64,000 nucleotides of DNA from Cenarchaeum sp. (lineage in GTDB: Archaea > Thermoproteota > Nitrososphaeria > Nitrososphaerales > Nitrosopumilaceae), in NCBI GenBank assembly GCA_965212015.1, contig OZ243037.1, positions 1,024,001 through 1,088,000 on the forward strand. The letters run 5' to 3'. The notes beneath the pieces were generated by a model. It saw nothing but the letters and a program-made list of their open reading frames with translations, ran no database searches and was not told the origin of the DNA. Shown piece after piece: positions 1 to 64,000 of the stretch (position 1 is its first letter; each line of letters starts with the position of its first letter). The position numbers were made by a program, and so were the translations under genes.

Positions 1-365
1 TGAGGATCAATTGGTCCCAGTTCTGCCAAATATCCCATCATGATTTTATCCGCACCCAGACACATCATCGTAGCCGCACTTTTTGCAAAGTTTGGTATGA
101 TGATTGTGAAATTTTCGGTAAATCGTTTTCTGCACATAATTAGTAATTTTTCAGCAGCATTGCCATTACCACCATTAGAATTTACAATCAAAATGCCTTT
201 TTTAGAATCGCCTACCGAACGTAACATTTCTTCAAAATAGGTAGTATCATGCAAACCTATACCGGAGAAGGGATGTTCAGGATTTTCAATATAAGATATT
301 AATTTCCCGCCTAATTTTTTCTCGATTAATTGAATTAATTTTTTGCGAGAGATGTGAATGCCCAT
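1..365 (-). CDS. ClpP-class serine protease (SDH_sah/SppA-like), runs off the left edge
   Basis: Manual translation from ATG at 365: MGIHISRKKLIQLIEKK...NSNGGNGNAAEK...PNFAKSAATMMCLGADKIMMGYLAELGPIDP. The S-x-GG, AKSAAT and LGPIDP motifs fit this family. AT-rich; absent from the ORF track. Confidence 0.8.
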   Translation of the reverse strand, partial: MGIHISRKKLIQLIEKKLGGKLISYIENPEHPFSGIGLHDTTYFEEMLRSVGDSKKGILIVNSNGGNGNAAEKLLIMCRKRFTENFTIIIPNFAKSAATMMCLGADKIMMGYLAELGPIDP

Positions 366-404
366 TTAATGTTTGAGTAAAAATTGGATCCTTGATAATG
401 TCTT

Positions 405-554
405 TCAAATGTTTGAGACCACGTCATAGGATCTATATACCATTTTGGGTTTTGTACTCAGTTTTTCCAGAATGTCCTGTAATTCCTTAAGTTCGTTATT
501 GCCGTTTTTTCCCTGTTCCACTATTGATCCTACAAATTCCTTCAAATCAGACAT
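405..554 (-). CDS. small hypothetical protein (49 aa), or a detached N-terminus of the downstream protease
   Basis: MSDLKEFVGSIVEQGKNGNNELKELQDILEKLSTKPKMVYRSYDVVSNI; TATA-like TTTAAATA about 20-27 nt upstream; same frame as the protease gene. Confidence 0.4.
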   Translation of the reverse strand: MSDLKEFVGSIVEQGKNGNNELKELQDILEKLSTKPKMVYRSYDVVSNI

Positions 555-767
555 GTTATCTAGGCAGTATTGGTATTTAAAAATGTATGTCTCTTGTGTA
601 AGCGGCTAGGTCCGGTGCCCGCAGAGCCAAGTATCCCTCCCGAATCTGACTGATTACTCGTTTGTACATCACGCCATGCAAGACACCCGTGATGCAAAGT
701 TTGAACCTGGTCGCAGTGGGGCATTACCACTCATTTTGCCCGACGGTGAATTCCAGCCGGCAATGGC

Positions 768-1514
768 TCACTTTTTAAAGCCAAGCAGGTATCCGCGTAA
801 TAGCTGTATTCCCATGGCGGGATCGACGCCCTTTGGGCACACCTGGCTGCACGAGCCGGCAAAATGGCACCGGCATATGCCGTGCGAGTCGTCAATTACC
901 TTGAGCCTGTCGTCCTTGCCCCTGTCGCGGCTGTCAGCCACGTACCTGTATGCCTGCGCTAGCGCCTGCGGGCCGATGAATGACGAGTCCGTCGCCATCG
1001 TGGGGCACGCAGAATTGCACAGGCCGCACTTTATGCAGCCAGAAAACTGCACAAACCGGTCTAGCTCCTCGGGGCTTTGCAAAAGCTCCTTTGGGTTCTC
1101 CGGTACCGCATCATCCCGTATAAGGTACGGCTTTAGCCTGTGGTGGGTCTCAAACATCCGATCAAAGCGCACCGCCAGATCGCGCATTACTGGAAAGTTC
1201 TTCATGGGCTCGACTGTTATGGTGTCGGAGTTTAGCTCGTCTATCTTTGTAAAGCACGCAAGGCGCGGCCTGCCGTTGATTATCATGCCGCAAGAGCCGC
1301 ACGTGGCCTGCCTGCACGAGTACCTCACCCCGATGCCGTGATCCAGGTTGTTTTTCACGTACAGTATGGCATCAAGCACGGTGGTCCATTTTTGCACGGG
1401 AACCTGGAATTGCGCGAACTTTCTTTTTTCGTCCGTGTCCGGGTTGTACCTTGCAATCCTTACCGTTATCATCCGGGACGGGGCTGGCCGCACCTCCGCA
1501 GGCTGTAGCGTCAT
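768..1514 (-). CDS. sdhB: succinate dehydrogenase iron-sulfur subunit
   Basis: SCRQATCGSC (2Fe-2S), CIKCGLCNSACP and CHFAGSCSQVCP motifs; operon context. Confidence 0.97.
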   Translation of the reverse strand: MTLQPAEVRPAPSRMITVRIARYNPDTDEKRKFAQFQVPVQKWTTVLDAILYVKNNLDHGIGVRYSCRQATCGSCGMIINGRPRLACFTKIDELNSDTITVEPMKNFPVMRDLAVRFDRMFETHHRLKPYLIRDDAVPENPKELLQSPEELDRFVQFSGCIKCGLCNSACPTMATDSSFIGPQALAQAYRYVADSRDRGKDDRLKVIDDSHGICRCHFAGSCSQVCPKGVDPAMGIQLLRGYLLGFKK

Positions 1515-1858
1515 GCTATTCCCCCGGTACTGGCGATAAATATAGTTCGCGAACCGTACGCAATCACGGCTATCATTGCCGCTACACAGCCGTACGAGAC
1601 TGCCTTTTCGTACCTTTGTCCCTGCCTCAGCTCAAGCAGGATGACCCTCAGGCCGTTAAAGCCGTGTATGGAGAGCAGCACCAGTATTATCTCGAGCATT
1701 CCCGCGTACGGCAGGAACTGATAGTTTGCAATCACGTTTTCGTACTCGAGGGATTCCGAAAAGTCCTTTGTCAGCCTGAACAGTATGTGGACTGCCACCA
1801 GCGCCACGGCGCCTAGCGCAGTCCCATAGTGGACCTTCATTATGGTGCTCTCCCTCAA
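1511..1858 (-). CDS. sdhD: succinate dehydrogenase hydrophobic anchor subunit
   Basis: Probable TTG start overlapping the sdhC stop (MRESTIMKVHYG...); three hydrophobic helices; HGFNGLR heme-ligand motif. Confidence 0.9.
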   Translation of the reverse strand: MRESTIMKVHYGTALGAVALVAVHILFRLTKDFSESLEYENVIANYQFLPYAGMLEIILVLLSIHGFNGLRVILLELRQGQRYEKAVSYGCVAAMIAVIAYGSRTIFIASTGGIA

Positions 1859-2292
1859 GGCACACCACCGAACATCACCGAAAGGCCGTACATCATTGCG
1901 GCGGCGGCAAGGACTATGGACGAGTATATGCCGATCTTGTGCCTTGCGTTCTGGGATCTGGGCGAGTACGGATAGTCCGGCCTCGCAGGCCTGCCGACGC
2001 CCACGCCGCCGTGGCCCAGCATTACGCGTATTCCGTTGGCAGTATGAAAGACGCACATTCCAATCACGATTGCAAGCACGATATGCCCCTCTGTAGTCTG
2101 CGTCATTGCGATCAGCTCGTCCCACCCTGCCTTGCCGCGCAGTATGTTGCTAGTCTCGTAAATGTGCGCCACAAAATACGCCAGCAGCCCGAGGCCGCTG
2201 AGCCGCATCAGCCAGTAGGCCACCCGCTCTATGCCGTAGCGCCGGGGGTTTGCCATCCCGCGGATTCCCTCGTTGTTTGGACTCTCCGACAT
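1855..2292 (-). CDS. sdhC: succinate dehydrogenase cytochrome b subunit
   Basis: RLSGLGL...AHI and FHTANGIR motifs; lies between sdhA and sdhD. Confidence 0.92.
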   Translation of the reverse strand: MSESPNNEGIRGMANPRRYGIERVAYWLMRLSGLGLLAYFVAHIYETSNILRGKAGWDELIAMTQTTEGHIVLAIVIGMCVFHTANGIRVMLGHGGVGVGRPARPDYPYSPRSQNARHKIGIYSSIVLAAAAMMYGLSVMFGGVP

Positions 2293-4004
2293 TAGTACTT
2301 CCTCTCTACTGGCTGGTAATTAGTTATCGTCACGGGGTGCGTCTTCATTATGGGCTCATTTGGATCATAATAGGCAAGCGTGTGGTGCATAAAGTGCGCA
2401 TCGTCCCTCCCCGTATAGTCAGTCCTGGCATGGGCCCCGCGCGATTCGCGCCTGTTTATGGCCCCGATCAGCACTATTTCCGAGGCCCGGAACATGGAAT
2501 CAAGCTCCATTACGTTGCTAAAGTTGGTATTGTACCGCTTTTCCTGGTCATCCACGTGCTTCCAGCTCTGATCGCGGAGCTGCCTTATCTTTTTCAGGCC
2601 CTCTGTCAGGTCGCGCTCGTTTCTGTACACGTACGCCTTTTCGTTCATCGTATCAGTCAGGGCCTGCCTTATCTCGTACGGGTTGACCCCGCCCTTGCCC
2701 CGGAATATTCCGTCATAGATTCTCTTTTCCTCAAGAGTGACAAGGTGGTGCGGAAACGGTATGTCGGTAAATCCTTTTTCAATATAGTCCACTGCCAGCT
2801 CGCCTGTTATCTTTCCCCACACAATACACTCGGATGTAGAGTTGGCGCCGAGCCGGTTGGAGCCGTGCGTGCTGTTGCATGCGGCCTCGCCTGCGGCCCA
2901 GACGCCGGCAAGCTCAGTTGCGCCGTCAATGTCGGTGTGTATGCCGCCCATCATGTAGTGGCATACGGGCCTGATGTCAAGTATGTCCTCTGCGGGATCT
3001 ATCCCCGAGAACTTTATGGAAATCTCCCTGATGCCGCCGAGCTTTTCCTTGATTATCTCGTCGCCCACGTGGCGCAGGTCAAGCTTCATACAGTCGACGC
3101 CGGTCTCGTGCTTGAACCCCCGGCCCTCGTTGATTTCCGTGATTATCGATCTGGACACAATGTCCCTCGGGGCCAGCTCCATCTTGCCGGGTGCGTACCT
3201 CTTCATGAACCGCTCCCCCTTACTGTTGACCAGGTGTCCGCCCTCGCCCCTTGCGCCCTCTGTAATTAGTATCCCCGACGGCAGTATTCCGGTGGGATGA
3301 AACTGTACAAACTCCATGTCCTTGAGTGCAATGCCGGCCCGGTACGCCATGTCCAGCCCGTCAGGCGTCGAGGAGTGCGCGTACGTCGAAAAGCTGTACA
3401 GCCGTCCGGCCCCGCCGGTTGCAATTATCAGCGCCTTTGCCTTTATGGCGTAAAACGTTCCAGACGACAGCTCGATTGCCGTTATTCCCAGAAACCGCTG
3501 CCCGTCGTGTATTATCGAGGTGGCAAACCACTCGTTGAGGTACTCTATGTTTTCGAATTTTTGGCACGTGTCATATAGTGTCTGCATCTCGTAGAATCCC
3601 ACCTTGTCAGACGCATACGTCGCCCGGGGATAGCTGTACCCCCCAAACGCCCTCTGATCAATCCTGCCGTCCTTTCGCCGCGACCACGGCATGCCCCAGC
3701 GGTCGAGCTGGTATATCTCCCTGGGCATCTCGCGGCAGAGCCGCTCTACTACGTCCTGGTCTGCCAGAAAGTCGCTGCCCTTTATGGTGTCATAAATGTG
3801 GGACTCTATCGAGTCGCCCTCGTCTTGCGCAATTACCGCCGCAGTGCCGCCCTCGGCAGAGACCGAATGCGAGCGCATGACCTGCACCTTTGAGACGACG
3901 CCGATCCTGATCTTTGGGTTTTTCTGCGCAGCCGAGATGGCGGCCCTCAGGCCCGCCAGGCCGGAGCCGCAGATGACAAGATCATACTCTATGGATTCCG
4001 TCAA
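2292..4004 (-). CDS. sdhA: succinate dehydrogenase flavoprotein subunit
   Basis: GSGLAG FAD-binding motif, RSHSVSAEGG covalent-FAD His, QFHPTG, HYMMGG, HGSNRLGANS; TTG start inferred at 4004. Confidence 0.97.
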   Translation of the reverse strand: MTESIEYDLVICGSGLAGLRAAISAAQKNPKIRIGVVSKVQVMRSHSVSAEGGTAAVIAQDEGDSIESHIYDTIKGSDFLADQDVVERLCREMPREIYQLDRWGMPWSRRKDGRIDQRAFGGYSYPRATYASDKVGFYEMQTLYDTCQKFENIEYLNEWFATSIIHDGQRFLGITAIELSSGTFYAIKAKALIIATGGAGRLYSFSTYAHSSTPDGLDMAYRAGIALKDMEFVQFHPTGILPSGILITEGARGEGGHLVNSKGERFMKRYAPGKMELAPRDIVSRSIITEINEGRGFKHETGVDCMKLDLRHVGDEIIKEKLGGIREISIKFSGIDPAEDILDIRPVCHYMMGGIHTDIDGATELAGVWAAGEAACNSTHGSNRLGANSTSECIVWGKITGELAVDYIEKGFTDIPFPHHLVTLEEKRIYDGIFRGKGGVNPYEIRQALTDTMNEKAYVYRNERDLTEGLKKIRQLRDQSWKHVDDQEKRYNTNFSNVMELDSMFRASEIVLIGAINRRESRGAHARTDYTGRDDAHFMHHTLAYYDPNEPIMKTHPVTITNYQPVERKY

Positions 4005-4107
4005 TTTCAGCCAGACTAGGAACTGGGCGGTTAAATATGTAATAACGCCCCGCGGGCAAGTGCCCGATCTTTTCAAGGCTTTTATTGCATCACGCCACCC
4101 AAGATTG

Positions 4108-4353
4108 ATGATAGACCCAAAGGACGCGTCTGCCGTGGCAGACGTTCTGGCAAAAAACCTGCTCGGCGTGGCCAAAAACCCGGTGAATTTCCAAAAGCTT
4201 CCGGATAGTTTCTGGGGCTATTTTGCAAGGGGGCACGACAAAAAGGGCGGCTTTGGGATTTTTGTGGCATACTCGGAGGACGAGTCGGACATTGACGGCC
4301 TGATAGGCATCTACGAGCAGTGGGTTGCAAAAAACAAGCCAAAAGGGAATTAA
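4108..4353 (+). CDS. hypothetical protein (81 aa)
   Basis: C-terminal part of ORF 3796..4353 that does not overlap sdhA; abuts the next gene. Confidence 0.6.
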   Translation: MIDPKDASAVADVLAKNLLGVAKNPVNFQKLPDSFWGYFARGHDKKGGFGIFVAYSEDESDIDGLIGIYEQWVAKNKPKGN

Positions 4354-5241
4354 ATGGTCCGGCCCCGTACAAGGGTGATGAAAAAGCTCAGGCAGCTCAT
4401 AAGGCGCGACGGGCCGCTGGTAATTCCGGGCGTCTATGACGCCATCGGCGCCAGGATAGTGCAGAGGACCGGCTTTGAGGCAATGTTTCAGACAGGCTAT
4501 GGCACGTCTGCCACGCTGTTTGGCATGCCAGACTATGGCTTTGTCGGCGCAGCAGAGACTGTCGGAAACGCAAAAAGAATCTGCAGTGCGGTGTCTGCCC
4601 CGGTCATTGTAGACGCAGACACCGGCTATGGAAACGCGCTAAGCGTGTGGAGGCTGGTCAGGGAGCTGGAGGCCGCAGGCGCATCTGGCATGTTCCTTGA
4701 GGATCAAAGGTGGCCAAAAAGGTGCGGGCACATGCAGGGAAAGGAGGTGGTGCCGCGCGAAGAGTATGCAGAAAAGCTGCAGGCCGCAGCAGACGCAAGG
4801 AGCAGCAGGGACTTTATCATTGTCGCGCGGACCGATGCGAGGGCGACAGACGGGCTGGAGGAGGCAATACAGCGCGGCAAGACAAACAAGAAAAACGGGG
4901 CAGACGTGATCTTTATAGAGGCGCCAAAATCCGTCGACGAGATGAGGATCATCGGCAAGTCGATTAACGCGCCGCTGGTGGCAAACATGATCGAAGGCGG
5001 CGGCACGCCGATGAGCTCCGCTGCCTCCCTGCACAGGATGGGCTTCAAGATTGTCCTGTACCCGCTCTCAATCCTGTATGCGAGCACGTTTGCCACACTG
5101 CGCATAATGGGGGAGCTAAAAAGGACGGGAACCACAAGGAGGCTGGAGGGGGAGATGGTGAGCTTTGATCAGTTCAACGATCTGGTGGATCTCCCAAAGT
5201 TCAAAAAGCTCGAAAAAAGATACTCTGGAAAGGATAAATAA
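4354..5241 (+). CDS. isocitrate lyase/PEP mutase family protein (methylisocitrate lyase-like)
   Basis: DADTGYG, EDQ..PKRCGH, VARTDA and GAD.IFIEA motifs. Confidence 0.92.
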   Translation: MVRPRTRVMKKLRQLIRRDGPLVIPGVYDAIGARIVQRTGFEAMFQTGYGTSATLFGMPDYGFVGAAETVGNAKRICSAVSAPVIVDADTGYGNALSVWRLVRELEAAGASGMFLEDQRWPKRCGHMQGKEVVPREEYAEKLQAAADARSSRDFIIVARTDARATDGLEEAIQRGKTNKKNGADVIFIEAPKSVDEMRIIGKSINAPLVANMIEGGGTPMSSAASLHRMGFKIVLYPLSILYASTFATLRIMGELKRTGTTRRLEGEMVSFDQFNDLVDLPKFKKLEKRYSGKDK

Positions 5242-5266
5242 AAAATTGTGCAAGTAAAGCACACAA

Positions 5267-5554
5267 CTATGCTGTCTTTCTCTTTACTTCGATCTCTATT
5301 GTTGAAACATTTCTGGATTTGCCGTCATTAGATTCTAGCGTCTCTGATCCGAGGTGAATGTTGCCTATCATATATCCGGCATTTTCGGATTTTCGCACGA
5401 TGATTTGCGATACATCCACGGCGCGTCCGATGCTCATGCCCCTGGCCTTGATGCTAACGGCGGGCAGGTTTGCTAGCTGCATTAGAGTCGATGTCACGTA
5501 TGCCATCAGCGGCTTTTTGCCTATGTAGATGGTGTCTCTTGTTTCAGTTGTCAT
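5267..5554 (-). CDS. albA: DNA/RNA-binding protein Alba
   Basis: IYIGKKPLMAYV, KARGMSIGRAVDV, VSTIEI. Confidence 0.95.
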   Translation of the reverse strand: MTTETRDTIYIGKKPLMAYVTSTLMQLANLPAVSIKARGMSIGRAVDVSQIIVRKSENAGYMIGNIHLGSETLESNDGKSRNVSTIEIEVKRKTA

Positions 5555-5646
5555 GGTACATCAGGCGCCCGTCGATAATTTAAATCTAGGATAGGGATCT
5601 GCCAGAAAACGAGGCTTTTTATGAAAAACACCCCCGTACAGTTCCC

Positions 5647-6213
5647 ATGGCATGCAGTCAAGCCGAGGCAAGGAGGATCCTGGAGGGCAGCTCAAAGCAG
5701 GAAAAGATCCGGTGTCTTGAGGGTCTTGCAGAGTCAAAGGACCCCGGCGTGATGCGGCTAGTCACTGCCAGGCTGGATGACGCAGACATCGAGGTCCGCG
5801 GCGAGGCCTTTGGATGCCTGATGGCAGGCAGGCAGGCCGAAGCATGCCTTATCGAGGGCCTCGACTCGGAAAAAAGAAACGTCAGGGGTTTTTGCGCGCT
5901 AATCCTGGCAAACCGCGGGGACAGGGGCGGAATCGACAGGATTGCAGAGATGACAGGTGATCCGGAATCCATGGTGCGCGAGTGCGCACTTGGGGCGCTG
6001 GGGTTTCTCGGCGCAGGGCAGGCGCGCAAAGAGATTCACGGGTGTCTTGCAGATCCCAGCCCGGAGGTGGTAAAGAGTGCGCTGAGGGCGGCAGCGGACA
6101 TTGGCGGCGGAATTTCAAAAAAAGAGGTGCAGGGTATTGCCGGCGGTGACGATGAGCTTGAGGAGCTAGTCAGGATGGCACAGGCGGGGACGCGACGCAG
6201 GCAGATCCCCTGA
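5647..6213 (+). CDS. HEAT repeat protein
   Basis: Repeated L-D-x-x-x-x-VR-x-x-A helical units. Confidence 0.85.
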   Translation: MACSQAEARRILEGSSKQEKIRCLEGLAESKDPGVMRLVTARLDDADIEVRGEAFGCLMAGRQAEACLIEGLDSEKRNVRGFCALILANRGDRGGIDRIAEMTGDPESMVRECALGALGFLGAGQARKEIHGCLADPSPEVVKSALRAAADIGGGISKKEVQGIAGGDDELEELVRMAQAGTRRRQIP

Positions 6214-6346
6214 ACTGGCAACGCCTGCCAGTACGCCGATGCGGGAATTGCGCAGGCAGGAATTTTGCGCGCGCCTCCAGCTCAACTGTTGATCAATTTC
6301 ACATGACTGTAATCTGTTATTACGAGGCCGGCATGTCAGTGTGCAG

Positions 6347-7070
6347 TTGACCTGAAACATAATCGTCGCCCTTGCCGCCGCCGCGTCCAGCACCGCGCTT
6401 TATGCGTCAAGTACTGAGAGCGACGAGGAATGGTTTGAGATTTATGCGGACGGCGATACGGTGTATTATAATGGCGCCATAAACACACAGGGCTATGAGG
6501 AATTCAGGCGGGTGATGGATGTGAATCAGGACGTGGATGCCATTGTCATAAATTCCGGCGGCGACACGGCGGCCGGAAGGGACATCGGGGAAATCGTACA
6601 CGAAAGCTAGATAGCAGACGAGATGTGCTTTTCATCCTGTGCAAATTACGTCTTTACAAGCGCCGCCAACAAGTACATCAGAGAAGACAGCCTTGTGGGA
6701 TGGCACGGCTCGGAGTCACAGTACGAAATCCTGGCAAAGACGGCGTGACGTACAGAGTGTCACCGACATCATAAGCGAGGGATACGCCGAGTCCGGCTTT
6801 TTTTTTTGGCGCATTGACGTGGATGTGGAAGAACAGTACAGCATACTGCTAGCCCGGCTGGCAGAAGAGTCGGAATTTTTCGACATGATAGGTCTGGACA
6901 AACAGGTGACATTAAACGGGCTGTCCGTTCTAGATGACGATGCCTGCATTGGCTGGACACATACAATCCAGACTGTGAACCGGTACAATATCGGCAGCAT
7001 AGAGTATCTCTCAGACGACGAATATCCCAGCAAAAAAGTGCTGGCAGACAATAAAATTTGCCTGATCTGA
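6347..7070 (+). pseudogene. decayed secreted ClpP/crotonase-fold protein
   Basis: One frame reads IIVALAAAASS...VYYNGAIN...AIVINSGGDTAAGRDIGEIVHES*IADEMCFSSCANYVFTSA...VGWHG. It has internal stops and then shifts into the ORF 6639..7070 frame (EESEFFDMIGLD...GWTHTI). Confidence 0.7.
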
Positions 7071-7237
7071 TGCGGCAGGGAGAGTGGCGCACCCGCCATA
7101 AAATTACGAAAAAACGCACGATCTGCATGAAAACCGAGTCCGGCGGGCCAAATGCCTGCAATCCGGGCCATCCGTCCCGAATCCGGATCGCAAATAATCC
7201 GTTTTATCCTGTCCAAAAAGTAGTTCACCCTGCCTGC

Positions 7238-7509
7238 TTGCCCGTGTGAGGCATCCGCAGACCAGCGGCAAGCTAGAAAGGCTGCGCGGGGAGATACAGC
7301 GTAAATTGCCCGAGTTTGAGGCCATAATGCAGCGTACAGGCGATCTGAGGTGGTACAACCATGACAGGCCGCACATGTCCCCCAATGATGACACGCCTGT
7401 CCAGGCATTCGCAAAAAAGATGCCCCCCAAGGGGACGACGGTTATTGACGGCCAGTCAGGAGAGATGTACGATGTCCGGTAAAAGGCGAACAGATTTCAG
7501 GATAGCACA
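7238..7509 (+). mobile_element. IS481-like element remnant (integrase-core C-terminus and right end)
   Basis: LARVRHPQTSGKLER...WYNHDRPHMS matches the rve C-terminal PQTNGK.ER / YN..RPH.SL pattern; followed by a 22-nt motif ending in ACA at 7509. Confidence 0.8.
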
Positions 7510-7686
7510 GGTCAAATTGTCTCAAACAATAGACATATAGAAGGTAATCGTCCATATATGATATGAATCGCATTTGGGCGGTTCTAGGGGGGTAGCACTC
7601 TGCAACTGTGCGGACCTACTTCCTGGATCCCACACGCACAACTCGATCACTGATACAATTAAGTACTCGTATTGCGAAATACTAGC

Positions 7687-7890
7687 ATGGCTTTGCTGGT
7701 CACAAAAAATGATTTTGTAGAAGTGGTGTGCAAATTCAAGGGCCATATTGTAAACAAGTCCGATGTCCAATACATTCGAGAGCATCCTGATGAGACACGT
7801 TTGGCAGTGTGCAAAAGATGCAATTTCCAAGTTTTAATAAAAATGGATCCGGACGATGATGATTATTACCTGATCTCAGATGCTGACTAG
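7687..7890 (+). CDS. small hypothetical protein with CxxC (67 aa)
   Basis: MALLVTK...C..KGH...CKRC...DYYLISDAD; clean ORF with possible Zn ligands. Confidence 0.6.
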   Translation: MALLVTKNDFVEVVCKFKGHIVNKSDVQYIREHPDETRLAVCKRCNFQVLIKMDPDDDDYYLISDAD

Positions 7891-8573
7891 TTCACATGAC
7901 AACGTCCAATAGCAACAAACGTGCCGAAAGTAACCGTAGGGATTTTTACCACATTGCCATTCATTTTGTTTTTGCCATATAGCCCAAAGCTTTACAATCG
8001 CTTCTGAAATACTGATCCCGATACACGGTGCGTTTACCAATGAAACATTTCTTGTAACGACGTCCCTATTTTTATCATATGTGATCACAGTATCAGGATG
8101 GGTGGGATATGCGCGTTCAATATCCGTAAAGCCTGCTGATATGCGCGTCCATACTTGTTGCGTATCATCTTTTAGTCGTCGTTGAGGTCACGGATCTTGA
8201 AATTTTCAGGAAAAGACTCGCAACTGTTCTCATTCATCATTATGATCGGAATGCTGATAGTGGGGTACAGGGTTTGGAAGTGGGACGTTAGAGACAAAAA
8301 TGCCTATTTCCAAATAATGTGAAAGATTCAAAAATGCTATTTGGAAACAGTAATTTTTAATCCTTACAGTCACGGGGGAAAAACCGATGATTTTTGCATG
8401 CCGGATTAGGGCCTTTTTTGTGGCAAGATATCCTGGATTTTCATCTGATGTTCTTTGAATTTCTGCGATGGTCCGAATTGCTGATCGCCGACGGCATTGC
8501 CGCATACTCGCCGTATCAGGCCAACGGTTCCATACCGGAGAACACGTCCATGATAGACTTTGTACTAAAGGCC

Positions 8574-8655
8574 GTGGGGACGACAGTTGTTGACGAGCAG
8601 AGCGGGGAGGAATGCCATGTCGAGTGAGGGGGGGAACGACTTTTTGGATCCCACC
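8574..8655 (+). mobile_element. second IS481-like 3' end remnant
   Basis: GTTVVDEQSGEECHVE* is homologous to GTTVIDGQSGEMYDVR* of the 7.4-kb remnant, and is followed by a similar 22-nt end motif at 8634-8655. Confidence 0.7.
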
Positions 8656-8736
8656 GTAAATAATCCGTTAGTAAACTTTATAAGCAATGTTGCAGTAATG
8701 GTTATATAGAAGGAAAAATGGATGTGACGATTTGAG

Positions 8737-9648
8737 ATGGTAAAAACTAGCAATCAAAAGGCAAAATGCCCGCGCTGTGGCAAGGGGTCTCTGGTGACTG
8801 ACGCAAGCACCGGCGAGAATTTCTGCGGCAAGTGCGGCTTTGTGATAACTGACAAGATAGCAGAGTCGGGGCCCGAATGGCGCTCCTTTTCCAAGGAGGA
8901 GAACGACGGAAGGAGCAGGGCCGGCGTGCCGACCTCGCTTGCCATGCACGACATGGGACTTGCGACCATAATCGGCACCGCAGACAGGGACGCCACCGGA
9001 AAGCCTCTTTCTGCATCCATGCGAAGCACGATTGAGCGGCTAAGGACGTGGGACAGCAGGAGCCAGGTCCACGAGCCAATAGACAGGAATTTCAGGCAGG
9101 CCTTCAGCGAGCTGGACAGGCTAAAGGACAAGCTGGCAGTGGGCGACGCAGTCATTGAAAAGGCCGCATACATTTACAGAAAGGCCCTGGAAAAGGGGCT
9201 GGTCAGGGGCCGCTCCATCTCTGCGCTGATCGCATCAGCATTGTACGCCGCCTGCCGCGACACCGAGACGCCAAGGACGCTCAAGGACATTGGCAACTCT
9301 AGCAATATCAAGCGAAAGGACATTGCAAGGTGCTACAGGCTGCTTCTTCGGGAGCTCGATCTCAAGATGCCCGTGGTCAATCCCGTAAAATGCGTGGCAA
9401 GAATCGCAAGCAAGGCCGGACTCTCTGAAAAGACAAAGCGCGATGCCACAAAGATACTCCAGACTGCCGAAAGGGTAAAGATATCTGCCGGCAAGGATCC
9501 CATGGGCCTTGCTGCTGCCGCGCTGTACGTGGCATGCGTGACGAACAACGAGAACAAGACGCAGCGGGACGTGGCAGAGGCGGCAGGAGTCACGGAGGTC
9601 ACCATACGTAACAGGTACAAGGGCCTCAAAGTGGTGCTAAACCTCTAG
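8737..9648 (+). CDS. tfb: transcription initiation factor IIB (TFB)
   Basis: CPRC...CGKCG Zn ribbon, GPEWRSF B-reader, two cyclin repeats, GKDPMGLAAAALY, TEVTIRNRYK. Confidence 0.98.
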   Translation: MVKTSNQKAKCPRCGKGSLVTDASTGENFCGKCGFVITDKIAESGPEWRSFSKEENDGRSRAGVPTSLAMHDMGLATIIGTADRDATGKPLSASMRSTIERLRTWDSRSQVHEPIDRNFRQAFSELDRLKDKLAVGDAVIEKAAYIYRKALEKGLVRGRSISALIASALYAACRDTETPRTLKDIGNSSNIKRKDIARCYRLLLRELDLKMPVVNPVKCVARIASKAGLSEKTKRDATKILQTAERVKISAGKDPMGLAAAALYVACVTNNENKTQRDVAEAAGVTEVTIRNRYKGLKVVLNL

Positions 9649-10606
9649 GGCCTTTTTTGGAGACTCGGCGGCGTATCAGCATCATTGCAACAGAGACGCA
9701 GCCGGCCAGCACGATTATGCCCTCGATCGTCTGCATCATGGAGTGCGAAAACGCGTCATTGACCGTCACAGAGTTGACATCGGCTATCAAAAACGCGTAT
9801 GAAAAGACGAAATAGTTGGCGGCCCAGTGTATGAGCAGCGCGGGCGCAAAGCCGTACCTAAAGTACACCCATCCCAGTATCAGCCCGCTTGCAGTGGCCT
9901 GGACGAACTTGCCGCCGCTCCACGACTCGCCAAAAACAACGTGCCCCGCCCCAAAGAGTATTGCAACTACGACTATCAGTGCGGCGATTTTTTTGTTCTC
10001 GTGCACGTGAAGGTGCCTGTACGGGTGCCAGAGCGACCTGAGGAGGTGCCTTGCTGACGCCCTGTGGGAATAAATCAGGTACGCCGGAATCCCTATCAGA
10101 ACCAGCCTGAATCCGACCTCTTCTGTTATTGGGGCCTGCATGACGCCAAGGAACTGCACCAGCCCGTTCTCAAAGGGAGGGGGCGCTGTGTCAACTCCGA
10201 GGTATTCCTGCACCCCGTATATCAGCGCGGATGCCAGGACCAGTATCGCAAACCACCGTATCATGCCGACCATATAGTTTGAGGCAGGCACGCCGCGGTG
10301 CATTGCCGATCCCAGCTCGGCGAACATGCTTTTCTTTGGCCCAAACACAGAGATTGCAAATACTATAGCATAGGCGCACCACAGTACAATGAATGCATCG
10401 CCAAGCTCAAGGTCAAGCGGCGCGGCAATCCAGCCGATTGGAAAGTCCAGGTTTTGCAGCGGGTACCGGTAGTTGATCTCGTCTCCAATCTCGGAATCAA
10501 ACACGACGTATGCGCCCACCGGAAACGAGATTATCATCAGGCCAAATATGATCGAGACTGACGCAGAAAACGGAATTCCCAGAGCCTGCAGGATCTTTTC
10601 TTGCAA
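9626..10606 (-). CDS. CPBP/CAAX-family intramembrane metalloprotease
   Basis: APITEEVGFR, FGAGH and HWAAN motifs; multiple TM segments; TTG start inferred. Confidence 0.88.
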   Translation of the reverse strand: MQEKILQALGIPFSASVSIIFGLMIISFPVGAYVVFDSEIGDEINYRYPLQNLDFPIGWIAAPLDLELGDAFIVLWCAYAIVFAISVFGPKKSMFAELGSAMHRGVPASNYMVGMIRWFAILVLASALIYGVQEYLGVDTAPPPFENGLVQFLGVMQAPITEEVGFRLVLIGIPAYLIYSHRASARHLLRSLWHPYRHLHVHENKKIAALIVVVAILFGAGHVVFGESWSGGKFVQATASGLILGWVYFRYGFAPALLIHWAANYFVFSYAFLIADVNSVTVNDAFSHSMMQTIEGIIVLAGCVSVAMMLIRRRVSKKGPRGLAPL

Positions 10607-10611
10607 TTCCG

Positions 10612-10920
10612 CTAGTGCAGCTCGATGCTGGATTCTGCAAACCCGAGGCGCACCAGCGTCTCCTTTATGGTGTCGCGGTGATCGCCCTGAAGGAAGACAT
10701 AGCCGTCCTTTGCGGTTCCGCCGCACGCATACTTGTTTTTTAGCTCCTTGGCGACGTTCTCCAGATTGTTCAGCTTTGGATCAAGGCCCTCAATCATGGT
10801 GCCCTTTTTCCTGAAACGGCGCGTCTCGAGTCTTACAATTATCTTGGTGCTGTCTTTAGCTAAATCACCACAAGCGCACAAATCTTCGGGAAGGCCACAC
10901 GTATTACAAATAACTGCCAT
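10612..10920 (-). CDS. translation initiation factor SUI1/aIF1
   Basis: CGLPEDLCAC, KELKNKYACGGT, LQGDHR. Confidence 0.96.
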   Translation of the reverse strand: MAVICNTCGLPEDLCACGDLAKDSTKIIVRLETRRFRKKGTMIEGLDPKLNNLENVAKELKNKYACGGTAKDGYVFLQGDHRDTIKETLVRLGFAESSIELH

Positions 10921-11193
10921 TCGTTCGAAATACATGCCGCATACACACTATTAAGCCTTATCTTGACGGCTGTGCAACCGGCGGCCGGCAGACATGGAAA
11001 TTTCTCCCAATTACGACAATCATGGGCATGGACAAACCCCGTATCGTAGTAGTAGAATGTGAATGGCAACCGGCGGGAGTCGTTGTTCATTTTCATATGC
11101 CCTTAATTTTGGTCTCCCGATGGGCATCGATCATGGGAACATAGACTCGCGCCATGGCAAACTTTTAACGCCCATTTACGCACATATTCACTG

Positions 11194-11703
11194 ATGGAAC
11201 AGCCTATTCCCAGACTGCCAAAAAATGCGCATAGTGTGGCCGGCCATATCATCCTGAACGGCAGGGAAAATTTCACGCCGCTTCAGATAAACAAACTCGT
11301 CTTTTTCAGCCACGGCTGGATGCTTGGAATACACGGCAGATCGCTCATAAAAGAAGAGATTGAAGCATGGAAGTACGGCCCGGTAATTCCTGCCATTTAT
11401 CACACATTCAAGGGGTATGGGGGTGAGTCTGTCAAAGCTGACGAATACTTTTCCATGAGTGACGGAAATTTGGATTGTGTAAGGGATGTGCTGAACAAGA
11501 TGTTTGATGAAAAGGACAAGGAGATTATGGATCAGGTAATTGATCTTTACGGGCCGTTAGCGGGGGCAAGGATGATCGCCATCACGCATGCCGAGGACAG
11601 TCCATGGTCGACGTATTATGATCCCGACCAGTCCTATACCCGGATTCCAAATCGTGCCATCGAGTCATACTATAAGGAAGAATTAAAGAAACGTGTCCAG
11701 TAA
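11194..11703 (+). CDS. Panacea-domain (DUF4065/SocA/GepA) antitoxin-like protein
   Basis: TPLQINKLVFFSHGW...LIKEEIEAWKYGPVIPAIYH...ITHAEDSPW signature. Confidence 0.9.
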   Translation: MEQPIPRLPKNAHSVAGHIILNGRENFTPLQINKLVFFSHGWMLGIHGRSLIKEEIEAWKYGPVIPAIYHTFKGYGGESVKADEYFSMSDGNLDCVRDVLNKMFDEKDKEIMDQVIDLYGPLAGARMIAITHAEDSPWSTYYDPDQSYTRIPNRAIESYYKEELKKRVQ

Positions 11704-11745
11704 GGGAATGGAGATTCCCCTACCCCATAAAATACGCCGACTGAT

Positions 11746-12000
11746 GTGGATAAAAAACAGGCAGACGAATATGGTGTCAAAGAATTAAGGGATACTCGAC
11801 GTAAGGTAGCCTCACAGTTGGCAAATACATGGATGGGTTTGACCGTATTTATCGTCTCATTTTTTGCCCTGATTACCATTCTTTTGGGCTTTAACGTGTG
11901 GGGTTTCCATATAGAGCATTTCAATTTAGGGATATTGGCAGGCGGCATGGCCGTATCTCCCATCGCCTTGAGAGTCATTCCGATCCTGCTAAAGGACTAG
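11746..12000 (+). CDS. small two-TM membrane protein, candidate toxin partner
   Basis: Charged N-terminus followed by two hydrophobic segments; directly downstream of the Panacea gene; start uncertain. Confidence 0.6.
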   Translation: MDKKQADEYGVKELRDTRRKVASQLANTWMGLTVFIVSFFALITILLGFNVWGFHIEHFNLGILAGGMAVSPIALRVIPILLKD

Positions 12001-12012
12001 ATTCACAATATT

Positions 12013-12198
12013 CGGCAGATTCCAGCTGCGAGCTTTATCGCAGTATCAAGTTTGTGCCCGCCTGCCAGAGCAGGGCGTAAATTTCGCATCACGGCAGTTG
12101 GGCGGAATGTGCGGCCCCCCGCACTGGCCGTGTCAACTGCCGGCGCCTGGTGCGGGTATGGCCATGGATTCGCAGGCACAAGGCACGCCTGTCTGCCG
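12013..12198. other. intergenic multi-stem structured element (candidate ncRNA or MITE)
   Basis: Nested complementary pairs CGGCAGA/TCTGCCG, TTGTGCC/GGCACAA, CGGCAGTTG/CAACTGCCG, GTGCGG/CCGCAC, CTGCGA/TCGCAG, CCTGC/GCAGG. Confidence 0.35.
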
Positions 12199-12238
12199 TC
12201 CAATGGATTTTTTATAGAACGGACAGTCCCATTGGATC

Positions 12239-12559
12239 ATGGCAGACGAGCTACGAAAAAAGGCAGTAGAGATGCTCCTAAACGGGGCCACGCTGCTAGC
12301 AGATCCGTGCCCGTACTGCAAGGGCGTAAGGGTCATGCAGGACGGCCACGCCCTGTGCGTCGGCTGCGGCAGGGAGCCAAAGGAGGCAGAAAAGGCCAAA
12401 GTGCAAAAGGAGGATCCGGTTAAAAGCCTGGAGAAAAAGCTGCAGGCGCTCAGCCAGGAGCTGGGCCAAGAGACGGACCACAAAAAACAGCAGGACATTC
12501 TAAAGTCCATGGACTCACTCGTGGGCGTCATCAACAAGATGAGGCAAAAGCCCGCATGA
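12239..12559 (+). CDS. Sjogren/scleroderma autoantigen p27-family Zn-ribbon protein
   Basis: MLLNGATLLADPCPYC...ALCVGC. Confidence 0.88.
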   Translation: MADELRKKAVEMLLNGATLLADPCPYCKGVRVMQDGHALCVGCGREPKEAEKAKVQKEDPVKSLEKKLQALSQELGQETDHKKQQDILKSMDSLVGVINKMRQKPA

Positions 12560-12749
12560 CTGGCATGCGACAGAACCCCGGACCAGACTGCGCAAAGAGA
12601 TGTAGTTTAAATGAGGCATAAAAGCCGGTACAGCATATGCCGTGTTTTCTATGTACGCTAGCGCCAAGTTCCGGCGTCGCGCCACCCGCCACAGGCAGGG
12701 CAGGCGCCTCGGGAACCGCCACGACGAGGATCAGGTAGGGCGTCTAGAA

Positions 12750-13652
12750 ATGGTTCGGGGCAATTATAAAAGCGAGGCAAACTGTATGCGGTGCGGAAAA
12801 AACTCCATGCTGACTGACGGCGAGACTGGCGAAAAATTCTGCCAGAAATGCGGCTATGTAATATCAGAAAAGACGGAGGATTCCGGCCCCGAATGGAGAT
12901 CGTTTTCCAAGGACGGCGGCACGGATCCCACGAGAACCGGGGCGCCAACATCCCTTACAATGCACGACAGGGGCCTGTCCACAAAGATCGGCGCAGTAAA
13001 CAGGGATTCGGCCGGAAAGCCGCTGTCCTCGTCGATGAAGAGCACCATAGAGAGGCTGCGGACGTGGGACAGCAGAAGCCAGTCCAGCCAGGCAGCCGAC
13101 AGGAACCTCAGGACGGCCCTGAGCGACCTGAGCAGGCTCAAGGACAAGCTTACAATATCGCCCAGCGTGATTGAAAAGTCCGCATACATTTACAGAAAGG
13201 CCATAGAAAAGGGCCTGGTGCGCGGCAGATCCATCTCTGGGCTGCTTGCCGCGTCGCTTTATGCAGCATGCAGGGAGACGGGCACGCCGCGGACGATAAA
13301 GGACATTGCCGATGCGGCCAACATAAAAAGAAAGGACATTGCAAGGTGCTACAGGCTGCTGCACTATGAGCTGGAGCTCAAAATGCCCGTCACCGACTCG
13401 ATTCAGTGCGTTGCAAGGATTGCAAGCACCATAAACATTTCAGAAAAGACCAAGCGGTACGCCACCATTGTGCTAAAAAAAGCGCAAAAAAACGAGGAAT
13501 CGGCAGGCAAGGATCCGATGGGCCTGGCAGCTGCTGCGCTGTATCTGGCATGCGTCAAAAACGGCGAGGATAGGACCCAGAGGGACATAGCCGAGGCGGC
13601 AAACGTGACTGAGGTCACCATACGGAACAGGTACAAGGGGCTAAAGGAGTAG
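12750..13652 (+). CDS. tfb: transcription initiation factor IIB (second paralogue)
   Basis: CMRC...CQKCG, GPEWRSF, cyclin repeats; ATG at 12750 chosen by comparison with the first TFB. Confidence 0.97.
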   Translation: MVRGNYKSEANCMRCGKNSMLTDGETGEKFCQKCGYVISEKTEDSGPEWRSFSKDGGTDPTRTGAPTSLTMHDRGLSTKIGAVNRDSAGKPLSSSMKSTIERLRTWDSRSQSSQAADRNLRTALSDLSRLKDKLTISPSVIEKSAYIYRKAIEKGLVRGRSISGLLAASLYAACRETGTPRTIKDIADAANIKRKDIARCYRLLHYELELKMPVTDSIQCVARIASTINISEKTKRYATIVLKKAQKNEESAGKDPMGLAAAALYLACVKNGEDRTQRDIAEAANVTEVTIRNRYKGLKE

Positions 13653-13713
13653 GGGCCCGAGATCCGGCATCGTGAAAAGTTTTTAAGTAAAAATCATTCC
13701 TGATTATCTGACC

Positions 13714-13881
13714 ATGAGTAGCAAAAAGAAGGGTGCGCCGCTGCCGGCGTCAAGCGCGGGCCTGCTGAGGTTCTTTGAGGACGAGACCAAGGGCTTCAAG
13801 ATCGACCCAAAGATAGTAGTCTCCATCCCGATCAGCCTGATAGTCCTGTCCTGGCTTATGGACAAGTTCCTGATCACGTGA
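13714..13881 (+). CDS. secG: preprotein translocase subunit Sec61beta (55 aa)
   Basis: Manual translation MSSKKKGAPLPASSAGLLRFFEDETKGFKIDPKIVV..., with the SAGLLRFF motif and one TM; below the ORF-track cutoff. Confidence 0.93.
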   Translation: MSSKKKGAPLPASSAGLLRFFEDETKGFKIDPKIVVSIPISLIVLSWLMDKFLIT

Positions 13882-13888
13882 TGCCGAA

Positions 13889-15628
13889 ATGACAGAGTCC
13901 TTTGGCGACGTATCGAGGATACACAGCAAATATTCCGTAACGCTGTTTACTCCATCATCGTACTATCTGTCGCTTGCGATATCAGTCCTGCTGGCGTGCG
14001 CCATAGTAGCGGCGACATACCTGGGATACCTGCAGGACGGCGACGTCCTTATTCCCATGGCCTCAGTAGTCGCAGTCCTGGTCGCATCGCAGCTGCTCGA
14101 CTCTAGGTTCATCAGGAACAAGGAATACTCTAAAGTGCTGCACCTGTCGCTGTTTGGCAACCTGATCTGGTTTTTGATCTGCATGACCGGAATTGCCGCG
14201 TTTTACGTACTTGCAAAGCCAGAGCCGCCGCTGTTCTATGTCACGCTGGGCGCGTTTATCTTTGCAAGCTTTAGGATAGGCATATTCACCACCACCCTTG
14301 GCGTAAGCCTGAGGAGGGCGTGGGCCCTGTGTCTCATCCAGCCGATCGGAATGCTCGTAGCAATGGTGCCGGCTGGACTCGAGTCGGTGCTGTATGATCC
14401 CGTGGCACTGGGGTACGGCACTGCGTTTCTGATAATCGCCACGGTCTGGTCGTATCTTACGGACAAGGCAGGAAGGCCGCACATACAGAGCACGCACAAG
14501 CTGGTGCAGGCATACCTTTCCTCGCGCCGCAACGATTACTCGGAGATCGAGACCATGATAGAGGGGTGCTCAAAGCAGTCCAGGGTGTCGACATCGCAGA
14601 TCAGGCTGCAGACAAGCGACGGAAAGACCGACGTCAGGCTGGTGCTGCCGGAAATTCATCCGGGCCCGTACCACCCGATAGGCGGAAGCAACATACCGTA
14701 TCTGATCTACAAGAATCTCGACTCGTCGGCAATCGTAATGCACAGCATCTCTGATCACGCACTCAACCTTCCCTCAAAACAGCAGGTGGAAAACTATCTT
14801 GAGAGCCTCTCAGATAGCGACATCTCGCAGGAGGGCCTCACGTGTACAGAGCCTGTCACGGTCCAGATAAACAAGGCAAGGGTAGTCGGCCTGCTTTTTG
14901 GAAAAAACGTCCTGCTGTTCATGTCGCTCTCACCGCACGGAATGGAGGATCTTCCAAGCTATATCAAAAGCGAGATCGACCAGTACTCAAAGAACCGCAA
15001 CTTTGAGCGCACGATGCTGGTGGACTGCCACAACGCGATGGGAAAGGAGATCTCAAAGATGGACTCCGAGGACATGCTAAAGGCCGCAAAGTCGTGCCTC
15101 GACACGATGATAACCAAGGAGAGCTATAGGCTAGAGTTCGGATACGCCAACTCAAAGTCGATGGACCTGCAGGCCTCCGACCTGGGGCTGGGCGGGCTCG
15201 GGATACTGTGCCTAAAGGTAAACGGCAAAAAGTACTTTTTTGGCTGGGCCGACTCGAACAATATGGAAAACGGGGTGCGCGAGTTTGTCGTCTCGCATCT
15301 TGAGAAAAGCGGATACAGGCTCTTGGAGATCTGCACGTCAGACACCCACTTTACGCAGACGCTGGTCAGGACAAAGCAGGGGTACTATCAGTTCGGACTG
15401 GTGACAAAAAAGGAAAAGATCGCCGACTGGTACTTGCAGATTGCAAGGCACGCAGACCGGATTGTAAAGCCCGCCGCGTTTGAAATACTGGAAAACCACA
15501 CGCAGGTGAAAATCATGGGCCCAAAGATCTTTGAGGACTATACAAAGGCGATGGACAACTCGCTGCGCCTGACAAAGACGTTTATGACATGCAGCATGAT
15601 ACTGTTCGTGTCTAGTCTTTTTTTATAG
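13889..15628 (+). CDS. DUF2070-family membrane protein
   Basis: N-terminal multi-TM region; IHPGP, VDCHN, DSNNM and TSDTH motifs. Confidence 0.85.
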   Translation: MTESFGDVSRIHSKYSVTLFTPSSYYLSLAISVLLACAIVAATYLGYLQDGDVLIPMASVVAVLVASQLLDSRFIRNKEYSKVLHLSLFGNLIWFLICMTGIAAFYVLAKPEPPLFYVTLGAFIFASFRIGIFTTTLGVSLRRAWALCLIQPIGMLVAMVPAGLESVLYDPVALGYGTAFLIIATVWSYLTDKAGRPHIQSTHKLVQAYLSSRRNDYSEIETMIEGCSKQSRVSTSQIRLQTSDGKTDVRLVLPEIHPGPYHPIGGSNIPYLIYKNLDSSAIVMHSISDHALNLPSKQQVENYLESLSDSDISQEGLTCTEPVTVQINKARVVGLLFGKNVLLFMSLSPHGMEDLPSYIKSEIDQYSKNRNFERTMLVDCHNAMGKEISKMDSEDMLKAAKSCLDTMITKESYRLEFGYANSKSMDLQASDLGLGGLGILCLKVNGKKYFFGWADSNNMENGVREFVVSHLEKSGYRLLEICTSDTHFTQTLVRTKQGYYQFGLVTKKEKIADWYLQIARHADRIVKPAAFEILENHTQVKIMGPKIFEDYTKAMDNSLRLTKTFMTCSMILFVSSLFL

Positions 15629-16238
15629 TCCTCATCCCGTCCATGTTGCCGTAAAACTCGTCGACAAACGACGAGAACTGGAATATCGGGACTATCGGAA
15701 CCCCGTCTATAAAGCCGACTGCGTCCCGGTACAGCGTCACTATAACCGGCGCTGCGACTGCACCGGGAGTAGAGTCCACATAGTGCCTGGTCCTTTGGAT
15801 CTGCTTTTGGACCATCGTCCTTAGCGCAGAGTCGCTGTTTTTCCTCCAGTGCTTGCAGTCAATGAGCATGGCTACTCCGTGCTTTATTCCCACCACGTCG
15901 ATCTCCATGCGCGGTTTTTTAAGCACCAGGTTTCTCATCGTGGCAAAGCCCTTTTCCCCCAGTATCTGGGCGGCGAGCCCCTCAAAATCCCGCCAGCCCA
16001 GCTTTTCGGCTACGGCATCAATTGCCGCCCCGCGCTCCAGGGCGAGTATGGCCGCCCTCAGGCGGTCGGCCTCGGAAAAATCAAACACGCGGCCGTCCGT
16101 GCTGCCAATGCCGTGTCTTACCAGATCACACAGGACTGCTTTTGCGGCGGCCCGATCGATTCCCGCAGCAGCCGCAAAATCCGCCACCGATACTCCCCCC
16201 GGGATTATCCCCGGAATATAGCAGTGTATGTCACGCAT
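15612..16238 (-). CDS. Mrr-like PD-(D/E)xK nuclease-domain protein
   Basis: WRDFE...EIDVVG...IDCKHW; start uncertain. Confidence 0.8.
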   Translation of the reverse strand: MRDIHCYIPGIIPGGVSVADFAAAAGIDRAAAKAVLCDLVRHGIGSTDGRVFDFSEADRLRAAILALERGAAIDAVAEKLGWRDFEGLAAQILGEKGFATMRNLVLKKPRMEIDVVGIKHGVAMLIDCKHWRKNSDSALRTMVQKQIQRTRHYVDSTPGAVAAPVIVTLYRDAVGFIDGVPIVPIFQFSSFVDEFYGNMDGMRTIKKD

Positions 16239-16334
16239 TGCAGATTCCAAGCAATGTGATTCAGATAAATGTTTTATAAAAAAATCCGCGCAGGCATTCG
16301 CATAGACCATTACATGAAAGACCTTTAACTAGAA

Positions 16335-18806
16335 TTGCCCCGAGTCTGGCTGATGAGGCTATTGCTGGCGTGCATGGTGCTGCTTGTCGCCCCGGCGGTA
16401 CCGGCCCTTGCAGAAAAGGGGACGTACGTGGACAGCGTACAGTTCATCCAGTACCTGGATGAAAACACCGCACTGGAGCAGGTCAGGAACGGAAACCTTG
16501 ACATGTACTATTACAGGATTTCATCAGACCGGCTGGAGAGCCCCAAGGACAGGGAGGGCATACAGGTCTTTGACTCGACGGGCGGCTCGTACAGCCTGCT
16601 TGTGAATCCGGCGGCATCAAAAGAGTTCAACCCGTTTTCAATAAAGGAGGTCAGGTACGCCCTGAACTATCTGGTGGACAGAAAGTTAATAGTAAATGAG
16701 CTCATGGGCGGCTTTGGGACCGTAATGATCTCCAATTACGGCCCGTATGACCCCGACTATCTTGCGATTCTAGAGCAGACAGAGTCGTTTAACTTCAAGT
16801 ACAACCCGTCGCTGGCAGGGGAGATCATAGGCGGGTCGCTTCGCGACGCAGGCGCAGGCCAGTCAGACGGCCAGTGGAGAATGGACGGCGCGCCCATAGA
16901 GATATCCGTGTTTATTCGCAGCGACGATCCAATAAGAAAGTCAATCGGCGAGCTCTTGGCCTCTGAGCTAGAGTCGCTGGGGTTTGCCGTGAAAAGGGAC
17001 TATGGCGATCTGAACAAGGCATTCGTTATAGTGTATGGCTCTGATCCGTCTGAGCTAAAGTGGTCCGTATACACCGAGGGGTGGGCCGGACGGTCGGCGT
17101 TTGTAAGGTATGACTCGCTGGGGCTCAGCCAGATGTACTCGCCGTGGTTCTCCAACATGCCGGGATTCAACGATCCCTCGTACTGGAACTATGAGAACGA
17201 CCGGCTGGATTCGCTGACCCAGAAAATCTATACCGGAAATTTCAGCACGCCGCAGGAGAGGGCAGGACTAATCCAGGACGCCACTATAGAGGGAATCGGC
17301 GAGTCGGTGCGGATTTTTCTGGCAGGCACGATCAACCGGTACGTGGCAAACGACGGTGTTGACGGCGTGATAAACGACTTTGGCGCAGGCGTGCCAGGCA
17401 GGTTTACGCCCATCAATTCAAGGTCGGATTCTGACTCGCTTGCGATCGGCGTAAAGCACATCTATCAGGGGGCGTGGAATCCCGTGGTGGGCATGAGTGA
17501 CGTGTACAGCAGGTACATCTGGGACGCGCTCTTTGATCCCGGCGTCTTCAAGCACCCGTATACGGGCAAGAGCTTTCCTGTCCGCACCGACTGGCATACA
17601 GAGACTGCCGGACCGGACGGAAAGATAATGGTGCCCAGCGATGCGATAATCTGGAATGTCCAGGAACAGCGGTGGCTAAAAGTACCTGCGGGAACGCAGG
17701 CGACAAGCAAGGTTACCTTTGATCTCCTGCTGGGCGACTGGCACCACGGGCGGCCAATGGAGATGAGCGACGTGCTGTATTCGCTGTACTTTACGCTAGA
17801 GTGGGGCTCTGAGCAGCAAAAAGGCGACAGGACGTTTGATGCAGAATACACCCCCAGGGCAGCACAGCTGGTAAACACGCTGGTGGGCATAAGGCCGATA
17901 GATGCGGACACCATCGAGGTTTACACGGACTATTGGCACTTTGACGAGTCAGAGATTGCACACTGGGCGTCAGTCTGGAGCTCCACGCCGTGGGAGATTC
18001 AGGCGGCAATGGAGCAGGCCGTAATCGACGGCAAGGCGGCATTTTCGCGCTCTTCGGCAACAAGCAAGGGGATAAACTGGCTTTCTCTTATTGTCCCGCG
18101 CGATGCGGCGATAATCAGGGAGGGCATTGCGCAGCTACGGGACTCGGGGAGCGTTCCAAGGCCGCTGGAGGGATTCGTCGCAGGCGACGGCCACATACAA
18201 AGATACCAGGCATCACTGGAATGGATAGACGCGAATAATCACGCAGTGATCAGCAACGGGCCGTTTTATCTGGACAGGTATTCCCCAGAGTCAAGGACGA
18301 TTCAGATCAACGCGTTTGCAGACGACTCGTACCCGTTTGGCGCCGGATACTGGGGCGAATTCGAGCATGTCAGATTCCCAAGGATCACCGGCGTGTCCGT
18401 GCCGGATCTAGTCCGGATAGGCCAGACAGTATCCATACCGGTATCCACAGAATATGCCTCGAGGCTGCATTATTTTTTCACAAACACGACGGGCTCGCAC
18501 GTCTCATCGGGTATAATAGAGATAGAGTCAGACTCGGCCCTGCTGGTGCTGACCGGAGCCCAAAGCAGGCTTTTGGGCGGCGGCGCAAATGATCTAAAGC
18601 TGTTTGCAGTGTCCGATGACGTCCTGAGGCCGGACGGCTATGCCACCAGCTTTTTTGCGACAGACGCCATCACAGAGCTTCCCGCAGTCCGGACGGATCC
18701 GCAAAAAGAGCAGCCAGAGACACAGTACGCCCCGGCAATAGTGGCGGTTCTGGCGGCTGTTGCGATAGTTTTTGCACTCCTCAGGTTCCGCAGATCTAGC
18801 ACTTGA
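16335..18806 (+). CDS. ABC transporter substrate-binding protein, family 5 (peptide/nickel)
   Basis: Signal peptide, NPFSIKEVRYALNYLVDR, SNGPFYL, C-terminal TM anchor. Confidence 0.9.
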   Translation: MPRVWLMRLLLACMVLLVAPAVPALAEKGTYVDSVQFIQYLDENTALEQVRNGNLDMYYYRISSDRLESPKDREGIQVFDSTGGSYSLLVNPAASKEFNPFSIKEVRYALNYLVDRKLIVNELMGGFGTVMISNYGPYDPDYLAILEQTESFNFKYNPSLAGEIIGGSLRDAGAGQSDGQWRMDGAPIEISVFIRSDDPIRKSIGELLASELESLGFAVKRDYGDLNKAFVIVYGSDPSELKWSVYTEGWAGRSAFVRYDSLGLSQMYSPWFSNMPGFNDPSYWNYENDRLDSLTQKIYTGNFSTPQERAGLIQDATIEGIGESVRIFLAGTINRYVANDGVDGVINDFGAGVPGRFTPINSRSDSDSLAIGVKHIYQGAWNPVVGMSDVYSRYIWDALFDPGVFKHPYTGKSFPVRTDWHTETAGPDGKIMVPSDAIIWNVQEQRWLKVPAGTQATSKVTFDLLLGDWHHGRPMEMSDVLYSLYFTLEWGSEQQKGDRTFDAEYTPRAAQLVNTLVGIRPIDADTIEVYTDYWHFDESEIAHWASVWSSTPWEIQAAMEQAVIDGKAAFSRSSATSKGINWLSLIVPRDAAIIREGIAQLRDSGSVPRPLEGFVAGDGHIQRYQASLEWIDANNHAVISNGPFYLDRYSPESRTIQINAFADDSYPFGAGYWGEFEHVRFPRITGVSVPDLVRIGQTVSIPVSTEYASRLHYFFTNTTGSHVSSGIIEIESDSALLVLTGAQSRLLGGGANDLKLFAVSDDVLRPDGYATSFFATDAITELPAVRTDPQKEQPETQYAPAIVAVLAAVAIVFALLRFRRSST

Positions 18807-19449
18807 GGCCTATTACAAACAGCGTTCCAAAATCCCGCCTCCATTTTTTACTGCTTGCGGGATCCCTTATCTGCACGGACCTGGTTTGAAACCCCGCACC
18901 GGCAAGCGCCATTTTCCACTCTGCCCGCGACAGCAGATGCATCCGCAGGCCCGTCATCTCTGGCCAGTCCGACGTGGCCTTGTTGTCCCTGTAAAAATCC
19001 GTGCCGCAAAAAAACTCGCCGCCGTCATTTAGCATCCGGAACACCTTTGCGACTGATTTTTGCACGGAATCCGAATAGTATATCGACTCCATGGCAAAGG
19101 CATAGTCGAATGTCCCGCCGTACCCCCACGACTCGATGCCAGTCTCCACGTACAGCTCCTTTTTGGAGCGGGACTTTGATCTTGCGATTTTGATCATGTT
19201 TTTGCTCTTGTCTATTCCCACCGCCCTGGTGCACTTTTCCAGCCCAGAGACTGCCCTTACCACCCAGCCGTTGCCGCACCCTATATCCAGAAAGGAGAAC
19301 GGCCGCTCAAAGGGGACAGACCGCAGCAGCTTCATGACGCTTTTGCCGTGTTCTGCCTCCATGCGCTCTGAGCGCCCGTCTAGCGCCCACTCATCGAAGG
19401 TCCTGCCCACCTTGTCCGTCGCACGGTGTTTTTGTTTGTCATGATTCAA
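18796..19449 (-). CDS. class I SAM-dependent methyltransferase
   Basis: FLDIGCGNG motif I, GIDKS, FDYAFAMESIYY; start inferred. Confidence 0.9.
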   Translation of the reverse strand: MNHDKQKHRATDKVGRTFDEWALDGRSERMEAEHGKSVMKLLRSVPFERPFSFLDIGCGNGWVVRAVSGLEKCTRAVGIDKSKNMIKIARSKSRSKKELYVETGIESWGYGGTFDYAFAMESIYYSDSVQKSVAKVFRMLNDGGEFFCGTDFYRDNKATSDWPEMTGLRMHLLSRAEWKMALAGAGFQTRSVQIRDPASSKKWRRDFGTLFVIGLKC

Positions 19450-19520
19450 AGTATCGATTCTGTCCAGATAGAAGCAATGATGCCCAAGTTTTAAGTATGT
19501 CCGGTTGCGGTTGAATCGTA

Positions 19521-22487
19521 TTGAACCTGACTGCCGCGATGGTTGCATTGGCGTTTTTGATGCTGGTTCCCGCCTATGCTGCGGCCCAAAGCACCGACAA
19601 GATAGTAATACAGGACAATTTCGGCGAATTTGACCGCGGAGACCTGGTCTTTCTCTTTGGCAGCATAACGCAGGTCGAGGCCGAGTCCTTTCTGATACTG
19701 CAGATAATCAACCCCGACGGCGACATTTGCAACATACAGCAGCTGACCCCGCTCTCAAACGGGATATTCCTCACAGAGCAGATTCCGCTGCAGGGAAGCA
19801 TCTGCGGGCTGGAGGGCAGGTACGACGTCAGGGTGTTTTACGGCGACAGCTCGGCTAGCGCGGAATTTACCACCACTTCAGAGATTTACCAGAAACCCTC
19901 CCCCGGGAATTATCTTGACATTGCAGCGGACCTTACAAGCCAAAAGATTGCCTCGCTTGAGAAAAACGTCGGCACGACGCTGACGGAATACACGTACAGG
20001 CTGGGCAATGCCACTGCCGGCGGCTCCCTTGAGAAAGTCGAGGGCGTTTACACCGACTTGTGGCTCGACTTTGTGGCAGACGACGAGATACACGAGATTG
20101 ATCCCGGTATTAGGCCCGCGGTGATTTCCGCACTGGACACTACGACGGGCCTGCTTGAGGAGGACAAGTTTTCATTTGATATTGCAAACGACATAGACCG
20201 GGACATATTTTCGGCAGTCTTTTACTATGAGATCGGCGACAAAAAGGCCGCAATCGACAAGCTAAACGACGTGTTTGTATCCATAAAGAACGTGGATCCG
20301 ATCAAGGTCAAAAGAAAGGCGCTGTCGTTTGCAGAGCTGGAGCAGACAGTCCAGAACCTGATGACCAAGACGGGCTTTATCCTGAGCAAGGACGTAAAGG
20401 AAGAGCTGGCCTTTATCTTTTCGCGGGGGACAGCCCCCATATACGCAACTGAGCTCAACGACCTGCTGGACTTGCTGACTGAGGCAAGATACCTTGATGT
20501 TATATCCCGCAAGGACAGCCCGCTTTACCGGCTGGTTCAAAACGAGTGGGAGTCGCGCAGGGCCTCACTGGCAGACAAGGGCAGCATCGAGGATCTCTTG
20601 GAGCCAAAAGAAAAGGTCACAAAGCTGCACAGCGCCGCCCTGCTGCTGCGCGACCTGGACAACGTGGACAGGTTCATCAGCAGGGATTCAAAAAGCAACT
20701 CGGATCTGGCAAACGTGATAATGCCGGACTGGAGGGATCTAGAGTCGGACCTGAGGCTTGCAACGTCAGTCGACGACATACTCGATGCGGCAACTGAGAT
20801 CAGGAACATGAGGGACATTGTGGATATTTCCTCGCGAATCACAAAGGTGGTGGAGATTTCAGAGTCGACTAGTATAGACAGCGGAATCGTCGACGGGTGG
20901 GAGAACCTGCTAGAGGAGATAAAGATGGCCCGCTCCGTCCCAGAGATGCTGCTGATAGTCTCAGAGTTCGACCGATCCATCAACGAGTTCAGAGAAAAGC
21001 GCAGCCCGCTGACGATATTAAAGTTCGAGTACGAAAAGCTAAAGGCAAAGGCAAACTTGCAGGCAGACTATGACAACATACTGAAAATCAACGACGCGCT
21101 GAGGATAATTGAGACTGCCCAGCAGATAGAGGCGGGCAATCCCACCGTGAGCAGAATCGACAGGATAGAGGTGCTGCTAGTCGGGGTAAGCGAGGCGGTC
21201 CCCGCGATAAGGGCGGATCTAGAGTCGTATACGAAGGATGCGTACAATGTTCGCGCAGGCGACATACTAAAGAGGATAAAATCAATCGAGAACCTGGTAG
21301 AGTCCAGCCTGATCAGCAAGAGGTTCCTGCCAGGATTTACCGACTTTGCAGAGTCGATGAACGTGAGGCTTGACGAGATTCGCGAGCTTGTCATAAACGA
21401 CGAGCTGGCCAGGGCAGACGACCTGGTAGGCGAGATGTTCTCAGAATGGCAGCTAGTCACCTCGGCGTACGCCAAGGATCCGTACGGCTCCAAAAAGGGC
21501 TACAACCTTGACGAGCTAAAAAAGATAGAGTTCCGCGAGAGAATAGAGGTCATGAACGTTGCAGTAAAGAACTTTTACAATGTAAACTTTGAGCCGCACG
21601 CCGACGAGTATTCGGATCTTACAAGCGACGCATACGACCTGATAGATCGCGGCAATTTCATCGACGCCGAGTCAAAGATACTGGAGATCGGGGACTTTTT
21701 GGGGGAAAACCTGGCCCTCAAGCACGACAGGATAATATTCGACATATCATATGACCAGGAGGACGCAAACTGGGTGCTCTCCGGATACCTCAACAAGATG
21801 ATCGACTGGAGGCAGAACATCTATCTGACGATATACGACAAGGACGCCAACATACAAAACGAGCTAAAGTTCACAGACACGAGGCAGGGCGAGTTCCTGA
21901 CCAGGTGGCACTCCCCCACGGAGCCCGGGATGTACATAGTGTCACTAGAGTGGGAGAACACAGAGGCCTCGCAGATAGTCTATGTGCCAAAGGTGGTGGA
22001 TTACGACTATACCGACAAGGATCTTAGTATAGTGGAGCTTGCCCGGGAGTTTGAGGAGCTAGAGTCGTTCATCGAGTCCTTTGGCGGCGACAATTACAAA
22101 AACGACAGGTTCGGCGATCTGATGCTTGACATTGAAAAGGCGCTGGAGGACAAGGACGCGCAAAAGGCAAAGAGGGGCATAACGACGCTGACGACTGCAA
22201 TCGAGAGGTACCTGCCAGAAAGGTCAAAGAACGCAGTAATCGAGGTGAGCTATGACAACGGCAAGCTCGTGCTTGCCGGCGCCGTAAAAAAGACGCTGGT
22301 CTTCAGCGAGGACCTCTTTGTGGACGTGTTTGACCAGAAAAAGAAACAGATCGACGAGATATTCCTCAAGGACTCCTCATCAGGACAGTTCAGCGAGACT
22401 GTGTTTTTGCCGCTAAAACCAGGCACGTACGTGGCGCAGCTGGACTATCACGGCACACTGGTCACCGACTTTTTCACCGTGGACTAG
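19521..22487 (+). CDS. large secreted/surface hypothetical protein (988 aa)
   Basis: Signal peptide; beta-rich domains at both ends (G.F...PL..G.Y.V pattern) flanking a long acidic helical region. Confidence 0.85.
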   Translation: MNLTAAMVALAFLMLVPAYAAAQSTDKIVIQDNFGEFDRGDLVFLFGSITQVEAESFLILQIINPDGDICNIQQLTPLSNGIFLTEQIPLQGSICGLEGRYDVRVFYGDSSASAEFTTTSEIYQKPSPGNYLDIAADLTSQKIASLEKNVGTTLTEYTYRLGNATAGGSLEKVEGVYTDLWLDFVADDEIHEIDPGIRPAVISALDTTTGLLEEDKFSFDIANDIDRDIFSAVFYYEIGDKKAAIDKLNDVFVSIKNVDPIKVKRKALSFAELEQTVQNLMTKTGFILSKDVKEELAFIFSRGTAPIYATELNDLLDLLTEARYLDVISRKDSPLYRLVQNEWESRRASLADKGSIEDLLEPKEKVTKLHSAALLLRDLDNVDRFISRDSKSNSDLANVIMPDWRDLESDLRLATSVDDILDAATEIRNMRDIVDISSRITKVVEISESTSIDSGIVDGWENLLEEIKMARSVPEMLLIVSEFDRSINEFREKRSPLTILKFEYEKLKAKANLQADYDNILKINDALRIIETAQQIEAGNPTVSRIDRIEVLLVGVSEAVPAIRADLESYTKDAYNVRAGDILKRIKSIENLVESSLISKRFLPGFTDFAESMNVRLDEIRELVINDELARADDLVGEMFSEWQLVTSAYAKDPYGSKKGYNLDELKKIEFRERIEVMNVAVKNFYNVNFEPHADEYSDLTSDAYDLIDRGNFIDAESKILEIGDFLGENLALKHDRIIFDISYDQEDANWVLSGYLNKMIDWRQNIYLTIYDKDANIQNELKFTDTRQGEFLTRWHSPTEPGMYIVSLEWENTEASQIVYVPKVVDYDYTDKDLSIVELAREFEELESFIESFGGDNYKNDRFGDLMLDIEKALEDKDAQKAKRGITTLTTAIERYLPERSKNAVIEVSYDNGKLVLAGAVKKTLVFSEDLFVDVFDQKKKQIDEIFLKDSSSGQFSETVFLPLKPGTYVAQLDYHGTLVTDFFTVD

Positions 22488-23703
22488 CGCGCACTGCGTC
22501 TTTTACCATTCCGAATAGCTGCCGCACTGCCAGGTGTGGATGGCGCGATGCCAGCCTTGCGGCGTATTGGAGCCCAAAGTCGGCCTTTATAAAATCGACA
22601 AACTCTTTTGCGTCAAGCTCCCTGATGGCGTCAAGCTCGGCGTCCCACTGTTTGTCAGTCAGGCCAATCCACCTGTCCTGTATTCTGCCTGCGGAGCGTA
22701 TCTTTGATTGAATTTCCGCGCGCCACTGCCTCTCATATCGCCAAAGGGCCTTTTTTGACGTATCACCATTCCTGACTGCCCGGCTTGCTATGCCGCCGGC
22801 AAGCCGGCCGAACTTTATGGCGTACCGGATTCCCTCAAGTACTAGCGGGTTTGCCTGTCCCGCAGAGTCTCCCACCAGTATGAGGTTGTCGTGTACGGTC
22901 CTGCGGGAAAGGCCGTCGTTTGGAATCAGGCCGTAATGGGACTCTATGAGCTCAAGGCCTCCGAGACTTCCTATGGGTCCCAGCTTTTTTGCAATTATCT
23001 CATCGAGTCTTTTGGCAGGATCCACGCCGGATTCCGGCCTGCCGATTCCCACGCCTATGCGGACCCTGTCGCCGCCCAGCGGAAATATCCAGGCATATCC
23101 GGCGGGCGAATACTGCTGGCCTACCATCAGCCACCACGTGTGCGCATCGGCGCCCTGCGCGCGCATCTCGTATTCGGCGCCCACCCCGAACCTCTTCCAC
23201 CGTTCTACTAGCCCCATGGATTTAGAGACAACAGAGGCAAACCCGCTTGCGTCAATGACGGTCTTTGCAAAAAATTCCCGGCGCGAGTCGCCATCGCCTG
23301 CAGCTATTCCGGCTATCCTGCCAGCATCGTCCTTTAGCACGCCGGTGGCAACAGTCCCCGTAAAGATTTCCGCGCCCTGCTCCCTTGCCTGTTCTGCCAG
23401 CCACCTGTATGTTTTTCTGACGTCCAGTACTGCTGCCATCGGGGTTTTGGAGCTGATTGTGACTGTATTGTTTGGCGAGCAAAAGGAATAGTTTCTCACC
23501 GGATTGTAAAGACTGTCCGGAATACCGAGGGATTCTGCGTCGGATATCCAGGTGACCCCGCTGGTCCTGACGCTTTGCGCGATTGACTCCTCCTTTTCTA
23601 GCAGGGCCACGCTAGAGCCGTCCCTTGCGCAGGCGTATGCAGCAGAGGATCCAGCGGGGCCTCCCCCCACCACTATGACGTCAAAATCGTATCGTTTTGG
23701 CAA
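22474..23703 (-). CDS. geranylgeranyl reductase-family FAD-dependent oxidoreductase
   Basis: DVIVVGGGPAGS, IDASG, GYAWIFP, LVGDSAGQANP..EGI; TTG start inferred. Confidence 0.9.
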   Translation of the reverse strand: MPKRYDFDVIVVGGGPAGSSAAYACARDGSSVALLEKEESIAQSVRTSGVTWISDAESLGIPDSLYNPVRNYSFCSPNNTVTISSKTPMAAVLDVRKTYRWLAEQAREQGAEIFTGTVATGVLKDDAGRIAGIAAGDGDSRREFFAKTVIDASGFASVVSKSMGLVERWKRFGVGAEYEMRAQGADAHTWWLMVGQQYSPAGYAWIFPLGGDRVRIGVGIGRPESGVDPAKRLDEIIAKKLGPIGSLGGLELIESHYGLIPNDGLSRRTVHDNLILVGDSAGQANPLVLEGIRYAIKFGRLAGGIASRAVRNGDTSKKALWRYERQWRAEIQSKIRSAGRIQDRWIGLTDKQWDAELDAIRELDAKEFVDFIKADFGLQYAARLASRHPHLAVRQLFGMVKDAVRASPR

Positions 23704-23731
23704 CAGATCACCAGTAGAATGACGGCTAGAT

Positions 23732-23941
23732 TTACTTTTTGAGTACCGGCCTGCCCTCGGTATCTGCCTGTCTTTCCGGATCAAAGGTCTGATCGTGGCC
23801 GTGTTCTTTGTGCATATAGCTGTGCGTCTCGCCCTCCCTCTTGCGGCAGAATTTCTTGTGAATCTTGTTTTCAATGTCCAGCGTGGTCTGGTTTTCGTGG
23901 TAAAGCCTCTTTCCACAGTCCTCGCAGATTATCTCCGGCAT
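23732..23941 (-). CDS. small Cys/His-rich hypothetical protein
   Basis: MPEIICEDCGK...IHKKFC...HKEHGH; Zn-finger-like. Confidence 0.65.
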   Translation of the reverse strand: MPEIICEDCGKRLYHENQTTLDIENKIHKKFCRKREGETHSYMHKEHGHDQTFDPERQADTEGRPVLKK

Positions 23942-24185
23942 GCTCAAGAGTCAGGTGCGAATGTATTTAGATGTTTTTTTACCCCCTGCGGCCATCCCGG
24001 TACGTCAAGCAGGACAATTATGTGCAAAATTAGACTCTAAATGGCTTAAAAGAGGATTGCGGGATGATCGCAATAATACATATACGGCCCACTATGATCC
24101 GATCAAATATTGATCACAGGCTAAAATTACCCCTATTTGGAGCACAGGATGGAATTGTTGTTGACCCAAGGTATGCTGTAAACCG

Positions 24186-24590
24186 ATGAGGCAATTTATG
24201 TACAAGGTGAATCATATTGATCTAGTGTCACTTCAAATTGAAACCGAATCGTCACAAAATCAGGCGATGAATCTTGCAAGCAATCATCTCAAAATAGTCC
24301 TGAATGAAACGGAATATGAATTTCCACATATGGGCGCAGCGTTTTCCGATTACGACAAGAGTGCCACGGCACGTATTCCACTGGAAACAGACATTTTTGA
24401 CTATTACCACAAAATAGACCCAAACAGGCCGATAACACGATTAGACGTACAACAGATAATCAGGAACAAATTCACCGATATAGTAAACACACGCAATCCA
24501 GGCATCCCGTCAATTAATTTCGAACATGCAGTCCGAATGCCTGTGAATATGGTCAGGACATTCGCATATGAGACCGGAGTCTGTCTTTGA
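24186..24590 (+). CDS. hypothetical protein, C-terminus probably lost at a deletion junction
   Basis: 134-aa ORF whose last ~22 codons overlap, antisense, the SWIM gene remnant. Confidence 0.5.
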   Translation: MRQFMYKVNHIDLVSLQIETESSQNQAMNLASNHLKIVLNETEYEFPHMGAAFSDYDKSATARIPLETDIFDYYHKIDPNRPITRLDVQQIIRNKFTDIVNTRNPGIPSINFEHAVRMPVNMVRTFAYETGVCL

Positions 24591-24710
24591 AATAGTATAG
24601 AATTTGTTCTGATCGGACTGTGAAACTACCTTGAATTTGCCGATGGCGATCTGAGACACGTTGTCTGGTTCCTTGAGAATCTGCCTTGCCTGTTTGATTC
24701 TTTTGTTCAT
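24510..24710 (-). pseudogene. truncated SWIM zinc-finger protein (N-terminus of a transposase-like gene)
   Basis: MNKRIKQARQIL...FKVVSQS...FYTI...ICECPDHIHRHSDC, then an abrupt end. The SWIM CxC...CxH motif lacks its last His and no DDE domain follows. Confidence 0.72.
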
Positions 24711-24712
24711 AT

Positions 24713-24785
24713 GTGATATTATCACTAGGGATATAATAATATTATTATCACTAGGGATATAATAATATTACTATCACTAGGGATC
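24713..24785. repeat. three tandem imperfect palindromes TATCACTAGGGAT(A/C), 26-bp period
   Basis: Copies at 24720-24733, 24746-24759 and 24772-24785 with near-identical AT-rich linkers; an extra inverted repeat GTGATA-T-TATCAC at 24713-24725. Confidence 0.95.
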
Positions 24786-24794
24786 GTATTAATC

Positions 24795-24801
24795 TTTATA
24801 A
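24795..24801 (+). promoter_or_regulatory. TATA box of the island operon
   Basis: TTTATAA ends 23 nt before ATG 24824, a spacing that fits a leaderless archaeal transcript. Confidence 0.65.
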
Positions 24802-24823
24802 GGGGGTAAATTGTAAATACAGT

Positions 24824-25003
24824 ATGCCAAAATGGAAGAAAGATCAAAAAATATTCAGAATTCATTTACATTATGATGATCGACGTGGCTGTATGACCAC
24901 ATTGCCAAAACCTATTTTAGATTTTTTTAAAACCCCCGATAATCTTGTAATAAAAATTACAAAATCTGGAAAAGTGAACATAATAAACGAGGATGTGGTA
25001 TAA
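24824..25003 (+). CDS. small AbrB/MazE-like DNA-binding protein (59 aa)
   Basis: Manual translation MPKWKKDQKIFRIHLHYDDRRGCMTTLPKPILDFFKTPDNLVIKITKSGKVNIINEDVV. G-x-x-T-L-P-K-x-I pattern of swapped-hairpin proteins; TAATG overlap with the MTase start. Confidence 0.78.
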   Translation: MPKWKKDQKIFRIHLHYDDRRGCMTTLPKPILDFFKTPDNLVIKITKSGKVNIINEDVV

Positions 25004-25965
25004 TGTCAAAACAGATTATGAAAACACCTTGGTTAGATACTATTGAAGAAAAGCGTGAAAATGGAGTGTATTATACAATTAACAATCCATTCAAATTATT
25101 GCCGTTTAAGAAATGGGCAAAAGAATCAAAGATTACAAAATCTAAGATCTTAGAACCATTTGCAGGAGCCAATAATATTATTACTATGTTAAAACAAGAA
25201 AAATTATGTGGTAAATTTTGCTCATATGATATAGATCCAAAAAATAAAATTGTAAAAAGAAAAAATACTATAGTTGATTTTCCCACCGGATACAAAACTT
25301 GCATTACTAATCCTCCATGGCTGACCAATTATTTTGCAAAGCGAAATAAAGTATTTTTCCCAGATACAAAACATGATAATTTATATAAAATATGTCTAGA
25401 ATTAGCATTAACAAAATGTGATAATGTGGCTTTTATAATTCCGGGTACATTTTTAAGAACTAAATTATTCAGAGAAAGACTAACATCAATTATTTTCATA
25501 AATAAAAAACTTTTTGTAGATACTGATCATCCTGTATGTATTGGACTTTTTAATAAAAATAAAGTAAATGATACTGATGTTTATTACGATAATGTTAATA
25601 TTGGAAAATTGAACAAGTTGGAAAAATATATGCCAAAACAGAATAATCATAAAATAAAAATTAAATTCAATGATCCAAATGGAAAAATTGGTCTATATGC
25701 AATAGATAATACAAAAGAGGAAACTATTAGATTTTGTAGAGGAGACGAAATTAAACGACGAGTCATATACAGTGATCGGTTAATAACTCGTATAAGTGTA
25801 GATCGCAAAATTGATATAGACATACTAAATCAACGTTTAAACATGATTAGGAAAAAAACCCATGATGTATTTTTTGCACCATTCAAAGGATTAAGAAAAG
25901 ATGGACAATATCGAAGGCGTATCGACTATGAATTTGTGAGGAATTTGATCAATGACATCTCCTGA
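25003..25965 (+). CDS. DNA amino-methyltransferase (N6-A/N4-C), gamma-class motif order
   Basis: GVYYT (motif X), ILEPFAG (motif I), YDIDP (II), ITNPPW (IV), AFIIP; very AT-rich. Confidence 0.88.
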   Translation: MSKQIMKTPWLDTIEEKRENGVYYTINNPFKLLPFKKWAKESKITKSKILEPFAGANNIITMLKQEKLCGKFCSYDIDPKNKIVKRKNTIVDFPTGYKTCITNPPWLTNYFAKRNKVFFPDTKHDNLYKICLELALTKCDNVAFIIPGTFLRTKLFRERLTSIIFINKKLFVDTDHPVCIGLFNKNKVNDTDVYYDNVNIGKLNKLEKYMPKQNNHKIKIKFNDPNGKIGLYAIDNTKEETIRFCRGDEIKRRVIYSDRLITRISVDRKIDIDILNQRLNMIRKKTHDVFFAPFKGLRKDGQYRRRIDYEFVRNLINDIS

Positions 25966-26611
25966 TTATGAACATGGCAGATTTACTCTAAAAAGACAAT
26001 TTGTTAAAGATGGCATAAATGTATCCGAAGACAAAATAAAATCATATTGTAATGAAGGTGGATATGATGAACAGGTGGTTAGAACTAAAATTAATGACGA
26101 TATAATGTTCCGATGGTTTTTTGTTAAAGATCCTATACGACAAAATTTTTATGAATTATTATTTTTGGATTTTGTTAAAGAAATAAATGGAATATCTAAT
26201 GCGGAAAAACCGTCTCCAGTGCTTCAACTTTATGAAGGTGAAATATTATCAACTGAGGAAATAAAAAAGAGAAATATTTATCCACCTTGTAAAAGCATTG
26301 ATTTTTCATGGAAATATAAAAATAATGATTTTTATGTATATCATAAATATGCTAAAGATTCTGGCGGTCATCAAGATAATCAATACCAAGATTTACAATG
26401 TTTTATAGAGGAAGCGAATAAAGTGAAAATACAAAATACGTTTTTCCTTGCTGTTGCAGATGGAGAATTTTGGAATACAATGAATGGAAAAGCTAGAATG
26501 ACTAAAATTGAAAGATTAAGAACTCTTGTAAATAATACAACTGTTTTTGCATTACAAAGTTCTGATCTAATTACGTTATTAGGAAACATAACGAACAATG
26601 AAACGACTTAA
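25952..26611 (+). CDS. putative type II restriction endonuclease
   Basis: Overlaps the MTase gene; KDP.RQN.YE, KSIDF, HKY...SGGHQDNQ and AVADGEFW suggest a variant PD-(D/E)xK core. Confidence 0.62.
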   Translation: MTSPDYEHGRFTLKRQFVKDGINVSEDKIKSYCNEGGYDEQVVRTKINDDIMFRWFFVKDPIRQNFYELLFLDFVKEINGISNAEKPSPVLQLYEGEILSTEEIKKRNIYPPCKSIDFSWKYKNNDFYVYHKYAKDSGGHQDNQYQDLQCFIEEANKVKIQNTFFLAVADGEFWNTMNGKARMTKIERLRTLVNNTTVFALQSSDLITLLGNITNNETT

Positions 26612-26864
26612 TGCAGGTTATGGGTTTAGACCTGAAAAAATAAATCCATTATGCAGTGATAAATGTCTGAAATATAAAGCAAAACAAAAGTGGGGAATGA
26701 GCCGTTATGACGACGGGCAAAAATTTTGCCCAATATGTCATGTATTCATCAGATTTAACGATTCTAAATGTCCATGTTGTAAATCTAATCTGAACACAAA
26801 AGGCAAAGATTCAAAAAACCGTATAAGAAAAAAGGCAAAAAATTCAGATAAAATTAAAGATTAA
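26598..26864 (+). CDS. small basic Zn-ribbon protein (88 aa)
   Basis: CSDKC...RYDDGQKFCPIC...FI...CPCC...L.TK; overlaps the upstream gene. Confidence 0.75.
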   Translation: MKRLNAGYGFRPEKINPLCSDKCLKYKAKQKWGMSRYDDGQKFCPICHVFIRFNDSKCPCCKSNLNTKGKDSKNRIRKKAKNSDKIKD

Positions 26865-26974
26865 TATCGTTCCTGATCAGATCGCAAAAATCCCGAGATC
26901 CATGCCTAGGCCACGTTGATTATACAGAACCGGACGCAGATAAGTTTTTATATCAAACAAGCCTAGTACTATCA

Positions 26975-27277
26975 ATGAGTGAATCAAACGATCGATACAA
27001 TAACGCAAAAAAAATCGCTGAAGAGTCGGGAACACTTCTAAAGAATGAATTCGGCTCTGACCTTGATTGGAATTCTTCTCCAAGTACTAATCTTTCATTT
27101 GTCGTAAAGAAAGACAAGAATTACGAGATTATACTAGAGTATAATGCGGCTGATGATTTGTTTTTATTGTATGATAAAAACGCTAGAGCACAAAAAGACG
27201 AGACACTTGGAACCTTCTCCCCAACTGATGCCACGCCTTCAGATATTGTCAAGGCCGTAAAAAACCACGCAGTTTGA
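26975..27277 (+). CDS. hypothetical acidic protein (100 aa)
   Basis: Clean ORF with TTTTATA about 25 nt upstream; lies within the AT-rich island. Confidence 0.7.
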   Translation: MSESNDRYNNAKKIAEESGTLLKNEFGSDLDWNSSPSTNLSFVVKKDKNYEIILEYNAADDLFLLYDKNARAQKDETLGTFSPTDATPSDIVKAVKNHAV

Positions 27278-27695
27278 AGGTTTAGCTCGTTATCATTTTT
27301 TATCAACTGCCATATTGGCCTCTGAAATGGAGGTTCAGGAATGGATCAAGGTATCTGTTCAGGTCCCTTTACACGTAATTTGCCACTTCTGAGAGGGGAA
27401 CACCCGTATTCTTCCACGACATCCGGTACTATCGTACCGATGAACGTTGTTCCCGTAATCTGTACCTCATCCGATGGTGAGTAAGTCCTGTCAGGCGGAT
27501 AGCTGTAGAACCGTACGAGGTCACCTGTCACGCCTAAAGACAACCATGACGCAAAATTCGCGCCTAGTTCCAGTAGGACGTGGCCTCATACGTAGAACCC
27601 TGCTCAAGATTTAAATGAAAATGCGCCCAACCATACCAGAATGCACGAAAAACACCACAGTCCGGGCACATGCGGGCGGTGCCCCGGGACGCGGC

Positions 27696-27812
27696 ATGGA
27701 GTTTGACATTGCCGCGTTTGCAGCATGGTGTGCCGCCGCCGGAATAATAATTGCAGTATCCGGCCTCAGCTATCGCGCATACCAAAAATCAAGGGGCGAA
27801 TCGACAGACTAG
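27696..27812 (+). CDS. small single-TM protein (38 aa)
   Basis: [38 protein letters not shown]. Confidence 0.4.
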
Positions 27813-27814
27813 GG

Positions 27815-28230
27815 CATAATGCCGCGCCGGCAAGTACGCCCCCGTCGACGTCAAGGACCGCGCCAGCTATCCGGCTTGCCTCGTCATATGCCATAAACAG
27901 AACCACGTTTGCGACATCCTGCGGCTCGCCGACCCGCCCCAGCCCCTCTATCACCTTTCGCGCGTCCGGATCCTCGAGGTACGGCTTTATCATTCGAGTT
28001 GACAATCCCGGGGCTTGTGCAGTTGCAGCGGATGTTCTGCCCGGCGTATTTGACTGCGATTGATTTTGTAGACATTGCCACGCCGGCCTTGGTTGACGAG
28101 TATGCGGCCAGGCATTCGCGGGACGGCCCTCTCGCCTGAGATGGATTCGGTGTTTATAATGACGCCGCTTTTTGCGTCGCTCATTTTTTTCAGTACCGCC
28201 CTGTCGGAAAAAACACCCACAGGATGTTGG
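27815..28230 (-). pseudogene. short-chain dehydrogenase/reductase pseudogene
   Basis: SDR motifs split over three frames: SGVIIN.ESISG / AYSSTKAG...NIRCNC.SPG / [16 protein letters not shown]...LDVDGG. The N-terminal Rossmann part is not recognisable. Confidence 0.85.
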
Positions 28231-28338
28231 TATGAATCATTTTTTTAACCTCCGCATGCTGTAAAAGTGCACCGGATCATTTGGCGCCCCCGCTGACGAT
28301 TGCGACCCACCTGCACGAGTTACATGCGCGCCCTTGAA

Positions 28339-29208
28339 TTACCCCGGTCCCGTGGATTCCAGATATGCCAGTATTCCCGTATAGTCCAAATCCCCAAACC
28401 CCCCGTCGACTGCCCTCCGGTATGTGGCCTCTGCCAGCGTGCTCATCGGGAGGCTCAGCCCCAGTGATCTTGCCGACTCGTTGATTGTCTTTAGATCCTT
28501 TTTGAGGTTCTGCAGTAGAAAGGTGGGCTCGAATTTGCCGTCGATCATCTTGTACGCCTTGTTCTGGCTCATTCCGGTCTTGAAATACGTAGAGTTGAGA
28601 ATCTCAAGGAACACCTTGGGGTCTATGGAGGCGCCGCGGCAAAGCATTATGCCCTCAGAGAGCGACATTGCAAGCATGGCTATCTGGAGATTCATTGCCA
28701 GCTTTACAGAGTGTGCAGTGCCGCTGTCCCCCAGATAAAACACCCTGCCTGCCACTACATCGAGGACGTTTTTGTACCTGTCAAAGCTGGCCTTGTCGCC
28801 GGAGGCCATCATGACTAGCTCCCCCTTTATGGCCACATCGGGGCCCCCCATTACCGGCGTGTCCAGCATTATCGAGCCGGCCTCAGAAAACCGTCTTGCA
28901 ATCTCTTTTGTAGAGTGCGGGTTTATGGTGCTCATGTCGCAGACAGTCAGGCGGTGCGCACCATATACCAGGCCATCGCGCCCAAAGGAGACCTCGCGCA
29001 CTGCATCTGCGTCCCTGACGCACGTTATTACCAGCTCGCACAGGTCTGCCACATCCCGGGGATGCGAGACGATGTTTGCCCCGTGACGCAGCAGCTCGTG
29101 CGTCTTTGCCCTAGTTCTGTTTTGTGCGACGAGCTCAAAGCCGCTATTTAGCAGGCACAGTCCCACCGCGCTGCCCAGCATTCCGGTACCGACAAGACCA
29201 ACCCTCAT
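28339..29208 (-). CDS. NAD(P)-dependent beta-hydroxyacid dehydrogenase (3-hydroxyisobutyrate/6PGD family)
   Basis: MRVGLVGTGMLG, DMSTI, LDTPVMGG, VKLAMN. Confidence 0.93.
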   Translation of the reverse strand: MRVGLVGTGMLGSAVGLCLLNSGFELVAQNRTRAKTHELLRHGANIVSHPRDVADLCELVITCVRDADAVREVSFGRDGLVYGAHRLTVCDMSTINPHSTKEIARRFSEAGSIMLDTPVMGGPDVAIKGELVMMASGDKASFDRYKNVLDVVAGRVFYLGDSGTAHSVKLAMNLQIAMLAMSLSEGIMLCRGASIDPKVFLEILNSTYFKTGMSQNKAYKMIDGKFEPTFLLQNLKKDLKTINESARSLGLSLPMSTLAEATYRRAVDGGFGDLDYTGILAYLESTGPG

Positions 29209-29304
29209 GATTCCCTTGCATGGGTTGCGCAGGTATTTGAGTGGTTGCCCGGGCGCCGCCAAAAAGTCACAGGATTTTTAAGCGCAGCACGTGTCATACT
29301 CGGG

Positions 29305-30249
29305 ATGAACAGAATGGTTATAGTTTTGATCCTTCTTTGCGCGGCCTTACAGTACGGACTCGAGGCGCACGCAACGCCGCTAGAGCAGACAAGGGCCGGC
29401 ACAGAGCCTGCCGACGTGAAATGCCGGCAGGACCTAGAGCTTGTACTAAGAACTGCAGACGGCAGCCCCGCATGCCTAAAGCCCGGCTCTGTTGCCGAGC
29501 TGATAAAGCGCGGCTGGGCGATTCACGTCCTGCCCGATTACACAGACGGCGGCAATTCAGAGATGTTTGCAGCAGGCGGATTTCAGGTGGAATCCGAGCG
29601 CATAAGCTATTCGCAGAATTCCACCGGATACCTGGCAAGGCCCGCAGCCGACGGGCAGTATCCGGCGGTAATCATGATCCACGAGTGGTGGGGCCTAAAC
29701 GAAAACATGCTTGATATGGCAGAAATACTAGCATCCCACGGATATACGGTTCTGGCAGTCGACCTGTATGACGGGCAGGTCGCCACCACGCCAGAAGAGG
29801 CGCGCAGGCTGCTAGGCTCCTTTGGGCAGCAGTACTGGACTGAAAACATCAGTGCTGCGTCAGAATACGTGCAGGAAAACCACTCGCCTGAAAAGATTGG
29901 CATCATCGGGTGGTGCTTTGGCGGCGGACAGTCGCTGAAACACTCGCTGAATGGTAACGTGGATGCGACGGTAATCTATTACGGACAGCTGGTGACTGAG
30001 AAAAAAGAGCTCGCAGCGCTTGACGCGCCAGTCCTTGGAATCTTTGCGCAGCTTGACTCTGGAATCCCGCCAGAACAGGCGGGCATGTTTAGAAATGCGC
30101 TAGACGAGCTCGGGATACCCAACGAGATTCATGTTTACGAGGGCGTAAAGCACGCCTTTGCAAACCCGTCTGGCGCGCAGTATGCGCCGGATGCGGCCGC
30201 AGACGCATGGGAAAAGACCGTGCGGTTTCTAGAGGCCAGCCTGAAATAG
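29305..30249 (+). CDS. secreted dienelactone hydrolase-family protein
   Basis: Signal peptide; HEWWGLN, GWCFGG nucleophile motif, HAFANPS. Confidence 0.93.
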   Translation: MNRMVIVLILLCAALQYGLEAHATPLEQTRAGTEPADVKCRQDLELVLRTADGSPACLKPGSVAELIKRGWAIHVLPDYTDGGNSEMFAAGGFQVESERISYSQNSTGYLARPAADGQYPAVIMIHEWWGLNENMLDMAEILASHGYTVLAVDLYDGQVATTPEEARRLLGSFGQQYWTENISAASEYVQENHSPEKIGIIGWCFGGGQSLKHSLNGNVDATVIYYGQLVTEKKELAALDAPVLGIFAQLDSGIPPEQAGMFRNALDELGIPNEIHVYEGVKHAFANPSGAQYAPDAAADAWEKTVRFLEASLK

Positions 30250-30261
30250 ATGCCGGCGGCG

Positions 30262-30648
30262 CTATTTGCGTTCCTCTTTTTTTATCCTCCACATCTCGCG
30301 GCCCAGCCGGGACGCCTCAAACTCGATGTGCCCTATTATCCTGTCCCCCCTTCTGACCATCCCAAAGTCCGACTTTTTCAGGTGGAATATCTGCTCCCGG
30401 GTCTTGTAGCCGCCCTCGATTATCCTTACCTTGAACCTCTTGCTGGCCCTGACTGCCAGCTTTCTTGCGTCCTTGACGTCGCCCATCCAGGAGAACATTT
30501 CAAACGTCCCGAAATTCGCAGTTTCAAGATCATGGCTGTACAGCCGGGCCTGGAATTTCAGGTTTTTTTCGGCCGCCTGCGCGTTTAGCCATTCGATCAC
30601 CTGCCTGCCGTACCCCTTTTCAACTCCAAACGACTCTGAATCACCCAT
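30262..30648 (-). CDS. hypothetical protein (128 aa)
   Basis: Clean ORF in a gene-sized gap with codon usage like core genes. Confidence 0.75.
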   Translation of the reverse strand: MGDSESFGVEKGYGRQVIEWLNAQAAEKNLKFQARLYSHDLETANFGTFEMFSWMGDVKDARKLAVRASKRFKVRIIEGGYKTREQIFHLKKSDFGMVRRGDRIIGHIEFEASRLGREMWRIKKEERK

Positions 30649-30726
30649 CGAGATCTACCGCATATGGTGTGTGTGCTCATCTCATAATCCTTTCCCTGTT
30701 AGACTAAAATAGCATCCCGCCGTCCG

Positions 30727-31101
30727 GTGTGTGTGATTACGGTGGACTGCAGGGAGGTGGAATCCATAAAGCACGAGCTTTTGGTGTACGTCTCTGACAA
30801 CGTGGGGGCGATTCCCGCAATAAAGCTGCACGAGTTCATGCTCTCGCCCATAGAAGACGAGGCAATCGATCTTGGTGAAGTGGTCACCTCCATCAAGGAA
30901 TTCCTCAACTCCATCGGGGAGGGCAGGAATTTCGCGGTACTTTCCAGATCAGAATCAGTCATGATAAAGTCCATTACGGGAAAGACCATAAGCCGGGACC
31001 GGCCAAAGCCAGTCGCGGAACTCTTTTCGTGCCCGCACTGCGGGTTTGTCACCCAGTACGAGATAGAGTTCAACAACCACAAAAAGATCCACTATCTGTA
31101 G
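30727..31101 (+). CDS. C2H2 zinc-finger protein
   Basis: C-terminal CPHCGF...HKKIH. Confidence 0.85.
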   Translation: MCVITVDCREVESIKHELLVYVSDNVGAIPAIKLHEFMLSPIEDEAIDLGEVVTSIKEFLNSIGEGRNFAVLSRSESVMIKSITGKTISRDRPKPVAELFSCPHCGFVTQYEIEFNNHKKIHYL

Positions 31102-31153
31102 ATCCTGCCGCACGGCAGGATGTTTATAAGCAGACGGGCCCCTCACCAGATGC

Positions 31154-31315
31154 ATGGATGAGGGGGAAAACGCCACAAAGGTATACTGTGAAAAATGCGA
31201 CAGCGTGTTTGGATCCAAGGCAGAGTACGAGAGGCATTTTGACTCGCATACGGTGTGCGAATCGTGCCCGATTGACACCGTAATTGGCAGGATTGTCGGG
31301 TTTTTCAGGAAATAG
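31154..31315 (+). CDS. small zinc-finger protein (53 aa)
   Basis: Manual translation MDEGENATKVYCEKCDSVFGSKAEYERHFDSHTVCESCPIDTVIGRIVGFFRK; TTTATAA upstream. Confidence 0.8.
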   Translation: MDEGENATKVYCEKCDSVFGSKAEYERHFDSHTVCESCPIDTVIGRIVGFFRK

Positions 31316-31370
31316 CAGTACGGCCGCATGCGGCGCTGATTTTTAAGTATGCTGTATGCTCTGATCAGAG

Positions 31371-31874
31371 TTGAGCGCGCCGGGACTTGTCTTTTCAGAC
31401 TATAGATACGTCCTGCTGGCCGCAGCGATATTTGCCGGCATGCTGTTTCCGCTGTTGCTGGTGTCTGAGTATGTTTTTTTGGAGCCGTACTTTGTAGGCC
31501 ACATCCTACAGGGCACTGAGCTTGGCCTGGTGCTGATCGTGGCGCTGGCCGGCCTGGCAGGGGTGGTGCTGCCAATGAACGTATACCGTATTAGCATGCT
31601 CAAGACGTCAAGAAAAAAAATGTCCGGCGGGGTCCTGGGATCCATGATCGGCTCTGTTGCGGGGGCGTGCGGATGCGGACCGGTGGGCTTTGCACTGTTC
31701 TCGACCTTTGGGAGCATCGGTGCGACGGCCTCTGCGTTTTTGTCAAACTATGAAATCCCGATACGTCTGGTGGCGGTGGGGCTGCTGGCAGTCACATACT
31801 ATACCACGGTCCGATCACTAAAAATGGAATGCCGCGTGGGACAAACAGATGCAACGCAGTCCGGACGGGGCTAG
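31371..31874 (+). CDS. membrane protein with CGCG motif
   Basis: Four hydrophobic segments, GACGCGP. Confidence 0.8.
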   Translation: MSAPGLVFSDYRYVLLAAAIFAGMLFPLLLVSEYVFLEPYFVGHILQGTELGLVLIVALAGLAGVVLPMNVYRISMLKTSRKKMSGGVLGSMIGSVAGACGCGPVGFALFSTFGSIGATASAFLSNYEIPIRLVAVGLLAVTYYTTVRSLKMECRVGQTDATQSGRG

Positions 31875-32236
31875 CTGCGGATTGCAGAAAACCGGTCCGT
31901 GCGGGAATCCCTGACGGCGGTGGACAGGGATTTACAGTTGAGATATCATTGTCAGGGACAAGAACAAGGCATCGTGTTGTGATTTTATCCGTCCATGCGC
32001 GGGATTCATTTGGTGCCAAGTATGCCGGAGCACAAATCGACGTAAAGTAGCTAAAAGAAGAAGCGTGTGGCAGTGACTAATGTATGGGGGCGAACCCGAG
32101 TCCAACCGGCACGAAATTCCACCCTGTTGTATTGCGCCGTTTCTGCGGTTTGCCGGCAAGGGATTCTGCATGTTTTTGGCCAATAAATCCGCACTGGATT
32201 CCTTAAGAATAAATATAACTATCCGGATGATATCAC

Positions 32237-32419
32237 ATGAACAAAGCGGGCCAAAATATGCACAGGCGCTTTACAAAAGAACAGATTGCAGAGCAGGCAA
32301 AATTCAGGAATGACCTGAAAAATGGAAATGCAAAGTTTGCATTTTCAGGCACGTTTAAAGACGGAATTGATTTTTTAAAAGTGACTGGCAAGCTTGTGGA
32401 CGCTTTTAACCACTCTTAA
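32237..32419 (+). CDS. small hypothetical protein (60 aa)
   Basis: AT-rich ORF with AAATATAA about 20-27 nt upstream. Confidence 0.4.
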   Translation: MNKAGQNMHRRFTKEQIAEQAKFRNDLKNGNAKFAFSGTFKDGIDFLKVTGKLVDAFNHS

Positions 32420-32834
32420 GTTTCTAATCTCGTTTTGAATGCCAGACAAGTTTCTAAAATCCATGGTTTTGGAGAATGTCCCATATTCGGAGAAGCGCAG
32501 GTATTACTGGCGGGTTTAAAGATATCGAATATGACGGGGCCGTCTCAGAGCACGCCAGACCATCGCATGGATGGCAGAAGAGGTGTACGTTATATCCATC
32601 AATGAAAATGGGATACGCCAAAAGCTGAAAAATTACAGATAGGGGCCATATGGCTGCTTTTCCGGCCCCGCCTACGGGACTAGAAAACTTACCAAAAAGG
32701 CAATTTTTTATAACCATGACGTGTATCTTGTAGTTTTTTTACCGTGTAATAGTGTCAATAATATACATCCCAATCAGGCCAAACCGGAGCACCCGGGACA
32801 GCGAGGCGGCCGGGGATTCAGAAGAGTCATACTC

Positions 32835-33470
32835 TTAGCGCGATTCCAACAGCTTTCCGATTCTGGAGCAGAGATCGGGCTTTTCGTTCTGCCCCATGCA
32901 GTATTTCAGGTCGTCACAATCGTCAATGTCCATCATCATCCTCCTTATGAACACCAGCGACGTGTTGGTGGTGTTTTTTCGCCCCGTGGCAAGGTGGATT
33001 TTGTAGCTGTCCTCGTCATAGTGCGTCTCCATGAGCTTCGGCGGCATGCGCAGCAGCGCGTTTGTACCGTCGAATTTTCTCGACGGGACGACTAGCGCGC
33101 ACGCAGGGGTGCTGCGAAACTGCAGCAAAAAGTCAATGTCCTGTGCCTTGATGAACGGGACGTCCTGCGGAAGCACGATTGATGCGCCAAACGAGTTTTG
33201 GGCCGCATACTCGTCGGCAAGTGAGACTGCGTGGTTGACTCCGGACTCGTCGTCGGTGATTTCAACTGCGCCGAATTTTTTTGCAACCTCAAAGACGTTC
33301 TCGTCGCGCGACACTACCACTACAGAGTCGATGCGGCTAGAGGAGGAGACTATTCCGAGCACCTCCTCGAGCATGATTCTGCACAGATCCTCCTTTATCT
33401 CGCCGGGCAGATTCAGGCGGGACTTTGCGCCAGAAAACGTCTTTACCGGTATTATCGCGCACAGTTTCAA
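32835..33470 (-). CDS. cofC: 2-phospho-L-lactate/PEP guanylyltransferase
   Basis: IIPVKTFSGAKSRL, DGTNAL, DIDD..DL; adjacent to cofD. Confidence 0.95.
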   Translation of the reverse strand: MKLCAIIPVKTFSGAKSRLNLPGEIKEDLCRIMLEEVLGIVSSSSRIDSVVVVSRDENVFEVAKKFGAVEITDDESGVNHAVSLADEYAAQNSFGASIVLPQDVPFIKAQDIDFLLQFRSTPACALVVPSRKFDGTNALLRMPPKLMETHYDEDSYKIHLATGRKNTTNTSLVFIRRMMMDIDDCDDLKYCMGQNEKPDLCSRIGKLLESR

Positions 33471-33472
33471 AG

Positions 33473-34393
33473 CTAAACGCGCACTTGTTTGAGTACAAAC
33501 GATGCAAGCGCCTCTTCGGCCGCCTTGTTTTTCATGAGAATCTTTGACTCATAGACGTTCATGTCGAGGTTTTTAATCTTCTTGATTAGCAGCTTGTCCT
33601 TGGAATCCACCACAATGTTCGAGCACACGTCTGAGTACATCTTTGCCAGCCCGAACGAGTTGGTCTCGATTCCCGCCGCGGCCATATAGTCGCCGGCAGG
33701 ACCGCTGATTGCCTTGTTTCCAATCAGCGGACTCACTGCGACTACCTTCTTTTTTACCTTGGAGAGCTCCTTTCGTATTCCCTTGATTTGCAGCATGGGC
33801 CCGATGCTAGTCAGCGGGTTTCCCGGCGCGAGTATTATCATGCGCGAGTCGTGAATCGCGTTTATGGCCTCCGGGTTGGGCCTTGCCTTCTCAGAGCCGA
33901 TGTACTGTATCCCCTCCACCTTGTCCTTTCCCCTGTATTTGACCCAGAACTCTTGTATGTGAAGCTCGCCCTTGTCCGTGGTTATCCTGGTCTCCACGGT
34001 GTTGTCAGTCACGGGAATGACCTTGGAGCTGACTGCGAACTTTTCGCACATCCATTTCGTAATGTCGCTGAGGTTTTTGCCGTTCTTTAGCATGTTGGTC
34101 CGGATAAGGTGGGTGGCCGCATCCCGGTCCCCGATTCGAAACCACGTCTCCTCCCCGAACACCTCCATCTGGCGCAGAAAATTAAAGGTGTCCTTTTTGA
34201 TCCCCCATCCGCGCTCATAGTCAAGTATGTCTGCCAGTCCGTATATTATGGTGTCAATATCCGGGCACACGTACATGCCGTACAGCCAATAGTTGTCGCC
34301 CACGTTGCTAATCACGTTTACGTCGCTTTCCTGCGCTGCCAGTCCGCGCACCAGTTTCACGGATCCTGATCCGCCGGCAAATATCGTAATCAT
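33473..34393 (-). CDS. cofD: 2-phospho-L-lactate transferase
   Basis: AGGSGSVK, NVGD...VCPDIDT, IGDRD.ATH, PGNPLTSIGP. Confidence 0.96.
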   Translation of the reverse strand: MITIFAGGSGSVKLVRGLAAQESDVNVISNVGDNYWLYGMYVCPDIDTIIYGLADILDYERGWGIKKDTFNFLRQMEVFGEETWFRIGDRDAATHLIRTNMLKNGKNLSDITKWMCEKFAVSSKVIPVTDNTVETRITTDKGELHIQEFWVKYRGKDKVEGIQYIGSEKARPNPEAINAIHDSRMIILAPGNPLTSIGPMLQIKGIRKELSKVKKKVVAVSPLIGNKAISGPAGDYMAAAGIETNSFGLAKMYSDVCSNIVVDSKDKLLIKKIKNLDMNVYESKILMKNKAAEEALASFVLKQVRV

Positions 34394-34499
34394 TCAGTCC
34401 AAAACTCGGATTTACGGAGGTTCCATACTACATATTACTTTTTCAAATGGCCCGCGGTTTGGGATAGATTTATTACTCTCAAAGGCGCGATCAGATTCT

Positions 34500-35867
34500 G
34501 TGAATTTCAAGGCCGTTGCGCTTGCCGTATTGTTTACAGGTTTTCTTGTATTTGGCGCCCAGACAGTATACGGCGCCCAGCTAAGCGCCATAGTAGATCC
34601 GGACAAGGACCTGGCCGACTTTGAGGTGACCTACCAGAGAAGCACCTTCATAGAGCACGGGAATACGGGCCAGATTGCAGACATGCTAAACGGCAGATCA
34701 TGGGTCATACAAGAGTCCTCCAGCACACCCGAGCCCGATGCAATAGCGCTGAGAAACGCGCTAAACCAAAAGATCGCCTCCGACGGAAGCGGCACGCAGA
34801 TATCGGATCTGACAGTCGAGTACTCGGCGACGCTTACCGGCCGCCAGCTAAACACGGCCATTGATTACAAGGTTACCATCAGCGGCACGCTGACGGACTA
34901 CAAGATTGCAATTGACGGCGCGGCAGGCAGCAGGACGCTGATTGACTTGGGATGGCGCGGCATGTCGGTGAACGGCCCCGTAATGATAAACGGCATTGAA
35001 ATCAACATGCCGATATCCGCATTAAAGACAAACGAGCCTGGCACGTATGCGCACATTCAGGACAGTACGGCAGAATCGCTGCTGAGCAGAGTCCTGATCA
35101 ATGCAGACAGGGTCCACGAGCTAGAGCTGCCAGCATGGCACTTTTTGTTTAATCCGGCCGGCATCAGCTCGGATGCCGCCAGGCTGGGTCTGGCCGATGA
35201 GATAAAGGGCCATGTGCTATCACAGTTTACAATGGGCGAGAGCAGCCTAAGGGAAGGCAGGCAGGTGGAAAGCGACGTGTATGCAGAGTTTACCGCCGAC
35301 AAGATATACAAGGTCAGGTCGGTACAGTCAGCAGACTCTGCAGAGATTAGCGCCATAGGATTTGCGGCAATTGACAGGCTCGGCGATGTGGAGATAATCG
35401 GGGTCACGCCGACGGCACCGGAGGGATACGGCAACACGTCGACTGGCGGCTTTCCGGTTACGATAATCTATGGAATGGCGGGGCTTGCTGCAGTAGGCGG
35501 CGGGGCGTTTTTCATATTCAGCAACAGGCAGCTAAAAAAGGAAAAGAACCAGGGCCAGACGGGAATCGATCCCTCAAGGCTTACCGGCCGCCAGACAAGC
35601 GCCAGCTCCGGCGGGTACCAGACCAACAGGGGCGAGGCGCAGCTAAAGGATTCGACTGACTATGCCCAGACCAGAAGCGTATACGACAATGCCGGCCCGC
35701 AGGACAGGCAGCCGGCGCTGGCATCCTCTGAGGCCTCGTGCGGCTGCGCAGCATCTGCCGATTCAGATATGGAATGCGACTGTGAGATGCAGGGACAGTG
35801 CCTTTGCGACTCTACGTGCGGCTGCAGCTCCGGCACGTGCAAGGACGCCGTAAGGGACATGCAGTAA
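34500..35867 (+). CDS. membrane-anchored surface protein with Cys-rich C-terminal tail
   Basis: GTG start and signal peptide, TM segment near the C-terminus, then a tail with 9 Cys in about 35 residues. Confidence 0.85.
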   Translation: MNFKAVALAVLFTGFLVFGAQTVYGAQLSAIVDPDKDLADFEVTYQRSTFIEHGNTGQIADMLNGRSWVIQESSSTPEPDAIALRNALNQKIASDGSGTQISDLTVEYSATLTGRQLNTAIDYKVTISGTLTDYKIAIDGAAGSRTLIDLGWRGMSVNGPVMINGIEINMPISALKTNEPGTYAHIQDSTAESLLSRVLINADRVHELELPAWHFLFNPAGISSDAARLGLADEIKGHVLSQFTMGESSLREGRQVESDVYAEFTADKIYKVRSVQSADSAEISAIGFAAIDRLGDVEIIGVTPTAPEGYGNTSTGGFPVTIIYGMAGLAAVGGGAFFIFSNRQLKKEKNQGQTGIDPSRLTGRQTSASSGGYQTNRGEAQLKDSTDYAQTRSVYDNAGPQDRQPALASSEASCGCAASADSDMECDCEMQGQCLCDSTCGCSSGTCKDAVRDMQ

Positions 35868-35869
35868 GG

Positions 35870-36364
35870 CTAGAGGCGTATATTGTACTCTTCAAGCAGC
35901 GGGTCAATTTCCGACTCTGTTTTTATCCCGGCATAGTCCCCAAGCAGGTTCCTGTTCAGGTCATAAAACGTGTGCCCCCACTTGAACTTGGCGAGCAGCC
36001 CAGATGCACTATCCGGGTATCCCAGTATGAACAGGGCGGCAGATATGGCCTCGACTGTGGTCAGCTTGTTTAGCTTTGAATAGTTTACCGGATTGCCCGC
36101 AAACAGCGGGGGAAGCCTTCTTGGAACGCCAGAAAATCCCGCAGAAAAGGTCTCGCCTGTCCTGGTCCACGAGCAGTCTATTCCCGTTATTGATCCGACC
36201 AGTCTTCTGTCTGCCCGGAGCACGGTCCTTTCTGCAAAGGGATCAAGGATTAGTGTCCTGCGGCCGGTCTTTTTGACGCTTTTTGCCAGCCCGAGCCGGA
36301 CAAGCTTGGCTGCCGTGCATTTCTTTGGATCGTCTTGCCTGTACATCAGGACCTGGACGTGCAT
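35870..36364 (-). CDS. tsr3: 16S rRNA aminocarboxypropyltransferase (DUF367)
   Basis: QDDPKKCTAAKL, IDCSW, RRLPPLFAGNPVNY, FKWGHTF. Confidence 0.95.
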   Translation of the reverse strand: MHVQVLMYRQDDPKKCTAAKLVRLGLAKSVKKTGRRTLILDPFAERTVLRADRRLVGSITGIDCSWTRTGETFSAGFSGVPRRLPPLFAGNPVNYSKLNKLTTVEAISAALFILGYPDSASGLLAKFKWGHTFYDLNRNLLGDYAGIKTESEIDPLLEEYNIRL

Positions 36365-36394
36365 CGGACTAGTTCCGGGCCGTGATATTTGAGT

Positions 36395-39300
36395 CTATTC
36401 CTGCGAGACGCGCGTTATCTTGTAGTAAAAGCGCGACGGCTGGTCGTCCTTTAGAATCTCGACGTTCCAGAGGCCGATGTGTATTGTGTCATCAGCCGGC
36501 AGCACGGAGAACTTTTCTAGTATGGCATCAGGACCGCTGTACCGTATATTGTAGCTCTTGCCGTCAATGTCTGCAGTCTTGTAGATTCCCTGTACGGTCC
36601 TCGTGGACTCGGAGACGAGGCATCCGGGGCCGATGACGCATGTTCCGTTTCCTGTCACGACCCTGAGGTTGACTGACGCCTCCTGGCCCCTGGCGGTGGT
36701 AAACAGCGAGCCCTGTATCACCCTTGGGGCCAGCTCTGTGCCGTTTTGCACCGATATGACAGAATTGATGGCTATCGCATCATCGAGTATGCGGTTGAAC
36801 TTTTCAATGACGCGCAGTGCCTGCGGTTCTGGCTCGGCAGGCGGGTCTCCCACAGTAAAGCGCGACTCGAATGTGCCAAACGCAACGTCGGCCAGTATCC
36901 TGTAGCTTCCCAAGTCTTCAGGCTCGGATCCTATGGTATAGTCGTACTCGAACATTCCGGCAGAGCTTGGCAGCAGCGTCACCGTGCTCCCGGCAGAGCC
37001 GCAGACCGGAAGATTCCCGCATATGCTCTGGGCTTTTTCCTCGTGAAGGATGGTAAGGTCTATCTTTTCAAGGTGCACCAGCTTGTTTAGCCTGCCGGTG
37101 ATGTGCACAGTCTCGCCGGACATATAGTTCTCCTTGTCAATCCCGATGATAAGCGCAAGTTTCTCATCTCCGCCGTATTTCAGCTCATTGTCGACTGAAA
37201 ACGAGGCAGTGGACCTGTGCTTGTTGTAAAAGGCCGTAATCTTGTATTTTCCCTCGCCAAAGATGGTCACCGGAAGGTTGAGCTCTGTCTCAAAGTTTCC
37301 CCCGTTGTCCAGGTACAGAAACGTGGTGTAAAGCTCCCTAAGCGGGGCAAAGGCCTGCTTTACGCTGATCTTTACCCTGTCTTCGGTCACCAGGCCCTCC
37401 TGGCCCTGGTCGCGCTTTTGTGCCGTTCCCGAGATTACCATGTTGGTGCCGGCGTTATAGACCTGCCTGTCAGTCGTCACCTCGACGGGCTGCGTCCTTA
37501 GCGTGTCGGCCTCGGGATTCGGCGAGACCTTGAAGAACACGTTTACGTTTTGTGAGTTTGTCTTAAAGACTGCCTTGTACACGCCGTAATTGCTCATGGT
37601 AGTGCCGCGCTCGTTTGATACTGTCTGCGTCTTTTCTGCTATCGGCGTCTGCCACGACCACGAAAACCTGGAATTCTCAGTCAGTGCGCCAAACTCGTCA
37701 ATGTCCCCGTCTGGCTTGTGAAGGACGATTTTTAGCTCGGCCTGTGCCAGCCCGGAGAATATGCCGTCGACTGTGACAGTCTCGTCCAGGCCAAAGACCT
37801 CCTTGTTGAGATCAATCCTGTACTGTTCCCCTATGTCAAGCGAATCAGTCACAGTAAAGGTGTCGCGCGCCTTGTACTTGTCTGCGGCGTACGAGGCCTC
37901 TATGACGTACATGCCGGGACTGTACTGCCTGCGGTGAAGCGTATCCTCCACCAAAAAGTTTCCCCCCGAATCGGGAACTGCGGTAAGCGAATAGACCACG
38001 GGCTCGATGCCTGCCGCGCCCAGCCGCGCCTTGAACTCTTGCGTCTTGAGCGTCGAGCCGCCGACCTCGGAGATTTTGATGCTCACCAGATTGGTGTGAA
38101 ACGTGCTGCTCGTAAAGATCTTGTTTACCTTGCCGGTGATGGTAAACGTGTCGCCCAGGTCGTACGAGGCCCTGTCGGTGCGCACCGTCAGCGGCGTGGT
38201 CTCGTCCCCGGTGTATGCAGTGGCGTTCTCCGTCACCCGGAAAAAGATCTGGGCCGTGCCCACGTCCTGGGAGACCTTGACGCGGTACTCCCCGTACCTG
38301 TTGGGATCGTTTACTATATCAAACTCGTACTCAAACGTGCTGTCGCCTGCAAGCCTGGTCAGGTCGGTCTTTTTTGTGAAAAACTGGACCAGCGTATCGA
38401 GGCGGCCGTCCCGCTCTTCGGGGACGGTGCCGTCAGATGCCGCCTCAGAATCGGCCGGTGCGCGCGATATCTGCTCGATTTCTATGTCCAGTGAGGGAAT
38501 CCAAATGTTGTTGAGCCTGCCGGAGATTACGACCGTATCGCCTATATCGTACACCTCGCTGTCAGTGGACAGCGAGATCGGCACGTCCTCTATTAGCTCC
38601 GGCGCAAGCTCAAAGGACGACTCGGCAGTCAGTCCGAAATATTCGGCAGTAACGGAATAAGTCCCAAAGATGGGATTGATCCTGCTGGTAAAGAGGTCAG
38701 TTGAAAACCTGCCCGAAGAGTCCGGATAAAGCGCGCCGCCAAAATGCTTTGCCCCGTCGGGATTATACACCTGGAACTGCACGCCCTCGAACTGGTACGT
38801 CCTTGTGAGATTGCCGGACAGCTTTATTGTCTGTCCCGGTATGTAAGAGTCCGCATCCGTAAAGACTGAGAACTTGCCCGCATCCTGCCTGTCTGTTATA
38901 ACTGCAGGATCGCCTACCAGGAATTGCGCTTGGGCAGTAGAGCCGGCGTACTCTACTGATACATTGTATGTTCCGTGCCGCACGCCCAGTACCTCCTGCA
39001 GGCTGATCTGCGTCTCATAGTTGAGCTGCGCATCAGGGTATAGCGAGAACTGCCTCGCATATCCCGGTCCGTTGACTGTCATCTCGATGGTTGCCACGCC
39101 AAATATCGGCTTTTCTACTGATATTTTTTCAGAGACATCGCCGGAGATTACGGCATACTCGCCAAAGACGTACTCTGGCTTGTCAGTGGACAGTGTGACT
39201 GTCAGCTGTCTTTGCTCCAGTACCTCATCTATCTGGCCGTTGCGCGTGTTTATGGTTGCCGGCTCGAACTTCCAGTCCCCTATGGAAGAGCCGTATCCGT

Positions 39301-39706
39301 CGCGGATTCTCTGCCAGGAAAGGTGATCGTTTTGCAGATCAGTCAGGGGCGGGGTCTGATCTATGGGCATCCCGGAGGCATCATGCAGGTATGCTATCGA
39401 GCCTGTGTTGGGAAACCATAACGTGGTATGCAGGAATATCTGGAACGAGCCTGCCGGTATGGTGGTTCCCGCCGGAATCACCAGCGGCTGTCTAAAGCCG
39501 GAGGATGCGACCTGCCATTCGCCGATATAGACGTCGTCTCCAGTCGGGTTGTAGAGCTCCACCCATTCGGTGATGGTCTTTGAGTCATCCCCCGGCGGGT
39601 TGATGTCAATCTCGTTGATTACTATGGAATCTGACTGCGCAAACGCAGGCGTGAGGCCCGCCATCAGGGCGGCAAATGCAAGGATGGCAAGGAGTTTGGG
39701 GGCCAT
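36395..39706 (-). CDS. large surface protein with lamin-tail domain and tandem Ig-like repeats
   Basis: Signal peptide; VINEI.INP.G.D...EWVELYNPT (LTD); repeated TD+..Y..G-T..ISG modules. Confidence 0.88.
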   Translation of the reverse strand: MAPKLLAILAFAALMAGLTPAFAQSDSIVINEIDINPPGDDSKTITEWVELYNPTGDDVYIGEWQVASSGFRQPLVIPAGTTIPAGSFQIFLHTTLWFPNTGSIAYLHDASGMPIDQTPPLTDLQNDHLSWQRIRDGYGSSIGDWKFEPATINTRNGQIDEVLEQRQLTVTLSTDKPEYVFGEYAVISGDVSEKISVEKPIFGVATIEMTVNGPGYARQFSLYPDAQLNYETQISLQEVLGVRHGTYNVSVEYAGSTAQAQFLVGDPAVITDRQDAGKFSVFTDADSYIPGQTIKLSGNLTRTYQFEGVQFQVYNPDGAKHFGGALYPDSSGRFSTDLFTSRINPIFGTYSVTAEYFGLTAESSFELAPELIEDVPISLSTDSEVYDIGDTVVISGRLNNIWIPSLDIEIEQISRAPADSEAASDGTVPEERDGRLDTLVQFFTKKTDLTRLAGDSTFEYEFDIVNDPNRYGEYRVKVSQDVGTAQIFFRVTENATAYTGDETTPLTVRTDRASYDLGDTFTITGKVNKIFTSSTFHTNLVSIKISEVGGSTLKTQEFKARLGAAGIEPVVYSLTAVPDSGGNFLVEDTLHRRQYSPGMYVIEASYAADKYKARDTFTVTDSLDIGEQYRIDLNKEVFGLDETVTVDGIFSGLAQAELKIVLHKPDGDIDEFGALTENSRFSWSWQTPIAEKTQTVSNERGTTMSNYGVYKAVFKTNSQNVNVFFKVSPNPEADTLRTQPVEVTTDRQVYNAGTNMVISGTAQKRDQGQEGLVTEDRVKISVKQAFAPLRELYTTFLYLDNGGNFETELNLPVTIFGEGKYKITAFYNKHRSTASFSVDNELKYGGDEKLALIIGIDKENYMSGETVHITGRLNKLVHLEKIDLTILHEEKAQSICGNLPVCGSAGSTVTLLPSSAGMFEYDYTIGSEPEDLGSYRILADVAFGTFESRFTVGDPPAEPEPQALRVIEKFNRILDDAIAINSVISVQNGTELAPRVIQGSLFTTARGQEASVNLRVVTGNGTCVIGPGCLVSESTRTVQGIYKTADIDGKSYNIRYSGPDAILEKFSVLPADDTIHIGLWNVEILKDDQPSRFYYKITRVSQE

Positions 39707-39878
39707 GTCTGTACGCATTTCAGATTTTAGCCATTTTAGAATCAAATAGAGTAAAAGTTGAGCTGCTTGTTAAAGTCATAGATGCCGCGCGGTTCACCCG
39801 TAAATTCGGGCATTATTTGTAATAAAGCATGCGCAACAATCGTATTGCGCCCAGAAACAGGCCTATGATTCGGGCCAG

Positions 39879-40130
39879 TCACGCCGGCTCGTCATCGCAG
39901 ACGGCGCACCTGCCGCCTTTTATCTGGTTGCCGCACTCGGCGCAAAACCCCTCCCCTGCCTGCCTGTCAAGGGCGGCCTTTCTGTTGGCAGTTATCGACT
40001 TTAGGCCAAAAAATATCGCGGCACCTATGGCCAGCGCGTACGGAAACGCCAGGTACACCATGGCTGCCATGACGATCATTGCGGTGGCCGCCAAAAGTAT
40101 GGCGTCCCTTTTGACAAAATACAATGCCAC
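39879..40130 (-). CDS. small membrane protein with C-terminal Zn ribbon
   Basis: Hydrophobic N-half, then CAECG...CAVC; GTG start inferred. Confidence 0.7.
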   Translation of the reverse strand: MALYFVKRDAILLAATAMIVMAAMVYLAFPYALAIGAAIFFGLKSITANRKAALDRQAGEGFCAECGNQIKGGRCAVCDDEPA

Positions 40131-40182
40131 GGTACCGGACGAATTCGATAAAAAGCTATGCCGCCGCACGTGCCGGAAAAAA

Positions 40183-40256
40183 TGGGATTGGCAGGATTTG
40201 AACCTGCGGTCTCTAGCACCCAAAGCTAGAATCATACCAAGCTAGACTACAATCCC
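40183..40256 (-). tRNA. tRNA-Pro (anticodon UGG)
   Basis: GGGATTG acceptor stem pairs with CAATCCC; anticodon arm CTAGC-TTTGGGT-GCTAG; T-arm GCAGG-TTCAAAT-CCTGC; no intron and no encoded CCA. Confidence 0.97.
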
Positions 40257-40335
40257 AACGAATCAGCAGGCGCTTACCTCCAATTTAAGCATGACATATG
40301 ATGATTTTAAATAACCAGCGGGCAGAGACGGGACG

Positions 40336-41232
40336 ATGAACCTGCAGGACTATGTCGAGGCCGGCAAGATTGCATCGCAGGTGCGCGAGGCGGCAAGAAA
40401 GAAAAACTGGGTGGGAAGGACGGTCTATGAGATCTGCGAGGAGCTGGAGGGACAGATAAGGGGCCTCGGGGCAAAGTGCGCGTTTCCGGTGAATGCCAGC
40501 ATAAACGAGACGGCGGCCCACTATACCGCAGAGCCCGGCGACGAGCGCACGATTGCAGAGGATGATCTCGTAAAGCTTGATCTTGGCGCGCAGATCAACG
40601 GGTTCATTGCGGATACTGCGGTGACTGTAAACTATGATCCCGCGTACGACGGCATGGTGTCGGCAGCAGAGGACGCGCTGTCTGACGCAATGTCGATGGT
40701 GAGGGCCGGCGTCAGGGCAAGCGACGTCGGAAGGACCATAGAAAAGACGATAAAACGCCTGGGATTCAAGCCCATAGCCAACCTCAGCGGGCATTCCCTA
40801 GGCCGGTATTCCATTCACGCGGGAAGATCGATTCCGAACATCTGGTCTATCACGTCGTTTTCACTCTCAGGCGCCAGCGCGTATGCGTGCGAGCCCTTTG
40901 TCACCACCAGAGAGGGGCTGGGCTTTGTCAGGGAGGGCAGGATCAGGAACATCTATGCAATGGTGTCAAGGAAAAAGACAAAGGACGCAGAGGCAGACAG
41001 GCTGCTTGACTATATCTGGGAGAATTTCAACATGCTGCCCTTTGCGCTGCGGTGGATTACGGGGCAGTGGGAGGAGGACAGGGCGCGCGAGCTGCTAGAT
41101 GTACTGGTCAGAAAAAAAACAGTCCACGCATATCCCATACTGGTGGAGGCAAACGGGCAACGAGTCGCGCAGGCAGAGCACACATTTATTCCCGTCGAGG
41201 GCGGCGCGACGATTACCACCATCACCCGGTAG
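40336..41232 (+). CDS. map: methionine aminopeptidase type II
   Basis: AAHYT, KLDLG...IADTA, NLSGH, EPF, AQAEHT. Confidence 0.96.
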   Translation: MNLQDYVEAGKIASQVREAARKKNWVGRTVYEICEELEGQIRGLGAKCAFPVNASINETAAHYTAEPGDERTIAEDDLVKLDLGAQINGFIADTAVTVNYDPAYDGMVSAAEDALSDAMSMVRAGVRASDVGRTIEKTIKRLGFKPIANLSGHSLGRYSIHAGRSIPNIWSITSFSLSGASAYACEPFVTTREGLGFVREGRIRNIYAMVSRKKTKDAEADRLLDYIWENFNMLPFALRWITGQWEEDRARELLDVLVRKKTVHAYPILVEANGQRVAQAEHTFIPVEGGATITTITR

Positions 41233-41395
41233 GCTCGCCAAATATGCGCTCTATTAGCAGCACGCCGCCGCAGGAGCACTTTGCAGCCTCTAAAAACACG
41301 TAATCGCCGTCCCTGAATTTCCGGCGAATCTCCCTCTTGCACTGCCCGCACCGCTCAACAGAGTATGTCACGACGGTCTTTTTTTTCTCAAACAC
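41222..41395 (-). CDS. small Zn-ribbon protein (57 aa)
   Basis: Manual translation MFEKKKTVVTYSVERCGQCKREIRRKFRDGDYVFLEAAKCSCGGVLLIERIFGEPTG; coupled to the DUF1512 stop. Confidence 0.78.
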   Translation of the reverse strand: MFEKKKTVVTYSVERCGQCKREIRRKFRDGDYVFLEAAKCSCGGVLLIERIFGEPTG

Positions 41396-42510
41396 TACTG
41401 GCCCACCCCCGCGGTGTTTCCAACCCCGACTATCAGGACTGACTGTCCCTGAATGGTGTTTTCCCTTATCATCTCGTATATCTGGGAGCGCACATCGTCT
41501 GCCTTTAGCGCAATCTCTTTTGTCATGAGTCCGACTGCCTCCTTTACTGACTGCCTTACTATTATTGCAAGGATTGGAATGTTTTGCCTTGCCGCCTCCT
41601 CCTCTATCTGAAAGCGCTCCGTTCCAATCCCGCCGATCGCAGCGCCAAACCCCCTTGCAACGGTTGCAGAGTCCTCGCCCTCCATCTTTAGCGACGCATC
41701 AACCATTATGATTGCATCCGGCCTGTTCTTGGATAGCATGTTTTTTACCCCGTCGCCGAGCCGGCCGACGGTGGACAGCGGGCCCTGCGCCTTTATCAGG
41801 TACAGCGTCCTGCCCTCAAACGCAGACTCGCCCCAGACAGTCTGAAACGCCGCCTCGTTTTTTTCAGTATTTAACATCATTCTGCCCACCACCATGGGCC
41901 CTATCCCGTCGCCGACGGGTTGTCCCGCCATAAAGGCCGGAACCGCCTTTTTAAGCGCCTCGGCCTGCTCCATTATAAAGGGAAGCATCATTTGTAATGG
42001 AAGAATCAGCGGAAAGTTCTTTTGTCTTTTGGCGGTAAGAAACAGGTGGTTGGTTATCTTGTATAACAGCTGCAGCGTGGAGGAGATTTCAAGCAGCGTC
42101 TGGATTCTTGCAACGTCTGCATCATCCATATCTGGCGACATTGCCCTGACGTGCCGCCTGGTATGGTCCTCCCTTGAGCGCACAAAGTGCTGCACCTTGG
42201 GCACGATGCCGGCCGGATCCATGTCCACCGGCATTATCGAAAAATAGTCGATAAAGGTGTCCAGTTTTTTTTCCGGATCCTTTACGTGTTTTTTGACAAA
42301 CCCTACGAGCTCCTGCCTTGACTCGTCGCGGTACTCTGACAGCTTTGTGATGCTTTTTTTAATTTCACCCGACGTCACCATGAGCTGGATTCGCTGCCCG
42401 TAAAAGACGAAAAGAATTATCGGCAGTATCCAGATCAGCATTATGAGCGGGTTTGAGTCAGAGCCGAATCCAAAAAACTCGTCAATGTCAAAATTTGTCA
42501 GATCCAACAC
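41395..42510 (-). CDS. DUF1512-family protein
   Basis: PVDMDPAGIV, PVGDGIGP, VDASLKMEGE, GAAIGGIG.E, GVGNT.GVGQ. Confidence 0.88.
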   Translation of the reverse strand: MLDLTNFDIDEFFGFGSDSNPLIMLIWILPIILFVFYGQRIQLMVTSGEIKKSITKLSEYRDESRQELVGFVKKHVKDPEKKLDTFIDYFSIMPVDMDPAGIVPKVQHFVRSREDHTRRHVRAMSPDMDDADVARIQTLLEISSTLQLLYKITNHLFLTAKRQKNFPLILPLQMMLPFIMEQAEALKKAVPAFMAGQPVGDGIGPMVVGRMMLNTEKNEAAFQTVWGESAFEGRTLYLIKAQGPLSTVGRLGDGVKNMLSKNRPDAIIMVDASLKMEGEDSATVARGFGAAIGGIGTERFQIEEEAARQNIPILAIIVRQSVKEAVGLMTKEIALKADDVRSQIYEMIRENTIQGQSVLIVGVGNTAGVGQ

Positions 42511-42679
42511 CAGCTGGGATTAGGGTTTCCAAATTAAAACATTCGGTATTTGCTCCCTGCTCCGGAGGACCATTCCCGCAGGCCGGTGCGATCCCGAGTC
42601 CCGTCCTGCGTCTTGATCACGCAACTGGCCTATGGGGCGATCAATGACTTATTATAGTTAATGTTGGAGAATCCTGTAA

Positions 42680-43240
42680 TTGCCGCAAACCAAACCCATT
42701 GTAAGTGTCGAAAACGTCGTGGCCTCGGCGTCGGTAGACCAAAAGATGGATCTAAACGAGATTACCAGAACGTTTCCGGACGTAGAGTACCACCCTGATC
42801 AGTTTCCCGGCCTGGTCTTTAGGCTAAAGAACCCAAAGACGGCGACGCTCATCTTTACCTCAGGCAAGATGGTCTGTACGGGCTCCAAGTCCGAAGAGAT
42901 GGCGCGAAAGGCGGTAAGGACGGTCGTCCAGAAACTCAGAAAGGGGGGCATTAAGATCAAGAAAAACGCAGTAGTAGAGATACAAAACATAGTCGCCTCA
43001 ATCAACCTTGGCGGAAAGATACACCTTGAGCAGGCCGCAAGGACGCTGCCAAGAAGCATGTACGAGCCAGAGCAGTTTCCCGGCCTCATTCACAGGATGC
43101 TGGACCCAAAGACGGTCATTTTGTTGTTCTCGTCGGGAAAGCTTGTCTGCACGGGGGCAAAAAAGGAGCCAGACGTGTACAGATCGGTCAACAATCTGCA
43201 CGCGCTGCTAGAGGAAAAAGACTTAATGATCTATGACTGA
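42680..43240 (+). CDS. tbp: TATA-box-binding protein
   Basis: Two repeats of NVVAS...Y.P.QFPGL...LIF.SGK.VCTG. Confidence 0.98.
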   Translation: MPQTKPIVSVENVVASASVDQKMDLNEITRTFPDVEYHPDQFPGLVFRLKNPKTATLIFTSGKMVCTGSKSEEMARKAVRTVVQKLRKGGIKIKKNAVVEIQNIVASINLGGKIHLEQAARTLPRSMYEPEQFPGLIHRMLDPKTVILLFSSGKLVCTGAKKEPDVYRSVNNLHALLEEKDLMIYD

Positions 43241-43291
43241 GTGCGGTTTTTGCCCAAGCTGCGGGGGCGGTACGGGGGACGGTTTTTGCTT

Positions 43292-43987
43292 ATGCGTATA
43301 ATAAAGACAGGCGACTTTACGCTGGACGGAATAACCCTGATAAGCTCGCTGCCGGACATGGGCAGGGTGGGCGGACTGGTCACCGAGCATTTGAGAAAGA
43401 CCCTTGATGTCTCTGATGTGGCAAGGATTACCATACACGACAAGCCGTGGGTCAACCAAAGGGACGGCATAATAGACTATCCCGTAGACGAGTATGTGAT
43501 AACTGCGGACAAGAAAAGGGGCATTGTAATTTTTTCCGGCAGGGGCCAGCCGCAGGAGTCATACACCGTAAAAGAGCTCGCAAAAAAGCTGCTATCAACG
43601 GTGCGGGAGTTTGGAAGGATAGACATGGTAATCTCGGCAGGCGGATACCTTCCAAGCGAGCAGGACGCAGGGGACGTGTTTGGCGTCGCAACGGATGCAA
43701 AGTCCCTTGACTTGCTAAAGTCGCACAATGTCGGGCCGCTGAGCGGGGAGGTAAACAGCATAACGTGGTTCAACGGGCTGGTGCTGGGCCACGCAAAAAA
43801 CATGGGAATCGCAGGCATCGGCCTGTTTGGAAAGATAGAGGACGCCGAGACTCCGCAGTACAGGGCGGCAAGCAATGTTGTAAGGAAAATCTCGGACATA
43901 ATCGGGGTCAAAATCGACACGGCAGAGCTTGACTGTAAGATAGTGGAGCGTCCGGCAAAGACGCGACACGGTCCGGGAATCGGCTAG
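43292..43987 (+). CDS. PAC2-family proteasome assembly chaperone
   Basis: LPDMGRVGGLV..HL, QPQ, GGY, GLVLG.A; start could instead be GTG 43241. Confidence 0.85.
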   Translation: MRIIKTGDFTLDGITLISSLPDMGRVGGLVTEHLRKTLDVSDVARITIHDKPWVNQRDGIIDYPVDEYVITADKKRGIVIFSGRGQPQESYTVKELAKKLLSTVREFGRIDMVISAGGYLPSEQDAGDVFGVATDAKSLDLLKSHNVGPLSGEVNSITWFNGLVLGHAKNMGIAGIGLFGKIEDAETPQYRAASNVVRKISDIIGVKIDTAELDCKIVERPAKTRHGPGIG

Positions 43988-44314
43988 CTACTTTACCGGG
44001 CTTCCCGGCGGAACGTCCCCGCCGGCAGTCAGCCAGTACGGCCTGTCATTGACGTCTGCTGCCAAAAGCATCGCGCGCGACTCGATGCCTGCGATTTTTT
44101 TTGGCTCCAGGTTGACCAGGGCAATCACCGTCCGGCCCACCAGATCCTGCTCGGTGTAATGCTGGGCGCCGCCGATGATTACGCTCCTCGTCTCGCCCCC
44201 CAGATCAATCACCCCCCGGACTATGCGGGATTTGCCCGGAATGGCCTCGACTGAGACGATTCTGGCCGCCCGCATATCCAGCCTTGCAAAATCGTCATAC
44301 GTTATGTCCTGCAC
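43988..44314 (-). CDS. tRNA-binding OB-fold protein (Trbp111/CsaA-like)
   Basis: DDFARLDMR...VNLEPKKIAGIES..MLLAA. Confidence 0.92.
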   Translation of the reverse strand: MQDITYDDFARLDMRAARIVSVEAIPGKSRIVRGVIDLGGETRSVIIGGAQHYTEQDLVGRTVIALVNLEPKKIAGIESRAMLLAADVNDRPYWLTAGGDVPPGSPVK

Positions 44315-44494
44315 GGGAATAGTCGCCTGCAGCCTTTAAAAAAATCATCCGCCCCATATAATGAAAGCAGACTGCAAGGGAAGAATGGCAAAATGTCCAA
44401 GAACTGGAGTTAATGTTCGATTGACAGATTGCCCCTCACAGTCTGGCCTGCCTACAAACAGATCTAATATATCTATTCGGAATATACCCCAAAT

Positions 44495-44926
44495 ATGGCA
44501 GTAATCCGGGCAAGGGTGGAGATTGGCGCCCCCGCCGAGAGGGTGTGGGCGATAATATCGGATTTGGACGGCGAGCCCAGGTTCTGGAAGGGGACAAAAA
44601 GCGTGAGGAACATCTCTAGGCAGGGCGACGTGATAACCAGGGAGGTTACGATCGCCTTTCAGGACAGAAAATGCATGCAAAAAGTCACGCTGCACCCAAG
44701 GGAGGGCATCGAGATAGTGTTTACCGGCGGAATAATACAGGGCACAAAGTCAGTGGCCATCCTGCCGGGAGACGATCATACCGTCCTGCAGGCAGTCTGG
44801 GACGTCAGGCTTTCCGGAGTGATGGGCGTGTTTACCGGAATCATCAAGGGACACATCGAAAGCGGCACGCAGCACGCACTGCAGGAAATCAAAAAGGAGG
44901 CAGAGGGCGGCGCCGATGCCGGCTGA
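44495..44926 (+). CDS. SRPBCC/START-family protein
   Basis: VEIGAPAERVWAIISD...P.FW. Confidence 0.88.
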   Translation: MAVIRARVEIGAPAERVWAIISDLDGEPRFWKGTKSVRNISRQGDVITREVTIAFQDRKCMQKVTLHPREGIEIVFTGGIIQGTKSVAILPGDDHTVLQAVWDVRLSGVMGVFTGIIKGHIESGTQHALQEIKKEAEGGADAG

Positions 44927-46115
44927 TCTCATAAACTATCCCCTTGCGTCAATAATGATCGGGGTGGCATGCACGTGGGCGTGGCTGCTAAAATCAATGA
45001 TCGACTCGCACCTAAAGACGCCGCGCCTGGACGACTTTGAGGATGCCGGCGGCAGAAAACCCTCAGTCTCTGTAATTGTGCCGGCGCGCAACGAGCAGCA
45101 TTACATCAAGAGATGCCTGGACTCGCTGGCGGCACAGGATTATCCGGACTGTGAGATAATTGCAATAGATGACTCGTCAGAGGACGACACCGGGGGAATA
45201 ATTGCAGAGTTTGCAAAAAAAAATTCCGGAACGGTCCACGTCAGCGCCGATCCAAAGCCGGACGGATGGATGGGAAAGAACTGGGCGTGCATGGAGGGAT
45301 ACAAGAGGGCGACAGGCGAGCTGCTTTTGTTCACCGACTCGGATACGAAACACGCGCCAAACATAGTCTCACTTGCAGTGGCGCACCTCCAGTCGCGAAA
45401 TCTTGACGCACTTACGGTGATTCCAAGGATGGCATGCAATGATTTCTGGACGAGGATAACGCTTCCCATGATCTCGACGTTTCTTCACACCAGGTTTTCT
45501 GCGCTAAGGGTAAATGATCCCTCAAAGGACACGGGTTATTTTTTTGGCAGCTTTTTCATCATAAAAAGGGGCGCGTATAATGCAGTCGGGGCGCACGAGG
45601 GTGTAAGACAGGAGATCATCGAGGACGGCGCGCTGGGAAAAAAGATCAAAGAGTCCGGCCATATAATGAGGATGGTGTCCGGATACGGCCTGCTGGAGGC
45701 AGTCTGGGCCAGGGACAGGTCGACTCTGTGGCACGCACTAAGGAGGCTCATGGTCCCGCTGTACCTGCAGAATAGCAGGGTGGCAGTGGCCGCGTTTTTT
45801 GCAGTCGCATTCCTGCTGTTCGTGCCGTTCGTACTGCTGGCATATTCTGCTGCCCTGCTTGGTTTTGAGCAGTCATATATGGTGCTGTTTGGCGCGTCTG
45901 CCGCAGCATCTGCCATGGTATACGCCGCTGCAATAATTGAGACCCGGATGCTGCATCTGGGGTGGCGCTATGCGCTGCTAGGGCCACTGGGCGGGCTCGT
46001 GGTGGTGCTGGGCTTTCAAAGCGGGCTCGCCCACGCAATGGGCGACTCTGCCGTAAGCTGGCGCGGCAGGAGCTATTCCATGAAGGACTATGCCCAAAAC
46101 CCGATAAATGTCTAG
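44916..46115 (+). CDS. glycosyltransferase family 2, membrane-bound
   Basis: SVIVPARNE, IDDSSED, GWMGKNWA, FTDSD, EDGALG. Confidence 0.93.
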   Translation: MPADLINYPLASIMIGVACTWAWLLKSMIDSHLKTPRLDDFEDAGGRKPSVSVIVPARNEQHYIKRCLDSLAAQDYPDCEIIAIDDSSEDDTGGIIAEFAKKNSGTVHVSADPKPDGWMGKNWACMEGYKRATGELLLFTDSDTKHAPNIVSLAVAHLQSRNLDALTVIPRMACNDFWTRITLPMISTFLHTRFSALRVNDPSKDTGYFFGSFFIIKRGAYNAVGAHEGVRQEIIEDGALGKKIKESGHIMRMVSGYGLLEAVWARDRSTLWHALRRLMVPLYLQNSRVAVAAFFAVAFLLFVPFVLLAYSAALLGFEQSYMVLFGASAAASAMVYAAAIIETRMLHLGWRYALLGPLGGLVVVLGFQSGLAHAMGDSAVSWRGRSYSMKDYAQNPINV

Positions 46116-46150
46116 TAAACGTTTTTAGATAAATTCGGCGGATCAACCCC

Positions 46151-47275
46151 ATGAACGCATCGGGGGCAGTCGTGGGAGGGGCGCTTGGCGCAGCCACAAT
46201 ACTGCTGATTCTCACAGTAATGGTATATCCGCCGGCGTCAATGGAGGCGCCCCGTACCGGCGCGTATGACGCAGTAGCAGATCAGATCGCGCCGTACGGT
46301 GCAGGCACGCTCTCGCTAATAGAGATCTTTGAGAGGACAGAGTCAGGAACGGTAAGAGTCGAGGTGAAAAGGGACGGCGGTGCAGAGTCAAACGGCGTGG
46401 GCTCCGGGTTTGTCTTTGACAAGAGGGGCCACATTATTACAAACTCCCACGTGGTGCGCGGGGCAGACAGGATGGTCGTCACGTTTCTTGACGGCCGCTC
46501 GTACAATGCCGACATTGTAGGTCAGGACAGGTACACGGACATTGCAGTAATCAGGGTGGCAGCAGACAGGGATCTGCTAAGGCCCATCCCGCTTGGGGAC
46601 TCGGCAAACCTCAAGGTGGGCGAGCAGATTGCGGCGATTGGAAACCCGTTCGGGCTTTCTGGCTCGATGACATCAGGCATAGTAAGCCAGCTTGGGCGGC
46701 TGCTTCCCGCAGAGGACGGCGTGTTTCAGATTCCCGACATAATCCAGACAGACGCCGCAATCAATCCCGGAAACTCTGGCGGGCCGCTGCTAAACATGAG
46801 GGGCGAGATAGTGGGAATCAATACGGCGATTCAGTCAGGTACCGGCGAGTTTACCGGGGTGGGCTTTGCCGTTCCCTCGCAGACAGTCGCAAAGATCGTT
46901 CCCAGCATAATAAGGGACGGCCTGTACCACCATCCGTGGCTTGGCATCTCCGGAAGGGACATTGATCCCGATCTTGCCGGGGTACTGAACCTTGAGGATG
47001 CCAGGGGATTTCTAATCGTAACGGTAGTCGAGGACAGTCCGGCAGACAGGGCGGGCCTTCACGGTTCTGCCGGCACCAGGGAGATAGGCGGGATCAGCTA
47101 TCCGACGGGCGGGGATGTAATCATTGCAGTGGACGGAATCGACGTAAGAAAAATAGACGACATTCTAATCCACCTGCAGAGGCAAAAATCCGTCGGTGAC
47201 GAGATAACGCTGGATGTCCTCAGGGACGGAAGGAGCACCTCGTTTGTCCTGACTTTGGAAAAGCGCCCCAGCTGA
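46151..47275 (+). CDS. HtrA/DegP-like serine protease with PDZ domain
   Basis: GSGF...TNSHVV, DIAV, IQTDAAINPGNSGGPL, C-terminal PDZ. Confidence 0.96.
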   Translation: MNASGAVVGGALGAATILLILTVMVYPPASMEAPRTGAYDAVADQIAPYGAGTLSLIEIFERTESGTVRVEVKRDGGAESNGVGSGFVFDKRGHIITNSHVVRGADRMVVTFLDGRSYNADIVGQDRYTDIAVIRVAADRDLLRPIPLGDSANLKVGEQIAAIGNPFGLSGSMTSGIVSQLGRLLPAEDGVFQIPDIIQTDAAINPGNSGGPLLNMRGEIVGINTAIQSGTGEFTGVGFAVPSQTVAKIVPSIIRDGLYHHPWLGISGRDIDPDLAGVLNLEDARGFLIVTVVEDSPADRAGLHGSAGTREIGGISYPTGGDVIIAVDGIDVRKIDDILIHLQRQKSVGDEITLDVLRDGRSTSFVLTLEKRPS

Positions 47276-47312
47276 CTGGCACAAAAATAAATACTTGTAG
47301 GCAGGCTAGTCC

Positions 47313-48485
47313 TTGTTGAACGGGCTTGTATTTGATTCCGAGGTTTTAAACAGGGCGCTCGACGGCGGCGCGGCCTCAAGGGGCGAGATGACAGAGCTCG
47401 TCGAGTGCGCACAGGACAATCCGCACGAGCTCTTTGGGGCGGCCCGGCTGCTCAGAAAAAACACACACGGGCAGGTGGTGTCGTTTTCAAAAAAGGCGTT
47501 CTTTAACCTGGTCAACCTGTGCAGGGACACGTGCACGTACTGTACGTACAAGTCAGAGCCCGCAGGGGCGTCGGCATCCATGATGGACAGGCATGACGTG
47601 GCAGAGCTGATACGCCTTGCAAAAAGGCACCGCTGCGTGGAGGCGCTCTTTGTGACAGGCGAGAGGCCGGAGGAAAGATACGGTGCTGCGCGCGCATGGC
47701 TCGGGAAAAACGGGTTTTCAAGCACGGCAGAATACCTGGTCCACTGCTCAGAGATGGCGCTATCCGCCGGACTGTTCCCCCACACAAACGCCGGAAACCT
47801 CACAAAAAAGGAGCTCGGCGAGCTCAAAAAAACGAACGCCAGCATGGGGCTGATGCTGGAGAACGCAAGCGAGCGCATGATGGAGAGGGGAATGCCGCAC
47901 CACCTGGCGCCAAGCAAGGCCCCCGCCGAGAGGCTCGGGACGCTGAGGAATGCCGGCGAGCTGGGCATTCCAATGACTACCGGCCTGCTAGTCGGCATAG
48001 GCGAGACTGCATACGAGCTAGTCGACTCGCTTTTTGCCATAAGGGGCATTCACGAAAGGTACGGAAACATACAGGAGGTGATTCTGCAAAACTTTCAGCC
48101 AAAGCCCCATACCGCCATGAGAAACCGCCCGCCGGCAGAAGAGACATATTTTAGGATCATTGTTGCACTGACAAGGATAATCATGCCGCAAACAAACATA
48201 CAGATTCCCCCAAACCTCTCGCCGAGCTCGTACCAGGACTTTCTTGGAATAGGGATAAACGACTGGGGCGGAATCTCGCCGCTGACGCCGGACTATGTAA
48301 ACCCAGAGTTTGCGTGGCCGGCAATAGACAGGGTTGAAAAAAACTGCAGGGACGCGGGCTTTGACTTAAAGTGCCGCTTTCCCGCATATCCCGAGTTTCT
48401 GGGCGGCCTGGATGATAATCTAAAGGAAAGGATACGCCCCCTGTCAGATGACTGCGGCTTTGTAATCGAGGAGCACTGGAGATGA
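47313..48485 (+). CDS. cofG: FO synthase subunit 1
   Basis: Radical SAM CRDTCTYC, PHTNAG, SMGLMLE, GINDWGGISP. Confidence 0.95.
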   Translation: MLNGLVFDSEVLNRALDGGAASRGEMTELVECAQDNPHELFGAARLLRKNTHGQVVSFSKKAFFNLVNLCRDTCTYCTYKSEPAGASASMMDRHDVAELIRLAKRHRCVEALFVTGERPEERYGAARAWLGKNGFSSTAEYLVHCSEMALSAGLFPHTNAGNLTKKELGELKKTNASMGLMLENASERMMERGMPHHLAPSKAPAERLGTLRNAGELGIPMTTGLLVGIGETAYELVDSLFAIRGIHERYGNIQEVILQNFQPKPHTAMRNRPPAEETYFRIIVALTRIIMPQTNIQIPPNLSPSSYQDFLGIGINDWGGISPLTPDYVNPEFAWPAIDRVEKNCRDAGFDLKCRFPAYPEFLGGLDDNLKERIRPLSDDCGFVIEEHWR

Positions 48486-49729
48486 CGTCAGACTCGCTGT
48501 TCAGGGACGCCGATCCCCTGATATCCGCCGTGCTAAACCGCGCCCTCTCTGAAAAGGAAATCTCTGCAGACGAGGGACTCGTATTGTACGGCGCCGACGG
48601 GCCGGACTTTCACCTGGTCGGCATGGTGGCAGACGAGCTGCGAAAAAGAAGAGCAGGTAATACTGTCACATACGTGGTGAACAGGAACATAAACTTTACA
48701 AACGTCTGCATAAAGCAGTGCGGTTTTTGCGCGTTTAGCAGGGACTTTAGGGAAGAAGAGGGCTATCTGCTGCCAGTAGAGGAGGTGGTCCGCAGGGCAA
48801 AAGAGGCGCACGCGCTGGGCGCAACTGAGGTGTGCATCCAGGCGGGGCTGCCGCCGGACATGGAGGCAGACACATACGAGAAGATTTGCCGGGCCATAAA
48901 AAGGGACATTCCAGACATGCACATACACGGGTTTTCGCCAGAAGAGATACTGTACGGCGCGACGAGATCCGGCGTGCCAGTCGGCGAATATCTGGGGCGC
49001 CTCAAGGAGGCAGGAGTGGACACGCTGCCAGGCACGTCGGCTGAGATTCTGGACCAAAAGATACGCGACAAGATATCGCCGGGCAGGATAAGCGCGGTGG
49101 ACTGGATTGACGTAATAAAGACCGCCCACAAAATGGGGATAAGGACCACATCCACAATGATGTTCGGCCACGTCGAGTCGCTGCATGACAGGACAAGGCA
49201 CATTGCGGTGCTGCGCGACATACAAAAAGAGACCGGCGGCTTTACAGAGTTTGTCCCGCTGAACTTTATCTTTGATGAGGCCCCGATGTACAAGCACCGG
49301 CTGCACGACGGAATCATGCGCGGTGCCGGCGCAAAGGACGTCATGCTGACGCACGCAATAGCAAGAATAATGCTAAACAACATAGAGAACATCCAGATGT
49401 CGTGGGTAAAAGAAGGCCAGAGAATGTCCCAGATCCTGCTGATGTGGGGCGCAAACGACTTTGGCGGGACCCTTATCAACGAGAGCATTTCGACTGCGGC
49501 AGGCGCGGGACACGGGCAGCTCTTACAGCCAAAGCAGATAAGGCGGCTTGCAAGGGAGATGGGGAGGACGCCTGCGCAGCGCGATACGCAGTACAGGCTG
49601 CTAAGGACGTTTGAGCAAGAGCCCGCAGACGAGGGGCTGGACGCAGTAAGCGATGCGGGCAGGTTCGGATCATACTTTGAGCTAATAAAGATAAAAAAAT
49701 TCAGGTACGACAATCCAAGGGCGGTATAA
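48482..49729 (+). CDS. cofH: FO synthase subunit 2
   Basis: VVNRNINFTNVCIKQCGFC, PGTSAEIL, GANDFGGTL. Confidence 0.95.
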   Translation: MTSDSLFRDADPLISAVLNRALSEKEISADEGLVLYGADGPDFHLVGMVADELRKRRAGNTVTYVVNRNINFTNVCIKQCGFCAFSRDFREEEGYLLPVEEVVRRAKEAHALGATEVCIQAGLPPDMEADTYEKICRAIKRDIPDMHIHGFSPEEILYGATRSGVPVGEYLGRLKEAGVDTLPGTSAEILDQKIRDKISPGRISAVDWIDVIKTAHKMGIRTTSTMMFGHVESLHDRTRHIAVLRDIQKETGGFTEFVPLNFIFDEAPMYKHRLHDGIMRGAGAKDVMLTHAIARIMLNNIENIQMSWVKEGQRMSQILLMWGANDFGGTLINESISTAAGAGHGQLLQPKQIRRLAREMGRTPAQRDTQYRLLRTFEQEPADEGLDAVSDAGRFGSYFELIKIKKFRYDNPRAV

Positions 49730-49762
49730 CTGTACAGCTCAAACAAGTCAGGCCCATTTGGC

Positions 49763-50692
49763 TCATTGCAAAAGAAACGTGGCTCCGAGATATGCAAAAT
49801 AGGCCGCTGCCAGTGCCACGCCCACGGGCCTGCCAATTACGCCGGTCCTCAGGCCGACTAGCAGCACCAGGCTGAATCCGATCATCACGATATAGTCGAC
49901 GAGGATCTTTGGCGCAACAGGTATGCTTGCAATGCTGGCCGCAATCCCCATGATCATCAGAATGTTATAGATATTGCTGCCGACAATGTTTCCGATTCCA
50001 ATGCCTGTGTGGCCCCTTCGTATGGCAATGATTGACGTTATCAGCTCAGGCAATGATGTCCCTATTGCGATTACGGTTATCCCGATTATCCTGTCGGAGA
50101 GTCCAAAGTACTGCGCCAAGAGTACGGCGTTTTCAATCGCAAGCCACGCGCCTGCGCCAAGCAGTATGACGCCGGCGCCTATCATGGCGCCGGACCTGAG
50201 GTACGCCCTTGCAGCCAGCGGCGCATGATCCGCCTGCACGCGCTGCTTTTTTGCATCCGCATACACGTATACGGTAAACGCCACCAGGGATCCCACCAGG
50301 ATCATCCCGTCATACTGCGATATCTCGCCGTCAATTGAGAGCGCGACTAGCAGCAGGGATACGCCGATCATTATTGGAACCTCCTTTTTTAGCGTGCCCC
50401 TGCGCACCGCAAGGGCGGCAATTATCGAGGCAATGCCGATTACCATGCCGACGTTTGCAATGTTGCTGCCGACAATGTTTCCCAGTATTATGTCGCCGTG
50501 ATCGGTGGCTGCCATGCTGGCTGCAAGCTCCGGCGTCGAGGTCCCGTACGCCACTATGGTCATTCCGATTATCAGGGGGCTGATCCTGAGCCCCTTTGCA
50601 ATGTTTACGCCGCCGGCGACCAGCCAGTTTCCCCCAAAGCACAGCATTACCAGTCCGGCCGCAGTCAGCGCGGCTGCAAACACTATATCCAT
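49763..50692 (-). CDS. calcium/sodium antiporter (YrbG family)
   Basis: Two alpha repeats GTS(T/L)PEL and GNIVGSNI.N. Confidence 0.95.
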   Translation of the reverse strand: MDIVFAAALTAAGLVMLCFGGNWLVAGGVNIAKGLRISPLIIGMTIVAYGTSTPELAASMAATDHGDIILGNIVGSNIANVGMVIGIASIIAALAVRRGTLKKEVPIMIGVSLLLVALSIDGEISQYDGMILVGSLVAFTVYVYADAKKQRVQADHAPLAARAYLRSGAMIGAGVILLGAGAWLAIENAVLLAQYFGLSDRIIGITVIAIGTSLPELITSIIAIRRGHTGIGIGNIVGSNIYNILMIMGIAASIASIPVAPKILVDYIVMIGFSLVLLVGLRTGVIGRPVGVALAAAYFAYLGATFLLQ

Positions 50693-50797
50693 GTGAGGAG
50701 ATGGCTGGCCGATTCCTTAAAGATGGGTGTTTTGCCCATAGTTTACCATTCTAACAACCAAAATTGATACTCGTATGACGTGCCGCGCCATACACTG

Positions 50798-51088
50798 CTA
50801 GAATCCCTCAGGCGGGTTTTGGATGAATACGTTACACAGCAGAATGTCCGTCTTTTCGTCCCTGTGCTGGACGTTACACGTTACAAACTTGCCCTTTAGC
50901 GCGCGAATCAAATCCTCGCGCGTACGCCGGTCATACTGGGGGTTTTCCGGATTGTCGATCTTTGCAATCATGACCCGCTCTGTGCGGTCGTACTGTCCAG
51001 AGTTGTCCTTGCGAAAGTACGCCACTGACATCTCAAAGGTGTCCCCCGACAGGCAGTCCAGTACGGTGCCGCCAATCCCGTCGCCCAT
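50798..51088 (-). CDS. short thermonuclease (SNase)-like protein, degenerate
   Basis: V...SGDTF...RV.IAKIDNPE...LKGK.VTC...RD resembles the SNase DGDT / RL.GIDAPE pattern; 96 aa. Confidence 0.6.
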   Translation of the reverse strand: MGDGIGGTVLDCLSGDTFEMSVAYFRKDNSGQYDRTERVMIAKIDNPENPQYDRRTREDLIRALKGKFVTCNVQHRDEKTDILLCNVFIQNPPEGF

Positions 51089-51207
51089 GTCCCTGCTGAA
51101 TCCTGCCGCATAATTATGGCTTTGGCAGCAAATCCGGCCGGATGCGCCGCAAAACCGCCCGCGCACGCATAAAACACATAAATAAAAAAAACGAAAAATG
51201 CCCTCAC

Positions 51208-52491
51208 ATGTCAGAGTTTATGGGATATACGGGAGAGGCCCTCGAGTTTTTAAAGTCCCACAATGTCAGGGTGGGCGACACGCTCAGAATAGTGGCGGAT
51301 TTGACGTACGAGGGAATTCTGATGCCGCGGTACAAGGGGGGCCAGGACATTGTCCTAAAGCTGAAAAACGGATACAATATCGGCATCGGCATCGGCGGAA
51401 TTACGGGTATGGAGAGGACAAGTCAGTACAAGCGGCCCGAGGCGCAGGCAGGGGGGGCGCCCCCCGGCGGCGGGCTGCCAAGGATACTCTTGCTTTCTAC
51501 TGGCGGCACCATTGCAAGCAAGATAGACTATAGGACCGGCGCAGTCACCCCGGCTGCCACGCCAGAGGAGCTCAACGCCTCCGTGCCGGAGCTTGCCGCA
51601 ATCGCAGACATTATACCGCTTACGCTTTTTTCGGAATACTCTGAGAATCTGCAGCCAGAACACTGGAGAAAAATTGCCGAAAAACTCGACTCTGTTGCAG
51701 GCTCGGAATACGCGGGGGTAATCATTGCGCACGGCACTGACACGATGCAGTATACTGCGTCGTACCTCTCGTTTGCACTGGCCGGGTTTCCAATCCCCGT
51801 GGCAGTGGTAGGCTCGCAGAGATCGCCGGACAGGCCGTCGACTGATGCCGCCCTGAACCTGATTGCTGCTGCCAGATTCCTGACGGATGTCAAAAAAAAC
51901 GGCATCCACATAGTAATGCACCACGACGAAAGCGACCAGACAATGGCGTGCCACCGCGCCACCAGGGTGCGCAAAAACCACACAAGCAGGAGGGGCGCCT
52001 TTGAGACAGTCGGTGCGGCACCTGCGTTTCTGGTCACAGGCGAGAAAATAAGGGACAATACGGATTCGGATTTTTTTACAAAAGAACAGTACATGCCTGC
52101 GATAAACCTGGATGCCAGAGTCGCACTCGTAAAATACCACCCCGGCTATGACTCTCGGATTTTGGATCACATTATCGACTCTGGATTCAGGGCCGTAATA
52201 TTTGAGGGAACGGGACTGGGACACGTGGGAAGGTCAATGTACGAGTCTGTAAAAAAGGCGCACAAAAATGGCGTGTTTATGGGAATGACATCGCAGTGTA
52301 TAGACGGCAGGGTGGCAATGACGGTATATGAGAGCGGCCGCGACCTGCTGGATATGGGCATAGTCCCGCTCAAGGACATGATACCCGAGACTGCGCTGGT
52401 AAAGGCAATGTGGGCACTCGGGTGCAGCCAGGACGGGGGCAGCCTCGAGGAGCTGATGCTGACACGCGTGGCATCAGAGTTTTCAGACTAG
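51208..52491 (+). CDS. gatD: Glu-tRNA(Gln) amidotransferase subunit D
   Basis: LKLKNGYNIG, STGGTIAS, HGTDTM, GSQRS.DRP, GTGLGH. Confidence 0.97.
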   Translation: MSEFMGYTGEALEFLKSHNVRVGDTLRIVADLTYEGILMPRYKGGQDIVLKLKNGYNIGIGIGGITGMERTSQYKRPEAQAGGAPPGGGLPRILLLSTGGTIASKIDYRTGAVTPAATPEELNASVPELAAIADIIPLTLFSEYSENLQPEHWRKIAEKLDSVAGSEYAGVIIAHGTDTMQYTASYLSFALAGFPIPVAVVGSQRSPDRPSTDAALNLIAAARFLTDVKKNGIHIVMHHDESDQTMACHRATRVRKNHTSRRGAFETVGAAPAFLVTGEKIRDNTDSDFFTKEQYMPAINLDARVALVKYHPGYDSRILDHIIDSGFRAVIFEGTGLGHVGRSMYESVKKAHKNGVFMGMTSQCIDGRVAMTVYESGRDLLDMGIVPLKDMIPETALVKAMWALGCSQDGGSLEELMLTRVASEFSD

Positions 52492-52497
52492 GTTTTA

Positions 52498-54411
52498 ATG
52501 AACCAAATAGCAACAAACCGCATGCAGGATGCAGACCGCGCAAGAATCGGCCTAAAGGTGGGACTGGAGATACACCAGCAGCTGGCAACTGGCAGAAAGC
52601 TGTTCTGCGGCTGCAGCCAAAGGGAGGCAAAAAAGTACAAGAAAAAATTCTCGCGCAGGATGCGCATAACCAGGGGCGAGATGGGACGGTACGATCCGGC
52701 GGCACTCTTTGAAAAGGGTAAATCAAGGACAATGGTGTATCATTCCGCCCCGGAGAGCAGCTGCCTTGTGGAGGAGGACGAGGAGCCCCCGCACGAGCTA
52801 GACGCAAAGGCAAAAAACACCGCGCTCCTCATAGCATCGTGCCTCAGCTCCAGGATATTCGGCGAGATCTTTCCCATGAGAAAGATGGTAATAGACGGCT
52901 CAAACACGTCGGGATTCCAGCGGACCATGCTGGTATCGCAGGGCGGGACCCTGCGGGCAGGCGGCCTTGAGGTGGGGGTGCAGTCAGTATGCCTCGAGGA
53001 GGATGCCGCAAGGCTGATCGGCGACAGGGGGGAGTTCAGGGAGTACGGCCTTGACAGGCTCGGAGTCCCCCTAGTCGAGATTACACTTGATCCCATAGAG
53101 GCCACGCCCAAAAAAATAAGGCAGGTCGCGCTGGATCTTGGAAGGATGCTGCGGGCCACCAAAAAGGTGGGCAGGGGCCTGGGATCAATCAGGCAGGACG
53201 TAAATGTCTCGGTGGCCGGCGGCGGCGTGGTGGAGGTAAAAGGCGTGCAGCAGCTCGACCAGCTAGAAAAGGTCATAGAGTTCGAGGCCGCCCGCCAGGA
53301 GGGGCTGATGATGATTGCAAAAAAACTAGAGGGTACCGGCAAGGTTGAGAAAAAAATACGGGACATAACTGAATCCATGCGCGGCTGCAGCTCGGAGATA
53401 ATCCGCAGGTCCGTAAAAAACGGCGACATTGTCTGCGCCATGCTTTTTCCAAACTTTGCAGGCATGTTTGGCTATTCGCCCTTTGAGGGAGTGAGGCTGG
53501 GTGCAGAAATCGCGCAGCTTGTGAGGTTTTACGGGATTGGCGGGGTGTTTCACTCTGATGAGCTGCCAAACTATGGAATCGGGGAGGCAGACGTAAGGAC
53601 GATCAGAGGCGAGATAGGCGCAGGGGACGGCGACGGGTTTTTGGTAATGGCGCTGCCAAAGTCAAGGTACGACACTGTTCCAGATCAAATCATAGACCGC
53701 ATAAGGCAGGCCCAAAAGGGCGTGGGTTCTGAGACCAGGCTGGCCAGACAGGACGGCCGGACCGTATTTCTGAGGCCCAGGCCGGGGCCCTCGAGAATGT
53801 ATCCAGAGACTGATGTCCCGCCCATAACGGTCTCGCAGGCAGAGATGGAATCGGCAAGACAAAACATTCCAAAGCCGTGGGACGAAATGATTGCAGAGCT
53901 GGGGGCAAGGTACGGCCTGAACGCCCAGCTCGCAGAGCAGATTATGGATTCGGGATACCAGGAAGTGTTTGAAGCTGCGTGTGCGGACGGAAAAATACCG
54001 GCAAACTTTGCGGCCTCTGCCCTGTGCTCTACGATTACAAGCCTGCAAAGAAAGGGGCTGGATGAAAAGCTGCTGACAGGCGAGATGATTCTGCGCTGCT
54101 TTGAGCTGCTGGCAAAAGAAAAAATCACAAAGGAATCGCTAGAGACCATATTTGAGGGCGTGATGGACGGCAGCGCGGATTCAGTTGATGAGGCGGTGCA
54201 ATCCATGGCAGCGGGCCCCGTGTCTGACGGCGAGCTGTCCCGTATACTAGACGGGATAATCGGCGACAACCAAGATATGGTCACACAGCAAGGCGAGCAT
54301 GCAATCGGAATGCTGATGGGAATTGCAATGAGGGAATTGCGCGGAAGGGCGCCGGGTGAAAAGATAAGCAAAATGCTTGCAGCAAAGATTCAGGAGAGTA
54401 ATAAAAAGTAA
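52498..54411 (+). CDS. gatE: Glu-tRNA(Gln) amidotransferase subunit E
   Basis: GLEIHQQL..KLFC, DGSNTSGFQRT, RPRPG.SRMYPETD. Confidence 0.97.
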   Translation: MNQIATNRMQDADRARIGLKVGLEIHQQLATGRKLFCGCSQREAKKYKKKFSRRMRITRGEMGRYDPAALFEKGKSRTMVYHSAPESSCLVEEDEEPPHELDAKAKNTALLIASCLSSRIFGEIFPMRKMVIDGSNTSGFQRTMLVSQGGTLRAGGLEVGVQSVCLEEDAARLIGDRGEFREYGLDRLGVPLVEITLDPIEATPKKIRQVALDLGRMLRATKKVGRGLGSIRQDVNVSVAGGGVVEVKGVQQLDQLEKVIEFEAARQEGLMMIAKKLEGTGKVEKKIRDITESMRGCSSEIIRRSVKNGDIVCAMLFPNFAGMFGYSPFEGVRLGAEIAQLVRFYGIGGVFHSDELPNYGIGEADVRTIRGEIGAGDGDGFLVMALPKSRYDTVPDQIIDRIRQAQKGVGSETRLARQDGRTVFLRPRPGPSRMYPETDVPPITVSQAEMESARQNIPKPWDEMIAELGARYGLNAQLAEQIMDSGYQEVFEAACADGKIPANFAASALCSTITSLQRKGLDEKLLTGEMILRCFELLAKEKITKESLETIFEGVMDGSADSVDEAVQSMAAGPVSDGELSRILDGIIGDNQDMVTQQGEHAIGMLMGIAMRELRGRAPGEKISKMLAAKIQESNKK

Positions 54412-54439
54412 AAATAAACGGATATGCTCCGTTTAGGAC

Positions 54440-54700
54440 TTAGCCTTCTACCCAGCGTTTGCTGGTTCCCCTATTGGTCCTAACCCAGTGACCCTTGCCA
54501 GACGGCCTGCCCTTGGTTTCGGCAATGTCGCCTAGTTTGATCTTTCTGGTGCCACGACCTATAGTTACATAGACGTCCTTGGCAGCCGCCTTTCGGGCCG
54601 CCTGCACGTCCTTGTATGCCTTGCCAGTCCAATTATCAGCTTCCTTTTCAGATACTCTGCGCGAAGTGCCTCTGCCTCCGACTCGAACTATTTTACCCAT
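54440..54700 (-). CDS. small basic protein with three RGT repeats (86 aa)
   Basis: VRVGGRGTSRR / VTIGRGTRKI / VRTNRGTSKR; TTTAAAA about 25 nt upstream. Confidence 0.75.
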   Translation of the reverse strand: MGKIVRVGGRGTSRRVSEKEADNWTGKAYKDVQAARKAAAKDVYVTIGRGTRKIKLGDIAETKGRPSGKGHWVRTNRGTSKRWVEG

Positions 54701-54788
54701 GCAGGACTTTATTTCCCATCGGTTTTAAAGTTGTTTATTCCGGCGTGGCCGGCCATTCCGGCGTATATTTGGCAGGCCCAGGATCGCT

Positions 54789-55319
54789 CTACTTTAGGGT
54801 TTCTGAGGGTATCGTGCCCTTTTTTCCGACTAGCAGGCTGCGCGATCTCAGCGTCATTCTTATCAGGACGAATCCCAGCGCGGTGGTTACGGCCCCAAAC
54901 AGAATGTTCATAATGTTCGCATCGCTGCCGGTGGACATCATTGTAAAGACCAGCCCCAGGACCATCATCAGGCCGCCCAGGCCCGCAAAGATCATCAGCA
55001 CCAGGGGTAGCTGTTTTGGCTGCCTTTTTAGCTGCTTTGTGAGGGGGATGACCGGTATGACGCCGTTTTCGACTGCCTCTGCACACACGTGGCAGTACCT
55101 CTTGTGCTTGTTCTCCTTTGTGCCGGTCTTTAGAAAATAATAGTGCACGCTGCACAGATCACAGGGCCTCGTGGGAAGCGTAATCCTGGCATACTTGTCA
55201 AAGTCCTGCCCCAGTACCAGCATGCACTTTTTACAATAGTATCCGGGAATTCTCCACATTTTCTGGAACTTGTATTTCTTCCATCCCAGTATGACTCCGC
55301 AGCCACTACAATGTGTCAC
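54789..55319 (-). CDS. double zinc-finger membrane protein
   Basis: Four CxxC pairs followed by two TM helices; GTGA overlap with the urea transporter stop. Confidence 0.8.
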   Translation of the reverse strand: MTHCSGCGVILGWKKYKFQKMWRIPGYYCKKCMLVLGQDFDKYARITLPTRPCDLCSVHYYFLKTGTKENKHKRYCHVCAEAVENGVIPVIPLTKQLKRQPKQLPLVLMIFAGLGGLMMVLGLVFTMMSTGSDANIMNILFGAVTTALGFVLIRMTLRSRSLLVGKKGTIPSETLK

Positions 55320-57349
55320 TTGTCTTCGCCGCTTTCAGATTCCGGTATCGGCTTTGATCCTCGCATTACCTTTGCGATTCCTTGCCTTGCCTCGATTATC
55401 GGCAGTCCGACTATAAAGAACGTCGCAACGCTCACCCAGACTACGGATATGCCCACCCATAGCGAGTAAAAGCCGATATCAAAGACGTATGCCGAAAAGA
55501 ACAGCGGCAATGGCCATGCTATAATTAATACTAGCGTCATTAGTCCACCGCCCTTTAGGCTGAACTTGAAGGCCTTTTTGAGGGTCGCCTCGTCTGCATC
55601 CATGCTTGCGGCCTGCTCCTTTGTGGCATCGACTAGCTTTATCTTTTCCTTCATCTGCTCCCAGTCAAACCTTGCCGGCCTGATCAGGCTGCCGATTCCT
55701 GCAATGGCGCCGCCAGTCAGGATTCCTGCGATATTGCCAAACAGCATTGAATAATTGTGTCCTAGCGTGTCAAGTGAGACTGCGCCGGCAAACATTAGGC
55801 TGGGCTCCCACTCGTCTGTAAACAGCATTGCCGGTGATGAGGATGCGATTCCGGCCCATGTTATTAGCGCAACACTCAGTCCGGCGACGGCCCCTATAGT
55901 CGCCGCATACTTGTTTGTCCGCCGCCACGTTATGGTAAGCGCTATTGGAATTACCGCCGAGCCGATAAGAACACCCATCGCCAGATAGACGAATCCCAAG
56001 CTCAGTCCTATGCTTAATAGTATAACTGCCAGTCCGCCCATTCCCAGTCCAAATCCGACTATGGTGATACGCGAGACCTTTAGGAGTTTTTTGCCGGTGG
56101 CGTTCGGATTCTTGTACGTCCGGTACACGTCGTACGTGATTAGCGACGATACCGCAATCAGCTCTGCGGATCCGGCCGACGTTACTGCCATGAATAGCAT
56201 TGTAAGCACCATTACTGCCCCAATCTCGCCCATCAGCGCCGTGGCAGCTGCAGGTACGGTAAGGCCCAGCTGGACCTGTTCTGGGGTAAGATCCACCCCA
56301 AGCGCGACTGCCGTGAGTCCCATGGTAGTCGCCAATGTAAACGGAATTGCAAACCAGCACGCGCCGCCCAGCAAAAAGCCCTTTACGGTGGATGTCGGCC
56401 TGGCGGCAATCGCCCTCTGCCAGTATGCCTGGTCTACAAACACGGTGCCAAAGTTTCCGACAATATTGATGATTCCAAATATCAGGCCGCCGATGGAGGC
56501 CATTGTAAGGTATGCGCCTGCGGCGTTTCCCTCGACGGGGTGCAGCCTGGCGGCCTCTGTAAGCTTTTCATACATGCCGTCGATTCCGCCCGTGACTGGA
56601 CTGATAAAGTACACCACGGTCACAAACGTCAGTATTACCGCAAATATGACAATGGTATGCATATAGTCGGCGACAAAGGTCGCTTTAAGACCTCCCACCA
56701 GCGTGTAAATCATTACTCCTATGGGGATTAGAAACGCCGCAATGGAAATATCCATTCCCGTCAGGCCGTTGACCACCGCTGCGCCACCAAGGAGCAGCAT
56801 TGCGGTGACTATCATGTTTGTCATTAGTGCAAAAACCAAAAAGACGCGGTGTGCGCCGTCGCCGTACCTTGCGCGGATGATTTCAAGAAAAGTGTGAGCG
56901 TTTGGAGCCTTTCTCTTTAGCTCTATTGCCAGTATTCCAAATAGCAGCACCTGTATGGATGCGCCTGCCGCATACCAGAACGGGCCGCTTATTCCGTACT
57001 GATAGGCCACCGTCGAGGACTGGAGCAATGTCGCAGCCCAGGTCCAGGCAGAGACAATTGCCGCTGCCGTCAGTCCGGTCTTTATGACCCTTCCTGCGGT
57101 GTTGAACCATTCTGACGTCTGCGAGACGCCAAGATACTTTTCTTCAATCTTGGTCTCTATTGTAATGACTACTGCAAATACGGCTCCCAGGCCCACTACT
57201 ATGAACCAGCCCCAGCTTTCATCGAGTGCTTCGCCTAGGGCAAAGCCTTCTGAGATGGCGCCTGCGCCAAAGACCGACTGGGGTGCTATGGCAAAGGCTG
57301 CAATTATGGCAAATAACGGAATGATTCTGACCAGATTTCCTGATTTCAC
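55316..57349 (-). CDS. urea active transporter (DUR3-like, sodium:solute symporter family)
   Basis: SAWTWAATLLQSS, PFWYAAGA, GNFGTVFVDQAYWQRAIAA; adjacent to ureC. Confidence 0.95.
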   Translation of the reverse strand: MKSGNLVRIIPLFAIIAAFAIAPQSVFGAGAISEGFALGEALDESWGWFIVVGLGAVFAVVITIETKIEEKYLGVSQTSEWFNTAGRVIKTGLTAAAIVSAWTWAATLLQSSTVAYQYGISGPFWYAAGASIQVLLFGILAIELKRKAPNAHTFLEIIRARYGDGAHRVFLVFALMTNMIVTAMLLLGGAAVVNGLTGMDISIAAFLIPIGVMIYTLVGGLKATFVADYMHTIVIFAVILTFVTVVYFISPVTGGIDGMYEKLTEAARLHPVEGNAAGAYLTMASIGGLIFGIINIVGNFGTVFVDQAYWQRAIAARPTSTVKGFLLGGACWFAIPFTLATTMGLTAVALGVDLTPEQVQLGLTVPAAATALMGEIGAVMVLTMLFMAVTSAGSAELIAVSSLITYDVYRTYKNPNATGKKLLKVSRITIVGFGLGMGGLAVILLSIGLSLGFVYLAMGVLIGSAVIPIALTITWRRTNKYAATIGAVAGLSVALITWAGIASSSPAMLFTDEWEPSLMFAGAVSLDTLGHNYSMLFGNIAGILTGGAIAGIGSLIRPARFDWEQMKEKIKLVDATKEQAASMDADEATLKKAFKFSLKGGGLMTLVLIIAWPLPLFFSAYVFDIGFYSLWVGISVVWVSVATFFIVGLPIIEARQGIAKVMRGSKPIPESESGEDK

Positions 57350-57446
57350 AAGGTTCGGTATATCGTGGTTTACTTAGGAATTCAGGCAAGTAATGTCTTT
57401 AAATACCCAGTTTCGGACCCGCCCAAATAGTCGATGTCGGCACAAA

Positions 57447-59155
<1,709 letters not shown>

Positions 59156-59159
<4 letters not shown>

Positions 59160-59521
59160 GCCCCCCCGAACCCCCGCTCTTTTGCCTTTAGCAGCGCGTC
59201 TGCCTTTTTTTCATCCAGCCTTCCGTTTACCAGTCCGTTGAATCCAAAGACGGTCTTTTTTCCGCCGTACTCTGTGAGCTCTACTGTTCTGGAATCGCCC
59301 GGCTCAAAGCGCACCGATGTGCCCGCAGGTATGTTGAGGCGGAACCCGTAGGCCTCCTTTCTTGGAAAGGACAGGGCCGCGTTTGCCTCAAAGAAATGCG
59401 CATGCGAGCCCACCTGAATCGGCCGGTCGCCCGTATTGGAGACCTTGATTGATATGGTGTCTTTTCCTGCATTGGCGGCAATTTCGCCGTCGGATATAAT
59501 GTATTCACCGGGCCTCATCAC
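59156..59521 (-). CDS. ureB: urease subunit beta
   Basis: [29 protein letters not shown]. Confidence 0.98.
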
Positions 59522-59524
59522 ACA

Positions 59525-59824
59525 TCACACTATCGGGTCGTGTACGGTAACCAGCTTTGTCCCGTCCTCAAAGGTCGCCTCTACCTGGAGCGAGTGAATC
59601 AGGCCGGGGACCTCCGGCATTACGTCGTCCTTTGAGAGTATCTTTTTGCCGGATCCCATCAGCTCAGAGACCTGTTTGCCGTCGCGCGCGCCCTCCAGTA
59701 TGTGATCGGTTATCAGCGCTATGGCCTCGGGGTGGTTTAGCTTGAGGCCGCGCTCCATCCTGCGTCTTGCAAGCTGTGCGGCCAGAAAGATGTGCAGTTT
59801 ATCTATATCCCTTGGTGTAAACAT
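59525..59824 (-). CDS. ureA: urease subunit gamma
   Basis: MFTPRD..KL...GLKLNHPEA...[19 protein letters not shown]; ATG at 59824. Confidence 0.98.
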
Positions 59825-59827
59825 TGG

Positions 59828-59850
59828 ATAGATTATCGGCGTTAATCTAT
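59828..59850. promoter_or_regulatory. inverted repeat ATAGATTA-N7-TAATCTAT, candidate operator of ureABC
   Basis: Perfect 8-bp arms lying between the minus-strand TATA-like TTATATA (~59848-59854) and the ureA ATG. Confidence 0.55.
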
Positions 59851-59962
59851 ATAATAATTGGGTATGTAGGCCGGAATTTTTCGGATCATGCGAGGCTGCG
59901 CCGGATTCTGCGCACCATACGGCATAGGAAAATATAATTCGCATCGGCGCGGCCGTAAATGC

Positions 59963-60442
59963 ATGCTTGTAGTCACGTCTATTATGGGAAACATCTTTGA
60001 GGATGAAAAGTTCAAGAGTGTGGACTGTGAGCGGATTACCGTTCTGCGATCCGAGATGGAAAAAAGAAGGATGCGGGTAAGGACCAATACCGGCACAGAC
60101 GTGGGGGTGTCGCTGGACTCGGGTGTGGTGCTGCGCCACGGCGATGTTCTTGCGGGAGACGGGAGGCTCGTCGTTGTAGAGCAGGCCCCCGAAAAGGTAA
60201 TCTCGCTTAAACTCAGACAAGGTGCGCCAGCTGAGCTGCCGGTCCTTGCTGGCCACATCATAGGAAACAGGCACCGGCCCATTACGGTAGATGACGGGAG
60301 GGTGCTGTTTCCAATACAGGCAGATTCCGAGCTGCAAGTCTTTGAGAGGCTGTTTGCAGGTATTGCAGATGATGTTGAAATGTCAATAGAGGAGATTATA
60401 TTCCAGCCCCATACGGGGGCAGGCGTGCACGGGCATGCATGA
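59963..60442 (+). CDS. ureE: urease accessory protein UreE
   Basis: [15 protein letters not shown], short C-terminal His tail. Confidence 0.93.
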
Positions 60443-61121
60443 CTCTGATCTGGACATGCTGCAGCTGTCCGATTCCATATTTCCCACCGGCCTGTTTGCC
60501 ACATCAAACGGGCTGGAATCGCTGTTCCTGGACAAAAAGGTCACGACGGCAAAGGAGCTGACAGAGCTAAACAGGGTGTTCATAGAGCAGCAGGTCGGGC
60601 CCTGCGACTGCGTCGCCCTGTCCAGTGCGTACGGGCATTGCATATTATCTGACTATGAAAAGCTAAAGGAGACAGACGGAATATGCGTCTCGCTAAAAAC
60701 CATAAAGGAGACCAGAGATGCCGCAGTAAGATCCGGCATACAGCTTGTCAAATGCGTCAAAGAGTTCCAAAGGGACGGGATGCTGGACCGGTACCACGCC
60801 GGCATACTAGATGAGGACGTCTCCGGCGTCTATCCCGTCTCGTTTGCCGTCTGCTGCCATGCGCTGGGAATCAAGAGGGAAAAGTCAATGCTAATGCTGT
60901 GCTATGGCTTTGTGGCAAGCAGCGTGGGGGCCGCACTGCGGCTTGGAATGATACAGCACCTTGAGGCGCAGGGTATAATCCACCGGCTAAAGCCGCCGAT
61001 ACTCAGAACGGTCCGGGAAAATTCCGGCAAGTCGATTGGCGAGATATGGCAGTTTTTGCCGCAGGCAGAGATTGGCCAGATGGACCACGAGAGGATGGAC
61101 TCTAAAATGTTTATTACGTGA
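60435..61121 (+). CDS. ureF: urease accessory protein UreF
   Basis: LQLSDS.FPTG.FA.S.GLE, HE...SKMFIT. Confidence 0.95.
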   Translation: MHDSDLDMLQLSDSIFPTGLFATSNGLESLFLDKKVTTAKELTELNRVFIEQQVGPCDCVALSSAYGHCILSDYEKLKETDGICVSLKTIKETRDAAVRSGIQLVKCVKEFQRDGMLDRYHAGILDEDVSGVYPVSFAVCCHALGIKREKSMLMLCYGFVASSVGAALRLGMIQHLEAQGIIHRLKPPILRTVRENSGKSIGEIWQFLPQAEIGQMDHERMDSKMFIT

Positions 61122-61139
61122 AATTCGTGCCAAAGCTGG

Positions 61140-61796
61140 ATGGCAGGCAGGATTCCAAGAATCGGCATCGGCGGGCCCGTCGGCTCTGGAAAAAGCATGC
61201 TAATCGAGAGGATTGTCCCCGTGCTGGCAAAAATGGGCTACAATGTGAGCATTATATCAAATGATGTAATCTCAAAGGAGGACGCAGACAGGATGAGGGC
61301 CAACCTGGCAACAGACGGGGGACTGCTGCCCGAAGACCTGGTCATCGGCCTTGCCACCGGCGGGTGCCCGCACACGGCAGTAAGGGAGGATCCGTCCATG
61401 AACATTTCCGTAATAGAGGAGATTGAGAAAAAGCATCCCGGGCTGGACATGATAATCATCGAGAGCGGCGGGGACAATATCACCACCACGTTTAGCCCCA
61501 TTCTGGCGGACTATTTCATATACATAATAGACGTGGCAGGCGGGGACAAGTATCCGCGAAAGGGCGGGCTGGGAATCACAAGCTGCGACCTGCTGGTAAT
61601 AAACAAGATTGACTTGGCGCCGCAGGTGGGGGCGGACCTGAGTATTATGAAAGGCGACGCAGTCCGGACAAGGAAGGAAAAGCCGTTCGTGTTTGTAAAC
61701 TGCAAGACCGACGAGGGAATAAAAGAGACGGTATCGCACATAATACATGATCTCTTGTTTGATGAGGGGCCAAAATCCGCAATGGTGCAAAAATGA
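61140..61796 (+). CDS. ureG: urease accessory GTPase UreG
   Basis: GGPVGSGKS, TGGCPHTAVRED, ESGGDN, NKID. Confidence 0.97.
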   Translation: MAGRIPRIGIGGPVGSGKSMLIERIVPVLAKMGYNVSIISNDVISKEDADRMRANLATDGGLLPEDLVIGLATGGCPHTAVREDPSMNISVIEEIEKKHPGLDMIIIESGGDNITTTFSPILADYFIYIIDVAGGDKYPRKGGLGITSCDLLVINKIDLAPQVGADLSIMKGDAVRTRKEKPFVFVNCKTDEGIKETVSHIIHDLLFDEGPKSAMVQK

Positions 61797-62710
61797 ATGA
61801 CGCCGCATTTTATTTGCCGCGCGAGATTCCCGGACGAATAAGGTCGTATGATAGTATGCCAAGGCAGCTGGCAGCAAACAGGGCGGGAAAAAACGGGCAT
61901 CTGAGGGTGGTGTTCCGGAATACGGGCAATAGAACCGTCATTGCCGAGCAGCTCTCAGAGGCGCCGTTTCACGCCCAGAGGGCGCTGTACTGTGAAGAGT
62001 CGCTTTCCGGCATGGCCTATTTTTACATGGTATCATCATCCGGGGGAATCCTCCAGGGCGACAGGCACAGAATCGACGTGACGGCAGAGAGGGACTCTGT
62101 CGTACACATGACCACGCAGGGTGCCACGAGGATATACGGCATGGATGCGGGCAGTGCGACGCAGGTGCTCAACATTACGCTGGAAGATAACGCCTATCTG
62201 GAGTTCATCCCGGATCAGATAATACCGTATGGCAGCTCCCGGTTCTACCAGGAGGCGAATCTCTGCGTCAATAATGATGCGACGCTGTTTTATTCAGAGA
62301 TAATCACGCCGGGGCGGGTGGCCATGGGCGAGTCCTTTGCGTATGATGTGTGCCATATGAGGACTAGGGCCACAGACCAGGGCGGCGCACTGTTATTCAC
62401 CGATGCCGCAAGCATGGAGCCGGCGAGGCGAAATTCCTCGTCGTTTGGCATACTGGGAAAATACACCATAACGGGCTCTGTCTATATACTTGGTAGGAAT
62501 GTTCCGGAACTGCACCAAAAAATAAACGCCCGAATTACAAGTGACAATAAAGTATCCGGGGGCGCAAGCATGATGAGGAATAATGCGGGACTGCTGGTAA
62601 GGATTCTCGGATGCGAGACAGAGCAGGTAAGGGGAATAATATTTGGCATTGCCGGTATGGTAAGAAAAGAGTGCACCGGTGCGTCATTCTCTCCTGTCAG
62701 AAAGAGCTAA
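61793..62710 (+). CDS. ureD: urease accessory protein UreD
   Basis: SGGILQGD, TTQGATRIY, LEFIPD..IP, PGRVAMGE.F. Confidence 0.95.
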   Translation: MNDAAFYLPREIPGRIRSYDSMPRQLAANRAGKNGHLRVVFRNTGNRTVIAEQLSEAPFHAQRALYCEESLSGMAYFYMVSSSGGILQGDRHRIDVTAERDSVVHMTTQGATRIYGMDAGSATQVLNITLEDNAYLEFIPDQIIPYGSSRFYQEANLCVNNDATLFYSEIITPGRVAMGESFAYDVCHMRTRATDQGGALLFTDAASMEPARRNSSSFGILGKYTITGSVYILGRNVPELHQKINARITSDNKVSGGASMMRNNAGLLVRILGCETEQVRGIIFGIAGMVRKECTGASFSPVRKS

Positions 62711-64000
62711 TCACAGCAGTACCACGGGCTTTGAGGTGAGCTTTAGCACCTTGCTTGTAATGTGCCCAAAGTCCTCTTTAGAGTTTCCCAGCCCCTTGCG
62801 GCCCATTGCTATCAGGTCGACTTCGAGCTTGTCTGCCATCTCTGCAATCTTTACCGGCGGGTTTCCAAGCTTTACAATCCGGGAATAGCTGCTGACCTGG
62901 CGCGGGATTACAATGCTTTTTAGTATTATCCTTCCCTCTTCTTGCATCTGAAGGCCGAGCTTTTCATCCATGTTCTCCTCGTCCTCATCGGACCACTCTA
63001 TTACATACAGCAGGTAAATCTTTACCCTTGCCGCATTGCGGAACAGATAGTTTGCATTGTTTAGCGCCCGGAGGGATCTCACAGAGCCGTCCACCGGTAC
63101 TAAAATCCTCATCTCGGGCTTGTCGTGCGCGTCATCTGACCCCTGGTCATCGTACCTTTCCGTGGTGCTGGCCCGGGTTATTATCTCCCTGATGCTGGTT
63201 CTTGCCTCGATTATCGGCAGAATCATCACCACGGCTGCTGCACCAATGGCCCAGACCAGGGCAAGCACGACCCACGCGGCAAAGGACTCTGCGGTAAAGA
63301 CGTATCCCGTAAGATAAAACGACATTGGCCAGACTATCACAAGGGATACGGTTATTCCAAGGCCCACCCTCTTGCAGAATGCAGACGCCCGCCGCAGCAT
63401 TTTCTCGTCTGTGTCCTGCTTTATCATGGAGCGGATCTTGTCATCGACCAGTAGTATCTTTTGGCGCAACGCCCTAAAGTCGAATCTTTCCGGAAACAGG
63501 GCGCTTCCGGCCACGGTGATTGCCAGGCTGACCGTAATTGCCGTAATGTTTCCCACCAAAAGCGGCACAATGTCGCCGGTGGAGGAGAGCGTAATCTCGC
63601 CTGAGATCAGGCTTGCCGACATTACCCACCCCAGTATTCCGCATCCGAGGCCGACTATTGCGGCTGTAGTCGCTGCGTGCCGGTTTGTCTTTGCCCATAA
63701 AATGCCGAGGGATATCGGCGCCACTGCGGATCCTATCAGGATGCCCATCATCAGATAGACGTACTGCAGGCTGACTCCGAACTGGAACAAAACGGATGCC
63801 GTAATTCCCATGCCTATGCCGAATGCCAGTATGGTAAACCGCGATATCCTGATTAGCTCCCGTCCCGTGGCAGACGGCTTTAGGTATGTTCTGAACACGT
63901 CGTATGTCATGAGTGATGAGACACTCACCAGCTGTGACGAGCCTGCCGCAGTGACTGCGGTGAATATTATGGTCAGGATTAGAATCGCCCCGAGATCCCC
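62711..64000 (-). CDS. second DUR3-like SSS transporter fused to a C-terminal universal stress protein (USP) domain; start beyond the right edge
   Basis: Frame is open to 64000 (GDLGAILILTIIFTAVTAAGSSQL...) and homologous to 55316..57349; 62711..63112 encodes ILVPVDGS...DLIAMGRKG...KPVVLL. Confidence 0.92.
   Translation of the reverse strand, partial: GDLGAILILTIIFTAVTAAGSSQLVSVSSLMTYDVFRTYLKPSATGRELIRISRFTILAFGIGMGITASVLFQFGVSLQYVYLMMGILIGSAVAPISLGILWAKTNRHAATTAAIVGLGCGILGWVMSASLISGEITLSSTGDIVPLLVGNITAITVSLAITVAGSALFPERFDFRALRQKILLVDDKIRSMIKQDTDEKMLRRASAFCKRVGLGITVSLVIVWPMSFYLTGYVFTAESFAAWVVLALVWAIGAAAVVMILPIIEARTSIREIITRASTTERYDDQGSDDAHDKPEMRILVPVDGSVRSLRALNNANYLFRNAARVKIYLLYVIEWSDEDEENMDEKLGLQMQEEGRIILKSIVIPRQVSSYSRIVKLGNPPVKIAEMADKLEVDLIAMGRKGLGNSKEDFGHITSKVLKLTSKPVVLL

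Follow-up and report, generated by a model that had tools for sequence, protein, structure and literature searches.

Probable remnant of an IS6-like cargo transposon with a restriction-modification operon behind a small gene of predicted AbrB-like fold in Cenarchaeum

The low-GC block at positions 24527–26931 of the analysed stretch of the Cenarchaeum sp. genome (64,000 nucleotides of contig OZ243037.1, hereafter the window) is probably a truncated, immobile IS6-like (ISDsp3-like) 'transporter IS' (tIS), whose restriction-modification (RM) cargo is headed by a small gene, p59, with a product that would keep the transposase repressed and control its own expression. The window copy is dead: it has lost one end and most of the transposase. 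In relatives, whole units of transposase, small divergent gene and cargo lie between perfect inverted repeats (IRs) and 8-bp target duplications, and these intact units suggest a widespread cargo-carrying kind of transposon in ammonia-oxidising archaea.

Anatomy and composition of the locus

The GC profile falls to 0.25–0.35 over approximately 24600–27200, compared with 0.511 for the 1.76-Mb genome, in which 30 comparable low-GC stretches were counted. A preliminary description of this DNA had reported an AT-rich block in a GC-rich genome; the first part holds, while the second is overstated given the genome-wide value. The arrangement it had described, with a SWIM remnant on the minus strand followed by three palindromic boxes, a TATA-like element and four overlapping genes on the plus strand, was found in full in the open reading frame list and the sequence (Table 1). 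The genes run from p59 through an N6-adenine methyltransferase and a PD-(D/E)XK endonuclease to a Zn-ribbon protein, with overlaps of 1, 14 and 14 nt and no intergenic space throughout, the p59 stop codon overlapping the methylase ATG.

Table 1 Features of the transposon remnant and its surroundings (window coordinates).
Feature	Position	Strand	Basis
Stretch absent from two same-genus genomes; includes low-GC island and transposon remnant	23977..27837	.	Genome comparison, GC profile
IS6-like transposase gene, 5' fragment (SWIM zinc-finger part), pseudogene remnant	24510..24725	-	Homology to intact paralogue
Three operator-like 14-bp palindromic boxes (TATCACTAGGGATA) in 26-bp tandem repeat	24717..24785	.	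TRF, shuffles
TATA-like element TTTATAA of putative p59 operon	24795..24801	+	Sequence; 22 nt upstream of ATG at 24824
p59, small protein of predicted SpoVT/AbrB fold, putative transposon repressor	24824..25003	+	Predicted fold, linkage to transposase
N6-adenine DNA methyltransferase, Eco57I-type methylase domain family	25003..25965	+	Motif IV NPPW, Pfam
Type II restriction endonuclease, Tsp45I family, PD-(D/E)XK fold	25952..26611	+	Pfam, PADLOC, AF2
Zn-ribbon protein, 88 aa, extra copy of small thaumarchaeal family, cargo	26598..26864	+	Paralogues, Atlas clusters
Terminal inverted repeat, cargo-side transposon end, 32 nt	26900..26931	+	GGTTCTGT-type start

Comparison with two genomes of the same genus placed the remnant within a larger indel. 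The site is empty in G401, where the bases on either side of the stretch (23976 and 27838 of the window) fall at positions 546 and 609 of locus L176, 62 bp apart, and the corresponding gap in G415 is approximately 790 bp. No direct repeat was found at the two edges of this indel and, as it exceeds the transposon remnant, the history of the island is composite. A DNA search of 400 family genomes returned no near-identical copy of the element, with matches (66–76%) to the RM genes only. Among the sequencing runs, X3 holds a variant that is approximately 96% identical; its contig matches the window to 26932, one base past the IR tip, and then continues differently. At 24527–24539, near the other limit of the block, the assembly contigs of run X1 break and those of X3 and X4 diverge.

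Transposase fragment and surviving inverted repeat

The SWIM fragment encodes 71 aa, with a likely ATG at 24710, and shares 46% identity over 63 aa with residues 4–66 of an intact 394-aa transposase in the same genome (hmmer match to residues 21–81, E 7.4e-14). Homology ends at the 'C-x-H' position of the SWIM motif, and neither a DDE part nor other transposase-like sequence was found beyond it at the locus.

The repeat on the cargo side starts 36 nt past the last gene, and from its outer tip (26931) the minus-strand sequence is GGTTCTGTATAATC.... It was matched once in the window and in none of 100 shuffles, and its GGTTCTGT start is the same as that of the perfect IRs of relatives. The GG start and cTGTt motif given as the IR consensus of IS6 sensu lato in the 2021 IS6 review (PMC7986276) are both present. 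The repeat had been missing from the feature list of the preliminary description. It is the single IR to survive, as no second was detected in the window (up to 3 mismatches) or at the window locus in a genome scan (up to 7 substitutions). Given its position 36 nt beyond the last gene, the block is probably what is left, in truncated form, of a cargo transposon of IS6-like (ISDsp3-like) type.

Operator-like boxes and promoters

The region between the transposase fragment and p59 contains a 26-bp tandem repeat (24717–24784; 2.6 copies, 97% matches, TRF score 129), each copy of which holds an imperfect 14-bp palindrome (24720–24733, 24746–24759 and 24772–24785). A 16-nt exact repeat in this region was reached by none of 300 shuffles, and runs X3 and X4 hold a variant with one 26-bp unit fewer. 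The transposase TATA probably sits in the AT-rich spacers between the boxes. On sequence grounds, TTTATAA may act as the promoter element of the p59 operon, in which case the transcript would have little or no leader; relatives carry similar A/T boxes 25–30 nt upstream of the ATG.

Homologous loci have 2–4 TATC-N6-GATA boxes at the corresponding position, and 19 of 29 p59 upstream regions contain a repeat that no more than 6 of 300 shuffles equalled. The box core covaries with the residues preceding the conserved PKP motif of the p59 family: core CTACGTAG pairs with RGYQSS (12/12 rows) and core CCTTAAGG with RG[CA]I[AC]I (3/3 rows), while the window core CACTAGGG pairs with RGCMTT. Joint inheritance of the gene and its adjacent DNA could also cause this covariation.

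p59 is AbrB-like by predicted fold and linked to the transposase

p59 (59 aa) is AbrB-like by its predicted fold only and not by sequence profile. It had no match in Pfam (E ≤ 1, including the MazE_antitoxin and SpoVT-AbrB profiles), NCBIfam or PADLOC, and none of its seven class-1 relatives matched an AbrB-type Pfam profile. Weak matches of this type occur in 3 of the 29 family members (one MazE_antitoxin, E 0.005; two PrlF_antitoxin, E 0.016), and profile–profile comparison (hhalign) with canonical AbrB genes likewise gave weak scores (E 0.045 and 0.012). When the p59 profile was searched against PDB sequences, no match fell below E 0.24, and all Foldseek E-values were above 0.4. The AF2 model (pLDDT 80.9) has the beta-beta-alpha-beta-beta topology of the AbrB-type monomer, with SpoVT, MazE, AbrB-N and VapB as best fold matches. 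Z ≥ 2 was reached by 12 of 48,161 PDB representatives, at least 8 of which are titled SpoVT, MazE, AbrB or VapB; the best VIA matches were SpoVT (Z 4.5, rmsd 2.2 over 46 residues), MazE (4.3) and AbrB-N (3.9), values whose low absolute level reflects the small size of the domain.

A word-index search returned no p59 homologue; the family, which comprises 28 other small proteins, was recovered by a full HMMER scan. Of 401 family genomes, 91 have it, and a single genome can hold as many as 6 copies of equal score. Among the 30 best-scoring p59-family loci in these 401 genomes, 21 have a SWIM-IS6-type transposase divergently adjoining the p59-family gene (61–338 bp start to start). The association of small AbrB-like genes with SWIM/DDE transposases given in the preliminary description is thus real.

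The presence of MazE and VapB antitoxins among the best fold matches, and the MazE_antitoxin label that Pfam gives to canonical relatives, could be taken to mean that p59 is an AbrB-fold antitoxin and the operon an addiction module whose toxic component is neutralised by p59. This is the least probable of the readings weighed here, and very improbable in itself: no gene for PIN, MazF or any other toxin lies downstream of p59, either in the window or in the scanned relatives, p59 lacks a C-terminal toxin-binding tail (the fold spans residues 7–59 of 59), and its constant partner is the transposase.

The RM cargo is an ordinary module

The methyltransferase carries the SAM-binding and catalytic motifs of its class (an NPPW motif with FAGANN upstream). 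It scores 19.9 bits against Pfam N6_Mtase, below the cut-off of 20.4. Its homologues number at least 1565, and for many of them PF07669 is precomputed. The endonuclease matches Pfam Tsp45I (E 6e-4) and, weakly, PADLOC REase_II (E 4e-4), and PF06300 is present in 5 of 23 clusters of its homologues. It keeps all 22 invariant columns of alignment A2, and its AF2 model (pLDDT 93.7) has BstEII (9ibq) as top fold match (E 1.3e-4). In having an N6A methyltransferase gene ahead of one for a PD-(D/E)XK endonuclease, the operon resembles RM systems of the Tsp45I/BstEII type. The Tsp45I site, GTSAC, is not avoided in the genome (O/E 1.10).

The fourth gene product, the Zn-ribbon protein, had no Pfam match, and NCBIfam gave nothing useful on the operon proteins. 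Its paralogues in the same genome (31–38% identity) lie in native-GC regions, its nearest Atlas clusters are unnamed hypothetical proteins, mostly from Nitrososphaerota, and similar proteins were matched downstream of p59 in L146, L150 and L153. Identification as Cas7b or LmuB was rejected, the PADLOC matches being at chance level.

Methyltransferase and endonuclease are adjacent in 38 of 40 loci across bacteria and archaea, as expected of a cognate pair, while p59, the Zn-ribbon gene and the transposase are absent from all 40 loci with this endonuclease family. The RM pair is therefore an ordinary module that is found without p59 elsewhere, and not a new RM control system. p59 is accordingly part of the transposon rather than of the RM system, as 38 of 40 other genomes have the pair but lack p59. 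The suggestion in the preliminary description of an undescribed RM control design thus falls away, p59 being better seen as a putative transposon regulator in front of captured cargo.

C-protein RM systems (for example PvuII, Esp1396I and Kpn2I) are described as having a small DNA-binding gene at the head of the operon, palindromic promoter boxes and autoregulation, and the window resembles them in its small, putatively DNA-binding first gene and the repeated palindromes in its promoter. On this likeness, p59 would be the RM system's own C-protein analogue that times the endonuclease, and the adjacent transposase fragment an unrelated insertion scar. We consider this improbable, as no p59 homologue accompanies the endonuclease family in any of the 40 loci, the p59 family goes with the transposase in 21 of 30 loci while its RM cargo is varied or absent, an IR lies beyond the cargo, and p59 stands upstream of the methyltransferase rather than the endonuclease. 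In addition, C proteins are HTH proteins that are co-transcribed with the endonuclease gene and form part of the RM system, whereas p59, by its predicted fold, is no Xre-type HTH controller, and its boxes, unlike those of C-protein systems, also span the probable transposase promoter.

Intact units in relatives and sister loci

Transposase homologues were found in 47 of 401 genomes of a phylum sample and in 34 of 56 genomes of the family, and a divergent ORF of 44–100 aa lies within 150 bp of the transposase in 50 of 62 loci. IRs surround 14 of the 62 loci, and 12 of these units exceed the transposase alone (2.2–5.3 kb). The IRs are perfect, 22–57 bp long and start with GGTTCTG. Of the 14 IR-bounded elements, 8 lie between exact 8-bp direct repeats and one more has a 7-of-8 repeat, while the target site duplication (TSD) is missing in 5. 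The variable cargo that the preliminary description had called for was also recovered, and it is often defence-related: RM or defence Pfam domains adjoin the transposase in 19 of 60 relatives' loci, and in six (L039, L040, L042, L086, L087 and L088) RM genes are enclosed within perfect IRs as passengers of a tIS, with exact 8-bp TSDs around L040, L042 and L086.

The small-gene slot holds unrelated folds across elements (AbrB, RHH, Zn-ribbon and an Arm-like 70-aa protein), and the RM cargo of L039 and L040 is not co-oriented with the small gene. Both observations would suit a p59 that is an architectural or accessory transposition factor, or a plain autorepressor, with cargo transcribed from its own internal promoters and a fusion to p59 that is regulatorily meaningless. 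The M–R module also works elsewhere without p59, and the AT-rich coding sequence contains many TATA-like sites. This explanation is nevertheless unlikely, as the boxes lie in the divergent promoter region and not at the IRs, and in the window the p59 stop codon overlaps the methylase ATG in an operon without intergenic space. A p59 that represses the transposase and regulates its own operon is preferred, though the orientation in L039 and L040 means that the small gene heads the cargo in some units and not in all.

The genome itself has two further loci of window-like layout, with other RM systems. At a type III locus (genome 490181–495486), two IR copies in inverted orientation surround a degraded SWIM-IS6 transposase and Mod/Res genes; despite these IRs, no TSD was found in the flanks. 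The third locus encodes the intact transposase (genome 1100958–1102142), which combines SWIM, Zn-finger and DDE_Tnp_IS240 domains (the last at 35.7 bits, cut-off 27), whereas the window retains the SWIM N-terminal fragment only. Divergent from it is an AbrB/MazE gene (Pfam 28.6 bits, cut-off 24.7), together with genes for a D12 methylase and an HNH nuclease. No IR pair was detected around this locus, and the transposase has native GC (0.50) beside cargo of 0.30 GC; some such loci are therefore not simple unit insertions.

Model and relation to known systems

In the proposed model, the intact unit would be arranged as IR, cargo operon, small DNA-binding gene, operator boxes, divergent SWIM/Zn-finger/DDE transposase and IR, and would be mobile as a whole, generating 8-bp target duplications. 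The window unit would have taken up as cargo a gamma-type N6A methyltransferase and a Tsp45I/BstEII-like endonuclease, in that order, plus the Zn-ribbon gene, and as this cargo is fused behind p59, the four genes are proposed to be read as a single operon from the p59 promoter. Acting as a dimer or tetramer, p59 would occupy the 14-bp TATC-N6-GATA palindromes, which lie between the p59 TATA and the transposase start codon and would bracket the likely transposase TATA, and binding would both repress the transposase and autoregulate the p59–cargo operon. A later deletion may then have removed the other IR and all of the transposase past its SWIM motif, leaving an apparently intact RM operon frozen in the chromosome. 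Of the earlier idea of a transposon whose own regulator co-controls a defence operon, the cargo transposon is thus upheld by IRs, TSDs and linkage, while we infer the co-control from box positions and covariation.

According to the 2021 IS6 review, ISDsp3 of Dehalococcoides is the sole IS6-family tIS with a passenger gene (PMC7986276). It is described as 1456 bp long, with TIRs matching at 28/36 positions, an 8-bp TSD, a 319-aa transposase and one passenger ORF (PMC6807381, PMC7986276), and thaumarchaeal IS6 matches are listed as 53–55% identical to it (PMC6563490, Supplementary file 4). The family reported here shares with ISDsp3 an IS6-type DDE transposase, long TIRs, an 8-bp TSD and a passenger gene, but differs in the SWIM and Zn-finger N-terminal domains, the divergent small, putatively DNA-binding gene with operator boxes and the multi-gene cargo of up to ~3.5 kb, often RM. 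This distinction is drawn from the papers' descriptions of ISDsp3, which mention no such features.

The tnpA–res–tnpR region of Tn3 has a comparable divergent layout, with a transposase gene, a small DNA-binding gene and intergenic binding sites that repress both. However, TnpR is a serine recombinase that resolves cointegrates, whereas p59 and its slot-mates lack a catalytic domain. Bacterial Tn7-like transposons also carry cargo rich in defence systems (PMC8649781), but they use other transposition machinery, are much larger and occur in bacteria, and a dedicated divergent regulator is not described in that source's account of their cargo. No description of the architecture of SWIM transposase, divergent regulator and RM cargo was found in the open-access papers and preprints searched. 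In its passages on these elements, a 2019 survey of thaumarchaeal mobile elements lists the transposases as short IS only and gives passenger-gene transposons as undetected in archaea (PMC6563490).

Implications

For the window itself the message is the more modest one of an operon that, going by its sequence, is probably a functional type II RM operon left over from a dead transposon. On the broader proposal our judgement is evenly divided: ammonia-oxidising Thaumarchaeota may harbour a large and still active family of self-regulated cargo transposons, with an IS6/ISDsp3-like SWIM transposase, an exchangeable 'regulator slot' (AbrB, RHH, Zn-ribbon or Arm-like) whose occupants each have co-evolving palindromic operators over the divergent promoters, and a 'cargo slot' filled preferentially by RM and defence genes, the regulator tying the transposase to cargo expression. 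If true, these would be the first cargo-carrying DNA transposons described in archaea and a main vehicle of defence-gene traffic there. They would explain mechanistically why ammonia oxidisers, both sponge-associated and free-living, have low-GC islands and a patchy content of RM and defence genes. They would also supply natural regulator/operator pairs of readable specificity (TATC-N6-GATA cores versus the residues before PKP) and candidate transposon tools for an archaeal group without genetics.

A transposon remnant beside a restriction–modification operon

The preliminary description had read this locus as a transposon-carried restriction–modification (RM)-like operon led by an AbrB-type controller. 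Its observations were confirmed by the ORFs, repeat and GC of the window, and the layout that it listed (SWIM remnant, repeat boxes, TATA-like site and four overlapping genes) is present in the ORF calls and the sequence. The source genome is a single contig of 1.76 Mb with 51.1% GC and 30 low-GC stretches, and GC lies at 0.25–0.35 over about 24600–27200 of the window. The tandem repeat ahead of the operon is far above chance (reached by 0/300 shuffles).

Features of the window locus and of two sister loci in the source genome (window positions unless marked; positions within fetched loci L005 and L006 in brackets; IR, terminal inverted repeat)
Feature	Position	Strand	Remarks
SWIM remnant ORF, 71 aa	24510–24725	−	C-x-C...C SWIM motif, ends before final C-x-H
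26-bp tandem repeat, 2.6 copies	24717–24784		each copy with imperfect palindrome TATCACTAGGGATA
TTTATAA			22 nt 5′ of ATG
p59 (59-aa putative DNA-binding protein)	24824–25003	+	first of four genes, each overlapping the next
Methyltransferase	25003–25965	+	NPPW present
Endonuclease, 219 aa	25952–26611	+	
Zn-ribbon protein	26598–26864	+	
32-nt IR motif	26900–26931		36 nt past last gene; single occurrence in window
Type III locus	genome 490181–495486 (L006 2182–7487)		inverted IRs enclose degraded transposase, 70-aa gene and Mod/Res
Intact-transposase locus	genome 1099045–1102142 (L005 3046–6143)		394-aa transposase with SWIM, Zn-ribbon and DDE_Tnp_IS240

The methyltransferase scored 19.9 bits against Pfam N6_Mtase, just below the cut-off of 20.4, and its family comprises at least 1565 archaeal and bacterial proteins, many of which have the Eco57I-type methylase domain PF07669. 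The endonuclease gave weak matches to Pfam Tsp45I (E 6e-4) and PADLOC REase_II (E 4e-4), with PF06300 found in 5 of 23 clusters of its homologues. It retains 22/22 invariant columns of the family alignment, and its AF2 model (pLDDT 93.7) is closest in fold to BstEII (E 1.3e-4), followed by other PD-(D/E)XK nucleases. The Zn-ribbon protein has native-GC paralogues within the source genome and otherwise resembles only nameless thaumarchaeal proteins. Judged by gene neighbourhoods, the RM pair is an ordinary, self-sufficient and horizontally mobile module, because a methyltransferase homologue adjoins the endonuclease in 38 of 40 genome loci encoding the endonuclease family (from CPR bacteria, Rickettsiales, spirochaetes, mycoplasmas and thaumarchaea) and no homologue of p59, the Zn-ribbon protein or the transposase was found at any of the 40. 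In 36 of those 38 the methyltransferase homologue is immediately 5′ of the endonuclease gene, on the same strand.

Sister loci in the source genome

The IR motif occurs twice more in the genome, in inverted orientation, at 490181–490212 (−) and 495455–495486 (+). From its tip the window copy starts GGTTCTGT, which agrees with the IS6-family consensus, a GG tip plus cTGTt, given in the accessible part of an IS6 review (PMC7986276). At the type III locus, the SWIM part of the transposase is homologous to the window remnant, its Zn-finger/HTH/DDE part is internally deleted and the 70-aa gene, which is Arm-like, is divergent from it; no target duplication was found around this locus. The genes diverging from the intact transposase encode a 67-aa protein with a Pfam AbrB/MazE match, a D12 methylase and an HNH nuclease; no IR pair was found at this locus. 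Counting the window, this genome thus has the same layout three times, each time with a different RM system.

The intact transposase has native GC (0.50) beside a 0.30-GC operon of AbrB gene, D12 methylase and HNH nuclease, the next host gene overlaps its stop, and the intergenic region carries four ATTACCT/AGGTAAT boxes. The IR motif also has a fourth copy, diverged by 5 mismatches (genome 1688142–1688173, L007 3143–3174); it lies in another low-GC island, 34 nt past a helicase-containing operon (848-aa SNF2-like and 149-aa proteins), and faces a ResIII-like 648-aa gene.

The small protein and its candidate operators

No match to p59 was found in Pfam, where it falls outside SpoVT/AbrB by the membership test, or in NCBIfam and PADLOC. 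When 1.84 billion representatives were scanned in full with HMMER, 31 proteins reached E ≤ 1e-3, and 28 of them were aligned with p59 (two of >2000 aa and one of 188 aa were excluded), giving the consensus MPKWKKD..EF.V.V.Y...RG....IPKPI.E.LG.P..I.F.I. The AF2 model (pLDDT 80.9) is beta-beta-alpha-beta-beta. Foldseek returned nothing at E ≤ 0.001 with this model, and 10 of its first 16 rows were SpoVT, MazE, AbrB-N, VapB and small archaeal plasmid proteins, three of which we take to have an AbrB-like fold. Exhaustive alignment against 48,161 PDB representatives gave only 12 chains at Z ≥ 2, led by SpoVT (Z 4.5, rmsd 2.2 over 46 residues) and followed by MazE (4.3), an archaeal 'histone-like' protein (4.2), AbrB-N (3.9) and five VapB chains. 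Sequence-profile support for p59 as AbrB is weak; by its modelled fold it would act like, and probably is, a divergent SpoVT/AbrB protein.

The p59 profile matches 91/401 family genomes in 18/27 genera, with as many as six equal-scoring copies in one genome. Three genomes (G444, G602 and G711) have five or six identical-score matches each, and such copies suggest recent transposition bursts of p59-bearing elements. The transposase is divergently adjacent in 21 of the 30 best p59 loci, a set that includes the window and two loci (L140 and L154) from unpublished genomes (G574 and G556); among the other nine, at least L139 is uninformative, with 81 bp upstream before the contig end. Direct or inverted repeats reached by ≤6/300 shuffles were found in 19 of 29 testable upstream regions. 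These are 14-bp palindromes (TATC-N6-GATA) in 2–4 copies spaced about 26–27 bp apart. They occupy the stretch that separates the p59 TATA from the start codon of the transposase gene; at many loci they flank this TATA on both sides.

The palindrome core varies by locus together with the residues before the conserved PKP (strand 2 of the model). Core CTACGTAG goes with RGYQSS in 12/12 rows, representing 11 distinct places (L053 and L148 are one place; L140 is from an unpublished genome), core CCTTAAGG with RG[CA]I[AC]I in 3/3 and CCACGTGG-type cores with Q.[YN], while the window combines core CACTAGGG with RGCMTT. This covariation is suggestive of operator recognition by p59 and stops short of proof, because gene and flank are co-inherited. 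Boxes 1 and 2 of the window are separated by an AT-rich spacer 26–35 nt 5′ of the transposase ATG, about the distance at which an archaeal TATA is expected; since the spacer holds that position, occupied boxes would block a putative transposase TATA within it.

Related elements and their cargo

Homologues of the transposase, which is IS6-like with a SWIM N-terminus, were found in 47/401 phylum-sample genomes and 34/56 family genomes. By gene content their bearers are ammonia-oxidising thaumarchaea, because archaeal AmoA is encoded at one relative's locus. Among 62 transposase loci (60 fetched and two from the source genome), mechanical ORF calling placed an opposite-strand ORF of 44–100 aa, starting within 150 bp, at 50. 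Assigned from domain matches and from reading of the sequences by eye, these small divergent proteins are p59-like, canonical AbrB (MazE_antitoxin matches at E ≤ 0.01 in 8/9), a second AbrB-like group (3/5), RHH-type (weak matches in 3/13), Zn-ribbon or Arm-like 70-aa proteins.

At 14 loci, IRs pair the region past the transposase stop with a site 0.1–3.7 kb upstream of its start, and 12 of these units (2.2–5.3 kb) contain more than the transposase. Exact 8-bp direct repeats surround eight of the 14 (L038, L040, L042, L045, L072, L078, L086 and the source-genome element at 783 kb), L043 has a 7-of-8 direct repeat, and no flanking direct repeat was found for five. A domain scan of 239 of 246 ORFs (≥90 aa, within 4.2 kb upstream) identified RM or other defence domains at 19/60 loci: type I M+S, type IIG-like, type III, CfrBI, MvaI/BcnI, HaeIII, EcoRI-methylase with GmrSD/HNH, Mrr-ResIII and AbiV. 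RM or defence genes lie within the IRs at L039, L040, L042, L086, L087 and L088; the intact unit of L042 has a type II and that of L040 a type I RM system. Other elements have just one to three small unknown genes as cargo. As to architecture, the proposed interpretation is supported by IR-bounded cargo units, a transposase-linked small gene and RM cargo in relatives; its regulatory part, control of transposition and of the defence operon by the small protein, stands as a proposal. In four genomes (L058, L060, L063 and L066), the transposon adjoins the same gene string (radA, radical-SAM, L21e, Rpb4 and DUF655), which reflects either a common insertion site or a single old insertion passed on vertically.

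History of the window copy

In one genome of the same genus (G401), 62 bp separate the equivalents of window positions 23976 and 27838, and in another (G415) about 790 bp, so 23977–27837 may be either an insertion in the window genome or a deletion in the other two. This segment exceeds the transposon remnant, and also contains two ORFs and repeat debris. The ORFs (24186–24590 and 26975–27277; 134 and 100 aa) have intermediate GC and lie inside the indel and outside the remnant; no family match was found for either, and the first overlaps the SWIM fragment antisense by about 60 nt.

Transposase homology stops near 24522, and contigs of sequencing run X1 break at 24528/24539. Two runs of another study (X3 and X4) contain, at low depth, a variant of roughly 96% identity, whose contigs depart from the window left of 24527 and one base beyond the IR tip (26932) and have one 26-bp box unit fewer. 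Read from contigs alone, this fits a discrete element in another context, with variable operator number. The stretch 24013–24528 has about twice the element's depth in X1 and high depth in X3 and X4.

To the right, 27424–27496 is a 73-bp fragment, 94–97% identical to a portion of the 3′ coding region in a family of large (971 aa) surface-protein-like paralogues, whose genes border three other low-GC islands on the right (genome 1106338, 1127967 and 1155719). The ~80-bp repeat at 27512–27593 has nine further genome copies on both strands (80–92% identity), is covered at very high contig depth in 4/4 runs and looks MITE-like, with short inverted ends and a flanking direct repeat GTAGAACC. A short-chain dehydrogenase-like gene (27766–28220) is broken over three frames; the window copy may be a frameshifted pseudogene, because X3 and X4 differ from it by one 4-nt and one 1-nt deletion. 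A further GC dip (0.41–0.45) lies at 32000–32800, about 5 kb downstream of the island.

Relation to known systems

Bacteria are known to have each of three features separately: defence genes carried by transposons, repressors acting at divergent transposase promoters, and boxes ahead of RM operons. No description of the SWIM/IS6/cargo/RM/AbrB-controller architecture was found in open-access papers and preprints, and the accessible parts of two sponge-symbiont papers report just RM-gene and transposase enrichment. IS6 matches in a thaumarchaeal mobilome survey are, in the part available, ~1.2-kb transposase genes 53–55% identical to ISDsp3 (PMC6563490, supplementary file 4). The accessible text of the IS6 review names ISDsp3 as the sole passenger-carrying member (PMC7986276), and that of Harmer and Hall gives it a length of 1456 bp, a 319-aa transposase, 28/36 TIR and an 8-bp TSD (PMC6807381). 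The novelty lies in finding them combined in archaea, on an IS6-like chassis whose putative regulator is exchangeable. On its sequence, the transposon copy in the window is dead and its RM operon probably live; the part of interest is the transposon family behind it.
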